Origin: Ascoidea asiatica JCM 7603
Lineage: Eukaryota; Fungi; Ascomycota
Length of the DNA stretch: 64,000 bases
NCBI GenBank assembly: GCA_001600695.1
Contig: BCKQ01000002.1
Span: 537,006 to 601,005 of the forward strand
Reading direction: 5' to 3'
In this document: positions 1 through 64,000 of the stretch, one piece after another
How positions within the stretch are numbered: the first letter of the stretch is position 1
How the letters are laid out: the number at the start of each line of letters is the position of its first letter
Position numbers and translations under genes: made by a program
The notes under the pieces: model-generated
What the model was told of the DNA's origin: nothing
What the model saw: the letters and a program-made list of their open reading frames with translations, nothing else
The model's database searches: none

Positions 1-3000
1 GGAACACCGGTAACCTGCACTTTCAAGTGGAACATCCGGAAAAGGGACCGACACCAAAAAAGCAATGTAAACCGAATGCCGGACATCAGGGCCCGGGAGT
101 TAATCCCATAAAGTGCTCAGGTATTTTTCGGTAGAAAACCGCATACTGATTAAATTAAGTTACGAAATTTTTTTTGAAAAGTTTGTTTTTGAAAACCTGA
201 TTTTATCTGATATTCAAATACTACTTATTTATTTATGAAATTACAATACCGGCGGGAACAATATCGGTGGATAAATTTTTAGCAATACTGTTCAAAAGCT
301 TTTTTTTTCTATTTCAGTTGAATGAAATGGAATTGAATTAAAGTGAATTGAATTGAATTGAATTGAAGTATGTAATTGCTAATTTTTAATTGCTAATATC
401 TAGTTGCTAAGAAAATGAAAAAAAAAATCGAAACTAACCTGTTTTAAGGTAGCAGAATAATTTAAAGTAATACTTGTGGTAACTTTCCCTATTCCCTTTT
501 TTTCAGGTAACCTTAATTATTAGAATATTTTTATTTTTTAGGGCCTAGGCATACCGATAAGATAAAATTATATGAAGTTATCCAAAATACAGTAGTAAAA
601 AATTTTTAACAATTGCATATTAATAAATTTCATTGCTTACTTAAATAATTCTAGAGGATATCAAGACCTATCAAATTCAAAACCCCATTCAATTTCAAAA
701 ACAAAATTATAAAAAAAGGAAAAAAGGGACTTGAGCTAAAAATTTTTTACTTATGAATATTTTTTGTCTCAATCGAACAAAGGGGAGCAAAACGAAATTT
801 TAATAACTACTTAAAATTACAATTGTGATTTTTCATTTCACCAAATGAAATTGAATTAAATTATAATAAATAACCATAACCAACCTTTTCGAAAGCAAAA
901 TTAATTTATGACAAAGAATGATTTGCTTGAAAGATTATAGATTTGCGATTAGATTAACCTGATTTCATATGAATATCTATCATATTGTGATTTGTTTATT
1001 TCCCATTCTAATAGTAATCATACATGTGATCTCGTAGTTAGTTGTGGGAAGTAAATAATGTATTTAAAAACTACCCTAAAGCAACAAAAACAGGTAAAAC
1101 CCGCGAAAAAAAAAAAAAAAAAAAAGTAACAAAATAGAACAATCAGAAAAATTTAGCCCCCGAAAGACGGAATATTTTAAGACAAATTTTGTTTTAATAG
1201 GGAAATTTGGGAAATGATACAATTTTTCTGTAATTAGGAACGGTCATGATCTCTGGAAAATTTTTTTTATCTTTTAGTGATTTTTAATGCACCGAACTTT
1301 TAAAGTGGTGCTAACTTTTTACACTAATCACAAATTATAATTCTGTCCCTATTTTTTTCAAAAATTCAAGGAAAATAAATTGTAATAGCCTATAAAAGTT
1401 ATTAACAACTAATTGTACTTAATATTTAATATTTAAAAAATTTAATATTAATAAACAAATAAAACAAGATCTCAAATAAAATAAACTATTGAATATTGTG
1501 TAATGAGTAGTTGCATTTTAATCAGGGAATGGTTTCATTTCAAAAAAAAAGGTGCGCTTCATGAGCGGGTCTGAAGTGGGTTGTAACGGTGCGGCGCAAA
1601 TAAATAAGCGGGATGTATTTCTCTGCGCCGGTATGCATCTACACGGGATTTTTTTACGATTTTTTCTACCAGAAACATTTCTTTTTGGGGTGATTGAGAA
1701 GAGTTTGAACGAGCTCCTCAGCAGGCAACACAAAACTAAAGAACTTAACGAGACTAAATGGATTGAAATCAGGCTGTTTGAACAAAACCACTTTTCTTTT
1801 CTTTTTCTTTGCTTTTGCCTTTGGTTTTGCTTTTTTTTCTCTTTTGCTTTTCTTCGTTTTCCTTTTTCTGTGTTTTCTTTATTGCTCATGCTTTCTGCTT
1901 TGCTTTTTTTTTTGGTTGTTGTTGAAATAAAACAACACCGGTGAAGGAGAGAAAGGCTGTTCTGCCTCTCTGCCTCTCTGCCTCTCTTTTTGTGTTTTAG
2001 CACTGTGAGTTTAGTAGGCTATCGTATTTCAATTCAGCTGTGTTTGGCTACCAGAATTGCAAGTCTGGACAAAAAGAAAGTTTGCATCACCAAAATTTGA
2101 TCTGATTATCAAAAATCATGTAATCATATTCGAGTTGTAATGAAATAATTGCCATCATAATCAGAATAAAATAAATAACTTATTCATTCATAATGCTCAT
2201 AATCAATTTATATTTATAATCACTATTATAATAATAATAATAATTACTAACCGATTCAGTACAGTCCTGTATTGCAATTCATTATTCACCAATTGGTGAT
2301 TTCTTTCTGTTTTATTTCTCTTGATCATCACTGTTTAAAAAATGGATGACTTTTACTAACAAAATTTTAAAATTCCTAGTCATTATCCTATTTTATTCTA
2401 TTCTATTATTACACTACGCTACTCTACTATACTTTATTGTATGTTAAGGTAATGTTATTCCAAAACTTAATGCATTTATTTAATTGCTTTTTTTTTTTTT
2501 TTTTTTTTTTTCCTTTTTCCTCTTTTTTTTTTTTTTTTTTTAGTTATTTTATTTAAATTTTTTATTATACCTTATTTAATTTTAAAAATACACTTTTTTT
2601 TTTTTTTTTTTTCCCCCAATTGCTTTTTTGTATTTCACTTAAATTATGATAATAAAATTATGAGATATAATAAATAAATAAGAATGATATACTTATCTAG
2701 AATTTTATATAAATATTCAAATTCCCTTACCTCAACTTTTTTTTCTTTAATCTCTTTAAATTTATTTTAGAACTCAATTCAAATAATTAATAAACTCAAT
2801 TGCTTTCAAATTTACATATTTACAATAATATAATAATAATCATAATCATATATATATAATATTCACATACTTAATAAAATAAAATAAAATAAAATAAAAT
2901 AAAAAAAAATATACATTATCTACATACTACATAATATAAATAAAGCATATAATTAAATAAAATAATAATTAAAAAATTCATATACAAAATACATTTATCA

Positions 3001-3009
3001 AAAATTTTA

Positions 3010-4455
3010 ATGTCAGATTATAAATCAGATCAAGATCAAATTCAATCTTCACCCACAAAATCAAAAATGAATTTCGAATCAAATTCAAAATCAAATTCAA
3101 AAATGGGTATTGTAACTCCAATTCTTAATCATATTCAATTAGCTTCATCAACTTCTAATGCTATGTCTAATTCAATTTCAAATATTGATAGCATTTTAAA
3201 TAATAATGATTTAGATAATTTCAATGATAATATTATTTCTACCACCACTAATGTGAATACTAATACTAATACTAGTACTAGTACTAATACCAATGCTAAT
3301 AGTAATAATAATACTACCATTAACAACAATAACGGCAATTTAATAACTGAATCTTCAATTCCATCTCCACCATTATCTCCTTATCAAAAACCAGTTAGCT
3401 TAACTAAAACAATTACAACTATTCCAACTTCAAGATCTTTTTTAAATTTAAATTATCCTCCAAGTTCTTCTTCTATTACTACCGCCAATATTACTAATAA
3501 TAATAATAATGAAACAAAATATAAAAATAATCATAATTTTGAAGATATTTTCAATACTGATTTAAATTTAAATCAAGAAATTGAACAAATTGACAAAAAT
3601 AACTTCATTTCAAAAAAAAGATCTCAAAATAAATATAATATTGTTCAAAAAGAATATGAATATATTTATAATGGAAATAATGAATTCACTGTTAAAGATT
3701 TCAATAAATATCAATTAAAAATTAATCCATGGAAAAGAACTAATTCTTCAGTTAATAATTATAGAGAATCTTGTATTTCATTTTTAAATAATTATTCAAT
3801 CTTAAGTAAAAAAAAATTATTTAAAAAAAGAGAAGAAATTATTGCTATTAATAATAAACTTGCCAAAAAAAGATCTTATCAAAGTGATTCTTCATCAAAT
3901 GTTACAAAAAGTCCAAGAGCTTCAAGAAAAACTATTGAACCAAGTGAAAGAGTTCGTACTAGACGTGCTGTCAAACAAGTTCCTTCTTATACATTACAAT
4001 CAATTGAAGCTTCAGTTCCTTCAGTTCCTCCTCAAAAGAAAAGAAAAATTAAAACTTCTGTTCCAAAACCTGATACTCATAAACAAATTGTTATTGATTG
4101 GGAATCTGTTCCTGATTATTGTCCTCCACTGAGTTCTTTACCAAATAATCCAAAATGTTTAAAAACTGAATGGAAAGGTCAACCAATGAGTCTTGCAAAT
4201 GATCCTTTAATTGATAAATTACATCCAGCTGAAGTTACTTTAGCTTCAATATTAAGACTTCCATGTAATTTATATTTAGATTCAAAAAGAAGATTATTTG
4301 CTGAAAAAGTTCAAAGAAAGAGAAAAGGTTTACCTTTTAGAAGAACTGATGCTCAAAAAGCATGTAAAATTGATGTTAATAAAGCAAGCCGATTATATGC
4401 AGCTTTCGAAAAAGTTGGATGGTTTGATTATATTGATCAAAATTTTAAACATTAA
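3010..4455 (+). CDS. SWIRM-domain chromatin protein (FUN19/YOR338W family)
   Basis: N/T/S low-complexity N-terminus. C-terminal PDYCPPLSSLP..WKGQPMSL..LHPAE..LASILRL..FRRTDAQKACKIDVNKASRLYAAFEKVGW is typical of fungal Fun19-like SWIRM domains. Confidence 0.88.
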   Translation: MSDYKSDQDQIQSSPTKSKMNFESNSKSNSKMGIVTPILNHIQLASSTSNAMSNSISNIDSILNNNDLDNFNDNIISTTTNVNTNTNTSTSTNTNANSNNNTTINNNNGNLITESSIPSPPLSPYQKPVSLTKTITTIPTSRSFLNLNYPPSSSSITTANITNNNNNETKYKNNHNFEDIFNTDLNLNQEIEQIDKNNFISKKRSQNKYNIVQKEYEYIYNGNNEFTVKDFNKYQLKINPWKRTNSSVNNYRESCISFLNNYSILSKKKLFKKREEIIAINNKLAKKRSYQSDSSSNVTKSPRASRKTIEPSERVRTRRAVKQVPSYTLQSIEASVPSVPPQKKRKIKTSVPKPDTHKQIVIDWESVPDYCPPLSSLPNNPKCLKTEWKGQPMSLANDPLIDKLHPAEVTLASILRLPCNLYLDSKRRLFAEKVQRKRKGLPFRRTDAQKACKIDVNKASRLYAAFEKVGWFDYIDQNFKH

Positions 4456-5510
4456 TATATCAATTATTAATCAATTATTACTAATCCACTGTTAATCAAA
4501 ATTATATGGTTAAAATCATAATGTATTATAAATGTTTGTCTCTCTTCTTTTCTTTTACTTCTCTGGATTTTGTTTTATTTTTTTATTATAAAATATCATA
4601 TTTTCACTTTTCTTAGGTTTCAATGGTTTGAAAGGTTTATTGTTTTTCTGTTTTATTTTTTTATTTGTTTTTTTTTCTATTATCTTAAGGTTATTTTTCT
4701 TTTTATCACATATTGTATTATTTTATAGACATATTATTTTTATTTTACCAAATATCTCCTCTTGTTTTTTCTATAATCTTTGTTTCTTCACTCTCATTTT
4801 TTTTCATTTATAATTGCTTTATTCCCCCCTTTACTTTTGTTTTCCCTTGGGTCAACAGGTAAGCAACTCACAATCGTTAACTTTTTTCGATATAATAATA
4901 ATTAATATACTACCATATGCTTCTTAAATTAAAGGAGAAATTCTTGTAGTTTAGTTCGTCTAGTAACATCATTGTTATCAAAATTGCTATCCCTTAATAT
5001 TTAGCGTATTGTAACTGTCAATCAAGAGAAATCAAGTTGGAATAACGTTGACAAAAATTGTTTGCTTATTAAGTTCTAAAGTACTGCAGCACCCGAGTAA
5101 GCAAGAAAGTTATTCAAGAATAACATTAAGAAACCAATGAAGTATGTTTTAATATGAAAATTCATTTTTTTCTTTGAATCATAAATATATATTCTAAGGG
5201 CAATAATTGAGTCAGAATTATTGATAAAAATTATATTTTATTACTCCTGTATTATGAGATCAGAATATTTTAACTTTGAGAAAATAACAATGTAAAAGAC
5301 CAAACAACCTTAAATTCTGGAATGATAATTTCCAAGTGCAGAAGCTATAAACTTTAAAAACCTCGGCGTACATAGTCACATGGTTTCATTATTGGCCAAA
5401 AACCGGATATTAACACTACATTAGGTAAGATTGTGGTTCTTCTTCATAAAAATGGAACGGGCCTTTTTAAAAAAGTATAAACCTTAAGTATGTGCATAAC
5501 ATTACTTAAA

Positions 5511-5517
5511 CGATGAG
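5511..5517 (+). promoter_or_regulatory. PAC-like element (CGATGAG) upstream of ribosome-biogenesis gene LTV1
   Basis: Matches the PAC core GATGAG about 380 nt upstream of the LTV1 ATG. Confidence 0.4.
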
Positions 5518-5892
5518 ATGTTTCAGGTAATCGGAGCCCACACTTCAAATCGGGATCATAAGCAAATTTACTTTTGTGGTACAAAAACTTCAGGGCCCCT
5601 AGATAATGAAATACCTCCTATTCGAATAACCCCCCGTTATTAATGGGAAGTTTTATATATACTTAACTGAAAGAGATTTTAACGGGTGAAGGCAGCTTTT
5701 TATGACTAGTTTTTTGGCGTCATTGAAGCACATGATATACTTGAAGAGGGAATTATACATGTGAATAATATGAATGAAAAAAAAAAAAAATTATTTACTG
5801 CAGAAAACAACCTTTAGCATACTTTTTAATTTGGTAATATACACTTACAATTATATTTCAGACATAAATATAATAATTATAGCAAATAAAAA

Positions 5893-7206
5893 ATGTCAAC
5901 TAGAAAATGGGTAGATAAGAAAACAGCTAGAACCTTTGCTGTTGTTCAAAGAAGTGTTGAAGATCCCGAATATTTTAATGATGATGCTTCAAAAAGTGTT
6001 TTGGTGGAGATAACAAAACCCAGTAAAAAAAAAAGTAGAGCAAAATCAAGAAAAGATTTAGAAGAAGAACTCAAAACTCAAATACAAAGTGGTGCTATTC
6101 GAGAGAATGAAGGAGAAGCTTCTTTGTATGGAATAACCTACGACGATTCAAAATATGATTATATGAAACATTTGAAACCAATAGATATAAATGACGATCA
6201 AAATGAAGCTGATTCAGATATAATAAAGTATTTTATACCTTCAAAAAATGCTAAAAAGGGAGAAAAATCAACTCATCAAAAAGGTTCAATAGCTTTTAAA
6301 GATGATCTCAACTTACCAAAAGAAGCATTTGCTTCAGAAAAAGTTAATAAACTTACATATCAAAACTTTCAAAATATTCCTGATGACATTAAAGGCTTTC
6401 AACCTGACATGGATCCAGACTTAAGAGAAGCATTAGAAGCTTTGGAAGATGATGCCTATGTTGATGAAGATGATTTAGTTTTTGATCAACTTTTAAAATC
6501 TGGTGTTAAAGGTGAAGGAGAAGAATACGAGTCTGATTATGACAATGATTATGAAAATTCCGAAGAAGAATACGATTCTGATCATTTTGCAAAAGAAGAT
6601 GATCAAGGATGGGAAAAAGATTTTCGTAAATATAAACATTTTGAAGGAAAGAAAAAGAAAAATGAATGGGATTCTGATGACGATTTTGATGATGAAGATG
6701 AAGAAAATAAAGAATTAGACGATCTTAATATTAAGAAACTAAAAGAGCAGATGTTACAGAGTAAAAGAGAAAATGTACAATTAGATTCTGTTTCAGTATT
6801 ACCGGATTTGGGAAAACTTAGTTTGAAATCAGTTCAAAATCAGAAAAAAGGAAGTAAAATGAAAGAGAGAAGAAAAAAGGGTTCAATGACTGATACTACT
6901 GGATTTTCCATGTCATCTTCTGCCTTATACAGAACTGAAGGGTTAACTTTATTAGATGATAGGTTTGAACAAGTTTCCAAAAAATATGAAAAAAAACAAG
7001 TAGATAATTACACTACTTTTGATATGGAGAAACAAAAAGAAGGATTTGAAGATATGCTAGTAGACTTTCTTGATAATTATGAAATTGAAGGGAGAAAGCT
7101 TGTGAAAAAAGATGAAGAAATTGAAAAGTATAAACAAGCTGCAGTATCTGTTACCAGAAGTAAGAAAAAAAAAGTTATTGGTCAAAAAAATAAACCTAGA
7201 TTTTAA
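5893..7206 (+). CDS. LTV1: 40S ribosome biogenesis factor Ltv1
   Basis: KKTARTFAVVQRS..DP, ENEGEASLYGITYDDSKYDYMKHLKPI, IKGFQPDMDPDLREALEALEDDAY and FSMSSSALYRTEGLTLLDDRFE are Ltv1 motifs. Confidence 0.93.
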   Translation: MSTRKWVDKKTARTFAVVQRSVEDPEYFNDDASKSVLVEITKPSKKKSRAKSRKDLEEELKTQIQSGAIRENEGEASLYGITYDDSKYDYMKHLKPIDINDDQNEADSDIIKYFIPSKNAKKGEKSTHQKGSIAFKDDLNLPKEAFASEKVNKLTYQNFQNIPDDIKGFQPDMDPDLREALEALEDDAYVDEDDLVFDQLLKSGVKGEGEEYESDYDNDYENSEEEYDSDHFAKEDDQGWEKDFRKYKHFEGKKKKNEWDSDDDFDDEDEENKELDDLNIKKLKEQMLQSKRENVQLDSVSVLPDLGKLSLKSVQNQKKGSKMKERRKKGSMTDTTGFSMSSSALYRTEGLTLLDDRFEQVSKKYEKKQVDNYTTFDMEKQKEGFEDMLVDFLDNYEIEGRKLVKKDEEIEKYKQAAVSVTRSKKKKVIGQKNKPRF

Positions 7207-7431
7207 TAATAATACAATTAGAATTATGAAAATTAATTATTCAAATTAATAACTATATAATAAACTCGAAAATTTAAAGCATTAGAAAAAAATAATATGT
7301 TTTCGAAAATTACAATCTGCAACCTGAAATATAATATAGGAAGATCAAAATATTGGGTGAAATAAATATAGATTTATAGCTAAACTTTTTTTGAAAAATA
7401 ATTTTAAAAATCTAAAAAAATTAAAGTAAAT

Positions 7432-9084
7432 TTAAGGCTTACATCTTCCTGAAAATCTTGGATAAAGAGAACAATCTCTTACAGTAAATCTATCACATAA
7501 CCAAGCTAAAATTCTTTCAGTTCCTAAACCATAACCTCCATGAGGACTTGTTCCGTATTTTCTTTGATCAATAAACCAATAATAAGCATCTGAATCAATA
7601 CCTTCTCTTTTGAAACCTTCTAAAAGTTCATCAACAGAATCTATTCTCATAGAACCACCTGTAATTTCACCAACTGTAGGCATTAAAACATCTACAGATT
7701 CGGTGACTCTTGGATCATCCTTACATTTTTTCATATAGAAAGATTTAATTTCAACTGGGAAACGAGTTAACAATATTGGAACACCAATAGTATCAGTCAT
7801 TTTTCTTTCTGCTGCTTCAGCAATATCATCACCAAATTTGAAATGCTCTCCTTCTTCGTTTAAAACATTATGTTCAATAAGCCATTGAATTGCATCTTTA
7901 TATTCTAGTCTTTTGAATGGTAATTTAGGAGCAACAAAATTTGGGTTTAATTGTTTTACTAATGGACCAGCAATTGGATCCTTTAAAACATAATCAACAG
8001 ATTTGGTTATAAGAGTCTCAATATGAGTTAATAGATCATCAAAAGAAAGGAAACACAATTCAGCTTCGACATGAGTATATTCACTTAAATGTCTTCTTGT
8101 GTGAGATTTTTCAGCTCTAAAAGATTCTTGAATACAATAAACATCACCTAAAGCAGGAAGACATGTTTCAAGATATAATTGAGAAGATTGAGTTAAGTAA
8201 GCATCTTCTCCATAATATTTTAGGGAAAATAATGTTGAACCACCTTCAACCTGGGTTTGAACCATACAAGGAGGAGTAACTTCTGTTAAACCTTCTTCAA
8301 TATACACTTGTCTAATAGATCTTAATAAAGAAGCTCTTACCTTCATAACGGCACTCAATGTATCACCTCTTAAGGCTAAATGACGTTGATCGAGTAAAAT
8401 TGAAGGGTCTGCATTTTCTTGAACTCTGTTAGTAATTGAATCATCACCACTTGGAGCCAATCCAAATACAGAATAGTAATCAACTACTAGCTCAACTCCA
8501 CCAGGAGCAGTTTTTCCTTTAGGTAATTTTTCAATTTTACCATAAATTGCAATTGATGTTTCTAAGGTTAATTGAGATGTTTGGAATGCATTAGCTAAAT
8601 CGCCAAGTAAAAGACATTGAATGAATCCAGTACCATCTCTTAATATAATAAATGCTCTGTTTTTTTGTAAACGTAATCTATGAATCCATCCACTAATCAA
8701 TACTCTTTTACTAATACCTTCAGAAACATTTCTAATCTTAATTTTATGAGCTTTTTCTAATGATTTATCTTCTTTTATTTCAATTTTCATAGTTGCCATT
8801 TGTTGTTCCAATTGTTCAGCTTCTTTCTTTTTTTTTAATTCTTCTTGTTGTTTTTGCTTCAATTGTTTCTTTTTAATACCATCTGCACCTTTTTTGGCTT
8901 TCTTTAAAGCACTTGCAGTAATCTCTAAATATTCAGAATCAGCTTCTTTGTAAACAAAAAGTTTTTGAAAAGACTCATCTTGAATTATGGCAAAAGCAGG
9001 AGTTTTGAATGGCTTTTCTTTTGAACCATCAGCCTTTGACAAATCATCAAAACCTGATTTATCACAAATATAAAAGGTACTCAT
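7432..9084 (-). CDS. DED81: Cytosolic asparaginyl-tRNA synthetase
   Basis: OB fold (GWIHRLR..LRDGTG), YLTQSSQLYLE, SFRAEKSHTRRHLSEYTH and motif 3 PHGGYGLGTER. Confidence 0.96.
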   Translation of the reverse strand: MSTFYICDKSGFDDLSKADGSKEKPFKTPAFAIIQDESFQKLFVYKEADSEYLEITASALKKAKKGADGIKKKQLKQKQQEELKKKKEAEQLEQQMATMKIEIKEDKSLEKAHKIKIRNVSEGISKRVLISGWIHRLRLQKNRAFIILRDGTGFIQCLLLGDLANAFQTSQLTLETSIAIYGKIEKLPKGKTAPGGVELVVDYYSVFGLAPSGDDSITNRVQENADPSILLDQRHLALRGDTLSAVMKVRASLLRSIRQVYIEEGLTEVTPPCMVQTQVEGGSTLFSLKYYGEDAYLTQSSQLYLETCLPALGDVYCIQESFRAEKSHTRRHLSEYTHVEAELCFLSFDDLLTHIETLITKSVDYVLKDPIAGPLVKQLNPNFVAPKLPFKRLEYKDAIQWLIEHNVLNEEGEHFKFGDDIAEAAERKMTDTIGVPILLTRFPVEIKSFYMKKCKDDPRVTESVDVLMPTVGEITGGSMRIDSVDELLEGFKREGIDSDAYYWFIDQRKYGTSPHGGYGLGTERILAWLCDRFTVRDCSLYPRFSGRCKP

Positions 9085-9590
9085 TGTTATAAATGTGTAA
9101 ATTAATTCAAGGTGGATTAAAATGTATGAAATATTCTATTTTTTTGAAAAAACTTTAATAGGTGAATAAATTGAATAAAATGAACAGCTCAATGTATTTA
9201 AGTATTACCCATTCAGAATGAATAACTTTTAGATTCAAGGTATGAGTAATAACGAAAAATTTTTAGTGTAAAGATAAGAATCTCTGGGTCTCAGATGTGA
9301 GCCTTGCGGATTTTTTTCACGGATACGGAGGAAATTTCAACAATTTCAATAAAAAAAACTATCCGGACCACAATTAGTGCGTCTAAATACAATTCCAGAT
9401 TTAAACCGTGCCCGGAAAGCCTCATTTATCTAAAGAGTAATTAGGATTGCATTATCACTGAAAATTCATTAAAAGTTAAAAATCTGTGAAAAATAAGATA
9501 ATACTTCAATCTTTCTTTTTAATTTCAAATCAACAACTCAATTGGATTTATATTTTCTTTATTTGGAAATTTTGATTACAGAATATTATA

Positions 9591-11639
9591 ATGGCACTTG
9601 AATCTTCATTAGCTGCTTTATCCTTATTGGAAGCAGTTCCAGAAAATGCTTTATTAACAAAATCCTTAGTTTTTAAGGACAAAAAATCAACTACCACAAT
9701 AGTTTTACTAGCATTAGCTTCAAGTAAAACAGATTCAAAAATAATCGCTAAATCAGTGAATGTTAAAGATGCTCGTTTAGCAAATGAAGATTTTGTAGTT
9801 AAGAATTTTGCTTCTTCAACTAAAGAATTTTCTATTGCAAATTTAAAACCTTCTCAAGAAAAAGTCAAAATTATTTTTGATCAAAAATTATTGAGTTTAG
9901 AAGATAATACTCCATTAATTTTACAAACTCAGTCTTCTAAAGTCTCAATTTCCAAAAAAGATTATGTTGATTTTATTTCTCAATTAGAAATTGAAATAAT
10001 TAATGTCGATTTCACAGCAACACCACCTCCTGCATCAGCAAATACGCAATCCAAATCATCTGCATCCAAACCAAAGAAAGCTTCTCAACCAAAATCTTCA
10101 AAATTAGATGATGCTAAATTAATTGGTATAACTGAAGATAAAAACTTAAACTTTTCAAATTGGTATTCTCAAGTATTAACCAAAGGAGAAATGTTAGATT
10201 ATTATGATGTTTCCGGTTGTTATATTTTAAGACCTGCTTCATATGTGATCTGGGAAAAAATTCAATCTTTTTTAAATGATAGAATAAAATCAATCGGAGT
10301 TAGAAATGCCTATTTTCCTATGTTTGTTTCTTCAAGAGTTTTAGAAAAAGAAAAAGACCATATAGAAGGATTTGCTCCTGAAGTTGCTTGGGTTACCAAA
10401 GCTGGAAACTCACCTTTAGAGGAACCAATTGCCATTAGACCTACTTCTGAAACAGTAATGTATCCATATTATGCAAAATGGATTAGATCTTATCGTGATT
10501 TACCACTAAAACTTAATCAATGGAATTCAGTCGTAAGATGGGAATTTAAAAATCCTCAACCATTCCTTAGAACCAGAGAATTTTTATGGCAAGAAGGTCA
10601 TACCGCTCATTTAACATTTGATGGAGCTAATGAAGAAGTTTTACAAATTTTAGATTTCTATGCTGGTGTTTATGAAGAGTTATTAGCTGTTCCTGTCATT
10701 AAAGGTAAAAAAACCGAGAAAGAAAAATTTGCTGGAGGTTTGTTTACAACAACTTGTGAAGCATATATTCCAACTACTGGAAGAGGTATTCAAGGTGCTA
10801 CTTCCCATTGTCTTGGACAAAACTTTTCGAAAATGTTTGGAATTCAGGTTGAAGATCCTTCTGGCTCTGATAAACCTAAACTTCTTGTTTGGCAAAATTC
10901 TTGGGGTCTTTCAACTAGAGTCATAGGTGTCATGGTTATGATCCACTCTGATAATAAGGGGTTAGTTATTCCACCAAGAGTAGCTGAAACTCAAGTTATC
11001 GTTATTCCAGTGGGTTTGACCTCAAAAACTTCCAAAGAGGCTGAAGCAGAAATTATCAATGGTGCTAAGAAAATTGAAGAAAAATTAAAGAGCATTGGAA
11101 TTTCTTGTGTTGGTGATTATCGTGAAAATTATTCACCTGGCTGGAAATTTTCAGATTCTGAACTTAAAGGTATTCCTCTTAGAATTGAATTTGGTCCTAA
11201 AGATCTCAAAAATGGGTCTTCTGTTTTTGTATGCAGACATACTTCTGAGAAAATCACCGTTAAACTTGAAGAGCTTGAAACTGAAGCACCAAAAGTTCTC
11301 GAAAAGATTCAATCAGAATTATTTGAAGCTGCTAAACAAAAATTCGATACTCATCGAATCATGGTTAACCAGTGGGAAGATTTTGTATCAAAATTAGATA
11401 ATAAAAATATCTTAGTAGCACCATGGTGTGGTGTTATGGAATGTGAAGAAGATATCAAAGAGTCTTCTGCCAAAAAAGCAGAAGAAGCTGAAGGTATTGA
11501 GCATGACGAGAAAGCTCCAAGTATGGGTGCTAAATCACTTTGTATTCCATTTGCTCAACCAGAGTTAGTCAAAGGAACAAAATGTGTAAGATGCGATCGT
11601 GAAGCTGTTAATTATACAATGTTTGGCCGTAGTTATTAG
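9591..11639 (+). CDS. Cytosolic prolyl-tRNA synthetase with N-terminal YbaK-like domain (YHR020W ortholog)
   Basis: IAIRPTSETVMY, QPFLRTREFLWQEGHTAH, QGATSHCLGQNF and C-terminal FGRSY. Divergent from DED81, as for S. cerevisiae YHR019C/YHR020W. Confidence 0.96.
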   Translation: MALESSLAALSLLEAVPENALLTKSLVFKDKKSTTTIVLLALASSKTDSKIIAKSVNVKDARLANEDFVVKNFASSTKEFSIANLKPSQEKVKIIFDQKLLSLEDNTPLILQTQSSKVSISKKDYVDFISQLEIEIINVDFTATPPPASANTQSKSSASKPKKASQPKSSKLDDAKLIGITEDKNLNFSNWYSQVLTKGEMLDYYDVSGCYILRPASYVIWEKIQSFLNDRIKSIGVRNAYFPMFVSSRVLEKEKDHIEGFAPEVAWVTKAGNSPLEEPIAIRPTSETVMYPYYAKWIRSYRDLPLKLNQWNSVVRWEFKNPQPFLRTREFLWQEGHTAHLTFDGANEEVLQILDFYAGVYEELLAVPVIKGKKTEKEKFAGGLFTTTCEAYIPTTGRGIQGATSHCLGQNFSKMFGIQVEDPSGSDKPKLLVWQNSWGLSTRVIGVMVMIHSDNKGLVIPPRVAETQVIVIPVGLTSKTSKEAEAEIINGAKKIEEKLKSIGISCVGDYRENYSPGWKFSDSELKGIPLRIEFGPKDLKNGSSVFVCRHTSEKITVKLEELETEAPKVLEKIQSELFEAAKQKFDTHRIMVNQWEDFVSKLDNKNILVAPWCGVMECEEDIKESSAKKAEEAEGIEHDEKAPSMGAKSLCIPFAQPELVKGTKCVRCDREAVNYTMFGRSY

Positions 11640-11838
11640 TTTAGCAAGATGCAATTACTTTTCTTTTTAGAGCTACAATCTATATTATTTTAACGTATTG
11701 TTGTTTTTTTTGCTCCTCATTATTTGAATTCATTTATGTTAATTTACTAGCAGAGCTTTATTTATTTTCAAAAATTTATTAGAGATAATTTCACAAAAAG
11801 TAATACTTTTTTTGTAAAAACTAAATATCTATTGACCC

Positions 11839-13647
11839 TTATTTGTCTTTAGACATTTCTGATATTCCCAAACTATTCGATTCTTTCTCCATCTTATTGG
11901 TTCTATGAGCTTGGTCATGAACTTTTTGAATGGCATAAAACCAAAATATGGCCCATTCAATAATGGTGTCAAGCAGAGATATCAACAAAAAAATTCTTCT
12001 AAGATTCCAAATTATACGTATTCTTAAAAAAACTAAAAAATGTTTGAAAAAATGAGAAACTTCAGCGATTTTATAACGATTTGAAAATCCAAGTTCAAAA
12101 ATAATCGTAGATGCTGCCTTTTGTAAAGATTTAGATACAATTAAACCTTTTAGAAAATTCAATGAAATATCAATTATTTCCATCATAAAATTATAGAAAA
12201 CTTTATGATAATTGATTATGAGTTCGAACAAAATAAAAAAAGTAAAATATACAATAGGAAATAAAACTAATAAAGCGGATCCTAAAGCCAAAGTAAAAAG
12301 ATTATTCTTGTATTCTTTGAATTGATATTTAGAAACTTTTTGCATAAACTGAAACGTTTTAAAGTCAGACTTTGATTTTAAGAACTTTTGATTTTTACCT
12401 ATTGAGTACGAATTAATTATGAAGTAATATGATTTTATAAAACATACTGGATACGTCAAATGAATTAAAGATAATATAGTTTTAGTTATCATTATCGAGA
12501 TCCATTTATTGAGATATGTTTGCTCTATACTGCTTCTGGAAATTTGATTTAACTGAACCAAAACTAAGGATGAAATATATAAAATTGCAAATAAAAACAA
12601 TTTAGTTATTGTAGACAGTATTGCTGTATTTGAAAAATTATTAATTGATTTCAAATTTTCAAACCAAGTTAAATATCCAAAGGATAAAATTATTTTGAAA
12701 GAATTAATAATTATATAATGTATTTGACCAGGAAAATAATTGAATATAAAATTTTGTATATAATTCAAATCTTCCTTTTCATCCATATATATAATATCAG
12801 GATATAAACAAAGAATAATTCTAATTAAGGAATAAATTAAAAAATAAATTTCAACTATTTTGAGCTGCTTTATAAGAAATTCTTGACTTGGCTTAATTTT
12901 GAAATTCGATATAATGAAGTTTCTGAAAACATTAATCAAAATACAATTAACTATATTTATTAAAGCTTTTTGAAAAATATTCAGAATTGTACTTGGAATC
13001 TTTGAATCTGATTTAGTTGAAGTTAAAATAAATGAAATGTCATCTGAGAGAATTTTATATTTATCTTCAATCCAAAAAGAATCAAAATATAAACAATAAT
13101 TATCATTTTGAGTTAAAAGAAAGTTTTCGGAAAATTGATTTTGAACATTTAAAATTTTATTGAATAATTGATTAGATTGGTCAAAATAATTATAAATTGG
13201 AAATCTATAGAAATTTTGTTCTGAGCAAAGATTATTCCAATTTGATTCTAATTCATCACATATTTTAAAAGAAGTGTTTTTGAAATTCCAGTATGACATT
13301 TCAGTAGTTGGGATATTTGCATTAATTATCTCGTAATTATAAGGAATAAGTAATAAAGGGAGTTGAATATTTTCTATTGTATTATTTTGATTTAAGAAAG
13401 GTTGAAGATCTTCTAGATTAATGGTTAATTGATTTGGATTATTCTTATTTCTACCAATAGAATTAAAAAAACAAAAATTATTTATTGAAAGATTGAATTG
13501 ACTAGATTGAATAAAGTTCTCTTTTGATTTATTTGATATATGGCAAAAAACAAGAATAAAAGTAACTAAGATAAAGGAATACAATTTAAGATATTTAGAG
13601 CTTGAATAAAAAATTAAAGAAATCACTGCTTTTAGAGTCAACCCCAT
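11839..13647 (-). CDS. Divergent multi-pass membrane protein, probably Ptm1/GOST (lung seven-TM) family
   Basis: N-terminal hydrophobic segment, luminal domain with ICDE..LC..F and ..NYCLYF (cf. Ptm1 ICD..C..GYYCV), then about 7 hydrophobic segments including IILSFGY. Confidence 0.5.
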   Translation of the reverse strand: MGLTLKAVISLIFYSSSKYLKLYSFILVTFILVFCHISNKSKENFIQSSQFNLSINNFCFFNSIGRNKNNPNQLTINLEDLQPFLNQNNTIENIQLPLLLIPYNYEIINANIPTTEMSYWNFKNTSFKICDELESNWNNLCSEQNFYRFPIYNYFDQSNQLFNKILNVQNQFSENFLLTQNDNYCLYFDSFWIEDKYKILSDDISFILTSTKSDSKIPSTILNIFQKALINIVNCILINVFRNFIISNFKIKPSQEFLIKQLKIVEIYFLIYSLIRIILCLYPDIIYMDEKEDLNYIQNFIFNYFPGQIHYIIINSFKIILSFGYLTWFENLKSINNFSNTAILSTITKLFLFAILYISSLVLVQLNQISRSSIEQTYLNKWISIMITKTILSLIHLTYPVCFIKSYYFIINSYSIGKNQKFLKSKSDFKTFQFMQKVSKYQFKEYKNNLFTLALGSALLVLFPIVYFTFFILFELIINYHKVFYNFMMEIIDISLNFLKGLIVSKSLQKAASTIIFELGFSNRYKIAEVSHFFKHFLVFLRIRIIWNLRRIFLLISLLDTIIEWAIFWFYAIQKVHDQAHRTNKMEKESNSLGISEMSKDK

Positions 13648-14093
13648 TTTGAAAGTGAATTTGAAATTGATAAAAACTTTAGTTAATTTCTTTATTTTTC
13701 TTCTGATAGTTCTTTAAAAATGTTCAAAGTAATAGTAGATAAATAAATTCTGGAAAATTGTTTAAAAACCTTCTCGGCGCTAAAAAAAATTATTAGCAAT
13801 GGGAGCTGTAGCAGATTACAAGTATTTAGATATATATATAACGCTAATATATATATATTTAGTTAATTTCAATATACTCAAAATTCTTACTGTATACTTT
13901 GTACCCAGGCTAAATCTACAAACTCTCTAGCGCATGGATATTAGTATTAAGCATTCTAGGAAAATTAACTCATGAAATTAAAAATAATGAACCATTTCTT
14001 GCTACCACATCTTGAATAACCCATTTTATTGAATATACATTGAAACACATATCTTATATTAGTAAAATCGACTTATAAGAAAAAGCAAAAAAA

Positions 14094-14633
14094 TCATTCT
14101 GGGGATGATTTGGAATATTCTTCAATCAAACATTGACAGAATTCTTCCACTAACTCGTTTTCTTCAAGTCCTAAAGCTCTTAAATTATTCAATTTTTTTA
14201 TTGCAATTTCTTTTCGAATATCTTGATTATATTCATTAGTTAAAGAGGGGTCATTAAATATTTGATATACTATTATTAAGTGAATTTGAAGCTGTGGCAT
14301 TTTGAGAAAATATTGAATTTTAGGATTACTTAGAATGGACTGATATTTTTTAGGTAGCGTAGATATGCTCTTTTCAGAAATTTTATTGCTCAGATCTACT
14401 TCTTTTTCTAATTTTTTTACTGTATAAGCTTCTTTCAGATTTTCTTTTGTTTCTTCTTTAAATTCCTGAGCTTTTCCTGAAGTAGGGTCATTTCCTGAGT
14501 TCTCAATAATAGTAGTATGAATATGAGCTGGTGATTTGAAGCATTTTAAAGAGCAGTATGGTATAAGGCAAGTTGGACATTTGTATTTAGAAATATTTTT
14601 CTGGCATATAAAGCATTTACTAGGAGCAGCCAT
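14094..14633 (-). CDS. HIT1: zf-HIT protein, box C/D snoRNP assembly factor Hit1
   Basis: CFIC..KYKCPTCLIPYCSLKCFK..H zinc finger and C-terminal LNNLR..G..ENELVEEFC. Confidence 0.88.
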   Translation of the reverse strand: MAAPSKCFICQKNISKYKCPTCLIPYCSLKCFKSPAHIHTTIIENSGNDPTSGKAQEFKEETKENLKEAYTVKKLEKEVDLSNKISEKSISTLPKKYQSILSNPKIQYFLKMPQLQIHLIIVYQIFNDPSLTNEYNQDIRKEIAIKKLNNLRALGLEENELVEEFCQCLIEEYSKSSPE

Positions 14634-15101
14634 AATGAAATTATTGAAAACTTAACCAAGGCAGTTTGAAAAAATAAACTAACTACTTGATTGTTTATCG
14701 TTCTATCTATCCATTAAGTCATGTAAAGATCATAAAATTGGTACCATTAAATCTTTGAGTGCAATTAGGAATTAAATTCTGATGTTGTGAAGAATTTGGA
14801 TAAGGCCCAGAAAGGTGGTTTCAACAATAAATTAGTGAAACCTTACGTAATCCAGTAATGTGATTATGGGTCTCAAGCTCTCAAATTTATTGAACCGAGA
14901 GTTTGGTCTTAAATATTTTAAAGTTAATTTTAAAATTGCGTATGCTCAATGGAAAGTTGCTAAGTAACTATTTTTGCCTCTACTGGAAAATAACAATCCA
15001 TTTCATCAATTATTATTACTCATTTATTTGAAGAAAAATTAACTCAATTTAATTTCATTTCATTATAAAAATACAATAATTTAAACTATAACTCTGGTGG
15101 T

Positions 15102-17609
15102 ATGAAAACTTTCGAGGAATATTTAAAAGCTGTGTCGCCTCCAACTGTTGGTACTACTGTTTTCAAAGATGACTGTTTATATTGCTTTCAAGATCCTGAA
15201 TCAAAGAATGGCTTAAATATATGCACTCATTGTTATAAATCATTTTGTCCTTTTGATCCAGAAGATAAATTAAACTCCAATCATACGTATTTGCATAATA
15301 CTTTAACAGGTCACTCTCTTTTTTTAAATGTTTCTGAAATTTTCAATTCTACGAAAAACAAAAAAATAGAAGAAGAAAGACGAACAAAAATGGCTAAACT
15401 TGAAATTAAAGAAAGATCTAAAGAGGATCTATTTGATACTGTTTTTAGTTTATTTGATATAAATTCAAAAGAAGATTCTGTTATTTTACCCATAAAAAAA
15501 ATTGATGGGCTTTATTCTTTCCAAGAGCCTTCTATGATCAATGACAGTGTTACTAATACTATTATAGGTATTTTAAATTCTAAATCATCCGCTTTAGATC
15601 AAGAACTTGAGTCTTGGGAACAGGAAATTTTTGCTTGCAAACACTCAGAAAAATTTCAAAATGAACAAATCTCGTCAAAAAAATCCCCTGAAGATTATAA
15701 ATGTTCTAAATGTGACTTAGAAGAGAATCTCTGGTTATGTGTTGATTGTGGTGAACTTGGTTGTGGTAGACAACAAATTGGTGGATTGAAAGGTAATACC
15801 CATGCTTTGGCACATTTCAATGATACCGGTCATCCAATTGCAATAAAAATCGGGTCAATATCTTTAATGGATTCTAAAGCTGATTGCTATTGTTATTCAT
15901 GCAATGATGAAATCAAACTTTCAAATCTTTCATCCATTTTGAATCTTTATGGCATTGATCACAAATTTTTGAGTTCAATTAAACAAGAAAAAACTTTAAC
16001 TGAATTGAATATTGAACAGAACATAAATTGGAGTTTTAATATGCAATCTGAAAAGGGAGAGGTTTTAAAGCCATTGTTTGGCCCTGGCCTTACTGGGTTG
16101 AAAAATTTGGGAAATTCTTGTTATATTTCTTCTGTTATTCAAGCATTGTTTGATCTCCCAGCTTTCAAAGACTATTTTTTTGAAAAGGATTTTCTCTCTG
16201 TAAAGAACCCTCTTGAAAGTGACCCTTCGATGAATTTGAAACTTCAGTTAATTAAATTAGCAAATGGTCTTTTGAGTGGAAAATACTCAAAACCTAATAA
16301 AAGAACATTAGATGAAATAAAATTTCAACATGGTTTAAAGCTTTCTTCCTTCAAAAGATTTGTTGGGTCAAAAAATCGAGATTTCAACTCAATGAAACAA
16401 CAAGATGCATTTGAGTTTTTGTTATTTTTATTAGATCTCATCAAAATTTTTTATTACTCTGATGAGTTGCAGATAGATAATACTAAGGAAAATCTAACAG
16501 ATATCTTCAGCTTTATAATGGAGACAAAATTGATTTGTACTGCCTGCAACAAATTTAAATTTATAAGGGAATTGACAAACTACTTATCTTTACCTTTGGA
16601 AGCTAAAGTGAAAGAAATTGATAAAGATAACAAAAAACATTATGAAAAATATGATATAATGAATTCCTTTAAAAAAATTTTAGGTAATGAAAATGAAGAA
16701 AAACTAGAATTAACTTGTGATAATTGTAAAGCTAAAACATCATTTATGAAAGAATGTAAGCTAAGAACATCTCCTGACGTTTTAATCATTAATCCTCAAA
16801 GAATTATATTAGAAAATTGGAATCCAGTAAAATCAAATGTCCCTTTAATTCTTCCTGAAGAATTAGATTTAAATGACTACATTTCAAAAACAAATTTATC
16901 AGATTTCAAGAAAGAAGATCTTTTACCCGAAGAGGATTCAAACAGCGATAATAATGATTTTGTTCCTAATTCAGATGTCATGTTATCTTTACTCTCAATG
17001 GGATTTCCTGAAAATAGATGCGTCAAAGCTTTGTATAATGTTGATAATTCAAGTAACCCCGAAGATGCAATGAATTGGTTGTTTGCAAATTTGGAAGACC
17101 CAACTATTGATAACCCTTTGATTATCAAAAAAATCGATTCTAAAATAAAGGAACCTACTTCAGATCAACTTTCTGCGTTAATGGACATGGGGTTTTCTCG
17201 TGCTGTTTCTAGAAAGGCATTAATATTAAATGATTATAATGCTGAACGAGCAGTTTCTTGGGTATTTGAGAATCCTGATGATGATGGAGTTTTGACAGAA
17301 AAAACGACTAATGCTAAAAGTGCTATACCTTCTATGAAAGAAGAAATTGAGGTCATTTTAAAAAAGGATACTCTGAAAGATAATTTATATTCCTTGAAAT
17401 CGGTCATTTGTCATAAAGGTAACTCTACTCAAACGGGACATTATGTCTGCTTTGTAAAAAAAATGGTAGATAATAAAGTTTCTTGGGTACTTTTCAATGA
17501 TGAAAAAGTTGTCTTAGCAGACTATGAAACCAACATTAACGAAATTTTAAGTAATGGATATGTATACTTATATGTTAAAAAGGGGTCAATTCAAGATATA
17601 GTTATTTAG
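15102..17609 (+). CDS. UBP14: Ubiquitin-specific protease 14 (isopeptidase T)
   Basis: ZnF-UBP (CSKCDLEENLWLC..GCGRQQ), Cys box GLKNLGNSCY, two UBA domains (MGF) and His box CHKG..GHY. Confidence 0.95.
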   Translation: MKTFEEYLKAVSPPTVGTTVFKDDCLYCFQDPESKNGLNICTHCYKSFCPFDPEDKLNSNHTYLHNTLTGHSLFLNVSEIFNSTKNKKIEEERRTKMAKLEIKERSKEDLFDTVFSLFDINSKEDSVILPIKKIDGLYSFQEPSMINDSVTNTIIGILNSKSSALDQELESWEQEIFACKHSEKFQNEQISSKKSPEDYKCSKCDLEENLWLCVDCGELGCGRQQIGGLKGNTHALAHFNDTGHPIAIKIGSISLMDSKADCYCYSCNDEIKLSNLSSILNLYGIDHKFLSSIKQEKTLTELNIEQNINWSFNMQSEKGEVLKPLFGPGLTGLKNLGNSCYISSVIQALFDLPAFKDYFFEKDFLSVKNPLESDPSMNLKLQLIKLANGLLSGKYSKPNKRTLDEIKFQHGLKLSSFKRFVGSKNRDFNSMKQQDAFEFLLFLLDLIKIFYYSDELQIDNTKENLTDIFSFIMETKLICTACNKFKFIRELTNYLSLPLEAKVKEIDKDNKKHYEKYDIMNSFKKILGNENEEKLELTCDNCKAKTSFMKECKLRTSPDVLIINPQRIILENWNPVKSNVPLILPEELDLNDYISKTNLSDFKKEDLLPEEDSNSDNNDFVPNSDVMLSLLSMGFPENRCVKALYNVDNSSNPEDAMNWLFANLEDPTIDNPLIIKKIDSKIKEPTSDQLSALMDMGFSRAVSRKALILNDYNAERAVSWVFENPDDDGVLTEKTTNAKSAIPSMKEEIEVILKKDTLKDNLYSLKSVICHKGNSTQTGHYVCFVKKMVDNKVSWVLFNDEKVVLADYETNINEILSNGYVYLYVKKGSIQDIVI

Positions 17610-17699
17610 AAATGATTGTGAAAAATAAAAAATCTTCTATAATATTTTATATTTTTATATTTTAATAATGGTTGATTATATATTTTAATCTAGTATAAT

Positions 17700-18797
17700 T
17701 CAAAATTCAAGACTAGTCTTTGAAACAATCTCTTTTTTTGCTCTTTGACGTCTAACTCTATTCCATAAAGTTATATTATCATCCAAAATAAAGTCAACAA
17801 GAACCTTAGGCCAACTTGTATGTTTTGGAAGTGGCTCATAAAATTCATTTGCAATTCTATTTAATTCAAAAAGCTTAGACCATGCAATATACGGGAAATC
17901 ATGATGTTCATTGTGTAGACCAACATTCCATGCAAAAATATTCAAAATACCATAATATGAATAAGTTTCTGGAGGCAAAAAGTCATTTTTTTCAAAATCT
18001 TTGAAATTATAATGTTCTGGGGGTTGCATTATATAATGTTCAGCAATAAAATGGCCAGCTAATGGTTGTAAAGAACCTGCCAAGAAAGAAGAGAACATGA
18101 GGTATAATAATGACATTTTTCCCCAGTAAGTAACAATAAAGTAATCAACTATTACTTGAACCATAACATTTACTAAATGAATATAAGTGAAATCAATAGA
18201 AGTAATACACATAGGTCTGAAAGCATAAAATAAAATTTGAAAAGTAGCAAAGAAAATTTTTCCAGCTACATTAGATAGAAACAATGCTTCAAATCTTGTT
18301 GGTAGATCAGTGTCATATTTATCATCTCCCAAAAACTTATGATGTAATTGATGATATGGTTTAAAAGAAGCAGAATAAGGAATACCAATAGCTAAATTTG
18401 CAAAGATTGCATATAACTTATTATATAAAGGCTTTTTGAAACCAAGATTATGAGATAATTCATGAATCGCTAGGAAGCAATTTGTATTTGCAGTTGCGCC
18501 AACGATATAACTAATTAAAAAAAACTTCCATGAGAAAAAGCTTGTTTTTCTTAAATAATATGCAATTGAAAATTGTAATGTGATTACACAAAAAATTATA
18601 TATTTAGTTAAAGGTTCTGGTCCCATCAATTTTGATACTTGTGGATATTTTTTCAATATCTGTTTTCTTCGAATAGAGTGTGGTTCTTTTATGTTTGTCC
18701 AGTAGAATTCATTTAGATGTTCCATATTTTCTTTATTGGTTGCAGGATTTTCAACGTGAATTGATTTATTTGATTCTTTGTGCAATATTGATGACAT
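17700..18797 (-). CDS. DES1: Sphingolipid delta-4 desaturase / C4-hydroxylase
   Basis: EPHSIRRKQIL N-terminus and His boxes HELSH, HQLHH, HNEHH; ETYSYYG. Confidence 0.95.
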   Translation of the reverse strand: MSSILHKESNKSIHVENPATNKENMEHLNEFYWTNIKEPHSIRRKQILKKYPQVSKLMGPEPLTKYIIFCVITLQFSIAYYLRKTSFFSWKFFLISYIVGATANTNCFLAIHELSHNLGFKKPLYNKLYAIFANLAIGIPYSASFKPYHQLHHKFLGDDKYDTDLPTRFEALFLSNVAGKIFFATFQILFYAFRPMCITSIDFTYIHLVNVMVQVIVDYFIVTYWGKMSLLYLMFSSFLAGSLQPLAGHFIAEHYIMQPPEHYNFKDFEKNDFLPPETYSYYGILNIFAWNVGLHNEHHDFPYIAWSKLFELNRIANEFYEPLPKHTSWPKVLVDFILDDNITLWNRVRRQRAKKEIVSKTSLEF

Positions 18798-18935
18798 TTT
18801 GAGAGTATGCTTATATATTAAAGGCTAAGTAATAGAATGCTCTTTTTAGCATTTATTATTTTAGATATTATGCTTTCTTTTATAAACCAGATTAATTTTC
18901 TAGCATTCAATTGAAATAATCTTCTTTTAATTAAT

Positions 18936-18943
18936 CTAAACGA
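18936..18943 (-). promoter_or_regulatory. Upc2/Ecm22-type element TCGTTTAG upstream of DES1
   Basis: CTAAACGA on the + strand, about 140 nt upstream of the DES1 ATG. A second TCGTTTA lies at 19471. Confidence 0.4.
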
Positions 18944-20302
18944 AAACTTACAATAGATAAAACTTTCAATAATTTAAAGAGAAATTGGAAGATTTTAAAG
19001 TCGAATGATATTACAAAATTCGAATTACTTGAGTAAAAACTTTAGATTTTCATTATTCATTAATCTCGCTACATGCACCCAGTATTCGATTAACAAATAA
19101 ATCAATATTCTCATGAATCTACCGTACCTTAAATGAAAAATATATCACCTTCTTACTTATTTACATCCGAGTATTGATATTACAGGCTGAGTTTCTAAGT
19201 AAAACCGGTAATCGATTAAACTTATTTCCTTTTAAGTAGTATAATTTTTCATAAAGAAATTTAAAAGAAATTTTTGCAATATAATTTCCACATTCAGCTT
19301 AAAAGTAGTAGTCACATGACTGATAAACTAATTTGAACTGGAAAAGTTGAAACGTTTTCAAAAATATACCTGGATTGGTAGTTTTTAAACCGGTTTATAC
19401 GGTGTCTAGTGTTATTGAACTTTGAAGGAATCCTCGGAAGTGGGTAAAACAAATCCAGGTAGGAAAGGTTTCGTTTAAAAGAAACTTGTTGCTGCAATGA
19501 AATTCTTTCTAGAGTGGTAGGAGTAACACATTGGGTACCGTGCATATTACAGCTGTATCCAATTTTGGGAATATGGTAATGTAAGGAATGTCACGAGACT
19601 TTAGGAGGTCTAGAAATAAAGGTTTCAAAAACATTGGACACCCCAATAATTAATAAAAGAACTACATATCTATTCCAGTGCGTCACGTGCTTTTTCTAAT
19701 TCCAATGAAAGCGGAGTTAACAGTAACTTTTTTCAGTTACTAAGCTCTGTAGGAGTGGAAGGAGTCTATGAGGGAGAGCGAGCGTATTTCCACAGTCATA
19801 TTTGGAGGAAATGACATTCAACTAAGGAAAGTATTGTAATTCACTTTTCGAAAAAACATTTTTAAACAGTAGCTATACAAATTTTATAGTAAAATATATC
19901 CTGGTTAAAAAGGTATTAACGTGCATTAAATCAGTTATTCAATATATTATTGAAGTATACATTCTTATTTAACAAACTTTTGCTAGCAATGCTGAAATTG
20001 AGTAATAAATAATTTGAAAAAGTTTCTCTATTTGAATGACGGTGTACGCCATAGCGATAAAAATCTAGTTAGAAATTGCTGGTGCTCTTCAGAATTTTCG
20101 TGATCCTATTCCTTATCTATCTTGTATTTTTACAGTAAAACACTGTTACGACTTCACATCTGAATTTTACATTACTCACTTTATCATTTCTTGTTGATAT
20201 AAATATCAAATATATTATATAGATCAAAATTTAATTATAAATTACTTTCATTATAAAAGCACAACTTCTGATCTAGACATTATCCATCCCTTTACTTTTT
20301 CA

Positions 20303-23300
20303 ATGAATAGTAACGGTAATAATCAATCCAATGTATATTCAATTCATTCTCAACTGTTGAATGGCTCTGCAAAAATTCCTCCTGCTCAGCTTCATCAACA
20401 ACCATTAATTCAAACACAACAAGGTCATGGCACTACTGTTCAAGATAATAAGACTGTGAATGGTGTTCAAACTCTGCAAGTGCAACAACAAAATCATCAG
20501 CTTCAACAAAATCATCAACTGCAACAAAATCAACAATCGCAAAATCAGGTACATCCTCCTCAATTACAGCAACAGCTACAACCAACACAACCAAGAGAAC
20601 AAACTGGTTTCAGAACTTTAAATTTTGATGATGCGATTCTTTATCTTGATCAAGTTAAGCAACAATTTCAAGATCAGCCTGATATCTATAATAGCTTTCT
20701 TGATATAATGAAAGATTTTAAATTTCAAACTATTGATACACCTGGGGTTATCAATAGAGTTTCTTCTTTATTCCATGGTCACCCTAATCTTATTCAAGGT
20801 TTTAATGCATTTTTACCTTTTGGATATAAAATCGAGTGTTCATCTGACCCTTTAGACCCAAATCCTATAAGAGTTACTACTCCTAGAGGCTCGGTTTCCA
20901 GACCTGATATTCCGATATACCATCCTCCTTCACTAACTGTGAACTCATCATTATCTCTTGACAATACTTCAGTATTCTCTGAAAATGGGAATCCTTTATC
21001 TCAAACTCCAACTAATCCAATCTCAAATGCTTCTTTTGGTGCTAATGCTGGAAGCTTATCCTTACAGCAATTTCAACAGTATCCTAGGATTGAATCTCAA
21101 AATTTCAATCCAGAATTATCTAAGGATATGATTGCTCAATCTCAGCCTCAAATGAATGATGCTATTACTTATGTCAATAAAATTAAGGTTCGTTTTGCAA
21201 ATCAACCTGAATATTATAAAAGATTTTTAGAAATTCTACAAACTTATCAAAAAGAACAAAGACCTATTGAAGATATATATTCCGAGGTTACTAGATTATT
21301 ATCAGATACTCCAGATTTATTAGAAGATTTCAAAAAATTTATTCCTGAAACTGATCCATCCGAAAATATTAGTTATAAAAATTCTAATATGCAAATCCAC
21401 TCTCAACCTTCATTATATTCTTCGGTCAGTAAAAACTATTCAATAAATGGAGGACCTGTAACACCAAGCCATAATGGGCTTGAACTTCCTCCAGTGGGAA
21501 ATTTCCCTCCTCCATCTAGTCATAAGAGAACCATGCCAATCAATGTGATACCTCAAAATCTGGATAATGGAAATGAAATTATTATCTCAAATGAAAGAGA
21601 AGCACTTCCTTCATCTCCTCAAACCTTTAACGTCCAAGTAATAAGGGAAGAATCTTCTTCTATTGAAGAACCATTAACTGAGGAAATTGAATATTTTTCA
21701 AGAATCAAAAAATTTATAAATAACAAAATTGGCTACAATAATTTTTTAAGGTTGGTTGGTTATTATAATGATGATTTAATTGATATTGAAACTCTTTTTG
21801 ATAGAGTTCATACTTATATTGGAAAACAACCGGTACTATTTAGTTGGTTCAAATCATTTATTAAACCATTAGAAAAATCTAATCCAGAAAAAAAATTACT
21901 GACAGATAATCAAAATAAGAAACAAACAATCATTTCTAATGTTCCCTTGAATCCTGAGAAACTCAAAAGAACTTTATACGAGCATGTTACGCCTAGTTAT
22001 GTCAAATGCCCTGAAGCAGAACAAATTAACTATAATAATAATCGAGACAATATGTGTCGTGAAGTTTTAAATGAAAAGTATATCTTAACTCCTAACTATC
22101 TCTGGGAAGATGAGCACAAAAGCAAATCTTTTCTAATTAACTCCTCAAAGAATTCCTTTTCAAATAAATATGAAAATATTTTACAAGAAATAGAGGAAGA
22201 GCGTCATTCATACGATTATTGGATGGAAACTAGCTTGAAAACATACCAAACTTTGGAAAATATTGGTCATAGAATATCAGCAATGTCGCCAAGTGCTAAA
22301 TCTCGATTCAAAATACCTAATGATGCTTTGTCTAAATCAATAAACAAAAAAATAATTCAGAAATTATATAAAGATAAAGAAGTAAGTGATAGAATTTTAA
22401 GGGGGTTATATGAGACTCCTGCATTTATTATTCCCATAATTCTCAAGAAATTGAAGCAAAAAGAAGATGAATGGAAGTCCTTGTATAGAGACTGGAATAA
22501 GATCTGGAATGAACAAGAGAGACTATACTATAAAAAAAGCTTCGATGTATTGGGTGAAAATTTTAAAGAAAAAGAGAAAAAATTGCTTCTTAATGATTTT
22601 CTTTTAGATCAAATCGTCGAAGAAAAAAAACGGTTAAACTCTCTGGCGACTGTGAATCCATATTTCTCAAGTTTTATCAATTTGGGAAATAAGTTATCTA
22701 ATTCATATTCTCACTTAAAAATGGGAGTATCTGATTTATTCGGAGAAGACTATAGGCCTTTAGTGTTGTTACAGACAATTTTCTCATTATATTTAAAAAA
22801 GGATTTAATTTTACTAAATGACCCAGATGAAGAAGGAAGTTTGACTGAAGATTTTTTCAAAATGCATACTTTGGTCAATATAAGAAAGAAAAACCAATTT
22901 TCTATCACTGATCACTCTAGGTTGAAAGTTTTTTTTATTGAATTTTTAAAACTTATGTTTAGTTTACCACCGCCTATTTATGAAAATCTTTGTAACTCAT
23001 CTCATGAAAATGATAATGAAACACAAGATGACAAAAATGCAAATACCGTAAGCACGTTAGGTCAAAAACGTCATATGGAAGATTATTCTAACAACGAGTT
23101 GTTGGAATCAGTCTTATGTGTAAAGCCATTGACTAAAAAAATTAATAAGGGACAAAATAATATTTTAAGCAAATTCATTCCAAATTCTAAAAAGGACGAA
23201 GAAAGTTCAAGTGGTTCTATGTCAAATAGTATCAAAGATGATTCTTCTAGTGATTCGTGGATTGAATTAATAGAGACAAGAGAAGAAAGTTCGAGTATGA

Positions 23301-24451
23301 GAATAAAGCATGTTAATAATATTTTGTTTAATAAAAGTCTCTATATGATGTTTAGAACAATGATAATTTTGGTTCAAAAAATGAATATTTTAAATGAGAA
23401 TTTTTCTTTACAAGAACAGAAAGAGATAATAGATTTAATCAAGAATTTGATTAATGAAGATATAAATAAGTTTGAATTTGAAGAGGTTTTACTTGAAAAA
23501 TTCAAAGATAATAAATTTTATGAATTTTATAATACTGATATTTTTCTTAAGAAATTAATATCAGAAATGTATAAAATCATTTCAGACCCTATTTCTTCAG
23601 AGATTTTAGTGACATATAAAAAAACACATTTAAAAAAAGAATATATTTCTATTAAAAATTTTTCTAAATATGAAGAGAAAATTAGAGAAATAATTGGAAT
23701 TGATGAACCTATGATTTCAGTTAATCTATATGAGAATAATCTTTTTTTTAAATATATTGGAGTGGATGATATTATTTTAAAAAGAATTCAAAAAAACAGT
23801 AAGAGAGATTATGTAAAATATATTGAAAGTTATTGTAAGTCAAGTCCATCAGATTATATATCAGAAGATAAGATTAAAGTTCCATTTATATCCAAAAATT
23901 TACTCAAAGATAATTTACAATATAATAGAGATATGAGTGAAGATATTAAGCATAATGAGCTTAAAGCAGTAATATCGCCAGCTACATATACATTATTTTT
24001 TAAAGAAGGATCATATGATGAATTTTCTTCTAATGAATTTTCGGACTCAAGTAGTTTTAAAAAATTTAATAAATTCAAGAAAACTCGTGGATTAAGAGAA
24101 ACAATTGAAGGAAAATTTGGATGGAAAAATAATATTAAAAATAAAGAATTATATGATTTTTATGAAGAAAAATTTCAATGCTTAGTTGATAAAGGATCAG
24201 ATTATTATTTAAAATTTAATTCAAGTTGTAATAAGAATAATGGATCTGATAAAAATATAAATCACAATACTAACAATAATGATGAAGATATCACAGTTGA
24301 GGGAGATTCCACTATTGATAGTGCGCAAAATGATTCTAAAATAGAATGCAATAATAATAATGATAATAATAGTAATAGTAATAATAGTAATAGTAATAGT
24401 AATATTAATGGAAAAATAAGTGGAAATGGCAATAATAATAATATTCTTTAA
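20303..24451 (+). CDS. SIN3: Sin3-like HDAC scaffold (PAH1-3, divergent HID)
   Basis: PAH1 DAILYLDQVK..PDIYNSFLDIMKDFK..IDTPGVI.RVSSLF.GHPNLIQGFN; PAH2 AITYVNKIKVRF..YKRFLEILQTYQKEQ; HID remnant IEEERHSYD. Confidence 0.88.
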   Translation: MNSNGNNQSNVYSIHSQLLNGSAKIPPAQLHQQPLIQTQQGHGTTVQDNKTVNGVQTLQVQQQNHQLQQNHQLQQNQQSQNQVHPPQLQQQLQPTQPREQTGFRTLNFDDAILYLDQVKQQFQDQPDIYNSFLDIMKDFKFQTIDTPGVINRVSSLFHGHPNLIQGFNAFLPFGYKIECSSDPLDPNPIRVTTPRGSVSRPDIPIYHPPSLTVNSSLSLDNTSVFSENGNPLSQTPTNPISNASFGANAGSLSLQQFQQYPRIESQNFNPELSKDMIAQSQPQMNDAITYVNKIKVRFANQPEYYKRFLEILQTYQKEQRPIEDIYSEVTRLLSDTPDLLEDFKKFIPETDPSENISYKNSNMQIHSQPSLYSSVSKNYSINGGPVTPSHNGLELPPVGNFPPPSSHKRTMPINVIPQNLDNGNEIIISNEREALPSSPQTFNVQVIREESSSIEEPLTEEIEYFSRIKKFINNKIGYNNFLRLVGYYNDDLIDIETLFDRVHTYIGKQPVLFSWFKSFIKPLEKSNPEKKLLTDNQNKKQTIISNVPLNPEKLKRTLYEHVTPSYVKCPEAEQINYNNNRDNMCREVLNEKYILTPNYLWEDEHKSKSFLINSSKNSFSNKYENILQEIEEERHSYDYWMETSLKTYQTLENIGHRISAMSPSAKSRFKIPNDALSKSINKKIIQKLYKDKEVSDRILRGLYETPAFIIPIILKKLKQKEDEWKSLYRDWNKIWNEQERLYYKKSFDVLGENFKEKEKKLLLNDFLLDQIVEEKKRLNSLATVNPYFSSFINLGNKLSNSYSHLKMGVSDLFGEDYRPLVLLQTIFSLYLKKDLILLNDPDEEGSLTEDFFKMHTLVNIRKKNQFSITDHSRLKVFFIEFLKLMFSLPPPIYENLCNSSHENDNETQDDKNANTVSTLGQKRHMEDYSNNELLESVLCVKPLTKKINKGQNNILSKFIPNSKKDEESSSGSMSNSIKDDSSSDSWIELIETREESSSMRIKHVNNILFNKSLYMMFRTMIILVQKMNILNENFSLQEQKEIIDLIKNLINEDINKFEFEEVLLEKFKDNKFYEFYNTDIFLKKLISEMYKIISDPISSEILVTYKKTHLKKEYISIKNFSKYEEKIREIIGIDEPMISVNLYENNLFFKYIGVDDIILKRIQKNSKRDYVKYIESYCKSSPSDYISEDKIKVPFISKNLLKDNLQYNRDMSEDIKHNELKAVISPATYTLFFKEGSYDEFSSNEFSDSSSFKKFNKFKKTRGLRETIEGKFGWKNNIKNKELYDFYEEKFQCLVDKGSDYYLKFNSSCNKNNGSDKNINHNTNNNDEDITVEGDSTIDSAQNDSKIECNNNNDNNSNSNNSNSNSNINGKISGNGNNNNIL

Positions 24452-24912
24452 ATTTTAGATTTCATTTTTGTGAGTATAATAAAAATTAAAAATAGAGAGC
24501 AATCAAATGGTTTTAAGAGACTAATTAGTGATTGAATGATTAAAAGGCGAGTTTAATCAAAATAGTTTAATAAAGATACTGTAATATATTAATTTTAAAA
24601 ATGTAGTTAAAAAAAGAATAATTTAAAATTAAATTTGACTGATATTGAATAAATAGATCGATAAACTAAATAAATAGAATAAATATAATAACGATACATT
24701 TAAAAAAAAAAAAAAAAAAAAAAAAAGAAAAAGACAAAATGTGAATTAAATTAAATTAAATTGAATTGAATTAATATAGAAGTTAAAGCAATAAATGAAA
24801 AATAATGTACTTTGTAAAAGAATATGAATAAGCTAAAAATTAGAAAAAATAAAAAAATAGAATAATATAAAAAGGGAATTATGAAAAGAAAATTAACTTA
24901 AATTAAACTAAA

Positions 24913-25752
24913 CTAAATTAAATGTTCAATAGTATTTGAAGTTGGTAATTGTTGATTATTAATTAATAAATCCCACCATTTGAATAAATAACTTTCACAA
25001 ATTAATTTAAACCATGGAGTAAAAGGTATATTTTTATCATTAAGCATAATTTTTAAATCATCAATTGAAATATATTTGAAATTTTTAACTTCATTTAAAT
25101 TTGGATTAATTTTTGGATTTGATTGATTTGATTTTATAAATAATATATAATCAATTTCATGTTCAGACCAATTAATATCATTATTATTTGGAGCCATATA
25201 ATGAATTCTAGTTAAAAATTTAAAATTTTCAATTGGAACATCAGATGAATTTATACCAAGTTCATGAAATAATTTTCTTTGAGCAGCAAATTTAACACCT
25301 TTAATAGAATTTGATAAATTTGAACCAAATTCATTTGATATTAATAAAGGATGAGAACAACAAGTATTTGTCCACATATTTGGAAAAGTTATTTTTTCAT
25401 CAGCTCTTTGTTGTAATAATAATTTATTTTCATTATTAAATAAAAATACAGAAAATGCTCTATGTAATAAACCTTTTTTAATATTTGAAGTTAAATGACA
25501 AGTTTTTTTAGTTGCACCACCAATTGGATGATCGAAATAATCAAGTACAATACAATTTTCATTCATTAATTTAATTTGTTCTTCATCATGACCAATAAAT
25601 AAATTTGGATCATGTTTTGAAAGATTTGAATCTTCAGAAGAAGAACTTGAAGAAGGTAATTCAGATTTTAATGGAATAATTTCATCTTGAAAAATTTGTA
25701 AAATATCATCTTTTGAAAGAGATTTAACTAAATCAGAATAATTCATTGTCAT
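24913..25752 (-). CDS. IDI1: Isopentenyl-diphosphate delta-isomerase (type 1)
   Basis: GHDEEQIKLM.E.C, LLHRAFSVFLF, WTNTCCSHPL, WSEHEIDYIL, FTPWF. Confidence 0.97.
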   Translation of the reverse strand: MTMNYSDLVKSLSKDDILQIFQDEIIPLKSELPSSSSSSEDSNLSKHDPNLFIGHDEEQIKLMNENCIVLDYFDHPIGGATKKTCHLTSNIKKGLLHRAFSVFLFNNENKLLLQQRADEKITFPNMWTNTCCSHPLLISNEFGSNLSNSIKGVKFAAQRKLFHELGINSSDVPIENFKFLTRIHYMAPNNNDINWSEHEIDYILFIKSNQSNPKINPNLNEVKNFKYISIDDLKIMLNDKNIPFTPWFKLICESYLFKWWDLLINNQQLPTSNTIEHLI

Positions 25753-26200
25753 TTTTTTTACAAATTATTGAATTATTTATTATTATTATTTTTATTATTA
25801 TATTGAATTATGATTGATTTTTTTTTTTTGAAGAAAAAAGTGAATGAAATTAAATCTTCAGTATATTCATAAAGAGAATGTGATGAAATATTGAAATGAG
25901 AGAGAATCTAATAAATTGAAGATAATTTGAAGATAAAGAAACTAAAGATTAATTTGATATAAATATAAGAATATGATATGAATGAATGTTTATATAAAAT
26001 TTTCAGTTAATTCGATAAATTAGAAAAAAAACCGAAATAAGTAAAAACAAGTGAAAATCTAAGATGGTTTTTATTCCAATAACGACATCCCATAGTCAAT
26101 ATATCGTACATAATTGGCAGTTTAGTACTACAGACCGTACAGCTCTAAATAATCGAGGACCTCAGGTAGAATCAACTCATAATTTAATATGACTGTCAGG

Positions 26201-26219
26201 CACACACACACACACACAC
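26201..26219. repeat. (CA)n microsatellite
   Basis: cacacacacacacacacac. Confidence 0.9.
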
Positions 26220-26224
26220 TTAGG

Positions 26225-26232
26225 CTCGTATA
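26225..26232 (+). promoter_or_regulatory. Sterol regulatory element (CTCGTATA, Upc2/Ecm22) upstream of IDI1
   Basis: Exact TCGTATA consensus about 475 nt upstream of a mevalonate-pathway gene; related TCGTACA at 26104. Confidence 0.55.
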
Positions 26233-27927
26233 ACCCGTCGAGGAAGAAGAAGCAGAAACTGAAGCAGTGCAGCAGCACGGTACTAAATACACCGCAGTTT
26301 ACACGCGGTACGAGCATTGACCCACCAGCTTTCTATGTAATATAGAGTCATGTGACACTGAAGTCTCGTGACCTGACAAATTGCCTCTTTCGCTTGATGT
26401 GTGTCTTTGTCTGCCTTGGGTTGGTCTTGTGCTGATTGTGCTGCTTGAGGTGTTTGTGGTGCCAGAGATGTTTGTAGTGTGCTTGTGGTGATTTTGTGCT
26501 GCTGCGGTGAAGAGAAAGCGGAGAAGGACCTGTTTCTATTGCATGCTTCACTTGCTGTCGGTATTAATTATTCATGCTTCCAGGGTTGACAAAGCAACAG
26601 GAATTTCAAATACAGCATGCAAAAATACACTGTTCTTTGTCTAGACTCTCAGTTCCACTCAGCTGCAATCTCACTTTTGAAAATAGTGCTAGTTCCACTG
26701 AAAGTCTTCATGGATGAGGGTGAATGAACAGTGGAGATGATGATCATAATACGTAATACAGAAGAAGGAATTAGATTCAGATGAATTTATAACAATATTG
26801 ATATCTATTTACAAGATTAAAGAAATAAAGAAATAAAAAGATAGAGAGAGTAAGAATTGTGTTTTAACATAAGAGTACTCTTACAAACTCATTATCTCAG
26901 GTTTCTTATTATATTTTATTTTATTACTATTATCACCATTATCATTATCATTATTAATATTATTATCGCAATCACAATCAAAATCAAAATTCTTTTTCTT
27001 TCCTTAGATAAAAAACCCAATTATTATCATAATTAACAAAATTAAAACTAATATTAAACAAGTATTGTCAGAATTTATTTGATTAACGTCTCATAGTTTG
27101 CATTAATTTTGCATTTTCTTCTTGAAATCTTTGTCCAACTCTTTCACTATGTTTTAAGAATTTTTCTGTACATTTTAAAACGCATCCTTCTTCTCTATTT
27201 GTTAAATTTTTTGATGTAAAATCACTAACACAATCACTAAAACATTTTTCAACCAAATTTGAATAAAGCTAAGATAAATTGAAAAAAAAAATTTTGAATT
27301 CGAATTTGAAATTAAAAGTTAGTGATTTAGTTCTTAAATCCTAGAAATAAGAAAAAAAGTATAAAAATATATCAAATTCACTTACACGCATAAAATCTTT
27401 CATTTGTTTTTGTTCAACAAGAGCTTGAAATGACTGTTGTTCACGAGAATTTAATTGATCCATTTTGTTTTATTTTACAAATCTTTAATTTAATTTAATT
27501 TAATAATAATTTATTCTTCAATTATTTGATTAATCTATTAGTTATATCTTATTTTCAATTTCTATTAACTTTATTCAAATATATTATATTAAACACTATT
27601 AGATTATTAAATTATTATCACTTTCATTTCTAACAAATTTTCAATTTTCAATGTCGGTAAATCTACAGTACCGGTAGAAACTTTACACTATTAAAAGCAA
27701 TATTATACTGAATGTCGGATGAATTTTCAATTCAATAAACTTATTATCTCAAACAAATTTACGGTAAAATAATAATCATAAATTAAAATATCATAATTAA
27801 AAAAAAAAAAAAAAACTTTATTAAACATTGAATTAGCAAACTTTATAAAAATACATTTATATTTCAAATTCCATAGATAAAAAAATAAAAATTAATAACT
27901 AAAAATCAATTTTTAAGAATTGATAAA

Positions 27928-28746
27928 ATGGTTTATTTTGAATCTTATTCTAAAAGAGCTGAAAAACATAATTCACCTTTAATCAAAAAACTTTTCAAAA
28001 TTATTGAAGATAAAAAAACAAATTTATGTGCTTCAATTGATGTTCAATCAACTAATGAATTTTTATCTTTAATTGAAAAATTAGGTCCTTTTATTTGTTG
28101 TGTTAAAACTCATATTGATATAATTAATGATTTTACTTATGAAAATACAATTATACCTTTAATTAAATTAAAATTAAAATATAATTTTTTAATATTTGAA
28201 GATAGAAAATTTGCTGATATTGGTAATACTGTTAAATATCAATATATTGGTGGAATTTATAAAATTTCTTCATGGGCTGATATAACTAATGCTCATGGTG
28301 TAACAGGCGAAGGAATTATCAAAGGTCTTAAACAAGGTGCTATTGAAACAACTTCTGAACCTCGTGGATTGTTAATGCTTGCAGAATTATCTTCAAAGGG
28401 TTCAATTGCAAAAGGTGATTATACAAAACAAACTATAGAAATGGCAAAATCTGATAATCAATTTGTTATCGGTTTTATTGCTCAAAATTATATAAATGTT
28501 GATAAAAATCAATTTGATTGGGTGATAATGACTCCTGGTGTTGGTTTAGATGATAAAGGTGATAAATTAGGTCAACAATATAGAACTGTTGAAGATGTTG
28601 TTTTGGGAGGTTCTGATATAATCATAGTTGGAAGAGGATTATTTGGTAAAAATAGAGATCCAGTCATAGAAGGTGAAAGATATAGAAAAGCAGGTTGGGA
28701 TGCTTATCAAAGAAGAATTCTCAATCTTGATATGTCTAATAAATGA
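27928..28746 (+). CDS. URA3: Orotidine-5'-phosphate decarboxylase
   Basis: [54 protein letters not shown]. Confidence 0.98.
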
Positions 28747-29292
28747 TGTCTATTAAAATCAATAATTAATATCATATTCAATTCTTTCTTCCTTTAAATA
28801 TATTCTATTCTTCTTACGTTGTATCTCATTATCTTCATAATCCCATCAAAACCATTTTTTCGGTAATCCTTTTTTTAAGTTTTTTTTTTTTTTTTTCGAC
28901 CTACAATTAAATTCACGTGCTTGATATGTTCAATTCCTTTATACCCACAGATCTGGCTTTTTTGTTCAATCCAAGTTTGGAATTGTTGGTGCATCAAAAT
29001 TATCTCAAAAATGTTGGAATTTCAAAGATTTGTTAGGCCTTTCCCATCGTAAAACCACCACATTTTCAAAACGTTATCTTTAAATCTTATTTAACCAAAT
29101 AATTTTCCACTTTTTCAAATTTAACTCTTTTATTGTGATTTTTTTAATCAAACCTTTCGAATTTTTTTTTTTTTTCGATTAATAATTATCAAAGAGAAAT
29201 TTTTAAACTATCTTTTTATTTTTAATCTTTTTTAATTAATAATTAATTAAGTTAAAATTCTGAAATAAACCATATAATTAAATAATCTCAAA

Positions 29293-32200
29293 ATGCGTCC
29301 AGAAGTCGAGCAAGAACTTGCACATACTCTTTTAATTGAGCTTTTAGCTTATCAATTTGCTTCACCTGTTAAATGGATTCAAACCCAAAAAGTTTTATTT
29401 GAAGATAAAAAAATTTCAAAATTTATTGAAATTGGTCCTTCTCCAACTTTAGTTGGTATGGCTAAAAGAACTTTAAAGAATTATGAACCTTTTGATCAAG
29501 CTTTAAATATTAATAGAGAATTATTAAGTTACGCTAATGATCAAGGTGCAATTTATTATACTGAAGCTCCTTCTCCAAAGACTTCAGGTTCTAGTTCTAG
29601 TTCAAAAGCTGCCGCATCTGAAGTATCTGCTCCAATTCCTGCACCTGTTGTTCAAGCTGCTCCAGTTGCTGTTGCACCTGCCCCAGTTAGTGCTCCAGCT
29701 GCTGCCGTTACCGACCAACCAATTAAAGCATCTGTTGTTCTTCATGTTCTTGTAGCTCATAAATTAAAAAAATCTTTATCTGATGTTCCAATGGGTAAAA
29801 CTATTAAAGAACTTGTTAATGGTAAATCAACTGTTCAAAATGAGATTTTAGGTGATTTAGGTAAAGAATTTGGCTCAACTCCAGAAAAACCTGAAGAAAC
29901 TCCATTACAAGAATTAGCTGATGGCTTTCAAGAATCTTATTCTGGTACTCTTGGTAAAGTTTCTCAAACTTTAATTTCAAAATTGATTGCATCCAAAATG
30001 CCAGGTGGTTTTAACTTATCTACTGCAAAATCTTATTTACAAAAAAAATTCGGTGCTCCAGCTTCAATTCAAGATGGAATTTTATTAATGTCAACATTAA
30101 GTGAACCTGAAAAACGTCTTTCTTCTGAAGCTGATGCTCATTCTTTTTTTGATAAAGCAGCTCAAGATTATTCTTCTGCTTCTGGTATTTCGTTAAGTTC
30201 CGGTGCAGCAGCAGCAGCTGGCCCTGCTATGATGATGCCTGCTATGGCAGCAGCTTCAGGTCCAATTTCTATTCCTGATGAAAAAACTAAAGCAAGTTTA
30301 ATATTAAAAGTTATCATTGCATCTAAATTAAAAAAATCAATTGATGAAATTCCAATGACCAAAACCATTAAAGATTTAGTCAATGGTAAATCAACTGTTC
30401 AAAATGAGATTTTAGGTGATTTAGGTAAAGAATTTGGTTCAACTCCAGAAAAACCTGAAGAAACTCCATTACAAGAATTAGCTGATGGATTTCAAGAATC
30501 ATTTGATGGTTCTTTAGGAAAAGTTTCTCAAACTTTAGTTTCAAAATTCATTTCTTCAAAAATGCCTGGTGGATTTACTGCTTCTTCAGCAAAATCTTAT
30601 TTTGAATCTAAATGGGGTCTTGGTGAAGGTAGACAAAACGCTGCTTTATTAGTAGCATGCAGCATGCAACCTGAAAAAAGATTTTCTGCTGAAGCTGATG
30701 CTCATACTTTCTTAGATTCTGTTGCTCAAAAATATGCATCTGTTTCCGGTGTAAACCTTTCTCAAGGCGCTTCTGCTGGAGGTGCTGTGGGCGGCCAAAT
30801 GGCAGGTTTCGATCCTGCTGCTTTAGATGAAATTACCAAGGATCAAAAAATTATGGCTAGACAACACTTAGAAGTTCTTGCTAGATATCTTAAGATTGAT
30901 TTAAGAAAAGGGGATAGAAAGGTTCTTGAAGAACAAGAACTTAATAAATCTTTACAAGCTGAAATTGATTTATTCAATCAAGAATTAGGTGATACATTTG
31001 CTGCAGGAATTGTTCCTATTTTCAGCTCTAAAAAATGTAGAGTTTATGATTCTTTTTGGAATTGGGCAAGACAAGATGTTCTTTCAATGTATTATGATAT
31101 TATTTTTGGTAAATTATCAAATGTTGACCGTGAAATTGTTTCAAGATGTATTTCTGTTATGAATAAAGCATCTGATGAATTAATTACCTTTATGCAATAT
31201 CATATTAGAAAAGCTGGCAAAATTTCAGAAAGTGAAAATAATTTGGAACTCAAATATTCTTTAGCCTATAAACTAGGTACACAATTAATTGAAAATTGTA
31301 AAGAAGTCATTGGAACTGAGCCTGTTTTCAAGGATGTTGATTACCCAACTGGTCCAAAAACTACTATTACTGAGAAAGGGGATATTCAATACGAAGAAGT
31401 TAGAAGAGATAACACAAGATCGTTATCTCAATATGTTTCTAATATTGCTCTTGGAGGTGAATTAACAAAGATTAAAGAACCTACTATCAGAGATGATTTA
31501 GTTAAAGTATACCAAGCTTTAGTTAAACAAGCATCATTAACGAAGGACACAAAGCTCGAGGTCACCAAATTATATTCTGAGTTAGTTCAATTTATTGATC
31601 AACATGAAGAAATTGAAACCAAAAGATCAGCTGCATCCATTTTAGCAACTGCTACTAGTGAAGATGAGCTCTCCGATGATGATACTTCCGAAATCGCTTC
31701 ATTGAAAGAAAAATCTACTATAAAAGAACCAGTTTCCAGTTCTATTCCTGTTGAAACAATTCCATTTTTACATATTCAAAAGAAAACTCCTACCGGAGAT
31801 TGGTTATATGATCGTGGCTTAACTTCTGTATATTTGAATACATTAGAAAACGCTGCTATAAATGGTATCACTTTCAAAGAGAAATTTGTTCTTGTTACAG
31901 GTGCAGGAAAAGGCTCTATTGGTGCCGATATTGTTAAAGGTCTCATATCCGGTGGTGCTAAAGTTATTGTCACTACTTCCAGATTTAACAGCTCAAGCAC
32001 TGATTTTTACAAAAATTTATACATCAAACATGGTTCAAAAGAATCTAAGTTAATTGTTGTTCCATTCAATCAAGCTTCTAAACAAGATGTTAAAGAATTA
32101 GTCGAGTTCATTTATTCCGAGCTTAAATGGGATCTTGATGCTATAATTCCTTTCGCAGCTATCCCTGAAAATGGTGTTCAAACCACCACTATTGATTCTA

Positions 32201-35200
32201 AATCTGAGCTTGCTCATAGAATTATGTTAACAAATGTTTACAAAATAATGGGTGAAGTTAAATTCCAGAAAGAAAAGAGAGGCTTTAAAACCAGACCTGC
32301 TGAAGTTATTTTACCTTTATCGCCTAATCATGGTATGTTTGGATCTGATGGTCTTTATTCTGAATCGAAAATCTCTCTTGAAATGTTATTGAACAAATGG
32401 GGAAGTGAAGACTGGAGTTCTTACTTAACAATAGTTGGTGCAATTATTGGTTGGACTAGAGGAACAGGTCTTATGTCAGCTAACAATATGGTTGCAGAAG
32501 GTATCGAAAAATATGGTGTTAGAACATTTTCTCAACAAGAAATGGCTTTTAACTTATTAGGTTTATTATCCGATGAAATTTGTAACTTAGCTCAAGAAGG
32601 TCCTGTAAGAGCCGATCTTAATGGTGGTTTCCAGTTTTTGACCAATTTAAGAGAATTAACTGCTAATTTGAGATCTGATTATCAAAGAACAAGTGAAATT
32701 CGTAAAGCTGTCAGTATGGAGTCATCTATTGAGCATAAGGTTGTTTATGGTGCCAATGATGCCCAATCTAATACCAACAAAGTTGAATTACAGCCTCGTG
32801 CTAATATGCAGTTCGAATTTCCTAATCTTAAATCTTATAAAGATATTAAGAAAATGTCTCCTCATCTTGGTGATCTTCTTGATTTAGAGAGTGTAATAGT
32901 TGTTACTGGTTTCGCTGAAGTTAGTCCTTTCGGTTGCTCTTCAACTCGTTGGGATATGGAAGCTAATAGTGGATTCTCTATAGAGTCAAGTATTTATATG
33001 GCATACATCATGGGTCTTATTAAATATCAAAATACAGCCAAGCATGCTGGTTGGGTTGATGCCAAATCAGGTACTCCAGTTGAAGATAAAGATATTAAAT
33101 CCAAATATGAAAAGTACATTTTAGAACACACTGGTATTCGTTTAATAGAGCCTGAATTGTTCAATGGTTATGATCCTAAAAACAAACATCTCCTACAAGA
33201 GGTAGTTGTTGAGCATGATATGGAACCATTTTTAACTTCAGAAGAAACAGCAAATGCATATAAAAAAGAACATCAAGATAATTGTGAAATTTTCGAAAGT
33301 GATTCTGGTGAATATTCAGTTATCATCAAAAAGGGTGCAATCCTCTATATTCCTAAATCTATACACTTCAATCGTTTAGTTGCTGGTCAAGTACCAACTG
33401 GTTGGGATGCTCGTCGTTATGGTGTTCCAGATGATATTGTTGATCAAGTGGATCAAGTTACATTATTTAATCTTGTTGCTACAGTTGAAGCTTTAATTTC
33501 TTCCGGTGTTTGCGATCCTTATGAATTTTATAAATATATTCACGTCAGTGAATTTGGTATATGTTCTGGTTCAGGTATGGGTGGTGTTAACGCCTTGAGG
33601 GGTATGTTCAGAGACAGATATAAAGATATGTCTGTTCAAAACGATATTCTCCAAGAATCATTTATCAACACAATGTCAGCTTGGGTTAATATGCTATTAA
33701 TTTCTTCATCGGGACCCATAATTACTCCAGTTGGTGCATGTGCTACTGCTGTTGAATCTGTCGAAATTGGTTGTCAAGTTATCTTAAATAAGAAAGCAAA
33801 AGTTTGTATTGTTGGTGGGTATGATGATTTCCAAGAAGAAGGTTCATTTGAGTTCGCAAATATGAATGCAACCAGTAATGCCGATGAAGAGTTAGCTAGT
33901 GGTCGTTCTCCAGCAGAAATGTCTAGACCAGCAACCACATCTAGAAATGGTTTTATGGAATCCCAAGGTTCAGGTATCCAAATTATTATGACTGCCAAAT
34001 TAGCTCTTGAAATGGGTGTGCCAATTTATGCTATTGTTGGTATGACAAGCACTGCAAGTGACAAAATCGGAAGATCAGTTCCAGCTCCAGGAAAAGGTAT
34101 TTTAACAACTGCTAAAGAATTTCATGGTAGTTATAAATATCCTACTCCTATTTTAGATGTTAAATACCGTAAACGTCAATTAGATAAAAGAATCAGAAAT
34201 ATTAATAATATGCTTGAAGAAGAGTTATTGGAAGTTGAAGATCATGCTGATTCTATGGAAATGGAAAAAAAGGATTTCAATAGAAATGAATTTATCAAAG
34301 AAAGAGTTGAAGAAGTTAAACTTCAAGCTAGAAAAGAAATTCAAAATGCTAAGAAATATTACAGTATTGATATATTCAAGAATGAAAGAGTCGCACCTCT
34401 TCGTGCCTCTTTAGCAATGTTTGGTTTAACAATTGATGATTTAGGTGTTGCTTCATTTCATGGAACATCAACTAAAGCCAATGATAAAAATGAATCTGAA
34501 ACTATCGATAAAATGTTAAAACATCTTGGTCGTGCTAAGGGTAATCCAGTTATTGGTGTTTTCCAAAAATACTTAACAGGTCATCCAAAAGGTGCCGCTG
34601 GTGCTTGGATGCTTAATGGTGCTATTCAAATTTTGAATTCTGGTATTGTTCCTGGTAATCGTAATGCAGATAATGTCGATATTGAATTAATGAAATATGA
34701 TCATATTCTTTATCCATCTAAAACAATTAAGACTGATGGAATTAAAGCAGCTTCTGTTACTTCTTTTGGTTTTGGTCAAAAAGGTGCACAAGCTGTTGTT
34801 ATTCATCCTGATTATATTTATTCAGTTATTGACGAAGCTACTTATAATGACTATATCGTTAAAAGAGCTGCGCGTCAAAAACGTACTTATAGATTTTTCC
34901 ATACTGCTTTAACTAGAAGTTCAATGTTTGTTGCTAAAGCACATGCTCCATATGAAGATAGTTTGGAACAACCAGTCTACTTAGATCCAAGTATAAGAGT
35001 TGAAAGTAAAGGTGAAGAATTCATATATAATGGTAAATCTATTCAAAAATCAGATTTATTACGTCAAGTAGATGAAACTGGAAAGACTTTATCAGCAATG
35101 ACCAAAGGTCAAAAAAATGTTGGTGTTGATGTTGAATTGATATCTGAGATTAATATTGAAAATGAAACTTTCATTGAAAGAAATTTCACTAAAAATGAAA

Positions 35201-35478
35201 TTGAATATTGCACAAAAGCACCATCACCCCAATCATCATTTGCAGGAGCATGGTCCGCTAAAGAAGCCGTTTTCAAAGCTTTAGGAACTAAATCTTTAGG
35301 AGGTGGGGCCTCATTGAAAGACATTGAAATTGTTCATGATAAAGTTTCAGGTGCACCTATTGTTAATTTAACTGGTAATGCCGCTGAAGTTGCTGTTGAT
35401 TCTAACATAAAGAACTTCAAAGTTAGCATTAGTCATAATGATATTCAATCTGTTGCTGTTGCATTTGCCGAATTTTAA
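29293..35478 (+). CDS. FAS2: Fatty acid synthase alpha subunit with two tandem ACP domains (MPT fragment-ACP-ACP-KR-KS-PPT)
   Basis: MRPEVEQELAH..ELLAYQFASPV start, two GKSTVQNE motifs, KR VTGAGKGSIG, KS PVGACATA and PPT VGVDVE..WSAKEA..SISH. Confidence 0.97.
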   Translation: MRPEVEQELAHTLLIELLAYQFASPVKWIQTQKVLFEDKKISKFIEIGPSPTLVGMAKRTLKNYEPFDQALNINRELLSYANDQGAIYYTEAPSPKTSGSSSSSKAAASEVSAPIPAPVVQAAPVAVAPAPVSAPAAAVTDQPIKASVVLHVLVAHKLKKSLSDVPMGKTIKELVNGKSTVQNEILGDLGKEFGSTPEKPEETPLQELADGFQESYSGTLGKVSQTLISKLIASKMPGGFNLSTAKSYLQKKFGAPASIQDGILLMSTLSEPEKRLSSEADAHSFFDKAAQDYSSASGISLSSGAAAAAGPAMMMPAMAAASGPISIPDEKTKASLILKVIIASKLKKSIDEIPMTKTIKDLVNGKSTVQNEILGDLGKEFGSTPEKPEETPLQELADGFQESFDGSLGKVSQTLVSKFISSKMPGGFTASSAKSYFESKWGLGEGRQNAALLVACSMQPEKRFSAEADAHTFLDSVAQKYASVSGVNLSQGASAGGAVGGQMAGFDPAALDEITKDQKIMARQHLEVLARYLKIDLRKGDRKVLEEQELNKSLQAEIDLFNQELGDTFAAGIVPIFSSKKCRVYDSFWNWARQDVLSMYYDIIFGKLSNVDREIVSRCISVMNKASDELITFMQYHIRKAGKISESENNLELKYSLAYKLGTQLIENCKEVIGTEPVFKDVDYPTGPKTTITEKGDIQYEEVRRDNTRSLSQYVSNIALGGELTKIKEPTIRDDLVKVYQALVKQASLTKDTKLEVTKLYSELVQFIDQHEEIETKRSAASILATATSEDELSDDDTSEIASLKEKSTIKEPVSSSIPVETIPFLHIQKKTPTGDWLYDRGLTSVYLNTLENAAINGITFKEKFVLVTGAGKGSIGADIVKGLISGGAKVIVTTSRFNSSSTDFYKNLYIKHGSKESKLIVVPFNQASKQDVKELVEFIYSELKWDLDAIIPFAAIPENGVQTTTIDSKSELAHRIMLTNVYKIMGEVKFQKEKRGFKTRPAEVILPLSPNHGMFGSDGLYSESKISLEMLLNKWGSEDWSSYLTIVGAIIGWTRGTGLMSANNMVAEGIEKYGVRTFSQQEMAFNLLGLLSDEICNLAQEGPVRADLNGGFQFLTNLRELTANLRSDYQRTSEIRKAVSMESSIEHKVVYGANDAQSNTNKVELQPRANMQFEFPNLKSYKDIKKMSPHLGDLLDLESVIVVTGFAEVSPFGCSSTRWDMEANSGFSIESSIYMAYIMGLIKYQNTAKHAGWVDAKSGTPVEDKDIKSKYEKYILEHTGIRLIEPELFNGYDPKNKHLLQEVVVEHDMEPFLTSEETANAYKKEHQDNCEIFESDSGEYSVIIKKGAILYIPKSIHFNRLVAGQVPTGWDARRYGVPDDIVDQVDQVTLFNLVATVEALISSGVCDPYEFYKYIHVSEFGICSGSGMGGVNALRGMFRDRYKDMSVQNDILQESFINTMSAWVNMLLISSSGPIITPVGACATAVESVEIGCQVILNKKAKVCIVGGYDDFQEEGSFEFANMNATSNADEELASGRSPAEMSRPATTSRNGFMESQGSGIQIIMTAKLALEMGVPIYAIVGMTSTASDKIGRSVPAPGKGILTTAKEFHGSYKYPTPILDVKYRKRQLDKRIRNINNMLEEELLEVEDHADSMEMEKKDFNRNEFIKERVEEVKLQARKEIQNAKKYYSIDIFKNERVAPLRASLAMFGLTIDDLGVASFHGTSTKANDKNESETIDKMLKHLGRAKGNPVIGVFQKYLTGHPKGAAGAWMLNGAIQILNSGIVPGNRNADNVDIELMKYDHILYPSKTIKTDGIKAASVTSFGFGQKGAQAVVIHPDYIYSVIDEATYNDYIVKRAARQKRTYRFFHTALTRSSMFVAKAHAPYEDSLEQPVYLDPSIRVESKGEEFIYNGKSIQKSDLLRQVDETGKTLSAMTKGQKNVGVDVELISEINIENETFIERNFTKNEIEYCTKAPSPQSSFAGAWSAKEAVFKALGTKSLGGGASLKDIEIVHDKVSGAPIVNLTGNAAEVAVDSNIKNFKVSISHNDIQSVAVAFAEF
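29818..30500 (+). repeat. Intragenic direct repeat: 119-nt ACP cores at 29818-29936 and 30382-30500
   Basis: Offset 564 nt (188 codons); by eye only 2 synonymous mismatches (29874/30438 and 29925/30489). Confidence 0.92.
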
Positions 35479-35570
35479 ACTATTTGAATTTTATTTATTT
35501 TTTTTATTGAGTTAGATTTTATCTCAATTTTTCAAATTTATACATTTATACATTATATATAATCAATATT

Positions 35571-36155
35571 TCAAGAAAAAAATTTTGAGTAATTTTTTTT
35601 TTGATTCTCTTTTTGTTTCGAGATATTTTCTTCACAATTTTTCAAATCTTTTGAAATAAGCTGATCAGTTTTATCCAAATCAAAGGCTTGTTGTAAATTA
35701 ATTATACTTTCTTCATATCTTTTTAAATTCAATAAGTTTTTACCAAGTCTATAGTAAATTTTAGTTAAATCTTTTAAATTAAAAGTTTCACTAAAATCTT
35801 TATATTCACCTTTTAATTCAAGTAAATAATTGCAATATTTTATTGATTCAATGGAATTTCCTAATTTCATATTTATTAAAGAAATATTCAATAGAAGTTG
35901 TTTTTTTATCATTAAAAATTGAGTTATAAGAGTAGAAATATCGGCTGTAGCAGGCATTAATTCATTACAATATAATAAAGATTTCTTGAATTTTTTTAAA
36001 GAAATTTCTAATTCATTTTCTTTGAAGTATGAAACACCAATATTTTTAAGTATTGAAATTACTTTTAGTGATTCAACAAAATCATCTTTATTGAAATTGT
36101 TATCATTATCTGGAATCTCGGCATAAATATCCTGGAGGGTTTGACTTTCATTCAT
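35571..36155 (-). CDS. CPR7: TPR-only cyclophilin-40-like Hsp90 co-chaperone (Cpr7 without PPIase domain)
   Basis: DIYAEIPDND..F.KDDF..SL..LK.IG..FK..KFKKSL.YCNELMP resembles the Cpr7 linker and TPR1; KIYYRLG; ends KKNYSKFFS. Confidence 0.78.
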   Translation of the reverse strand: MNESQTLQDIYAEIPDNDNNFNKDDFVESLKVISILKNIGVSYFKENELEISLKKFKKSLLYCNELMPATADISTLITQFLMIKKQLLLNISLINMKLGNSIESIKYCNYLLELKGEYKDFSETFNLKDLTKIYYRLGKNLLNLKRYEESIINLQQAFDLDKTDQLISKDLKNCEENISKQKENQKKNYSKFFS

Positions 36156-36337
36156 TTTTTTTTTTGAAATATTTTTATTTTCAGATCAATAACTTTTTAT
36201 TTCCATTTATTAACTTCTTATCCGAATAAATTGAAAAAAATTTGATTAAATAATTGTATTTTATTCTTTGAAAAATCATTAAATTTGATAAAGTTTAGTA
36301 TAGAATCCATAATTGTGGGTGTAAAATGTAAGCAAGG

Positions 36338-36345
36338 CCGGGTAA
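36338..36345 (+). promoter_or_regulatory. Reb1-type site (CCGGGTAA) in CPR7/SRP54 divergent promoter
   Basis: Exact Reb1 consensus in the middle of a 424-nt divergent intergenic region. Confidence 0.55.
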
Positions 36346-36579
36346 TATTCTCAGCAGGCTGCCGTTAAAATATATCATTGTGGGTGATAATAGATTGATT
36401 GATTTGAACTTGGTGGTCAGGAATAAAGTAAACTAGTGGTAATAAGGAAAAAGAAGAGAATAAAAACTAAAAACTGTATTCTGGATTAATATACTCTTCT
36501 GAAATATATTTATTATCATTTTAGCATTTTTGGTTTTGAGTATTACAATAGTTAAGTGATAAGTAAAAAGGTTGTGAAA

Positions 36580-38184
36580 ATGGTGTTAGCTGATTTAGGA
36601 AGAAGAATAAATGCTGCAGTTTCACAGGTTACTTCTTCAAGTAAAAGTGTTGAAGAAGCCGATCTTGATTTAATGTTAAAGGAGATATCTAATGCATTAT
36701 TGGAAAGTGATGTTAGCATTAAATTAGTTCTTAATTTACGTAATTCTATAAAAAAGAAAATCATAAATGATAAAACTCCTGGTTTAAATAGAAAAAAATT
36801 AGTTCAAAAAACTGTTTTTGATGAGTTATGTGCATTAGTTGATTGTGAAGCACAACCTTATAAACCTAAGAAACATCAATCTAATGTGATTATGTTTGTT
36901 GGTTTACAAGGTGCTGGTAAAACAACAACATGTACTAAATTAGCTGTATATTATCAAAGAAGAGGTTTTAAAGTTGGTATGGTTTGTGCAGATACATTTA
37001 GAGCAGGTGCGTTTGATCAATTGAAACAAAATGCAACAAAGGCAAGAATTCCATTTTATGGTTCATATACTGAAACCGATCCAGTTTTAGTTGCAAGAAA
37101 AGGTGTAGAAAGTTTTAAAAAAGAAAAATTTGAGATTATAATTGTAGATACATCTGGTAGACATCGTCAAGAAAAAGAGTTATTCAAAGAAATGGTGCAG
37201 ATTGGTAATGCAGTTAAACCAAATCAGACAGTTATGGTTCTTGATGGATCGATAGGTCAAGCAGCTCAACAACAGGCTTTAGCATTCAAAGAAGCTTCAA
37301 ATTTCGGTGCAATTATATTAACAAAAATGGATGGTGAAGCTAAAGGTGGTGGAGCTATATCAGCAGTAGCAGCTACTAAAATGCCAATAATATTTATTGG
37401 TGTCGGTGAACACACACAAGATTTTGAAACATTTTCTCCAAGACAATTTATATCAAAATTATTGGGAATTGGAGATATTCAAGGATTAATGGAACATGTT
37501 AAATCACTAAATTTAGATCAAAAAGATACAATAAAAAATTTTCAAGAAGGAAAATTCACGTTAAATGATTTTCAAACTCAAATGAATAATATTTTAAAAA
37601 TGGGACCATTAGCACAGATAGCTAATATGATTCCAGGTATGGGAGATATGATGAATCAAGTTGGAGAAGAAGAAGCATCAAAAAGATTAAAAAGAATGGT
37701 TTATATAATGGATTCTATGACTAAAAAAGAACTAGATTCAGATGGTAAAATTTTTATAGAAGAACCTTCAAGAATAATACGTGTTGCAAGAGGATCAGGT
37801 ACAACTGTTACTGAAGTTGAAATGGTTTTATTTCAACAAAGAATGATGTCTACAATGGCAGCAACAAATATGAATATGATGGGTGGACAAAAAGGTAGAG
37901 GAGGTATGCCAGGTATGCCTGGCATGAGAGGAGGTGCAACACCATCACCTCAAAATATCCAAAGAGCAATGCAACAATTACAAAATAATCCAGGAGTAAT
38001 GAATAATATGATGAAAATGTTTGGCGGGGGAGCTCCAGGTGGTGGAATGCCTAATATGTCAGAAATGATGAAATCTATGGGATCAATGGGAGGACGTGGA
38101 ATGCCAAATCCTAGTGAAATGATGGGTATGATGCAAAACCCACAAATGCAACAAATGATGAAGCAATTTGGTATGGGCATGTAA
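36580..38184 (+). CDS. SRP54: Signal recognition particle 54 kDa GTPase
   Basis: The true start is MVLADLG at ATG 36580. [20 protein letters not shown] and a Met/Gly-rich M-domain tail. Confidence 0.97.
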
Positions 38185-38911
38185 TTTATCTTATAAACTT
38201 TTATATATTTCTATAATTCTCTTTTTGTATATTTTACCGCTCATTTTCTTTTAGTCCTTCGTATTGTGTAAAGATTCAATAATCTTTCTAAGATATTTCA
38301 AGATATTGTAGTTTCAATTCATCAAAACTTATCTATTTCTCTGACTTTTGATAAGCACCTATTTTGAAGTCCCCTTGTTTCAAGTTTTAAATGTTTCTAT
38401 CTTTGACTGTTTTAACATTGCAACCGATTTTCAAATTACTCTAGAAAAGACAAAGAATAGAACTGCAGTAAATCAGAGAAAGATAAGCAGCAACTCCAGC
38501 AGCAACTTCAACAACACCAGCACCACCAGCGGACTCGCACCCCACGGCCAGGCTCCGACTGCAGACATTCGACTGAGATCCTCACCGTTGTTCTCTCTGC
38601 CCAACTCTGGCTTGCCCTGAGATTAACTATGGTAGTTCTCTACCTAGTTTAGTACTGTGCCGACACATTTAAGCTAAGCTAAGCACAGCACTCAGTATGT
38701 TTGGTGTACCAAGGCTATTGATTATCATAATAGCTAATAGCTAATTTTACAGTTATCGTTAGATCTATAATTTTCAGTAAGCAAAACCACCAGAAGATAA
38801 TTAATTGATATATATATATATAAGTTAATTACTACAGCTTTCAATTCTTATTTATTTTATTGTATATTTGAAAACATTTCAATTCATTTTGCTTTATTTG
38901 CTTTCTGCGTA

Positions 38912-41587
38912 ATGAACAACGGTTCCTTCGATTGGCTAGCTTTCTCTGGTCTTAAACCAGATAAAGAACAATCTAATCAAAATGATCCAATTCAAAATAA
39001 TCTATTTCAAAATAATTCAAACCAGAATAATTTAAATCAAAACCATTTATTCCAAAATAGTTTCAATCAAAATACTTCCAATCAAATTACTCCCAATCAA
39101 AATAGATTTATTCAAAATAACAATAGAAGTGTATCGGTAGATGATTTTAGTAAAACTTTTCAATCTTTATCTCTTTCTTCAAACAATAATTTATCTAAAT
39201 CAACTAATAGAAAACTTTCTTCAACCGAATCAAATAGCAATTCATTTTTAACAACTCAATACTCAAATTATGATTTTTCTAATAATTCTTTAAAAAAATC
39301 ATTAATTACAAATGATAATATACCTTTATCTTTAAGTGCAGAACAATTAACACTTGAGGAATCTAAAACTTATTTACGTTGGTATAATAATATAATAATA
39401 AATAGAAATGCAAAGTTATTAAGTTTTAAAGATATTTTTGATTTCTTTAAAAATTTTAATTTTACTGATAAAGCAAATCATTTAAAAATACTAAAAATAT
39501 TCAATTCTTCCTTATCTAAAACTATAAATATCGGTGAATTTTTTGCTGTAATTAGATTAATTGCTCATATTGTCTATAATGAATTTAAACCTGATAATTC
39601 TTTCAAAATTTCAAGAGAGTTAATAATTAAACCTGTTCCAATACCAAAGCCAAAATCTATATTATCAAAATCTAAAAAAAATCAAAAAGATTCTTCTCAA
39701 AATTCTAATAATGATATTTTTAGTTCAAAAGAAAATCCAAAATTAGATTTAAGTAGTTTTGCAGAATTCATGTTAACTGGTGAAAGACCAATGTCAAATG
39801 GAAATTCAAAAAAAAAAAAATCTGTCAAATTTTCTGAAAAATTGGTAACTGCAATGGGTAGTTCTTCTTCAATAGAAGCTAGTTACGATAATTCTTCTGC
39901 AATTGATGATGATTCAAAACTAGACTTATCTTTACCTATGAACCAATTATTAGAAAAAATAAAAGCTGGTCACAAAGAACATATAACTCATTCTCAACAA
40001 CAGCAACAACAACAACAACAACAAAATAGTCAAATTCAATTTCAACAACAACAACAACAACCATTTCAAAATAAAGCTGATCAGCCTGAAGAGCTAAAGG
40101 ATATGAAAGATTCTTTCAATCATTTTCAAAATGTAAAAATTGAAAGTGCTTTAATTCATGGTATATCTGCTCCAATTCCACAGAATATGATACCTAATAA
40201 TCAACAATTATCTTATGATTTCAATACAACAAAATCTCCTTCACCTCAACCACAAACTTATAATTCCATGGAGACTTTAAAACCTACAATGACTGGCTCT
40301 GCAAATGCTTTTTTAAAACATAGTATTAGTAATCCTGATTTAGCTTCTCAAAATCAATCTAACAATACACAATTACTAAAGCCGACAATGACTGGTTCTG
40401 CGAATGCTTTTTTGAAACATAGTGGTCCTTCTTTTTTTAATCAATCTCAAATTGCTCCAATTTCTTCAATTCCTCAAATTTCTCCTAGTTCTTCTCTAAT
40501 GGATTTTTCAAATATTTTCCAAACTCAACCACAAATCAATTCAACACAACTAAATCAACAATCTCAAATTCGAGTTCAACAAGCTCAATTTCAACCTCAA
40601 ATGCAAACTTCAATACTGAATCAGCCTCAAAAAGTACAAGAATCAAATCCTCAAATTCAACTACAATCTTTTCCTAATAATCCTTTTCCCTCAATTGATG
40701 GTGTTACTTCTCAATTAAATATTCCTCCTGTCCCGCCTCCTAGAAGAAGTCGTTCAACTTCTTCACCTATCCCTATTATAAATCTAGAACCTTCTAATAC
40801 AAATATTAAAAATAATCAATTATATAATAATACAAATTTTCCAAGAGTAGGCTCTCCTCTTGCCAATGGTTTTTATGAACAATCAATAACTCAACCTTCT
40901 TTTTCTAATAATTTAGGAATTCCTTATCAAAATCCTAGAAAATCATTATCTAATTCCGATTTAAATTCAACTTCCAATAATAACACTAACTCTTCAAATT
41001 TTAATCATAATTTATCTGATTCTAATATTAATAGTTTCACAAATTCTTCTTTATCAAATTTTCCACCTCCTCCAGTATCAAATGGAAGAAAAAATTCTCT
41101 TTTCAATAATCCCGAAGCTCCACCATCATTACCTCCAAAAATAATGGAACTAAATTCATTCGCATCTCCTGGAGTAAATACTAATTTTCAGCAACATAAT
41201 CCAATTAAAAATGGAAACTTTCCAAATAATCAGTTTGCTACTTCTTCTAACATTATTAATAATGTTCCATTAAATCCTTATATTAATAACCAACAGAGCA
41301 TTTCTGCATTTCCAAATCAGTCTAATTCACTTTATAACATGAATGAATTTAACCAGAGTAATAATATGCAATCAATGAATCCTATGCAAATGGGAAATGT
41401 CAATCAATTCAATTCTTCTAACACTTTTTTAGCGCAGGCTCAAAATAATTCAGGAAATAATTATGTTTCTCAACTATTCAATGGCTCTTCTGTAAACAAT
41501 CAACAGACTAACCAACCTATTGATTTGAAAACATTTGAAAGTAACTTTCTACCTACTAATTCATCTAATCGTGGTGGCTTTTTTTGA
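38912..41587 (+). CDS. SCD5: Scd5-like PP1-targeting endocytic/actin protein
   Basis: N-terminal SFDWL, EH-like region (LTLEESKTYLRWY..IGEFFAVIRL), RVxF-type motif KSVKF, and two LKPTMTGSANAFLKHS repeats (40277-40324, 40376-40423) carrying Ark1/Prk1 LxxTxTG sites. Confidence 0.88.
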   Translation: MNNGSFDWLAFSGLKPDKEQSNQNDPIQNNLFQNNSNQNNLNQNHLFQNSFNQNTSNQITPNQNRFIQNNNRSVSVDDFSKTFQSLSLSSNNNLSKSTNRKLSSTESNSNSFLTTQYSNYDFSNNSLKKSLITNDNIPLSLSAEQLTLEESKTYLRWYNNIIINRNAKLLSFKDIFDFFKNFNFTDKANHLKILKIFNSSLSKTINIGEFFAVIRLIAHIVYNEFKPDNSFKISRELIIKPVPIPKPKSILSKSKKNQKDSSQNSNNDIFSSKENPKLDLSSFAEFMLTGERPMSNGNSKKKKSVKFSEKLVTAMGSSSSIEASYDNSSAIDDDSKLDLSLPMNQLLEKIKAGHKEHITHSQQQQQQQQQQNSQIQFQQQQQQPFQNKADQPEELKDMKDSFNHFQNVKIESALIHGISAPIPQNMIPNNQQLSYDFNTTKSPSPQPQTYNSMETLKPTMTGSANAFLKHSISNPDLASQNQSNNTQLLKPTMTGSANAFLKHSGPSFFNQSQIAPISSIPQISPSSSLMDFSNIFQTQPQINSTQLNQQSQIRVQQAQFQPQMQTSILNQPQKVQESNPQIQLQSFPNNPFPSIDGVTSQLNIPPVPPPRRSRSTSSPIPIINLEPSNTNIKNNQLYNNTNFPRVGSPLANGFYEQSITQPSFSNNLGIPYQNPRKSLSNSDLNSTSNNNTNSSNFNHNLSDSNINSFTNSSLSNFPPPPVSNGRKNSLFNNPEAPPSLPPKIMELNSFASPGVNTNFQQHNPIKNGNFPNNQFATSSNIINNVPLNPYINNQQSISAFPNQSNSLYNMNEFNQSNNMQSMNPMQMGNVNQFNSSNTFLAQAQNNSGNNYVSQLFNGSSVNNQQTNQPIDLKTFESNFLPTNSSNRGGFF

Positions 41588-41876
41588 TATAAAATATTAT
41601 TTATTTCATCTCTTTTTAATTTCACCGTACATAATTTACAGTCTCGCTTTTATTCTTTTATATAGAAGAAAACATAAAATTATCATGATTCTTTTGCATA
41701 AACATTAAATTTCCGTAAATTCTTTTATGAATTGCTTTGAACAATTAATGCCAGAAAATCTTGAGAATTTTAGAAAAAATTTGAAATTTTTTTTTTACTT
41801 TTCTAAGAAGAATTTATTAAACTTGTAATTACATACGATTTGAAAACAGAAAAATAACATCAAAAACATTTGAAAC

Positions 41877-42763
41877 TCAAGCTTCCATATCTTCATCACC
41901 TTCCTCATCTTCTTCATCATCATCGTCACTTTCTTCTTCTGCAAGTTTTTTGACTTCTTGAAGAAGATCATCTGGAATGTATTGATGATAACCATTAGTT
42001 TCAGAAGTACTGACCCAGCTAATTTCAAGTTCGAAATCTTTATCCTTCTGATCCTCATGAGCCAAATATATAATTCTTGCAGCTTCCTTGACAGCTTCTC
42101 TACAAGAGATGTTTGGTAAGTCTAGTTTTTCTAACTCAGATTTGGCAATTTGTCTTCCTTTTCCTGCAGCGGCACCTAAGTATCCCCAATAAACACCCGA
42201 TGGTTCAAGCATATAAAGATGTGATCCTTCTTCATCAACTCCTCCTATAATTGCCATAACTCCAAAAGGTCTCACTGAATTATAACATGTATGAGCTTGG
42301 ATATAATTACCAAGTCTGTCAGCAAGATAAGAAATAGGAATTGGAGATTTATAGAAAGATCTATAATTTTTGGCTTCTTCACGTCCTCTATTTGCCAAAT
42401 GACGAGAGTCTGGTAAAAGTCCTGAAGAAACAATACCTGCATGTCTATCTACAGAAAGGATCTTATGATTCTTTCCAGGAACTAATAATTTGGAACTTAT
42501 TATTTTCTCATATGCAAATACAACACCATCATTACATTTTATACCAATTGACGTACCAGCATTTTCCACTGCTTTACCAGCATACTCAACTTGAAAATTT
42601 CTTCCATCAGGAGAAAAAACACTATTTGAAAGATCATATCCTGTTCCAATTGAAGTCTATAATATAAAAATTCAGGTGGCAATAATGTTAGAAATTGTTC
42701 CAATTAACTCTGAATGAAGATGAAAAGTGGGGTTTGAAGCCAAAAAAAAAGATTTCTTACCAT
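41877..42763 (-). CDS. PRE10: 20S proteasome alpha-7 subunit; exon 1 = ATG only (42761-42763), intron 42657-42760, exon 2 41877-42656
   Basis: ATG|GTAAGA...TTCTAAC...TAG|ACT TCA ATT GGA restores MTSIGTGYDLSNSVFSPDGRNFQVEYA; acidic C-terminal tail. Confidence 0.95.
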
Positions 42764-43078
42764 TGTTGATTGAATTTATAATTTTTTAGTTTAATTTATT
42801 TCTTGGATAATAATTCAAGAAAAAAAATGTATTTGATATAATTCAAGCAAATAGCTTAAAGATGTTCAAAGATTAAGATTTCACCACCTAATAACAATAT
42901 CGGATTGTCAGATTGCCTGAAATTAAGAGACTCCGCAGGGTAATGGTTTTTTACTTTTATTTTTTGCTTCAACTCTATTTTTTTGATCGATTTGATTGAA
43001 GTATCTCTGTTGTGAGAATGAATTCAATCGAAATTTTATTCAAATAATGTTTGAATATATCCAAAAGCTCAAAGTGAT

Positions 43079-45061
43079 ATGTCACAAGATTCAATAAGAG
43101 TAGTTTTATGTGGTGATGATGGAGTCGGAAAATCAAGTTTAATTGTATCTCTAGTCAAAGAGGTTTTTTTGCCCAATATCCAAAATGTACTACCTATAGT
43201 ATCTATTCCTAGGGACTTTTCCTATTCTCCTTTTACTCCAAATTCAACTTTATTAATTGATACCTCTTCCCAGGATTTGAAAAAATTACATCAAGAAATA
43301 AGAGATGCAGATGTTATTTGGTTAGTTTATTCGGATCATTATACTTATGAGAGAATATCTTTATATTGGATGCAAATGTTTAGATCTATGGGCGTGAATT
43401 TGCCTGTTGTTTTATGTTCAAATAAATCAGATTCAACTATAAAAAATGAAGGACTTGACGTACTGAATAATAACAATATAATAAATGATGAGTTTATACC
43501 TTTGTTGCAGGAATTTAAAGAGATAGAGTCTTGCATAAGGTGCAGTGCAAAAGATAATTACAATGTTAATCAAGCATTTTATCTTTGTCAGAGAGCTGTA
43601 ACCCATCCAGTTGCTCCTTTATATGATACAAAAGAAATGAGTTTAAAACCGTTAGCAATTAGTGCTCTAAAAAGGATTTTTTTCTTGTGTGATAAAGATC
43701 AAGACGGTTGTTTGAATGATAGTGAATTTTTAAGACTCCAGAAGAAATGCTTTCATAAAAATATTGACTTGAACGAGTTGAACAATATAAAAAACGGAGT
43801 GAATAAAGCTGTCAGAATCAAAAATGAAGATAAGCATAAAAGTAATTTAAGCAATAGTTCTTATGAAGCTGTCAGTGATATAAGTTATCAAGATGATCAA
43901 AGTTTATCTTCGTTTTCTAATACAAAATCTGGATATGGACTGTCAGGATTAACTGAAGAAGGATTTTTAACATTAAATAGGCTTTATGCAGATCAGGGTA
44001 GACACGAGACTATCTGGGGAGTTTTAAGAAAGTTTCATTACACTAATTCATTATCTTTAAGTGACAAATATTTATATCCAAAAGTAGATGTCCCTTTAAA
44101 TTCTTCTGTTGAGCTTTCTCCAATAGGATATCGATTTTTTGTTGATTTATTCATTTTGTTTGATAAAGATAACGACGGTGGATTGAATGAACATGAATTG
44201 GAAGCCTTATTCACCCCTACTCCAGGAATTCCAAAAATCTGGCAGGACTCTAATTTTCCAGATACAACAGTTCGAAATGAGCAAGGTGATGTTACTCTTC
44301 AGGGTTGGCTTGCTCAATGGTCAATGACAACTTTTTTAGACTATAAAACCACATTAGCATATCTAGGATATCTAGGGTTTGAAGATGTCAATGATAATCA
44401 GACCGAAAGCAGAGGTAGTAATTATTTGATATCTACATCAAGCATAAGAAATAAAAAAAAAATTCTGACCGAAACTGCTTTAAAAGTAACGAAACCCAGA
44501 AAGTCAAGACTTAGAAATAATGTAAGATTTAGGACATTAACAAGTGATAGAACTGTATTTAATTGCTTCATTTTAGGATCAAGTGGGTCAGGTAAATCTT
44601 CTTTATTAGAAGCATTTTTAGGAAGAACATTTAGTGACTTGTATTCACCAACAATTCAGCCTAGAATGGTCGTTAATAGTGTTGAACTTAGAGGAGGTAA
44701 ACAATGTTATTTAATTTTAGAAGAATTAGGAGAACTTGAGCCAGCAATTCTTGAAAATCAAACAAGGCTTGACCAATGTGATGTATTATGTTTAACATAT
44801 GACTCTTCTGATCCTGACTCGTTTTCATATTTAGTTGAGTTAAAGAAAAAATATTCTACTTTGGAAAAGATTCCAGCTGTTTTTGTGGCATTAAAAGCTG
44901 ATTTGGATAAACAACAGCAAAGATGTGAATATCAACCAGATCAATACACCAGAGAAGTTCTTCAAATGAAAACTGTTCCTTTACATATTTCAGGATATTG
45001 GGCAGACTCTCTTAATGAATTGTTTACCCAACTAGTAGAAGCTGCCCAAGATGGTATTTAA
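43079..45061 (+). CDS. GEM1: Mitochondrial Rho (Miro) GTPase, apparently lacking the C-terminal transmembrane anchor
   Basis: GTPase 1 [11 protein letters not shown]-hands [12 protein letters not shown] and [12 protein letters not shown], GTPase 2 GSSGSGKSS and KADLD; the ORF stops at EAAQDGI*. Confidence 0.93.
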
Positions 45062-45382
45062 TTCTTGTATATAAATCATACTTTATAAATATCTAATAAA
45101 AATCAGATTAAGCTATAAGCATACAAGAATAAGAATAGCCACTAAATTTATATTGTTTTTCAATAAAAAATCTATTTTCTAAGGAAAAATCCTACAATTA
45201 AAGGATTAGCCCAAGATTTAATTACAGAATGCTTTCAAAGAAAATTAATTTTTAAAGATATTTATTAAAGCTATAAAAAAAATTTAAACGGTTTCAAAAG
45301 AAAGACAAAAAAAAAAATAGAAGAAAAAAAAATAAAGTTAGTTTAAAAGCAAAGTTCCAAACCTTTTTTTGAAAGAACAATC

Positions 45383-45579
45383 CTGATAAAAATGTTAGTA
45401 AATTTAAATCTCTTAATTTCGATTTCTCTTGAAATTCTTTCATTATTTATTTGGTTTTCAGAATAAAATTTCTCGACACAATATTTAAGACAGGGATAAC
45501 TGTAATATATATAAAAATATTTTCTCATCATTTAAACAAAACATTAACATGTTAACGAAAGCTAAATAAATAAACATAC
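45383..45579 (-). other. Spliceosomal intron hosting the snoRNA in a putative non-coding transcript
   Basis: GTATGT donor at 45579, TACTAAC branch at 45400-45394 and CAG acceptor ending at 45383. The flanking exons show no meaningful ORF. Confidence 0.75.
45455..45535 (-). ncRNA. SNR38: Box C/D snoRNA, snR38 ortholog (guide for 25S Gm2815-equivalent)
   Basis: C box ATGATGA (45531-45525). A 13-nt guide CAGTTATCCCTGT (45502-45490) is complementary to the conserved 25S PTC sequence ACAGGGATAACTG and is followed directly by D' CTTA. D box CTGA (45461-45458). The +5 rule gives the middle G of AGGGAUAAC. Confidence 0.85.
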
Positions 45580-45751
45580 ACTAAGAAGAAAAAAGCTAAA
45601 GTTCTTTGGCTAATTAATTTAAAAGAAAATATATAATAAACATAAGAAGAAAAGCATCAAATATTTATAGTATATTTTGCTGAAAAAATATCTATTTTAT
45701 CATCTTTATTTCTCAAATGCAAAGCTCATAAATATTTAGGGCAAAATATAG

Positions 45752-45759
45752 CCGGGTAA
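45752..45759 (+). promoter_or_regulatory. Reb1-type site in the divergent promoter of UTP13 and the snoRNA host
   Basis: CCGGGTAA; a TATAAATA on the minus strand at 45669-45662 points toward the snoRNA intron. Confidence 0.55.
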
Positions 45760-46044
45760 TAAAATTCTTTTCTTCTTAAACAACCAGTGTTTTTAAGTTG
45801 TCTCCTAACAAAAAAAAATGGATGTTAATTAATTGGCTTTCCGCACTTTGGAAGCTTTGAAATTTATCAAGGATAAAAAAAAAATCCGTACTGCTTAACA
45901 ATGTAACACCCAACCTTATTTGTAATTTTTTTTCAGCTTTGCAAATTTATTTATTTTGATCGATGGTTTTAAAGAAGTTACAATAAAAAGTGAAAAAATA
46001 TTTCAAAATAATATTATAAAAAAGCTTTCATAATATACAAGAAA

Positions 46045-48474
46045 ATGGAAGAGGAATCACTAATTACTTATTCTCATAAAGATGTTGGACCTTTTTATAT
46101 GGGAAGTTCTCCAATTTCCATATCCTTAGATGGGTCGATTTTAGCTACAGCATTAAATGAAGATATTGTTATCTCAAATCCAATTACAAATGAAATAATT
46201 GATGAAATAGAAGGAGATGGAGAACTAATAACTTGTTTAGAAATAACACCAGACTCTAGAAATCTTGCAGTTTGCTCAACATCTCAACAATTTCGTATTT
46301 ACAATTTAGATTCAAAATCTTTTGCTAAAAATTTTAAATTATCTTCTCCAGTCTACGTAATAACTGCTGATTTAACCTCCACTTTATTTGCTTGTGGTGG
46401 GGCAGATGGTACAATAAGCGTATTTGATTTAGAAAATCAATATCTAACTCATACTTTCCATCATTCTACTACGATATCCGCTTTGAACGTTTTTGCTTCG
46501 GATGATAAAAAAAAATGGTGGTTGGGCTCTGGTGATGTTTCAGGAAATGTTAAAGTTTTTGATTTAGTTTCAAGAAAACAAATCTATAATTCTCAAGATC
46601 ATAATTCCGCCATTCGTGCTGTCAATTTCAATTCAAATGGAGACCTTATGCTTACTGGAGGAAGAGATAAAATTTGTCAAATACATGATTGTACTAAAAA
46701 GTTCAAGGTTACCACTACTATTCCTTGTAATCAACAAATAGAATCAGCAGGGTTTGTGAATATAAAAGATGATGAATATTTTTTCACTGCAGGTGATCTT
46801 CCAATTATAAAAATATGGGACTATAAAAAAGGTAAACTTATTGCTTCCTCCAAAAAGCCTTTAATTACTAAAGAGGAATTAATATTTACTCAAGTTTTAA
46901 AAATTTTTTCTACTGAAGATATTGATAAAGGAAAAACTAAGTTAATTGCAAATGTTAGCGATCAATCTATCTTAGAATTTGAAATCAACGATCTAAATTT
47001 CAGCAATGAAAACCATGACCAAGTGTTTTCATATTCTAAGTGTTTTGCTGGTAATCATGGAATAATATCAGATTTAAGATTTGTAACACCTTTAAAAAAT
47101 CGTTTGGCTTTAGCAACTAATTCTCCTTCCTTAAGAATTATAAATCCTTACACTAATTCAATGGAAGTAAATATCTTGCAAAGTCATGAAGATTTAATTA
47201 ATTCTTTAGATGCATCTGAAGATGGTTGCTGGATTGCTACAGCTGGTAAAGATCGTAATGTCAAACTTTGGAAATATCATTCTACAAAGCAAACATTTGT
47301 AGTTTTTGCTACCTTTTCTGGCCATTCAGGTTCTGTTACTTGCGTAGCAATACCTAAAACTTTCAAAGAATATCCTGAATTTATTATAAGTGGTTCTGAT
47401 GATCTAACTGTTAAAAAATGGAAAGTCCCAAAATTCGATGAACATAGTTTTTTAAAGGAAGAATTTACTTCAAATTTAGTTTCTACTGCTTTATATGGTA
47501 GAAGAGCTCATGAAAAGGATATAAATAGTATTTGCATGTCTCGAAACAATAAAATATTTGCCACAGCTAGTTTTGATAAAACTGCTAAAATATGGAGTGT
47601 TGAGACAGGTGAAATAATAGGAATATTAAAAGGGCATAAAAGAGGTTTGTGGGATATCACAATTTCCCCTTCATCTAAATATGTTGCTACATCTAGTGGA
47701 GATAAAACCATAAAAACTTGGTCTTTAGATAATTACAACTGTGTAAGAACATTTGAAGGTCACTCCAATTCTATACAAAGAGTTAGATTTATTAAAGAAG
47801 AAACACAATTAGTATCGGCAGGTGCTGAAGGTATTGTTAAAATCTGGGATATTCAAACAGGTGATTGCCTTAAGAACTTAGATAATCATAACAATAGAAT
47901 TTGGGGTCTTGAAATTAAAAATGATGGGGAGACAATAGTAAGTGCTGATGCTGATGGATTATTAAGTATATGGGAAGATAAAACTGAAGAAAAAATTGCA
48001 AGTGAAGTTGAGAAAAAAAAACAAAAAGTTGAAGAAGAACAATCTTTACAGAATTTTATTTACAATAAAGATTGGAAGAATGCTTTTTTAATGGCTCTTA
48101 AATTAGATCATCCAATGAGATTATATAACGTTGTTAGAGAATGTATAAAAGCAAATGAAAATCCTGAAAGTATATTGGGCTCAAATCAGTTAGATGAGTG
48201 CATCAAAAGTTTCAGCGAAGAGCAAATAACCACTGTTTTTAATAGAATTAAAAACTGGAATGTAAATTCAAGATTTTATGAAATAGCGCAAAAAATGATT
48301 AAGACAATTTTAGTTCATCATGATATCAAAAAGTTGGCGGAAATTCCTGGGTTAAAAAACACTATTTCCCATATTGTACCATATTCCGAAAGACATTATT
48401 CAAGATTGAATGATTTACTTGAACAAAGTTACATAATTGATTATAACATAGCATTATTTAGTGAAATTATATAA
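46045..48474 (+). CDS. UTP13: U3 snoRNP/SSU processome WD40 protein Utp13
   Basis: Multiple WD40 repeats, LALATNSPSLRI, RRAHEKDIN, and C-terminal Utp13 domain (LDHPMRL..WNVNSR..PYSERHYSR). Confidence 0.93.
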   Translation: MEEESLITYSHKDVGPFYMGSSPISISLDGSILATALNEDIVISNPITNEIIDEIEGDGELITCLEITPDSRNLAVCSTSQQFRIYNLDSKSFAKNFKLSSPVYVITADLTSTLFACGGADGTISVFDLENQYLTHTFHHSTTISALNVFASDDKKKWWLGSGDVSGNVKVFDLVSRKQIYNSQDHNSAIRAVNFNSNGDLMLTGGRDKICQIHDCTKKFKVTTTIPCNQQIESAGFVNIKDDEYFFTAGDLPIIKIWDYKKGKLIASSKKPLITKEELIFTQVLKIFSTEDIDKGKTKLIANVSDQSILEFEINDLNFSNENHDQVFSYSKCFAGNHGIISDLRFVTPLKNRLALATNSPSLRIINPYTNSMEVNILQSHEDLINSLDASEDGCWIATAGKDRNVKLWKYHSTKQTFVVFATFSGHSGSVTCVAIPKTFKEYPEFIISGSDDLTVKKWKVPKFDEHSFLKEEFTSNLVSTALYGRRAHEKDINSICMSRNNKIFATASFDKTAKIWSVETGEIIGILKGHKRGLWDITISPSSKYVATSSGDKTIKTWSLDNYNCVRTFEGHSNSIQRVRFIKEETQLVSAGAEGIVKIWDIQTGDCLKNLDNHNNRIWGLEIKNDGETIVSADADGLLSIWEDKTEEKIASEVEKKKQKVEEEQSLQNFIYNKDWKNAFLMALKLDHPMRLYNVVRECIKANENPESILGSNQLDECIKSFSEEQITTVFNRIKNWNVNSRFYEIAQKMIKTILVHHDIKKLAEIPGLKNTISHIVPYSERHYSRLNDLLEQSYIIDYNIALFSEII

Positions 48475-48777
48475 TTTAAATACAAAAATTATAAATTATT
48501 TTATTAATAAAATACTCTGCGCAGTAGTGTAAAATATTATTTTTCATAAAATTACCAAAGGTCGGAAACATATTTATATGTTGTTGGATGACCCATGGGA
48601 ATGGTATCATAACAAAATAGAATCATAAACATACTTTTTAAAATAAAAAATAAAGTTTGCTTTCAAAAAAAAAATAGTTGAATATTTATTGAGTTGATAA
48701 GTTTCTTATAATTGAATATTTTTTGAATCAGAGAGCTTGAAAGGCAGAATTATTAATAAACAAAACCATACCTTAAT

Positions 48778-49586
48778 ATGCCTATTAATCAGCCTTCAAA
48801 TCAAATAAAGCTTACTAACGTTTCGTTAGTTCGTATGAAAAAAGGAAAAAAAAGATTTGAAATAGCCTGTTATCAAAATAAAATTCAAGACTGGAGATCA
48901 GGAATGTATGTTTTATTCTTTTTTTTTTATTCTTTATATTACAAAATTACTGTTATATGGTAACTAACATTTGTTTTATTAATTTCAGAGAGAAGGACTT
49001 AGATGAAGTACTACAGATTCCACAAGTTTTTATAAACGTCTCAAAGGGATTAATAGCTCCAAATGAAGATTTAAAGAAATCTTTTGGAACAACTGATGTG
49101 AATAAAATTGTAATGGAGATTCTTAAAAAGGGAGAAATACAACTAAATGAAAAAGAAAGACAAACAAAAATAAAACAAATAACCAATGAAATGCTAACTA
49201 TAATATCAACCAAATGTGTTAATCCAAATTCAAAAAAGAGATATCCTCCAAGTATGATTCTTAAGGCCTTAAATGAGTTAAAATTAAACGTTCTTCCTAA
49301 CAAAGCAGCTAAAAGTCAAGCATTAGAAGCCATTAAGTTGCTAGTAGCTAAACAGATAATTCCTATTGCTAGAGCTCAAATGAAAGTAAAACTTACTCTA
49401 GATTCAAAAAAATATAAGAAAGATAGTGAAAAAATTAAAGCTCTTCTAGCAGTTGAGTCTGAAGATTATAATTCCGGGGATTGGGAGTGTTACGCTTTAA
49501 TAGACCCCAGTGTTTTCAAAGAGTTATCAAAAGAAATCAATGACAGACATGGTCTGATTGAAGTTTTGGATATGGCTGTAATTTAA
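48778..49586 (+). CDS. SDO1: Ribosome maturation factor Sdo1/SBDS; exon 1 48778-48905, intron 48906-48988, exon 2 48989-49586
   Basis: GTATGT...AACTAAC...CAG splicing gives [39 protein letters not shown]. Confidence 0.96.
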
Positions 49587-49975
49587 CTACAATTTTTTTC
49601 ATGTATTTTTCATTTACCTTTAACTGCTCTCAAAAAAGTTGATAGATAAAAATATGTCCAAAAATAAAAAAGTTATTTTTACAAAGTACACTAAAAATTA
49701 TATAGTTAGTAGTAATATTGACTACAAAAATAAACAAAAAAATTAGAATTTAGTTTAAATAAAAGATTAGAAATATGATAAAGGTTATTTAATAATTTTT
49801 AATTTTACAAGGAGAAAGCAAGTGAATTGAATACTCCTCCCATCCTATCGAGCCAGTTATTACCACCACAGAACCAACATCTAAAATTATCATAATAATA
49901 TAGTCAGCACACTTAACAAAAAAATAAAATAAAACAGTATGCGATAAAAAACAGTGAATAAAAAAAATAGAATAC

Positions 49976-52900
49976 TTAAGCAATAGTTGACCAGGTAGCC
50001 AATGAGGGGGTTGATGTAAGGAATGATTTTGGAGCAGAATTTCCGGTATCATTATGAGATTGATTTCTTGGTTGAAAGAGTCCTTTGAATGTTCCAGTTA
50101 GATCTTGACCTAAGGTTTCGGAAACATGACTACCACCAACGGCAGGAGCAGCGATCAAAATAATAAAGAGGAGCAAAATCAAAAAATAAAGAACCGAGTA
50201 TCTTCTAACCATTCTTCTTCTTAACTTTGCTTGTTTTAATGAATATATTGGTGGTCTAATTTGTCTACTTGGCTTCAACCAGAATAAAGCCATTGAATGC
50301 CATCTGTCAGCAAATGGAAGCAAAATTAGAGGTAATTGTGCAATTAAAATAATATGACCAAGAATAAAATCTGCAGCAAATTCAGATTGTTCAATAACCT
50401 TAGCAGCAAATTCACGAGCAGGTTGAGTTAAAGCCATATATCCTAATCCTGAACCATACCATTTACCCGTCCAGAAAGCAGCATTGGCATGATCATTTTT
50501 GAATTCTCTTGTTAAAAAAAATAAAGTCATGAATTTAAACAAAACTCTTTGAATATAGATCATACAAACCAATCCTAAAACCATTCTTGCAAAACTGAAT
50601 CCTTCTAAGACCCAGATTACAACAAAAAAAACCATATGAATGATTACAGAAAAGCCATGGGCAATAGCTGCCATAACTGGCCCTGTTTTTTTACAGCACA
50701 ATCCCAAAAGAGGACCAGCACAACAAGATAAACCTAAGCAAAATCCAAGAACACCACAATTAACAACAACAGGAGCTAATCCACATATAACAATACGAAT
50801 AGTGGAATTTATAGGATCAGCATTTCCTCCTTTGACACCAGTTTGTGCATTAATAAAAGTGTAGGCAACAAAAATACCAGCAGTAAAAAGACATGTTGGA
50901 ATAAAGTCAGCAGTAATGATGTTTGTACGATGGGCTCTTGGAGCGTCACCGGCAGCTTTTTCAGATGGCTCACCTAAAACTTTACGTTTAAAACCAGTAA
51001 TTCTAGATCGTGACATTTTAACATAACCGACCCAAGAATTTTTATGCCATTTTCCATTACCCCTTGACAACCATCTAATATAATCACGGTAATCGATGAA
51101 AAAATCTTGCCATGAAAATTGATGAGGATTGAAAAAAAATGGAGGAAGAATAAGAGAACTTAATGATCCCCAGAACCATAGTAAAGCAGGTTGCCAGTGT
51201 GAAGCTGAAGCAAAAAGTAACATAATCATTAATCTTGCACCCATATAAATTGAGGATTGAGCAAAACGAGAGTATAGCACAGAGAATGGAATACGCGAAG
51301 TAGCAAATCCACGACCAGTAGCAATATAACGAGCTCCACCTACAGATAAATCTGATGTAATTGAAGAAGCATAGATTTGAGCAACAAAGACCTCGAACAT
51401 TGGAGACAAGGAACAGAAATGACGAACCAATCTTACACAAGTTTTCCAAAGACCCTTTTCAACTAACTCTTGAACAAATAAAGGAATAAAGGAAATCCAA
51501 AATACAATGAAAATAGAAAGTGTATAACGTCTGACCCAATCAATTGCCGGAGTAAGATTATAACATCCCCTTGGAATTTGTTTATCAGTAACTGGAGTAT
51601 TTTTGTTGTAAGAGCAGATAATAGCTTCATGTGCCAAACTGTTTAAATTGACCAAAGTAACCATAAAAGCTTGTAAGGATAATTGAATGAATAAATTATT
51701 GACATGGAAACCTGGGTGAGCATAGTAAAAAGATAAAAATCGATCTAAAGGTAATTGAGTTCCAAGATAATAATATTCTCTGGATAACATTTGTTCTCCC
51801 ATACCAGCTCCAATTTTTGTTGTGAAATTTAAAATTGACCCAAATCCCATATCTCTTCCCTTACCACACTGATAATAGTCACAATGCTTTATTCTTCCAC
51901 CACGTAACATAGCATTCATACCTGCATATATATCTTCATTAAGATGTAAACCCTTTTGAGCTTTTGATACACCACCCCTAGTACACATGAAAGTACCATT
52001 AAGGAAATCTGGATGACCATAATGTAATTTACCTCCAATTTGAGCAAGAACCCTGTGGAATAACGTTCCGAATGTCTGTTCTTTTCCAGCAGCAACATCT
52101 CCGAGAATACCTGTATTTTCGGAAAAAATATATTCTCTTGCACCAACAATAGCAACAGGGTGAAAGTTTTTATCCTCATATTTTAATTCGGGTGCGTATG
52201 GGTTAACTTGTTCTACTGAAAGCTCTTCAAACTCAGCAAGTATAGATCTTATTTTAAGACACTCTTCAAGATAATTATCTTGATTTGCATCAATCAATTG
52301 AATATATTCTCCTCTATGGAAAATTAAAGCATGATTTTGATTATCTGATTTACCATCACCAATAATAGGATTTCCCGATAATTGAATTCTGAATTTAGGT
52401 CTACGTCTTCCATTTTCCATTAACTCACAATGTCCGTCAATTACAGCAGAATAAATTCTTGGATCTTGATCTTCATCGATGGCAGGCTCTTCATCTAAAT
52501 AAGCAATTTGTAAATCTGGATAAGCACGCAATAAAAACTCAGCATTTTCGGCTTCATCTGGTTTGAATTTAGACAATCTTTGCATACTAACAACAAATTT
52601 GAATTTTCTTCTAGCCATTCTCTCAAGTTCCCTTTCTAGCCCTTCAGTATTACCCCCGTAAAGTTGAACTATCTCCGGATTTTCAACTCTATAAAGTAAT
52701 TTTATAGCTCTTGCGTAGTTCATCATTCCTGATACAGTACGATATAATGTTTGAGCTCTTAATGAAGCCCAAATTCTTGTTCTTAGGGTATATTCAGGTG
52801 CAGCACTTTTAAAACCAATACAATAAAATGGTAAATCATCAATTTGAGATTTTAAAGTATCATCCTCTTTATTAGAGGAATCGTCTAAAGCAGCTGTTTC

Positions 52901-55837
52901 TTCAGCTAAAATTTTGGTATCTTTAACAAAACAATCCCATTCAATTGGATGTAATTGTTTTAAATACTCTAGTAGTGTAACTCTTGAAAATTGATCATCT
53001 TCTCTAATGATTTCTCTTAACGACAATAAAATCTTTTCCGAATAATGAGGAGTAAAGACTGTAAATGTAGGCATATTCTCTACTGGTAATGGCTCAGGAA
53101 TTGGAGTAGAAAGAGATTGAGCAAAAAATGTAATTCTTCTTTCGGCTTCGGAATTTTTAGGGTAAAATTCTGATGAAAAATTGTTATCATCTTGAGACAC
53201 AAAAAAAGTTGGAGCTCTTAAAGTTCTTTTTCCTTCAACTTCAGAAGGTACTTGATGATAAAGTAATTTTTGAACATGATCAATAGCTAAAAGATGTTCT
53301 CTATACATAGATATAACAATTGCATTCCATATCTGGGAAATTAAGACTTTGGGTTTGTATTTAATTTCCATATCTGTTGTTGCCAAAACTTTGGAATAAA
53401 TTCTTTTAGGTAATCTGGTGAAAATATTTCTCCAAGGAGTTAAAATGGAAATACCTAAATAAAATGATCTACCAACAGAGAATACACAAGAACAACAAAT
53501 ATACCACATATAAGTATCCAAGAAGAATAAAATGAAATCAGTAAAATACATCATACCCAAAACGATTTGAGATTGATATCTACATAATTGATTACCCCAC
53601 CAAATCTCTCCTGAACATCTCATATGCATCGTTGATAAATTTCTGATTGGATCTCTCAACGAAAGAATTAAGAAAAAGTATGATTCAGCAAATTTTGCAG
53701 CAAAAACAACTACCCATAATAAATAAGACATCCACATATCTAAACCCTTTAATTGATAAAAATTAGCAGTAAATGTTTGAGAAGCAACAAATCTTCTAGA
53801 TGATTTTTTCATATACGAAGTAAATAGACCACCTAAAGGCATTATTGCAAAAAATATAATAGTGGCAACTCCAATAAAGAAATCAACTACTGCAACAATA
53901 TGAGCAATTTTTGAATAAACATTGATTGGATCATAAGCAACAATAAAAACAAAAGGACCTAAATTAATAACAAGAATAAGAAGCAAGAATAAGAAACGTC
54001 TGGTTAAATGTTGAGCTCCAGCCCATTTCCTAGGGACAAAAATCCATTCACATATAGTTGCTGCAATTTGAATCAAACAAGCAACAGTACCACCTAAAGC
54101 AGCTGAAGCCCATCTGAATTCTGGAGTTGGTTGATTATTAACAAGTTGAGTATAGTTTTTAGTATAAAGAGTTGGTGAATTATAAGCAATATACATCCAA
54201 TAAATGGAACCATGAATGACCCAAATACGATTGAAATTTGTAATCATATGAAACCAAGATCTTATTTCTTTATAAGTTTTGAAAAAAATATTGATCCAGT
54301 CAGCTTCACCTAATCTCATGTATCTTTCTTCTTGTGGAAGATCGATAATTCTAGTACCATCTTCAAGAATAATTTTAGCAATTCCTTCAGGATACCAGAA
54401 TAATTGATTAACATCGTCATAACCAATAACTTTATTATGATCTCTTTCACGTTTAACAAACCTTCCATCTACAACTTCGTAGATTTGATCTCTTAAGAAT
54501 TTATATAATGGAGTTATAACTCTATTAAGATAATCACCTTCAGGAACAGGTTCTTGTCTACTTTCACAAGCAGGGGATTTTAAATAATCAGAAGCACATT
54601 TATAAATGAAACAAAGACATTCAGGAGTAAATCTTACTTGATTTGCTTCACCCCAAAGTAATAAATATAAAGCTATTTGTCTAACTTTTTCAATTGGAGT
54701 TAATTTATTCATTTCATTATTCCAACGATAATTTGCGGCTTCTAAAGAATTATCAGATTCTAAATCATGTAAAGTTTCATCAATTTGTTCTTGATTTTCA
54801 TTATCTTTTAAAGCTTCTCTTGCTTTTTTAGCTTTTTTTGATTTCTTTTTAGCTTTTCTTGAAAGTTTTCCAACATTCATATTTGCAAAACCTAATTGAT
54901 CATCTAAATCTAAATGAGCTGCAAAATACCATTTTTTATAATTCGCAGCTTCGCCACCAATAAAATCAGCATGTAAAGATAATAAAGCATGAGATGGAGA
55001 CATTCTTGAAGCTCTTGAATCTAAAAGGATCATAAAATGATCGAACATATTTCTCATTGAATCTCTTTGAAAACCAAATTTATTAGTTAAATCAATGAAA
55101 ACATCTTCAATATCTTCTAGTTTAACAGGAGCTTGATTATCAGCAGTCCAAGCAGGATAAGGATCATTTGGTAAACCAGGCATATAACCACCAAAAGCAG
55201 GAGTTGGAGCACCAGGACCATAATAAGGAGTTGAAGCACCAGATGAAGTTCTTGGATCATAAGACATTTGAGAAGGGGTATAATCGGTATAAGGACCAGA
55301 AGCTCCAGGAGTTCCCGGACCTGCAGATTGAGTAAAATCAGAATAAGAAGCAGGATCTACTTGTGGAGGAGGTTGATCAGCAGGATTATTATAATATGGA
55401 TCAGCATATTGATCATAATAGTAATAATTTGGATCTTGAGGAGTTTGATTTGGATCATTTGCATAACCATTTTGATCATAAAAAGCATTTGGATCATTTG
55501 GATTTATAGGAGGTTGTTGTTGATATTGTTGATCTTGAGTATTTTGAACTGAGATTGGTTGTTGGGGTTGTTGTGATGATGATAATGGAGGTTGTGCTTG
55601 TTGTTGAGCTAAATAAGGATCAAATTGTTCATCAATATAAGGTTGTTGAGATTGATCATCAGGATATTGAGAACTAGGTTGATTAGAATATTGATTATAT
55701 TGATCTTGATATTGACCATATTGTTCAGGAGAAGCTACATTTGGATCATAATAACCTTGAGATAAATTTTGAGGATTTGAAGAAGGTTGATTTTGATTTT
55801 CATGCTCATTTACAGGAGCAGAAGAGCCTGAATTCAT
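49976..55837 (-). CDS. FKS1: 1,3-beta-glucan synthase catalytic subunit (FKS1/GSC2 type)
   Basis: [38 protein letters not shown]; echinocandin hot spots FLILSLRDP and DWVRRYTL. Confidence 0.97.
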
Positions 55838-57099
55838 TTTAATTACTAATTGCTCTGCTCTTTTTAGAATCTCTTATTCAAAATTTTAATATAGTTTTTA
55901 TTTTGATTTTTATCTTTATACAAAATTAAATGTAATAGGAGATTTTGGAAAACTGGAAGTATAGCAAAAAAAACAAAGTGAAGAATAAAGAATGAATTGA
56001 AAATTGCTATGATCTATATTGTATGTTCTATGTTCTAAACTATATCTTACTATATTACTATATTACTATATTCTTTGCTATAGTATTATAATAAAATATT
56101 AAGTATAAAGAGGATGAAGAATAAGAAGGAGATAAAAAGATAGGTAAATTGAAAATTTCAAATTTCAACTTTCAAATAGAAAATAGAAAATAGAAAAGAA
56201 GTACTTGAAACGAGAGAAGAAAATAAAACCAATGTAAGCTTTTGCAATTAATTGACCAAAGCAAAAACAGAAATAGAAATGAAAATTTATTACAGGTTTA
56301 ATATTTGCAGTCTTTGAATTTCAAAGTAACTTTAAATAAGATGTAGTTAAGTAAAGAAGATAAAACCAAATGAACTAAATAAAGCAAATAAAATCAAGAA
56401 GAAAAAAAGGCGAAAAATAGATTATTTACTAGACCACACTTCAATTAAATCTGAAGGAATATTTCATATGTAGGTAAATTGGTGAAATGGATTAAAGAGA
56501 AATTAAAGGGAGAAAAAAGGAAAGAGACTTGGATTAAATTCACGAGTAATAAACAAGAGTGGAAACAAGAACAGAAACAAGAGCGAAACAAGAAAAAACA
56601 AAAGTATCAACAGTGGTCTAGGAGCCCCCAGTGCATGAAACAAGAAACTCAGAGTTTACTTTTTCTCGATGAAATCATCGCAGAGAAAGAAATCCCATTT
56701 TCATAGCCACATCCGCACCTGTATCCTGAACTATTTGCTGTTCCTGGTAACGGATATGCTGGCGGTTGGCGCTTAACTCAGCACCCGAGCCACGGATAGT
56801 CTCATCCTTGTTGCAGATCACCGGTTGTTGGGGCTTATGCCACCCACCCTGCCAGCTTGCAATCTAATCAAAGGAAGCTATAAAGTTAGCTTACATCTCT
56901 GCACTGAACACAAACTAACTCTGCTCTCTATTTTTACTTTTCTATAATTAATTTAGCGCATTTTTGTACCTTAACCCAGCATTCGACTTATTTCAGATCG
57001 CTCCAGTGCAAAATACTGTTCTTCCGTACTGTCTCCGAATCTTCCATGTATTCCTGACTGTCCGAAAAATAAAAGAAATAAAAAAAAGTAAATAATTAA

Positions 57100-57502
57100 A
57101 TCACGTGCCAATAAAACTTAGATTCAAGCTTTAAATCTCCAGGATATATTGAATCTTTGCTCTTATGATCAATTATTTTAAATCTCACCTTAATTGACCT
57201 ATCCAGTAACAAACTCCTCTAAATGGTCACGAGATCAATTTTTTTAGCCAAATAATTGAATTCAGACTGGGATTTAGTCGTCGGACAAGTCGAAATAAGA
57301 ACTTTTGCTTTCTTGATTTGTAATGATTTAAAAAATTAAACTTTTTTTTTTGAATTTTTAAGTAAACTGTTCCATGCACTTTTCAAGGAGTCAGGTTTAC
57401 TTTTATACATTTTTATGCATGACTCTGACATATAAAATTTTGCTTTCAATATAAAGGGAACAATCCTCACCACGGATTGTTTGATTACTTAAAAGTTGTG
57501 GC
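57100..57502. promoter_or_regulatory. Candidate sulfur/amino-acid regulatory sites: Cbf1 ATCACGTG (57100), Gcn4 TGACTC (57420), Met31/32-like AAGTTGTGGC (57493)
   Basis: Motif matches in the FKS1/MUP3 divergent region; consistent with a methionine permease but about 2 kb from its ATG. Confidence 0.3.
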
Positions 57503-59091
57503 GGTGCAGAACTAACTTATAAGTTTCTTTTAGATATAACGTTACTTAAAAACATCATCTAATAGAAATTTATAGCTTTATATAATCAGAATATTCAATT
57601 ATTTCCGATGTAAATATTATATTAAAAAGTACTTGATTTATTTTTCATAGATGAAATACATCTTAAAAGCAGCAAAAGATTGATGTTTTGCTAATTAGCA
57701 AAAATAATATTTCAGCTGGTTACGAGTCGCTTATGGAAAGTTTACCATAAGTTCAAGAATTTATGTTAAAATATTTGGAGCCCGGTTTTTAAAAGCTACG
57801 GTACCCATTTTTTTCTTGCTTTTCACACGTTGTTTTCTAAATCCACTACGTCGTCTATTTTCCATATTCACTGAGGTTTTTTTTGTGAACGCGTATCTGT
57901 GGCTTTGTGTATGAAAAACATACCTACTTTCAATTAAGACTTACCTCCCTAACCAGGCTTCTCCCATAGAAGAAACATCTCTCAAATCAGGACTCCAAGG
58001 GTTCAAAGGCAGAATTTTAAAAGCCAGTCCATACCTCAATAATAAATATGAATATTTATTCATTCTTTTTCAATCAATTATATCTTTTTATTTATCAAAT
58101 TTCAAATTTATTTTTAATAATTATAGTTCATTTATTAAGTTTATAGATAATATAGTCGTTTTCTTTTATGGCATGATTGAAAAAAAAAAAAAAACAATTT
58201 GCAAAACCAAAAATCTTTTCACAGCTTTAATAGTTCAAATACTGTAAATTCTATGTTGAAGGTTTCACTAATTACAATTATTAACATTATTTTGATTTCA
58301 TTTACTTTAGCAAGATCTCTTTCTGAATAATTTCCTTTTTATTAAAAGTAAAACTAATGAGTGTTATTAATCATTAATCTCCAATTTTTTGATTAATGAC
58401 TTATGAGATTTTCGAAAATCAATTGAAGATATTGTAAAAAAATAAAGAAAAAAAAAGAAAACAACTAAAAAAAAGATAACGTATTTTCATACAAGTATTT
58501 TCCACTCAAAAAGTTTAAAGTCAATTTGAATTTTATCTTTAAAAGCAAATAAAGAAAAAAAACAAAAACGACCTTTTAGAGTTTATTTATCATTCTGTGC
58601 TAAGCTTTAAAAAGTTTAAGAAAATATTAAAAACAAGTAAATTTATTTTCAATGAATAACATTAATTCAAACTAAATAAAATAAACTGAAGTATTATATA
58701 ACACATCAACCACATCTGTTTTTACTGATTTTATTTGAGTGGAAAATTATTATTAATGTGTTAATTGATGTGTAATTGAGGTATTCACGAAATAATTTCA
58801 ATAAAGAAAGCAAAGGAAGTTTCGAATATTTAGTTTCAACTACCTGTGAAATCATTATGTATTTTATAAATTAGATTAAATGCTACTTTTAAATCACACT
58901 TTTTTTTAAAAGTTTCAGAATAGAAAACCAACCAGGCATCACAAATTTCAATTCCGACTTCTTTTCAGGGTGTGTTTCTCAAGTTTTTCAAAGGCCTAGA
59001 TACTTTTTGAATCAAAGTTGTGAAGCTGAAGATTGAAGATTGAAAATTATTAACGTTACTTACTAAACTAAAACAATGGAAAAATGCGTAT

Positions 59092-59150
59092 TTATCACCT
59101 TTATCACAATTTATCATTTTTTATTACAATTTAACACAATTTATCACAAT
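59092..59150. repeat. About 10-bp tandem repeat (TTATCACAAT-like) containing four TGATAA GATA sites
   Basis: ttatcacct ttatcacaat ttatcatttt ttattacaat ttaacacaat ttatcacaat. Confidence 0.65.
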
Positions 59151-59370
59151 TTAGGAATTATTAATTATATTTCTGGCTTTTTAGTTCATTACACTACTAG
59201 TACTGTAAATGATTCATAATGAAGCTGTTTTTAAATAAATTCAAATTATAGTAATAAAACATTTTAATAAGAACAATAATAAAACTAATTATAGAAATAA
59301 AATAACAATAATAATAGATTATCATTTCGGTAACAATTCAAGAAATAATTTTTAATTTACATTAAATAAA

Positions 59371-59661
59371 ATGGATTTTATTAAAAACAAATCAAATAGT
59401 AGTATATTGACAGAAGATTTATCACGGTCTGGAACTTCTTCTCTGTCAATTTCAACTAATTCTTTTAATCAATTAAATCAATCAAAAAATCAACTTTATT
59501 CTAATTCTTCTGAATCTATGGAAGGAATTCATTTACAAGATATTTATGAAAATGATAATATTGATAATATTAACCCCAGTGATAATTTAATATCTCATGA
59601 TAATGAAAATTCTAATAACAATATCAACAATAACAATAATACTGATAACAATAACAATAAC

Positions 59662-59693
<32 letters not shown>

Positions 59694-61212
59694 TTTTCAA
59701 TTAGCTCCAGAAGATCTTCCACAAGGAAGACATATGGGTATTTGGGCAACAATTTTAATGTTTATATCAAGAATTGTTGGATCTGGAATATTTGCAGTTG
59801 GTTCAAGTATGTTTACAAGTTGTGGAGGTTGTTCATTTTTATTTTTTTTAGCATGGATTATTGGTGCTGTAATGTCATTTGCAGGTTTATTTATTTATAT
59901 GGAATTAGGTTCATTAATGCCACGTTCTGGTGGTACAAAAGTTTTTTTAGAAGTTATTTATGATAAACCAAAATATTTCACAAGTGTTTTATTTGGTTTA
60001 TATTCTATATTATTTGGATTTGTTATAACAAATGCAATAATTTTTGGAGATTATTTTCTTTATAGTTTTTCTTCAGATTCTAATAATATTAATGAAAATA
60101 ATAAATCTTCAAGATATATTGGAGTTTTATTAACTTTAGTTGCTGTTTTAATTCATGGATATTCTGTTAAAGCTGGAATTTTAGTTAATAATTTTGTTGG
60201 TGCATTAAAATTAATTTTATTAGCATTAATGTCAATAACTGGATTTTTTATATTAATTTTACCAACATCAATTTCAAAGATTGATAATCAATTAAATTGG
60301 AGTAATTTTTTTAAAACTGAAAGAGAAGTAACAATTTCATCATTTGGTGCAGCTGTACTTCAAGGAATTTTTTCATTTGGTGGTTGGAATAATGTTCATA
60401 CAGTTGCTTCTGAAATTAAAGATCCAGTAAGAACATTAAATATTGCAGGACCAGTTTCATTAATTATTATACTTATTTCATATATTTTTACAAATATAGC
60501 ATATTTAAAAGTTATACCACATGAAGAAATTTATAATTCTGGACAATTAATTGGATCATTATTATTTGAAAAAATATTTGGATATAAAATTGGTAGAAAA
60601 ATTTTAACAATGTCAGTTGCTTTATCTGCAGGTGGTAATGTATTTGTTGTATTATATGGAATTTCAAGAATGAGTCAAGAAGTATTTAGAGAAGGATATT
60701 TACCATTTTCATCATTTATGGCATCAAATAAACCATTTGGAGCACCATTACCTTCATTATTACTTTCATTTTTTATTACAGCATTTTTTATGATTATACC
60801 TCCAGCAGGTGATGATATTTATAGTTATATTGTTAATCTTGAATCATATATTTTTCAAATATTTATGATTTTTGTTGCAATTGGAGTTTTAATTATTAGA
60901 AAAAGAATTATTAAAAATAATGGACAACTTGAAAAAGGACCAAAAGCAGGTTATTTTGGTATTGGAATTACAATTATTTTTTCAATTTTATTAGTAATTG
61001 CACCATTTTTATCAAAAGATAGTGAAAATAATAAAATTAAAGGATTTCCAACATATTCTGTAATGAGTTTAATATTTATCTTTTCATTTATTCTTTATTG
61101 GGCTGTTTTTTTCAAATTACTTCCATTTATAGGAAACTATGAACTTGAGCCAGAAGAAGAAATACATGAAGATGGACTTGTTGTTAAAAGATGGGAAAAA
61201 ATTCCAAAATAA
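59371..61212 (+). CDS. MUP3: LAT-family low-affinity methionine permease (Mup3-like)
   Basis: PQGRHMG..SRIVGSGIF, ELGSLMPRSGG, FSFGGWN..EIKDP.R; about 12 TM segments; poly-Asn N-terminal tail. Confidence 0.82.
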
Positions 61213-61846
61213 TTCAAGATCAATTTCAAAATAAATTGAATAATGATCTCCAAATGCCAAAGAAGCATGAAATATAATTTATTTTATTGGTATTTTTATA
61301 GTTTATACATTTTACAAAGACTAGAACCCACAAAACTGGTCTCATTAGTTTATCCAGCGGAGTTAAGACTACTAAAAGATGTTCCACATACAGCAATAGT
61401 TTACAGTGCGGACATAACACGCCCCAGCAGCGCAACGAGTGCCGCTTTTGCAGAGCTCACACCGGGAAATTGAGCACTTCAACACTTTAAAAAGTGCTAA
61501 CCTCACTCAGTAACAGAGCTTGGTAGCTACCGGTGGGGAGTTGTATGCGTCATTATTATTAAGCATCTCGAACTTATTCATGATGAATAATTATGAATAA
61601 TTATGCAAATTTGGAACAATTATTTTAAATATCCATTGTCAATTATTCATTAATTAAAATTTCGAGTAATTATTCACTTTAATATTCTGTATATATAAAC
61701 TTATTAAATACCCTTTATAACTTTGCTCAGACTGATTTTTTGAATATCAAGTATAGCTATAATATTATTTTTTTTCTTCATTAGCTTGGTTTTTTAGCTA
61801 CTAAATTTTATTTTTATTTTTAACTCGATTTTTCAATATTAAAAAA

Positions 61847-62584
61847 ATGACAACTTCAAAAACAATATTTACTCCGATACCAGAAGCTCTAGAGGCTTTC
61901 AGTAAGTGATTTCATTTCATTCTATTTCATTTTTATTTTTCACTTTTTTCATGAATTTCATTTACTAATTTTTTTTTTTTTTTTCTCAATTAAAACAAAG
62001 AAAATGGTGAATATTTGGTAGTAATGGATGATGAAAGTAGAGAAAATGAAGGTGATATTATAATATCTGCAGAATTTATAACTCAAGAAAAGATGGCATT
62101 TATTGTTCGTCATTCTTCTGGTTATATTTGTGCTCCAGTTTCAAATGATATAGCAGATCGATTGGATTTACCATTTTTAATGGATCAAAAGAAACAAACT
62201 GATAGACATGGTACAGCATATACAATGACTATTGATTATAAAAATGGAACAACAACTGGTATTTCTTCAAAAGATCGTGCTTTAACATGTTTAAAATTAT
62301 CTGATAAAAATTCAAAAAAAGATGATTTCTTAAGACCTGGTCATATATGTCCATTAAGAGCTAAAAATGGTTATTTAAAAACAAGAAGAGGTCATACTGA
62401 AGCTGCTGTTGAATTATGTAGATTATCAAATTTACCACATGCTGCTGTTATATGTGAACTTGTAAGAGATCAAGATGGTTTAATGAAAAGATTAGATGAT
62501 TGTATCCAATTTTGTAATGAATATAAAATTAAACTTATCAATATTCAACAATTGGTTAATTATATGAATGAAAATAACTTATAA
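61847..62584 (+). CDS. RIB3: 3,4-dihydroxy-2-butanone-4-phosphate synthase; exon 1 61847-61901, intron 61902-62000, exon 2 62001-62584
   Basis: GTAAGT...TACTAAT...AAG splicing gives [37 protein letters not shown]; also RPGH, RRGHTEA. Confidence 0.95.
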
Positions 62585-62945
62585 TGTATTTTAGTATTCT
62601 AAATTTTCTTGTATAAATTTCATTAGTAATATTCTTTATTTTTTTAATTTTTATTTTATCATTTTTTTTTTCTTCTCTCGTCAAATGTAAACCACTTTTT
62701 TTTTTTACATTCGTTTAATAATGAGATAACGTTAGCAATAATCATTGATATATCATCCAACATTCACACTTACCTCTGTTCTTTTATCAAACGGAAAATG
62801 ATTTTTATTTAATCAAAACAATATATCCTTGAATTAATTTTACAAACCTTTTTTTAATTTTGATATGAAATTATAATAAAAAAATGTGTTAAAAGATTCA
62901 TTTCTATAATATAATATATTAACTTAATAAGAGACTATAGGTATA

Positions 62946-63470
62946 ATGGATGATAAGAATAATGAAAGATTGAATTTGCAAAGAATTAATTCTTTGGAAG
63001 CCATATCCCAATCCGGTTATTTGGATTTAGATCAACAAGAAGAAATGATTAATTTATTATCAAAACTTAATGAACAAAAAAGTATAAAAAATATAAATAT
63101 AATGTCAATAATATTCATTTTAGAAATTCCAATATTTTTATTCTATAAAGAAGTTAAATCAATTCCATTAATTTTATTCAGTACTTTAAATTTACGATTT
63201 TTAAATATTTATTCTCAAAAAAAAATAAAAATAAATTATATTTTAAAATTTATAATTATTTTATCTCTAATGATTTTAACTTTATTAAATATAATTAAAT
63301 TCATTTTTTTAAATGAAAAATTCTTAAAAAATAATATTTCTAATACTTTAATGATTCTTTTAACTATAATTAACTCATTTTTATCAATTTTTGTCAATTA
63401 TTCAGTGGCTAATTTGGAAAGTGACATAAACAATCTCAATAATTTAAAATATCAAAAAAAAAATGTTTGA
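62946..63470 (+). CDS. Small uncharacterised membrane protein (3-4 TM)
   Basis: 174-codon ATG-initiated ORF in very AT-rich DNA; hydrophobic core between LD..QEEMI..L and L..LKY..K.V ends. Confidence 0.6.
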   Translation: MDDKNNERLNLQRINSLEAISQSGYLDLDQQEEMINLLSKLNEQKSIKNINIMSIIFILEIPIFLFYKEVKSIPLILFSTLNLRFLNIYSQKKIKINYILKFIIILSLMILTLLNIIKFIFLNEKFLKNNISNTLMILLTIINSFLSIFVNYSVANLESDINNLNNLKYQKKNV

Positions 63471-63574
63471 TAATAAACAGTTAAAAAAAAATTCATTATT
63501 TTAAAAAAACGTTTCGTAAAGAAAAAAAAAAAAGTAAAAAATGATAATACATAACTATAGGTCTAATTAAAATT

Positions 63575-64000
63575 CTATAATATATCGTAAGCAAGTACCT
63601 TAAATGAAAGAGGTATATCCTCATCATCATATAGCAATCGTTTCATCTTCAGATAATAATCTACTCTAGAAGTTGAACTTGAATCCGAGTCTTTTCTATA
63701 TTTCCAAAAGACCCTTTCTTCAACTTTCAACTCTTCAATTTCTTTCATAAAAACCTGTCTGGTTTTCCTTAATTCATCTTCTTCTGCCTGACGTTCTTCA
63801 TCACCACAACTTTCAGAACTTAAATCAGATTCAGAAGAAATTTCCAAATCTAAATCTGTTCCATACTGAAATGGTTCTTCTATGAAGTCACTATTAAAAC
63901 CTAAATCTTTAGTTTTAAGATTTTTTCTATTTTGAGAGGGTCGGATTAAAAAACTTGTATTCCTTTTTTTTGAAGGTGATTTTAAGAATTCATTATTTGA
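63575..64000 (-). CDS. 3' end of an unidentified gene extending beyond the window
   Basis: The reading frame is open from the window edge (64000) to TAG at 63577-63575 (141 sense codons); charged and Ser-rich. Confidence 0.65.
   Translation of the reverse strand, partial: SNNEFLKSPSKKRNTSFLIRPSQNRKNLKTKDLGFNSDFIEEPFQYGTDLDLEISSESDLSSESCGDEERQAEEDELRKTRQVFMKEIEELKVEERVFWKYRKDSDSSSTSRVDYYLKMKRLLYDDEDIPLSFKVLAYDIL

What the first reader, a model, noticed from the sequence alone, without database searches (positions are those of the whole stretch)
29713..30764. FAS2 with tandem duplicated acyl-carrier (ACP) domains in a budding yeast
Seen: two complete ACP units 188 codons apart, each with an intact phosphopantetheine motif GKSTVQNE (Ser codons 29827 and 30391) and SKMPGGF, joined by an Ala/Met-rich linker (GAAAAAGPAMMMPAMAAASGP). 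Known: S. cerevisiae and Candida Fas2 have one ACP; double-ACP FAS is described in the oleaginous basidiomycete Rhodotorula toruloides and has been used for FAS engineering. Inference: an independent duplication in Saccharomycotina that doubles the carriers per reaction chamber, on a gene otherwise of yeast Fas2 architecture.
Basis: partly seen in the sequence, partly recalled or inferred. Interest (0 to 1): 0.8.

Follow-up and report, generated by a model that had tools for sequence, protein, structure and literature searches.

The report
Yeast fatty-acid synthase with two carriers
The only fatty acid synthase of this budding yeast (an Ascoidea species) has two substrate-carrier domains instead of one; this was described before in red basidiomycete yeasts, and it turns out to have arisen separately at least twice among budding yeasts.

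Summary
Confirmed. The 2061-aa Fas2 (29293-35478) has two complete ACP di-domains, 188 codons apart and 67% identical. Both keep the phosphopantetheine Ser and the GX2GX3G motif; the KR, KS and PPT active sites are intact. Short-read contigs from three runs tile both copies. The genome is an Ascoidea, probably A. asiatica.

The duplication is not unique to this species. Saccharomycopsis crataegensis and an unnamed close relative of it carry it, and A. rubescens almost certainly does: its RefSeq model splices a false intron over an assembly gap between two identical ACP cores. Pichia kudriavzevii has a separate, younger duplication (copies 90% identical). About 125 other ascomycete Fas2 clusters have one ACP.

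Shared ancestry with the Rhodotorula pair is rejected (AU p about 1e-9). One duplication in the Ascoideales ancestor is favoured by site patterns (about 70%) but not proven. The core around the Ser is homogenised within species, which points to gene conversion; a first-reader note on this same stretch says so too.

Likely function: two redundant carriers working in parallel, as shown for Rhodotorula. I found no paper on budding-yeast cases. It is a new, independently evolved member of a known kind.

The parts
29293..35478 (+). FAS2, fatty acid synthase alpha subunit, 2061 aa: MPT C-part, ACP1, ACP2, helical domain, KR, KS, PPT; single copy in the genome
   Evidence: 81% identical to A. rubescens Fas2
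29710..30195 (+). ACP1 (aa 140-301): canonical lobe plus structural lobe
   Evidence: PF18325 222 bits; AlphaFold block pLDDT about 78-94
29827..29829 (+). Ser179, predicted phosphopantetheine site of ACP1 (equivalent to S. cerevisiae Ser180)
29815..29907 (+). Homogenised core, copy 1 (Ser motif and GX2GX3G helix); 91/93 nt identical to copy 2
   Evidence: collapsed contig 29818-29924
30196..30273 (+). 26-aa Ala/Met/Pro/Gly linker between the ACPs, predicted disordered
   Evidence: pLDDT below 50 only here
30274..30759 (+). ACP2 (aa 328-489): canonical lobe plus structural lobe
   Evidence: PF18325 230 bits
30391..30393 (+). Ser367, predicted phosphopantetheine site of ACP2
30379..30471 (+). 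Homogenised core, copy 2
32356..32358 (+). KR catalytic Tyr1022 (S. cerevisiae Tyr839 motif)
33739..33741 (+). KS catalytic Cys1483; His1723 and His1764 are also present
35122..35136 (+). PPT domain GVDVE motif (self-phosphopantetheinylation)

Best explanation
This is the housekeeping alpha6-beta6 fatty acid synthase of an Ascoidea yeast. Its alpha chain carries two active ACPs in series on flexible linkers, so each reaction chamber would hold six carriers instead of three. Both are probably loaded by the enzyme's own PPT domain and work in parallel and largely redundantly, each able to run the whole elongation cycle, with at most a modest effect on flux or on the C16:C18 ratio. The tandem most likely arose once in the ancestor of Ascoideales (Ascoidea plus Saccharomycopsis), independently of Rhodotorula and of a younger P. 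kudriavzevii duplication. In Ascoidea, patchy gene conversion keeps the Ser-bearing core nearly identical. Shown: the architecture, intact motifs, fold of both copies, distribution, and within-species core identity. Inferred: loading of both Ser, redundancy, single ancestral origin, and conversion as the cause of the identity.
For: Both ACPs have the Ser motif and GX2GX3G, and net charge equals that of the S. cerevisiae ACP. Both fold as separate di-domains (mean pLDDT 84.8); an ACP of the model superposes on 2UV8 at 0.9 A over 162 residues. One FAS2 and one FAS1 match in the genome. A tree of Fas2 without the ACP puts window + A. rubescens + Saccharomycopsis in one clade (SH-aLRT 100), all double, and needs 3 state changes for Rhodotorula, Ascoideales and P. 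kudriavzevii. Site patterns: 6 derived residues are shared by ACP1 of both genera but not ACP2, two of them at columns 99% invariant in single-ACP yeasts; 0 are shared by all four Saccharomycopsis ACPs alone; 10 are shared by the two Ascoidea copies. Core synonymous differences are 2/31 codons between paralogues, against 10/29 between orthologues (p 0.009) and 41% gene-wide (p 5e-5). Each Ascoidea species has its own residues in both cores (V/E in the window, I/D in A. rubescens). Redundancy is shown for R. toruloides (PMC13705844).
Against: There are no expression, proteomic or biochemical data for this protein. AU tests cannot separate one ancestral duplication from one per genus (p 0.17, 0.09 and 0.22). 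A. rubescens has the reverse state at two of the six ACP1-diagnostic sites. Core against flank within the window alone is borderline (p 0.054), and codon bias in this 29% GC genome lowers synonymous divergence. The A. rubescens evidence rests on a gapped assembly. Only two Saccharomycopsis-clade sequences were available.
Confidence: 0.65

Rival explanations
1. Same function, but Ascoidea and Saccharomycopsis duplicated the ACP separately, which makes three origins in Saccharomycotina.
For: The two Ascoidea ACPs group together (99/94). A clade of all four Saccharomycopsis ACPs is not rejected (p-AU 0.17). P. kudriavzevii shows that the event recurs.
Against: No derived residue is shared by all four Saccharomycopsis ACPs alone, although the genus has a long stem branch (0.46) elsewhere in Fas2. 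Six ACP1-specific residues are shared across genera. In the best trees Saccharomycopsis ACP1 groups with Ascoidea (97/89 and 96/79).
Confidence: 0.2
2. The two ACPs are specialised: for example one prefers priming or KS docking and the other the reductive steps or termination, or one acts mainly as a steric spacer.
For: The copies differ at 36 of 83 positions in the structural lobe, against 18 of 79 in the canonical lobe. Position-specific residues persist across genera. Saccharomycopsis-clade ACP2 has changed the SKMPGGF motif, and one copy has lost the third Gly of GX2GX3G. Single-ACP mutants of R. toruloides make less C16:0 (PMC13705844).
Against: The catalytic core is identical in both window copies. 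An acyl chain stays on one ACP through a cycle unless it is passed on through KS. Either R. toruloides ACP alone supports normal growth.
Confidence: 0.2
3. The duplication is selectively neutral: the chamber tolerates a second ACP, and it persists only because clean deletion is rare.
For: Redundancy in R. toruloides. The window ACPs depart from invariant columns more often than the rest of the protein (15% against 8.8%, p 0.027).
Against: Near-identical 100-nt cores in direct repeat offer a simple in-frame route to lose one copy, yet two copies persist in both genera. All key motifs are kept. Saccharomycopsis-clade ACPs show no excess relaxation.
Confidence: 0.25
4. Assembly artefact.
For: No long reads; the short-read runs may be the source of the assembly.
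Against: The copies are 74% identical with a unique linker, a unique contig spans the junction, and the same tandem occurs in related genomes.
Confidence: 0.01

Closest known systems
Rhodotorula (Rhodosporidium) toruloides FAS with two ACPs (PMC3493640; PMC13705844)
   Same: Two tandem ACP di-domains about 190 aa apart, both with the Ser; fungal type I barrel; 75-76% identity between copies there, 67% here.
   Different: Basidiomycete. Its alpha chain also carries DH and MPT (2928 aa, different split), whereas this is the yeast-type split inside MPT. Separate origin. Host is oleaginous; I found no such report for Ascoidea.
S. cerevisiae and C. albicans Fas2 (PDB 2UV8, 6U5V)
   Same: Domain order, all catalytic residues, about 61-62% identity, ACP fold.
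   Different: One ACP; 1885-1887 aa against 2061 aa.
Pichia kudriavzevii Fas2 (AWT08578.1, XP_029322311.1) and Saccharomycopsis crataegensis Fas2 (XP_064852397.1), found here
   Same: Yeast-type Fas2 with two intact ACPs, offset 189 aa.
   Different: The P. kudriavzevii copies are 90% identical, pair with each other inside Pichiaceae (100/97), and its relatives have one ACP: a younger, separate event (p-AU 0.034 against joining Ascoideales). The Saccharomycopsis copies are 61% identical and show no recent core conversion.
Tandem ACPs of PUFA synthases and the mupirocin PKS (as discussed in PMC3493640 and PMC13705844)
   Same: Several carriers in series on one chain; reported to raise yield.
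   Different: Open PKS scaffolds and small four-helix ACPs, not a closed barrel with di-domain ACPs; not tested here.

Membership tests
Saccharomycotina-type Fas2 (alpha subunit) | Order MPT C-part, ACP, helical domain, KR, KS, PPT on one chain | tested here: met
Saccharomycotina-type Fas2 (alpha subunit) | KR Tyr, KS Cys-His-His and PPT motif intact | tested here: met
Saccharomycotina-type Fas2 (alpha subunit) | Separate FAS1 beta-subunit gene | tested here: met
   one PF08354 match in a 2087-aa open frame on contig C2; its other domains were not inspected
Saccharomycotina-type Fas2 (alpha subunit) | Single ACP (the usual state) | tested here: not met
   two ACPs; this is the departure reported here
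Tandem-ACP fungal FAS I (R. toruloides kind) | Two full-length ACP di-domains in tandem, each with the Ser | tested here: met
Tandem-ACP fungal FAS I (R. toruloides kind) | Both ACPs expressed and phosphopantetheinylated | not testable with these tools
   no RNA run or proteome accessible
Tandem-ACP fungal FAS I (R. toruloides kind) | Either ACP alone is sufficient | not testable with these tools
   shown only for R. toruloides (PMC13705844)
Rhodotorula lineage of double-ACP FAS (common descent) | ACP1 and ACP2 orthologous by position to the Rhodotorula ACPs | tested here: not met
   p-AU 1e-9; intervening lineages have one ACP
Rhodotorula lineage of double-ACP FAS (common descent) | Alpha chain that includes DH and the whole MPT | tested here: not met

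The most novel reading that the evidence does not exclude
ACP tandem duplication is a recurrent, selected solution in fungal-type FAS I. In Ascoideales the two carriers have split their roles (position-specific residues kept across two genera; a remodelled structural lobe in Saccharomycopsis ACP2), while gene conversion holds the Ser-bearing docking face constant in Ascoidea. That would give natural series of young (P. kudriavzevii), old converted (Ascoidea) and old diverged (Saccharomycopsis) pairs for testing how carrier number and crowding set flux and chain length in the FAS chamber.
Probability: 0.2. Interest if true: 0.65.

Novelty: new member of a known kind. Interest (0 to 1): 0.45.

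Why it matters
The papers I could read present the double ACP as a peculiarity of oleaginous red yeasts, possibly linked to lipid overproduction. Finding it in Ascoideales and in P. kudriavzevii shows repeated origins on the S. cerevisiae-type scaffold and weakens a simple link to oil accumulation. It supplies natural yeast-type Fas2 chains with a spare carrier slot, of the kind used in R. toruloides to place a thioesterase inside the chamber; P. kudriavzevii is itself an industrial host (own knowledge). It also shows that the trait is under-counted, because the near-identical core breaks short-read assemblies and gene models (A. rubescens).

Tried and rejected
- Assembly artefact: rejected.
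- Inheritance from a duplication shared with Rhodotorula: positional orthology rejected. The looser test that only pulls all Ascoideales ACPs next to the basidiomycete group was not rejected (p 0.06), so the argument also rests on the single-ACP lineages in between.
- One origin with P. kudriavzevii: rejected weakly by AU (p 0.034), and clearly by the Fas2 tree and the 90% identity of its copies.
- ACP-specific relaxed selection across Ascoideales: not supported once the rest of Fas2 is used as control; only the window and P. kudriavzevii show an excess.
- Search for junction fragments in broken assemblies: 6 hits, none covering more than 60% of the junction query; the three I read were single-ACP fragments.
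- JGI metagenome scan: nothing confirmed.
- Single-sequence fold: uninformative, pLDDT 49.
- Ten paper searches found no mention of double ACP in Ascoidea, Saccharomycopsis or P. kudriavzevii. Fischer 2015 (PMC4456111) and Zhu 2017 (PMID 28218911) were not held, so a remark there cannot be excluded.

Full report
Observation. The window holds one uninterrupted ORF at 29293-35478 (+) of 2061 aa. Pfam reads it as Fas2 with two Fas_alpha_ACP stretches followed by the helical, KR, KS and PPT domains. A search of the whole genome finds only these two ACP matches (230 and 222 bits) and one FAS1 match, so this is the housekeeping enzyme. The copies are 66-67% identical in protein and 74% in DNA. Contigs from three public runs reproduce unique flanks, a unique 517-nt piece across the junction and one collapsed 107-nt repeat, without differences. 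They may be the source of the assembly, and no RNA or long-read run was offered, but an artefact cannot produce two diverged copies with a unique linker.

Organism. The best relative is Ascoidea rubescens Fas2 (81%), with the same gene order URA3, FAS2, TPR protein, SRP54. The genome has 71 contigs, which matches the 71 records listed for A. asiatica NRRL Y-17576 in PMC6041473. The species name is therefore an inference. FAS2 has no CTG codon, so the unusual code of this clade does not affect the translation.

Both carriers look functional. Each keeps the Ser motif, the GX2GX3G motif needed for chain sequestration (PMC8683515) and the net charge of the S. cerevisiae ACP; KR Tyr1022, KS Cys1483/His1723/His1764 and the PPT motif are present. 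With a 24-sequence alignment AlphaFold gives two well-formed domains (mean pLDDT 84.8) joined by a disordered linker, and an ACP of the model superposes on yeast FAS 2UV8 at 0.9 A over 162 residues.

Distribution. Among the 120 best full-length relatives, three have two ACPs: Saccharomycopsis crataegensis, an unnamed Logan sequence that groups with it, and Pichia kudriavzevii, where several independent records agree, including a 2.5-Mb contig. The A. rubescens protein appears single, but its gene spans 6030 nt for a 1873-aa model. The DNA shows two identical ACP cores on either side of a 307-N gap, and the model splices over them, dropping two residues of the glycine motif. The duplicated stretch has nearly the same bounds as the repeat that breaks the contigs of the window's species, and the part after the gap resembles window ACP2 (43/57 against 29/57 for ACP1). 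A. rubescens is therefore very probably double too. About 125 other full-length ascomycete Fas2 clusters seen in two searches have one ACP. This census covers cluster representatives in top-120 lists and under-counts tandems that break assemblies. Outside ascomycetes, tandems occur in Rhodotorula, Rhodosporidiobolus, Sporobolomyces and Phenoliferia, in oomycetes, in the chytrid Entophlyctis and in Diplonema.

Origin. A tree of Fas2 without the ACP places Ascoidea and Saccharomycopsis together (100) beside Phaffomycetales and Saccharomycetales, with P. kudriavzevii inside single-ACP Pichiaceae; three changes of state are needed. In ACP trees the P. kudriavzevii pair is sister to itself (100/97), the basidiomycete ACPs form their own group, and all Ascoideales ACPs lie within Saccharomycotina. 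Positional orthology with Rhodotorula is rejected (p-AU 1e-9) and union with P. kudriavzevii weakly so (0.034). Whether Ascoidea and Saccharomycopsis share one event is not settled by AU tests (p 0.09-0.22). Site patterns favour one event: six derived residues mark ACP1 in both genera, none marks all four Saccharomycopsis ACPs alone, and ten are shared by the two Ascoidea copies, as expected from later conversion. I put this at about 70%.

Gene conversion. In the 31 codons around the Ser the window copies differ at 2 synonymous codons, against 10 of 29 between the window and A. rubescens (p 0.009) and 41% across the rest of the gene (p 5e-5). Each species carries its own residues in both cores. 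The contrast with the flanks inside the window is borderline (p 0.054), and the perfect identity in A. rubescens may partly reflect repeat collapse. Saccharomycopsis shows no such tract. A first-reader note on this stretch (s1-627556) says the same; I had reached this reading before the look-up and tested it here.

Mechanism. In fungal FAS each chamber holds three tethered ACPs that visit the catalytic sites (PMC10786820, PMC7260205). A tandem gives six. The only tested precedent I could read is R. toruloides: both ACPs are expressed (PMC3493640), either alone supports normal growth and lipid yield, and single inactivation lowers C16:0 (PMC13705844). The most likely reading here is the same: two parallel, largely redundant carriers with a small effect on flux or chain length. 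Specialisation is possible, since the structural lobes have diverged more than the canonical lobes (47/83 against 61/79 identical). Neutral persistence is possible too, though a direct repeat with near-identical cores should be easy to lose. None of this is shown for this protein.

Novelty. Tandem-ACP fungal FAS is known. I found no paper that reports it in budding yeasts, but two key papers were not readable and the sequences are already in public databases. What is new is the yeast-type scaffold, at least two independent origins within Saccharomycotina, concerted evolution of the core, and a hidden case in RefSeq.

Noticed in passing
L001:8001-14030 (A. rubescens, XP_020047571.1): The RefSeq Fas2 model splices a 408-nt 'intron' over a 307-N gap between two identical ACP cores, which hides the second ACP and removes two residues of the GX2GX3G motif.
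   Followed up: yes
P0124-P0130 (Pichia kudriavzevii records): Fas2 models vary: several of 2422-2425 aa have about 360 extra N-terminal residues, probably the upstream FTR1 gene fused in; others start late (2008 aa); AWT08578.1 (2063 aa) looks complete. All carry two ACPs.
   Followed up: partly
L002 and L006, ACP2: Saccharomycopsis-clade ACP2 has A-K-F-P-G-G-Y in place of the conserved S-K-M-P-G-G-F, and the L006 copy has Ser at the third Gly of GX2GX3G; a better candidate for specialisation than the window's pair.
   Followed up: partly
window 30820-35475 and orthologues: Outside the ACPs, Ascoideales Fas2 departs from 9-15% of columns that are nearly invariant in single-ACP fungi (mean 0.9%; P. 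kudriavzevii 0.3%). Partly a sampling effect; whether it is genome-wide or specific to FAS was not tested.
   Followed up: partly
window 35571-36155 (-): 194-aa protein with only TPR matches, also present at the same place in A. rubescens (190 aa).
   Followed up: no
window 24913-38184: The order IDI1-like, URA3, FAS2, TPR protein, SRP54 is kept in A. rubescens but not around FAS2 in Saccharomycopsis.
   Followed up: partly
P0136-P0166: Tandem ACPs occur in fungal-type FAS of oomycetes (grouping by position across Phytophthora and Pythium), Entophlyctis, Diplonema and unnamed metagenome proteins; conversion could mask their true age.
   Followed up: partly
window 29293-35478: No CTG codon in 2061 codons, in line with CUG avoidance in this clade.
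   Followed up: no
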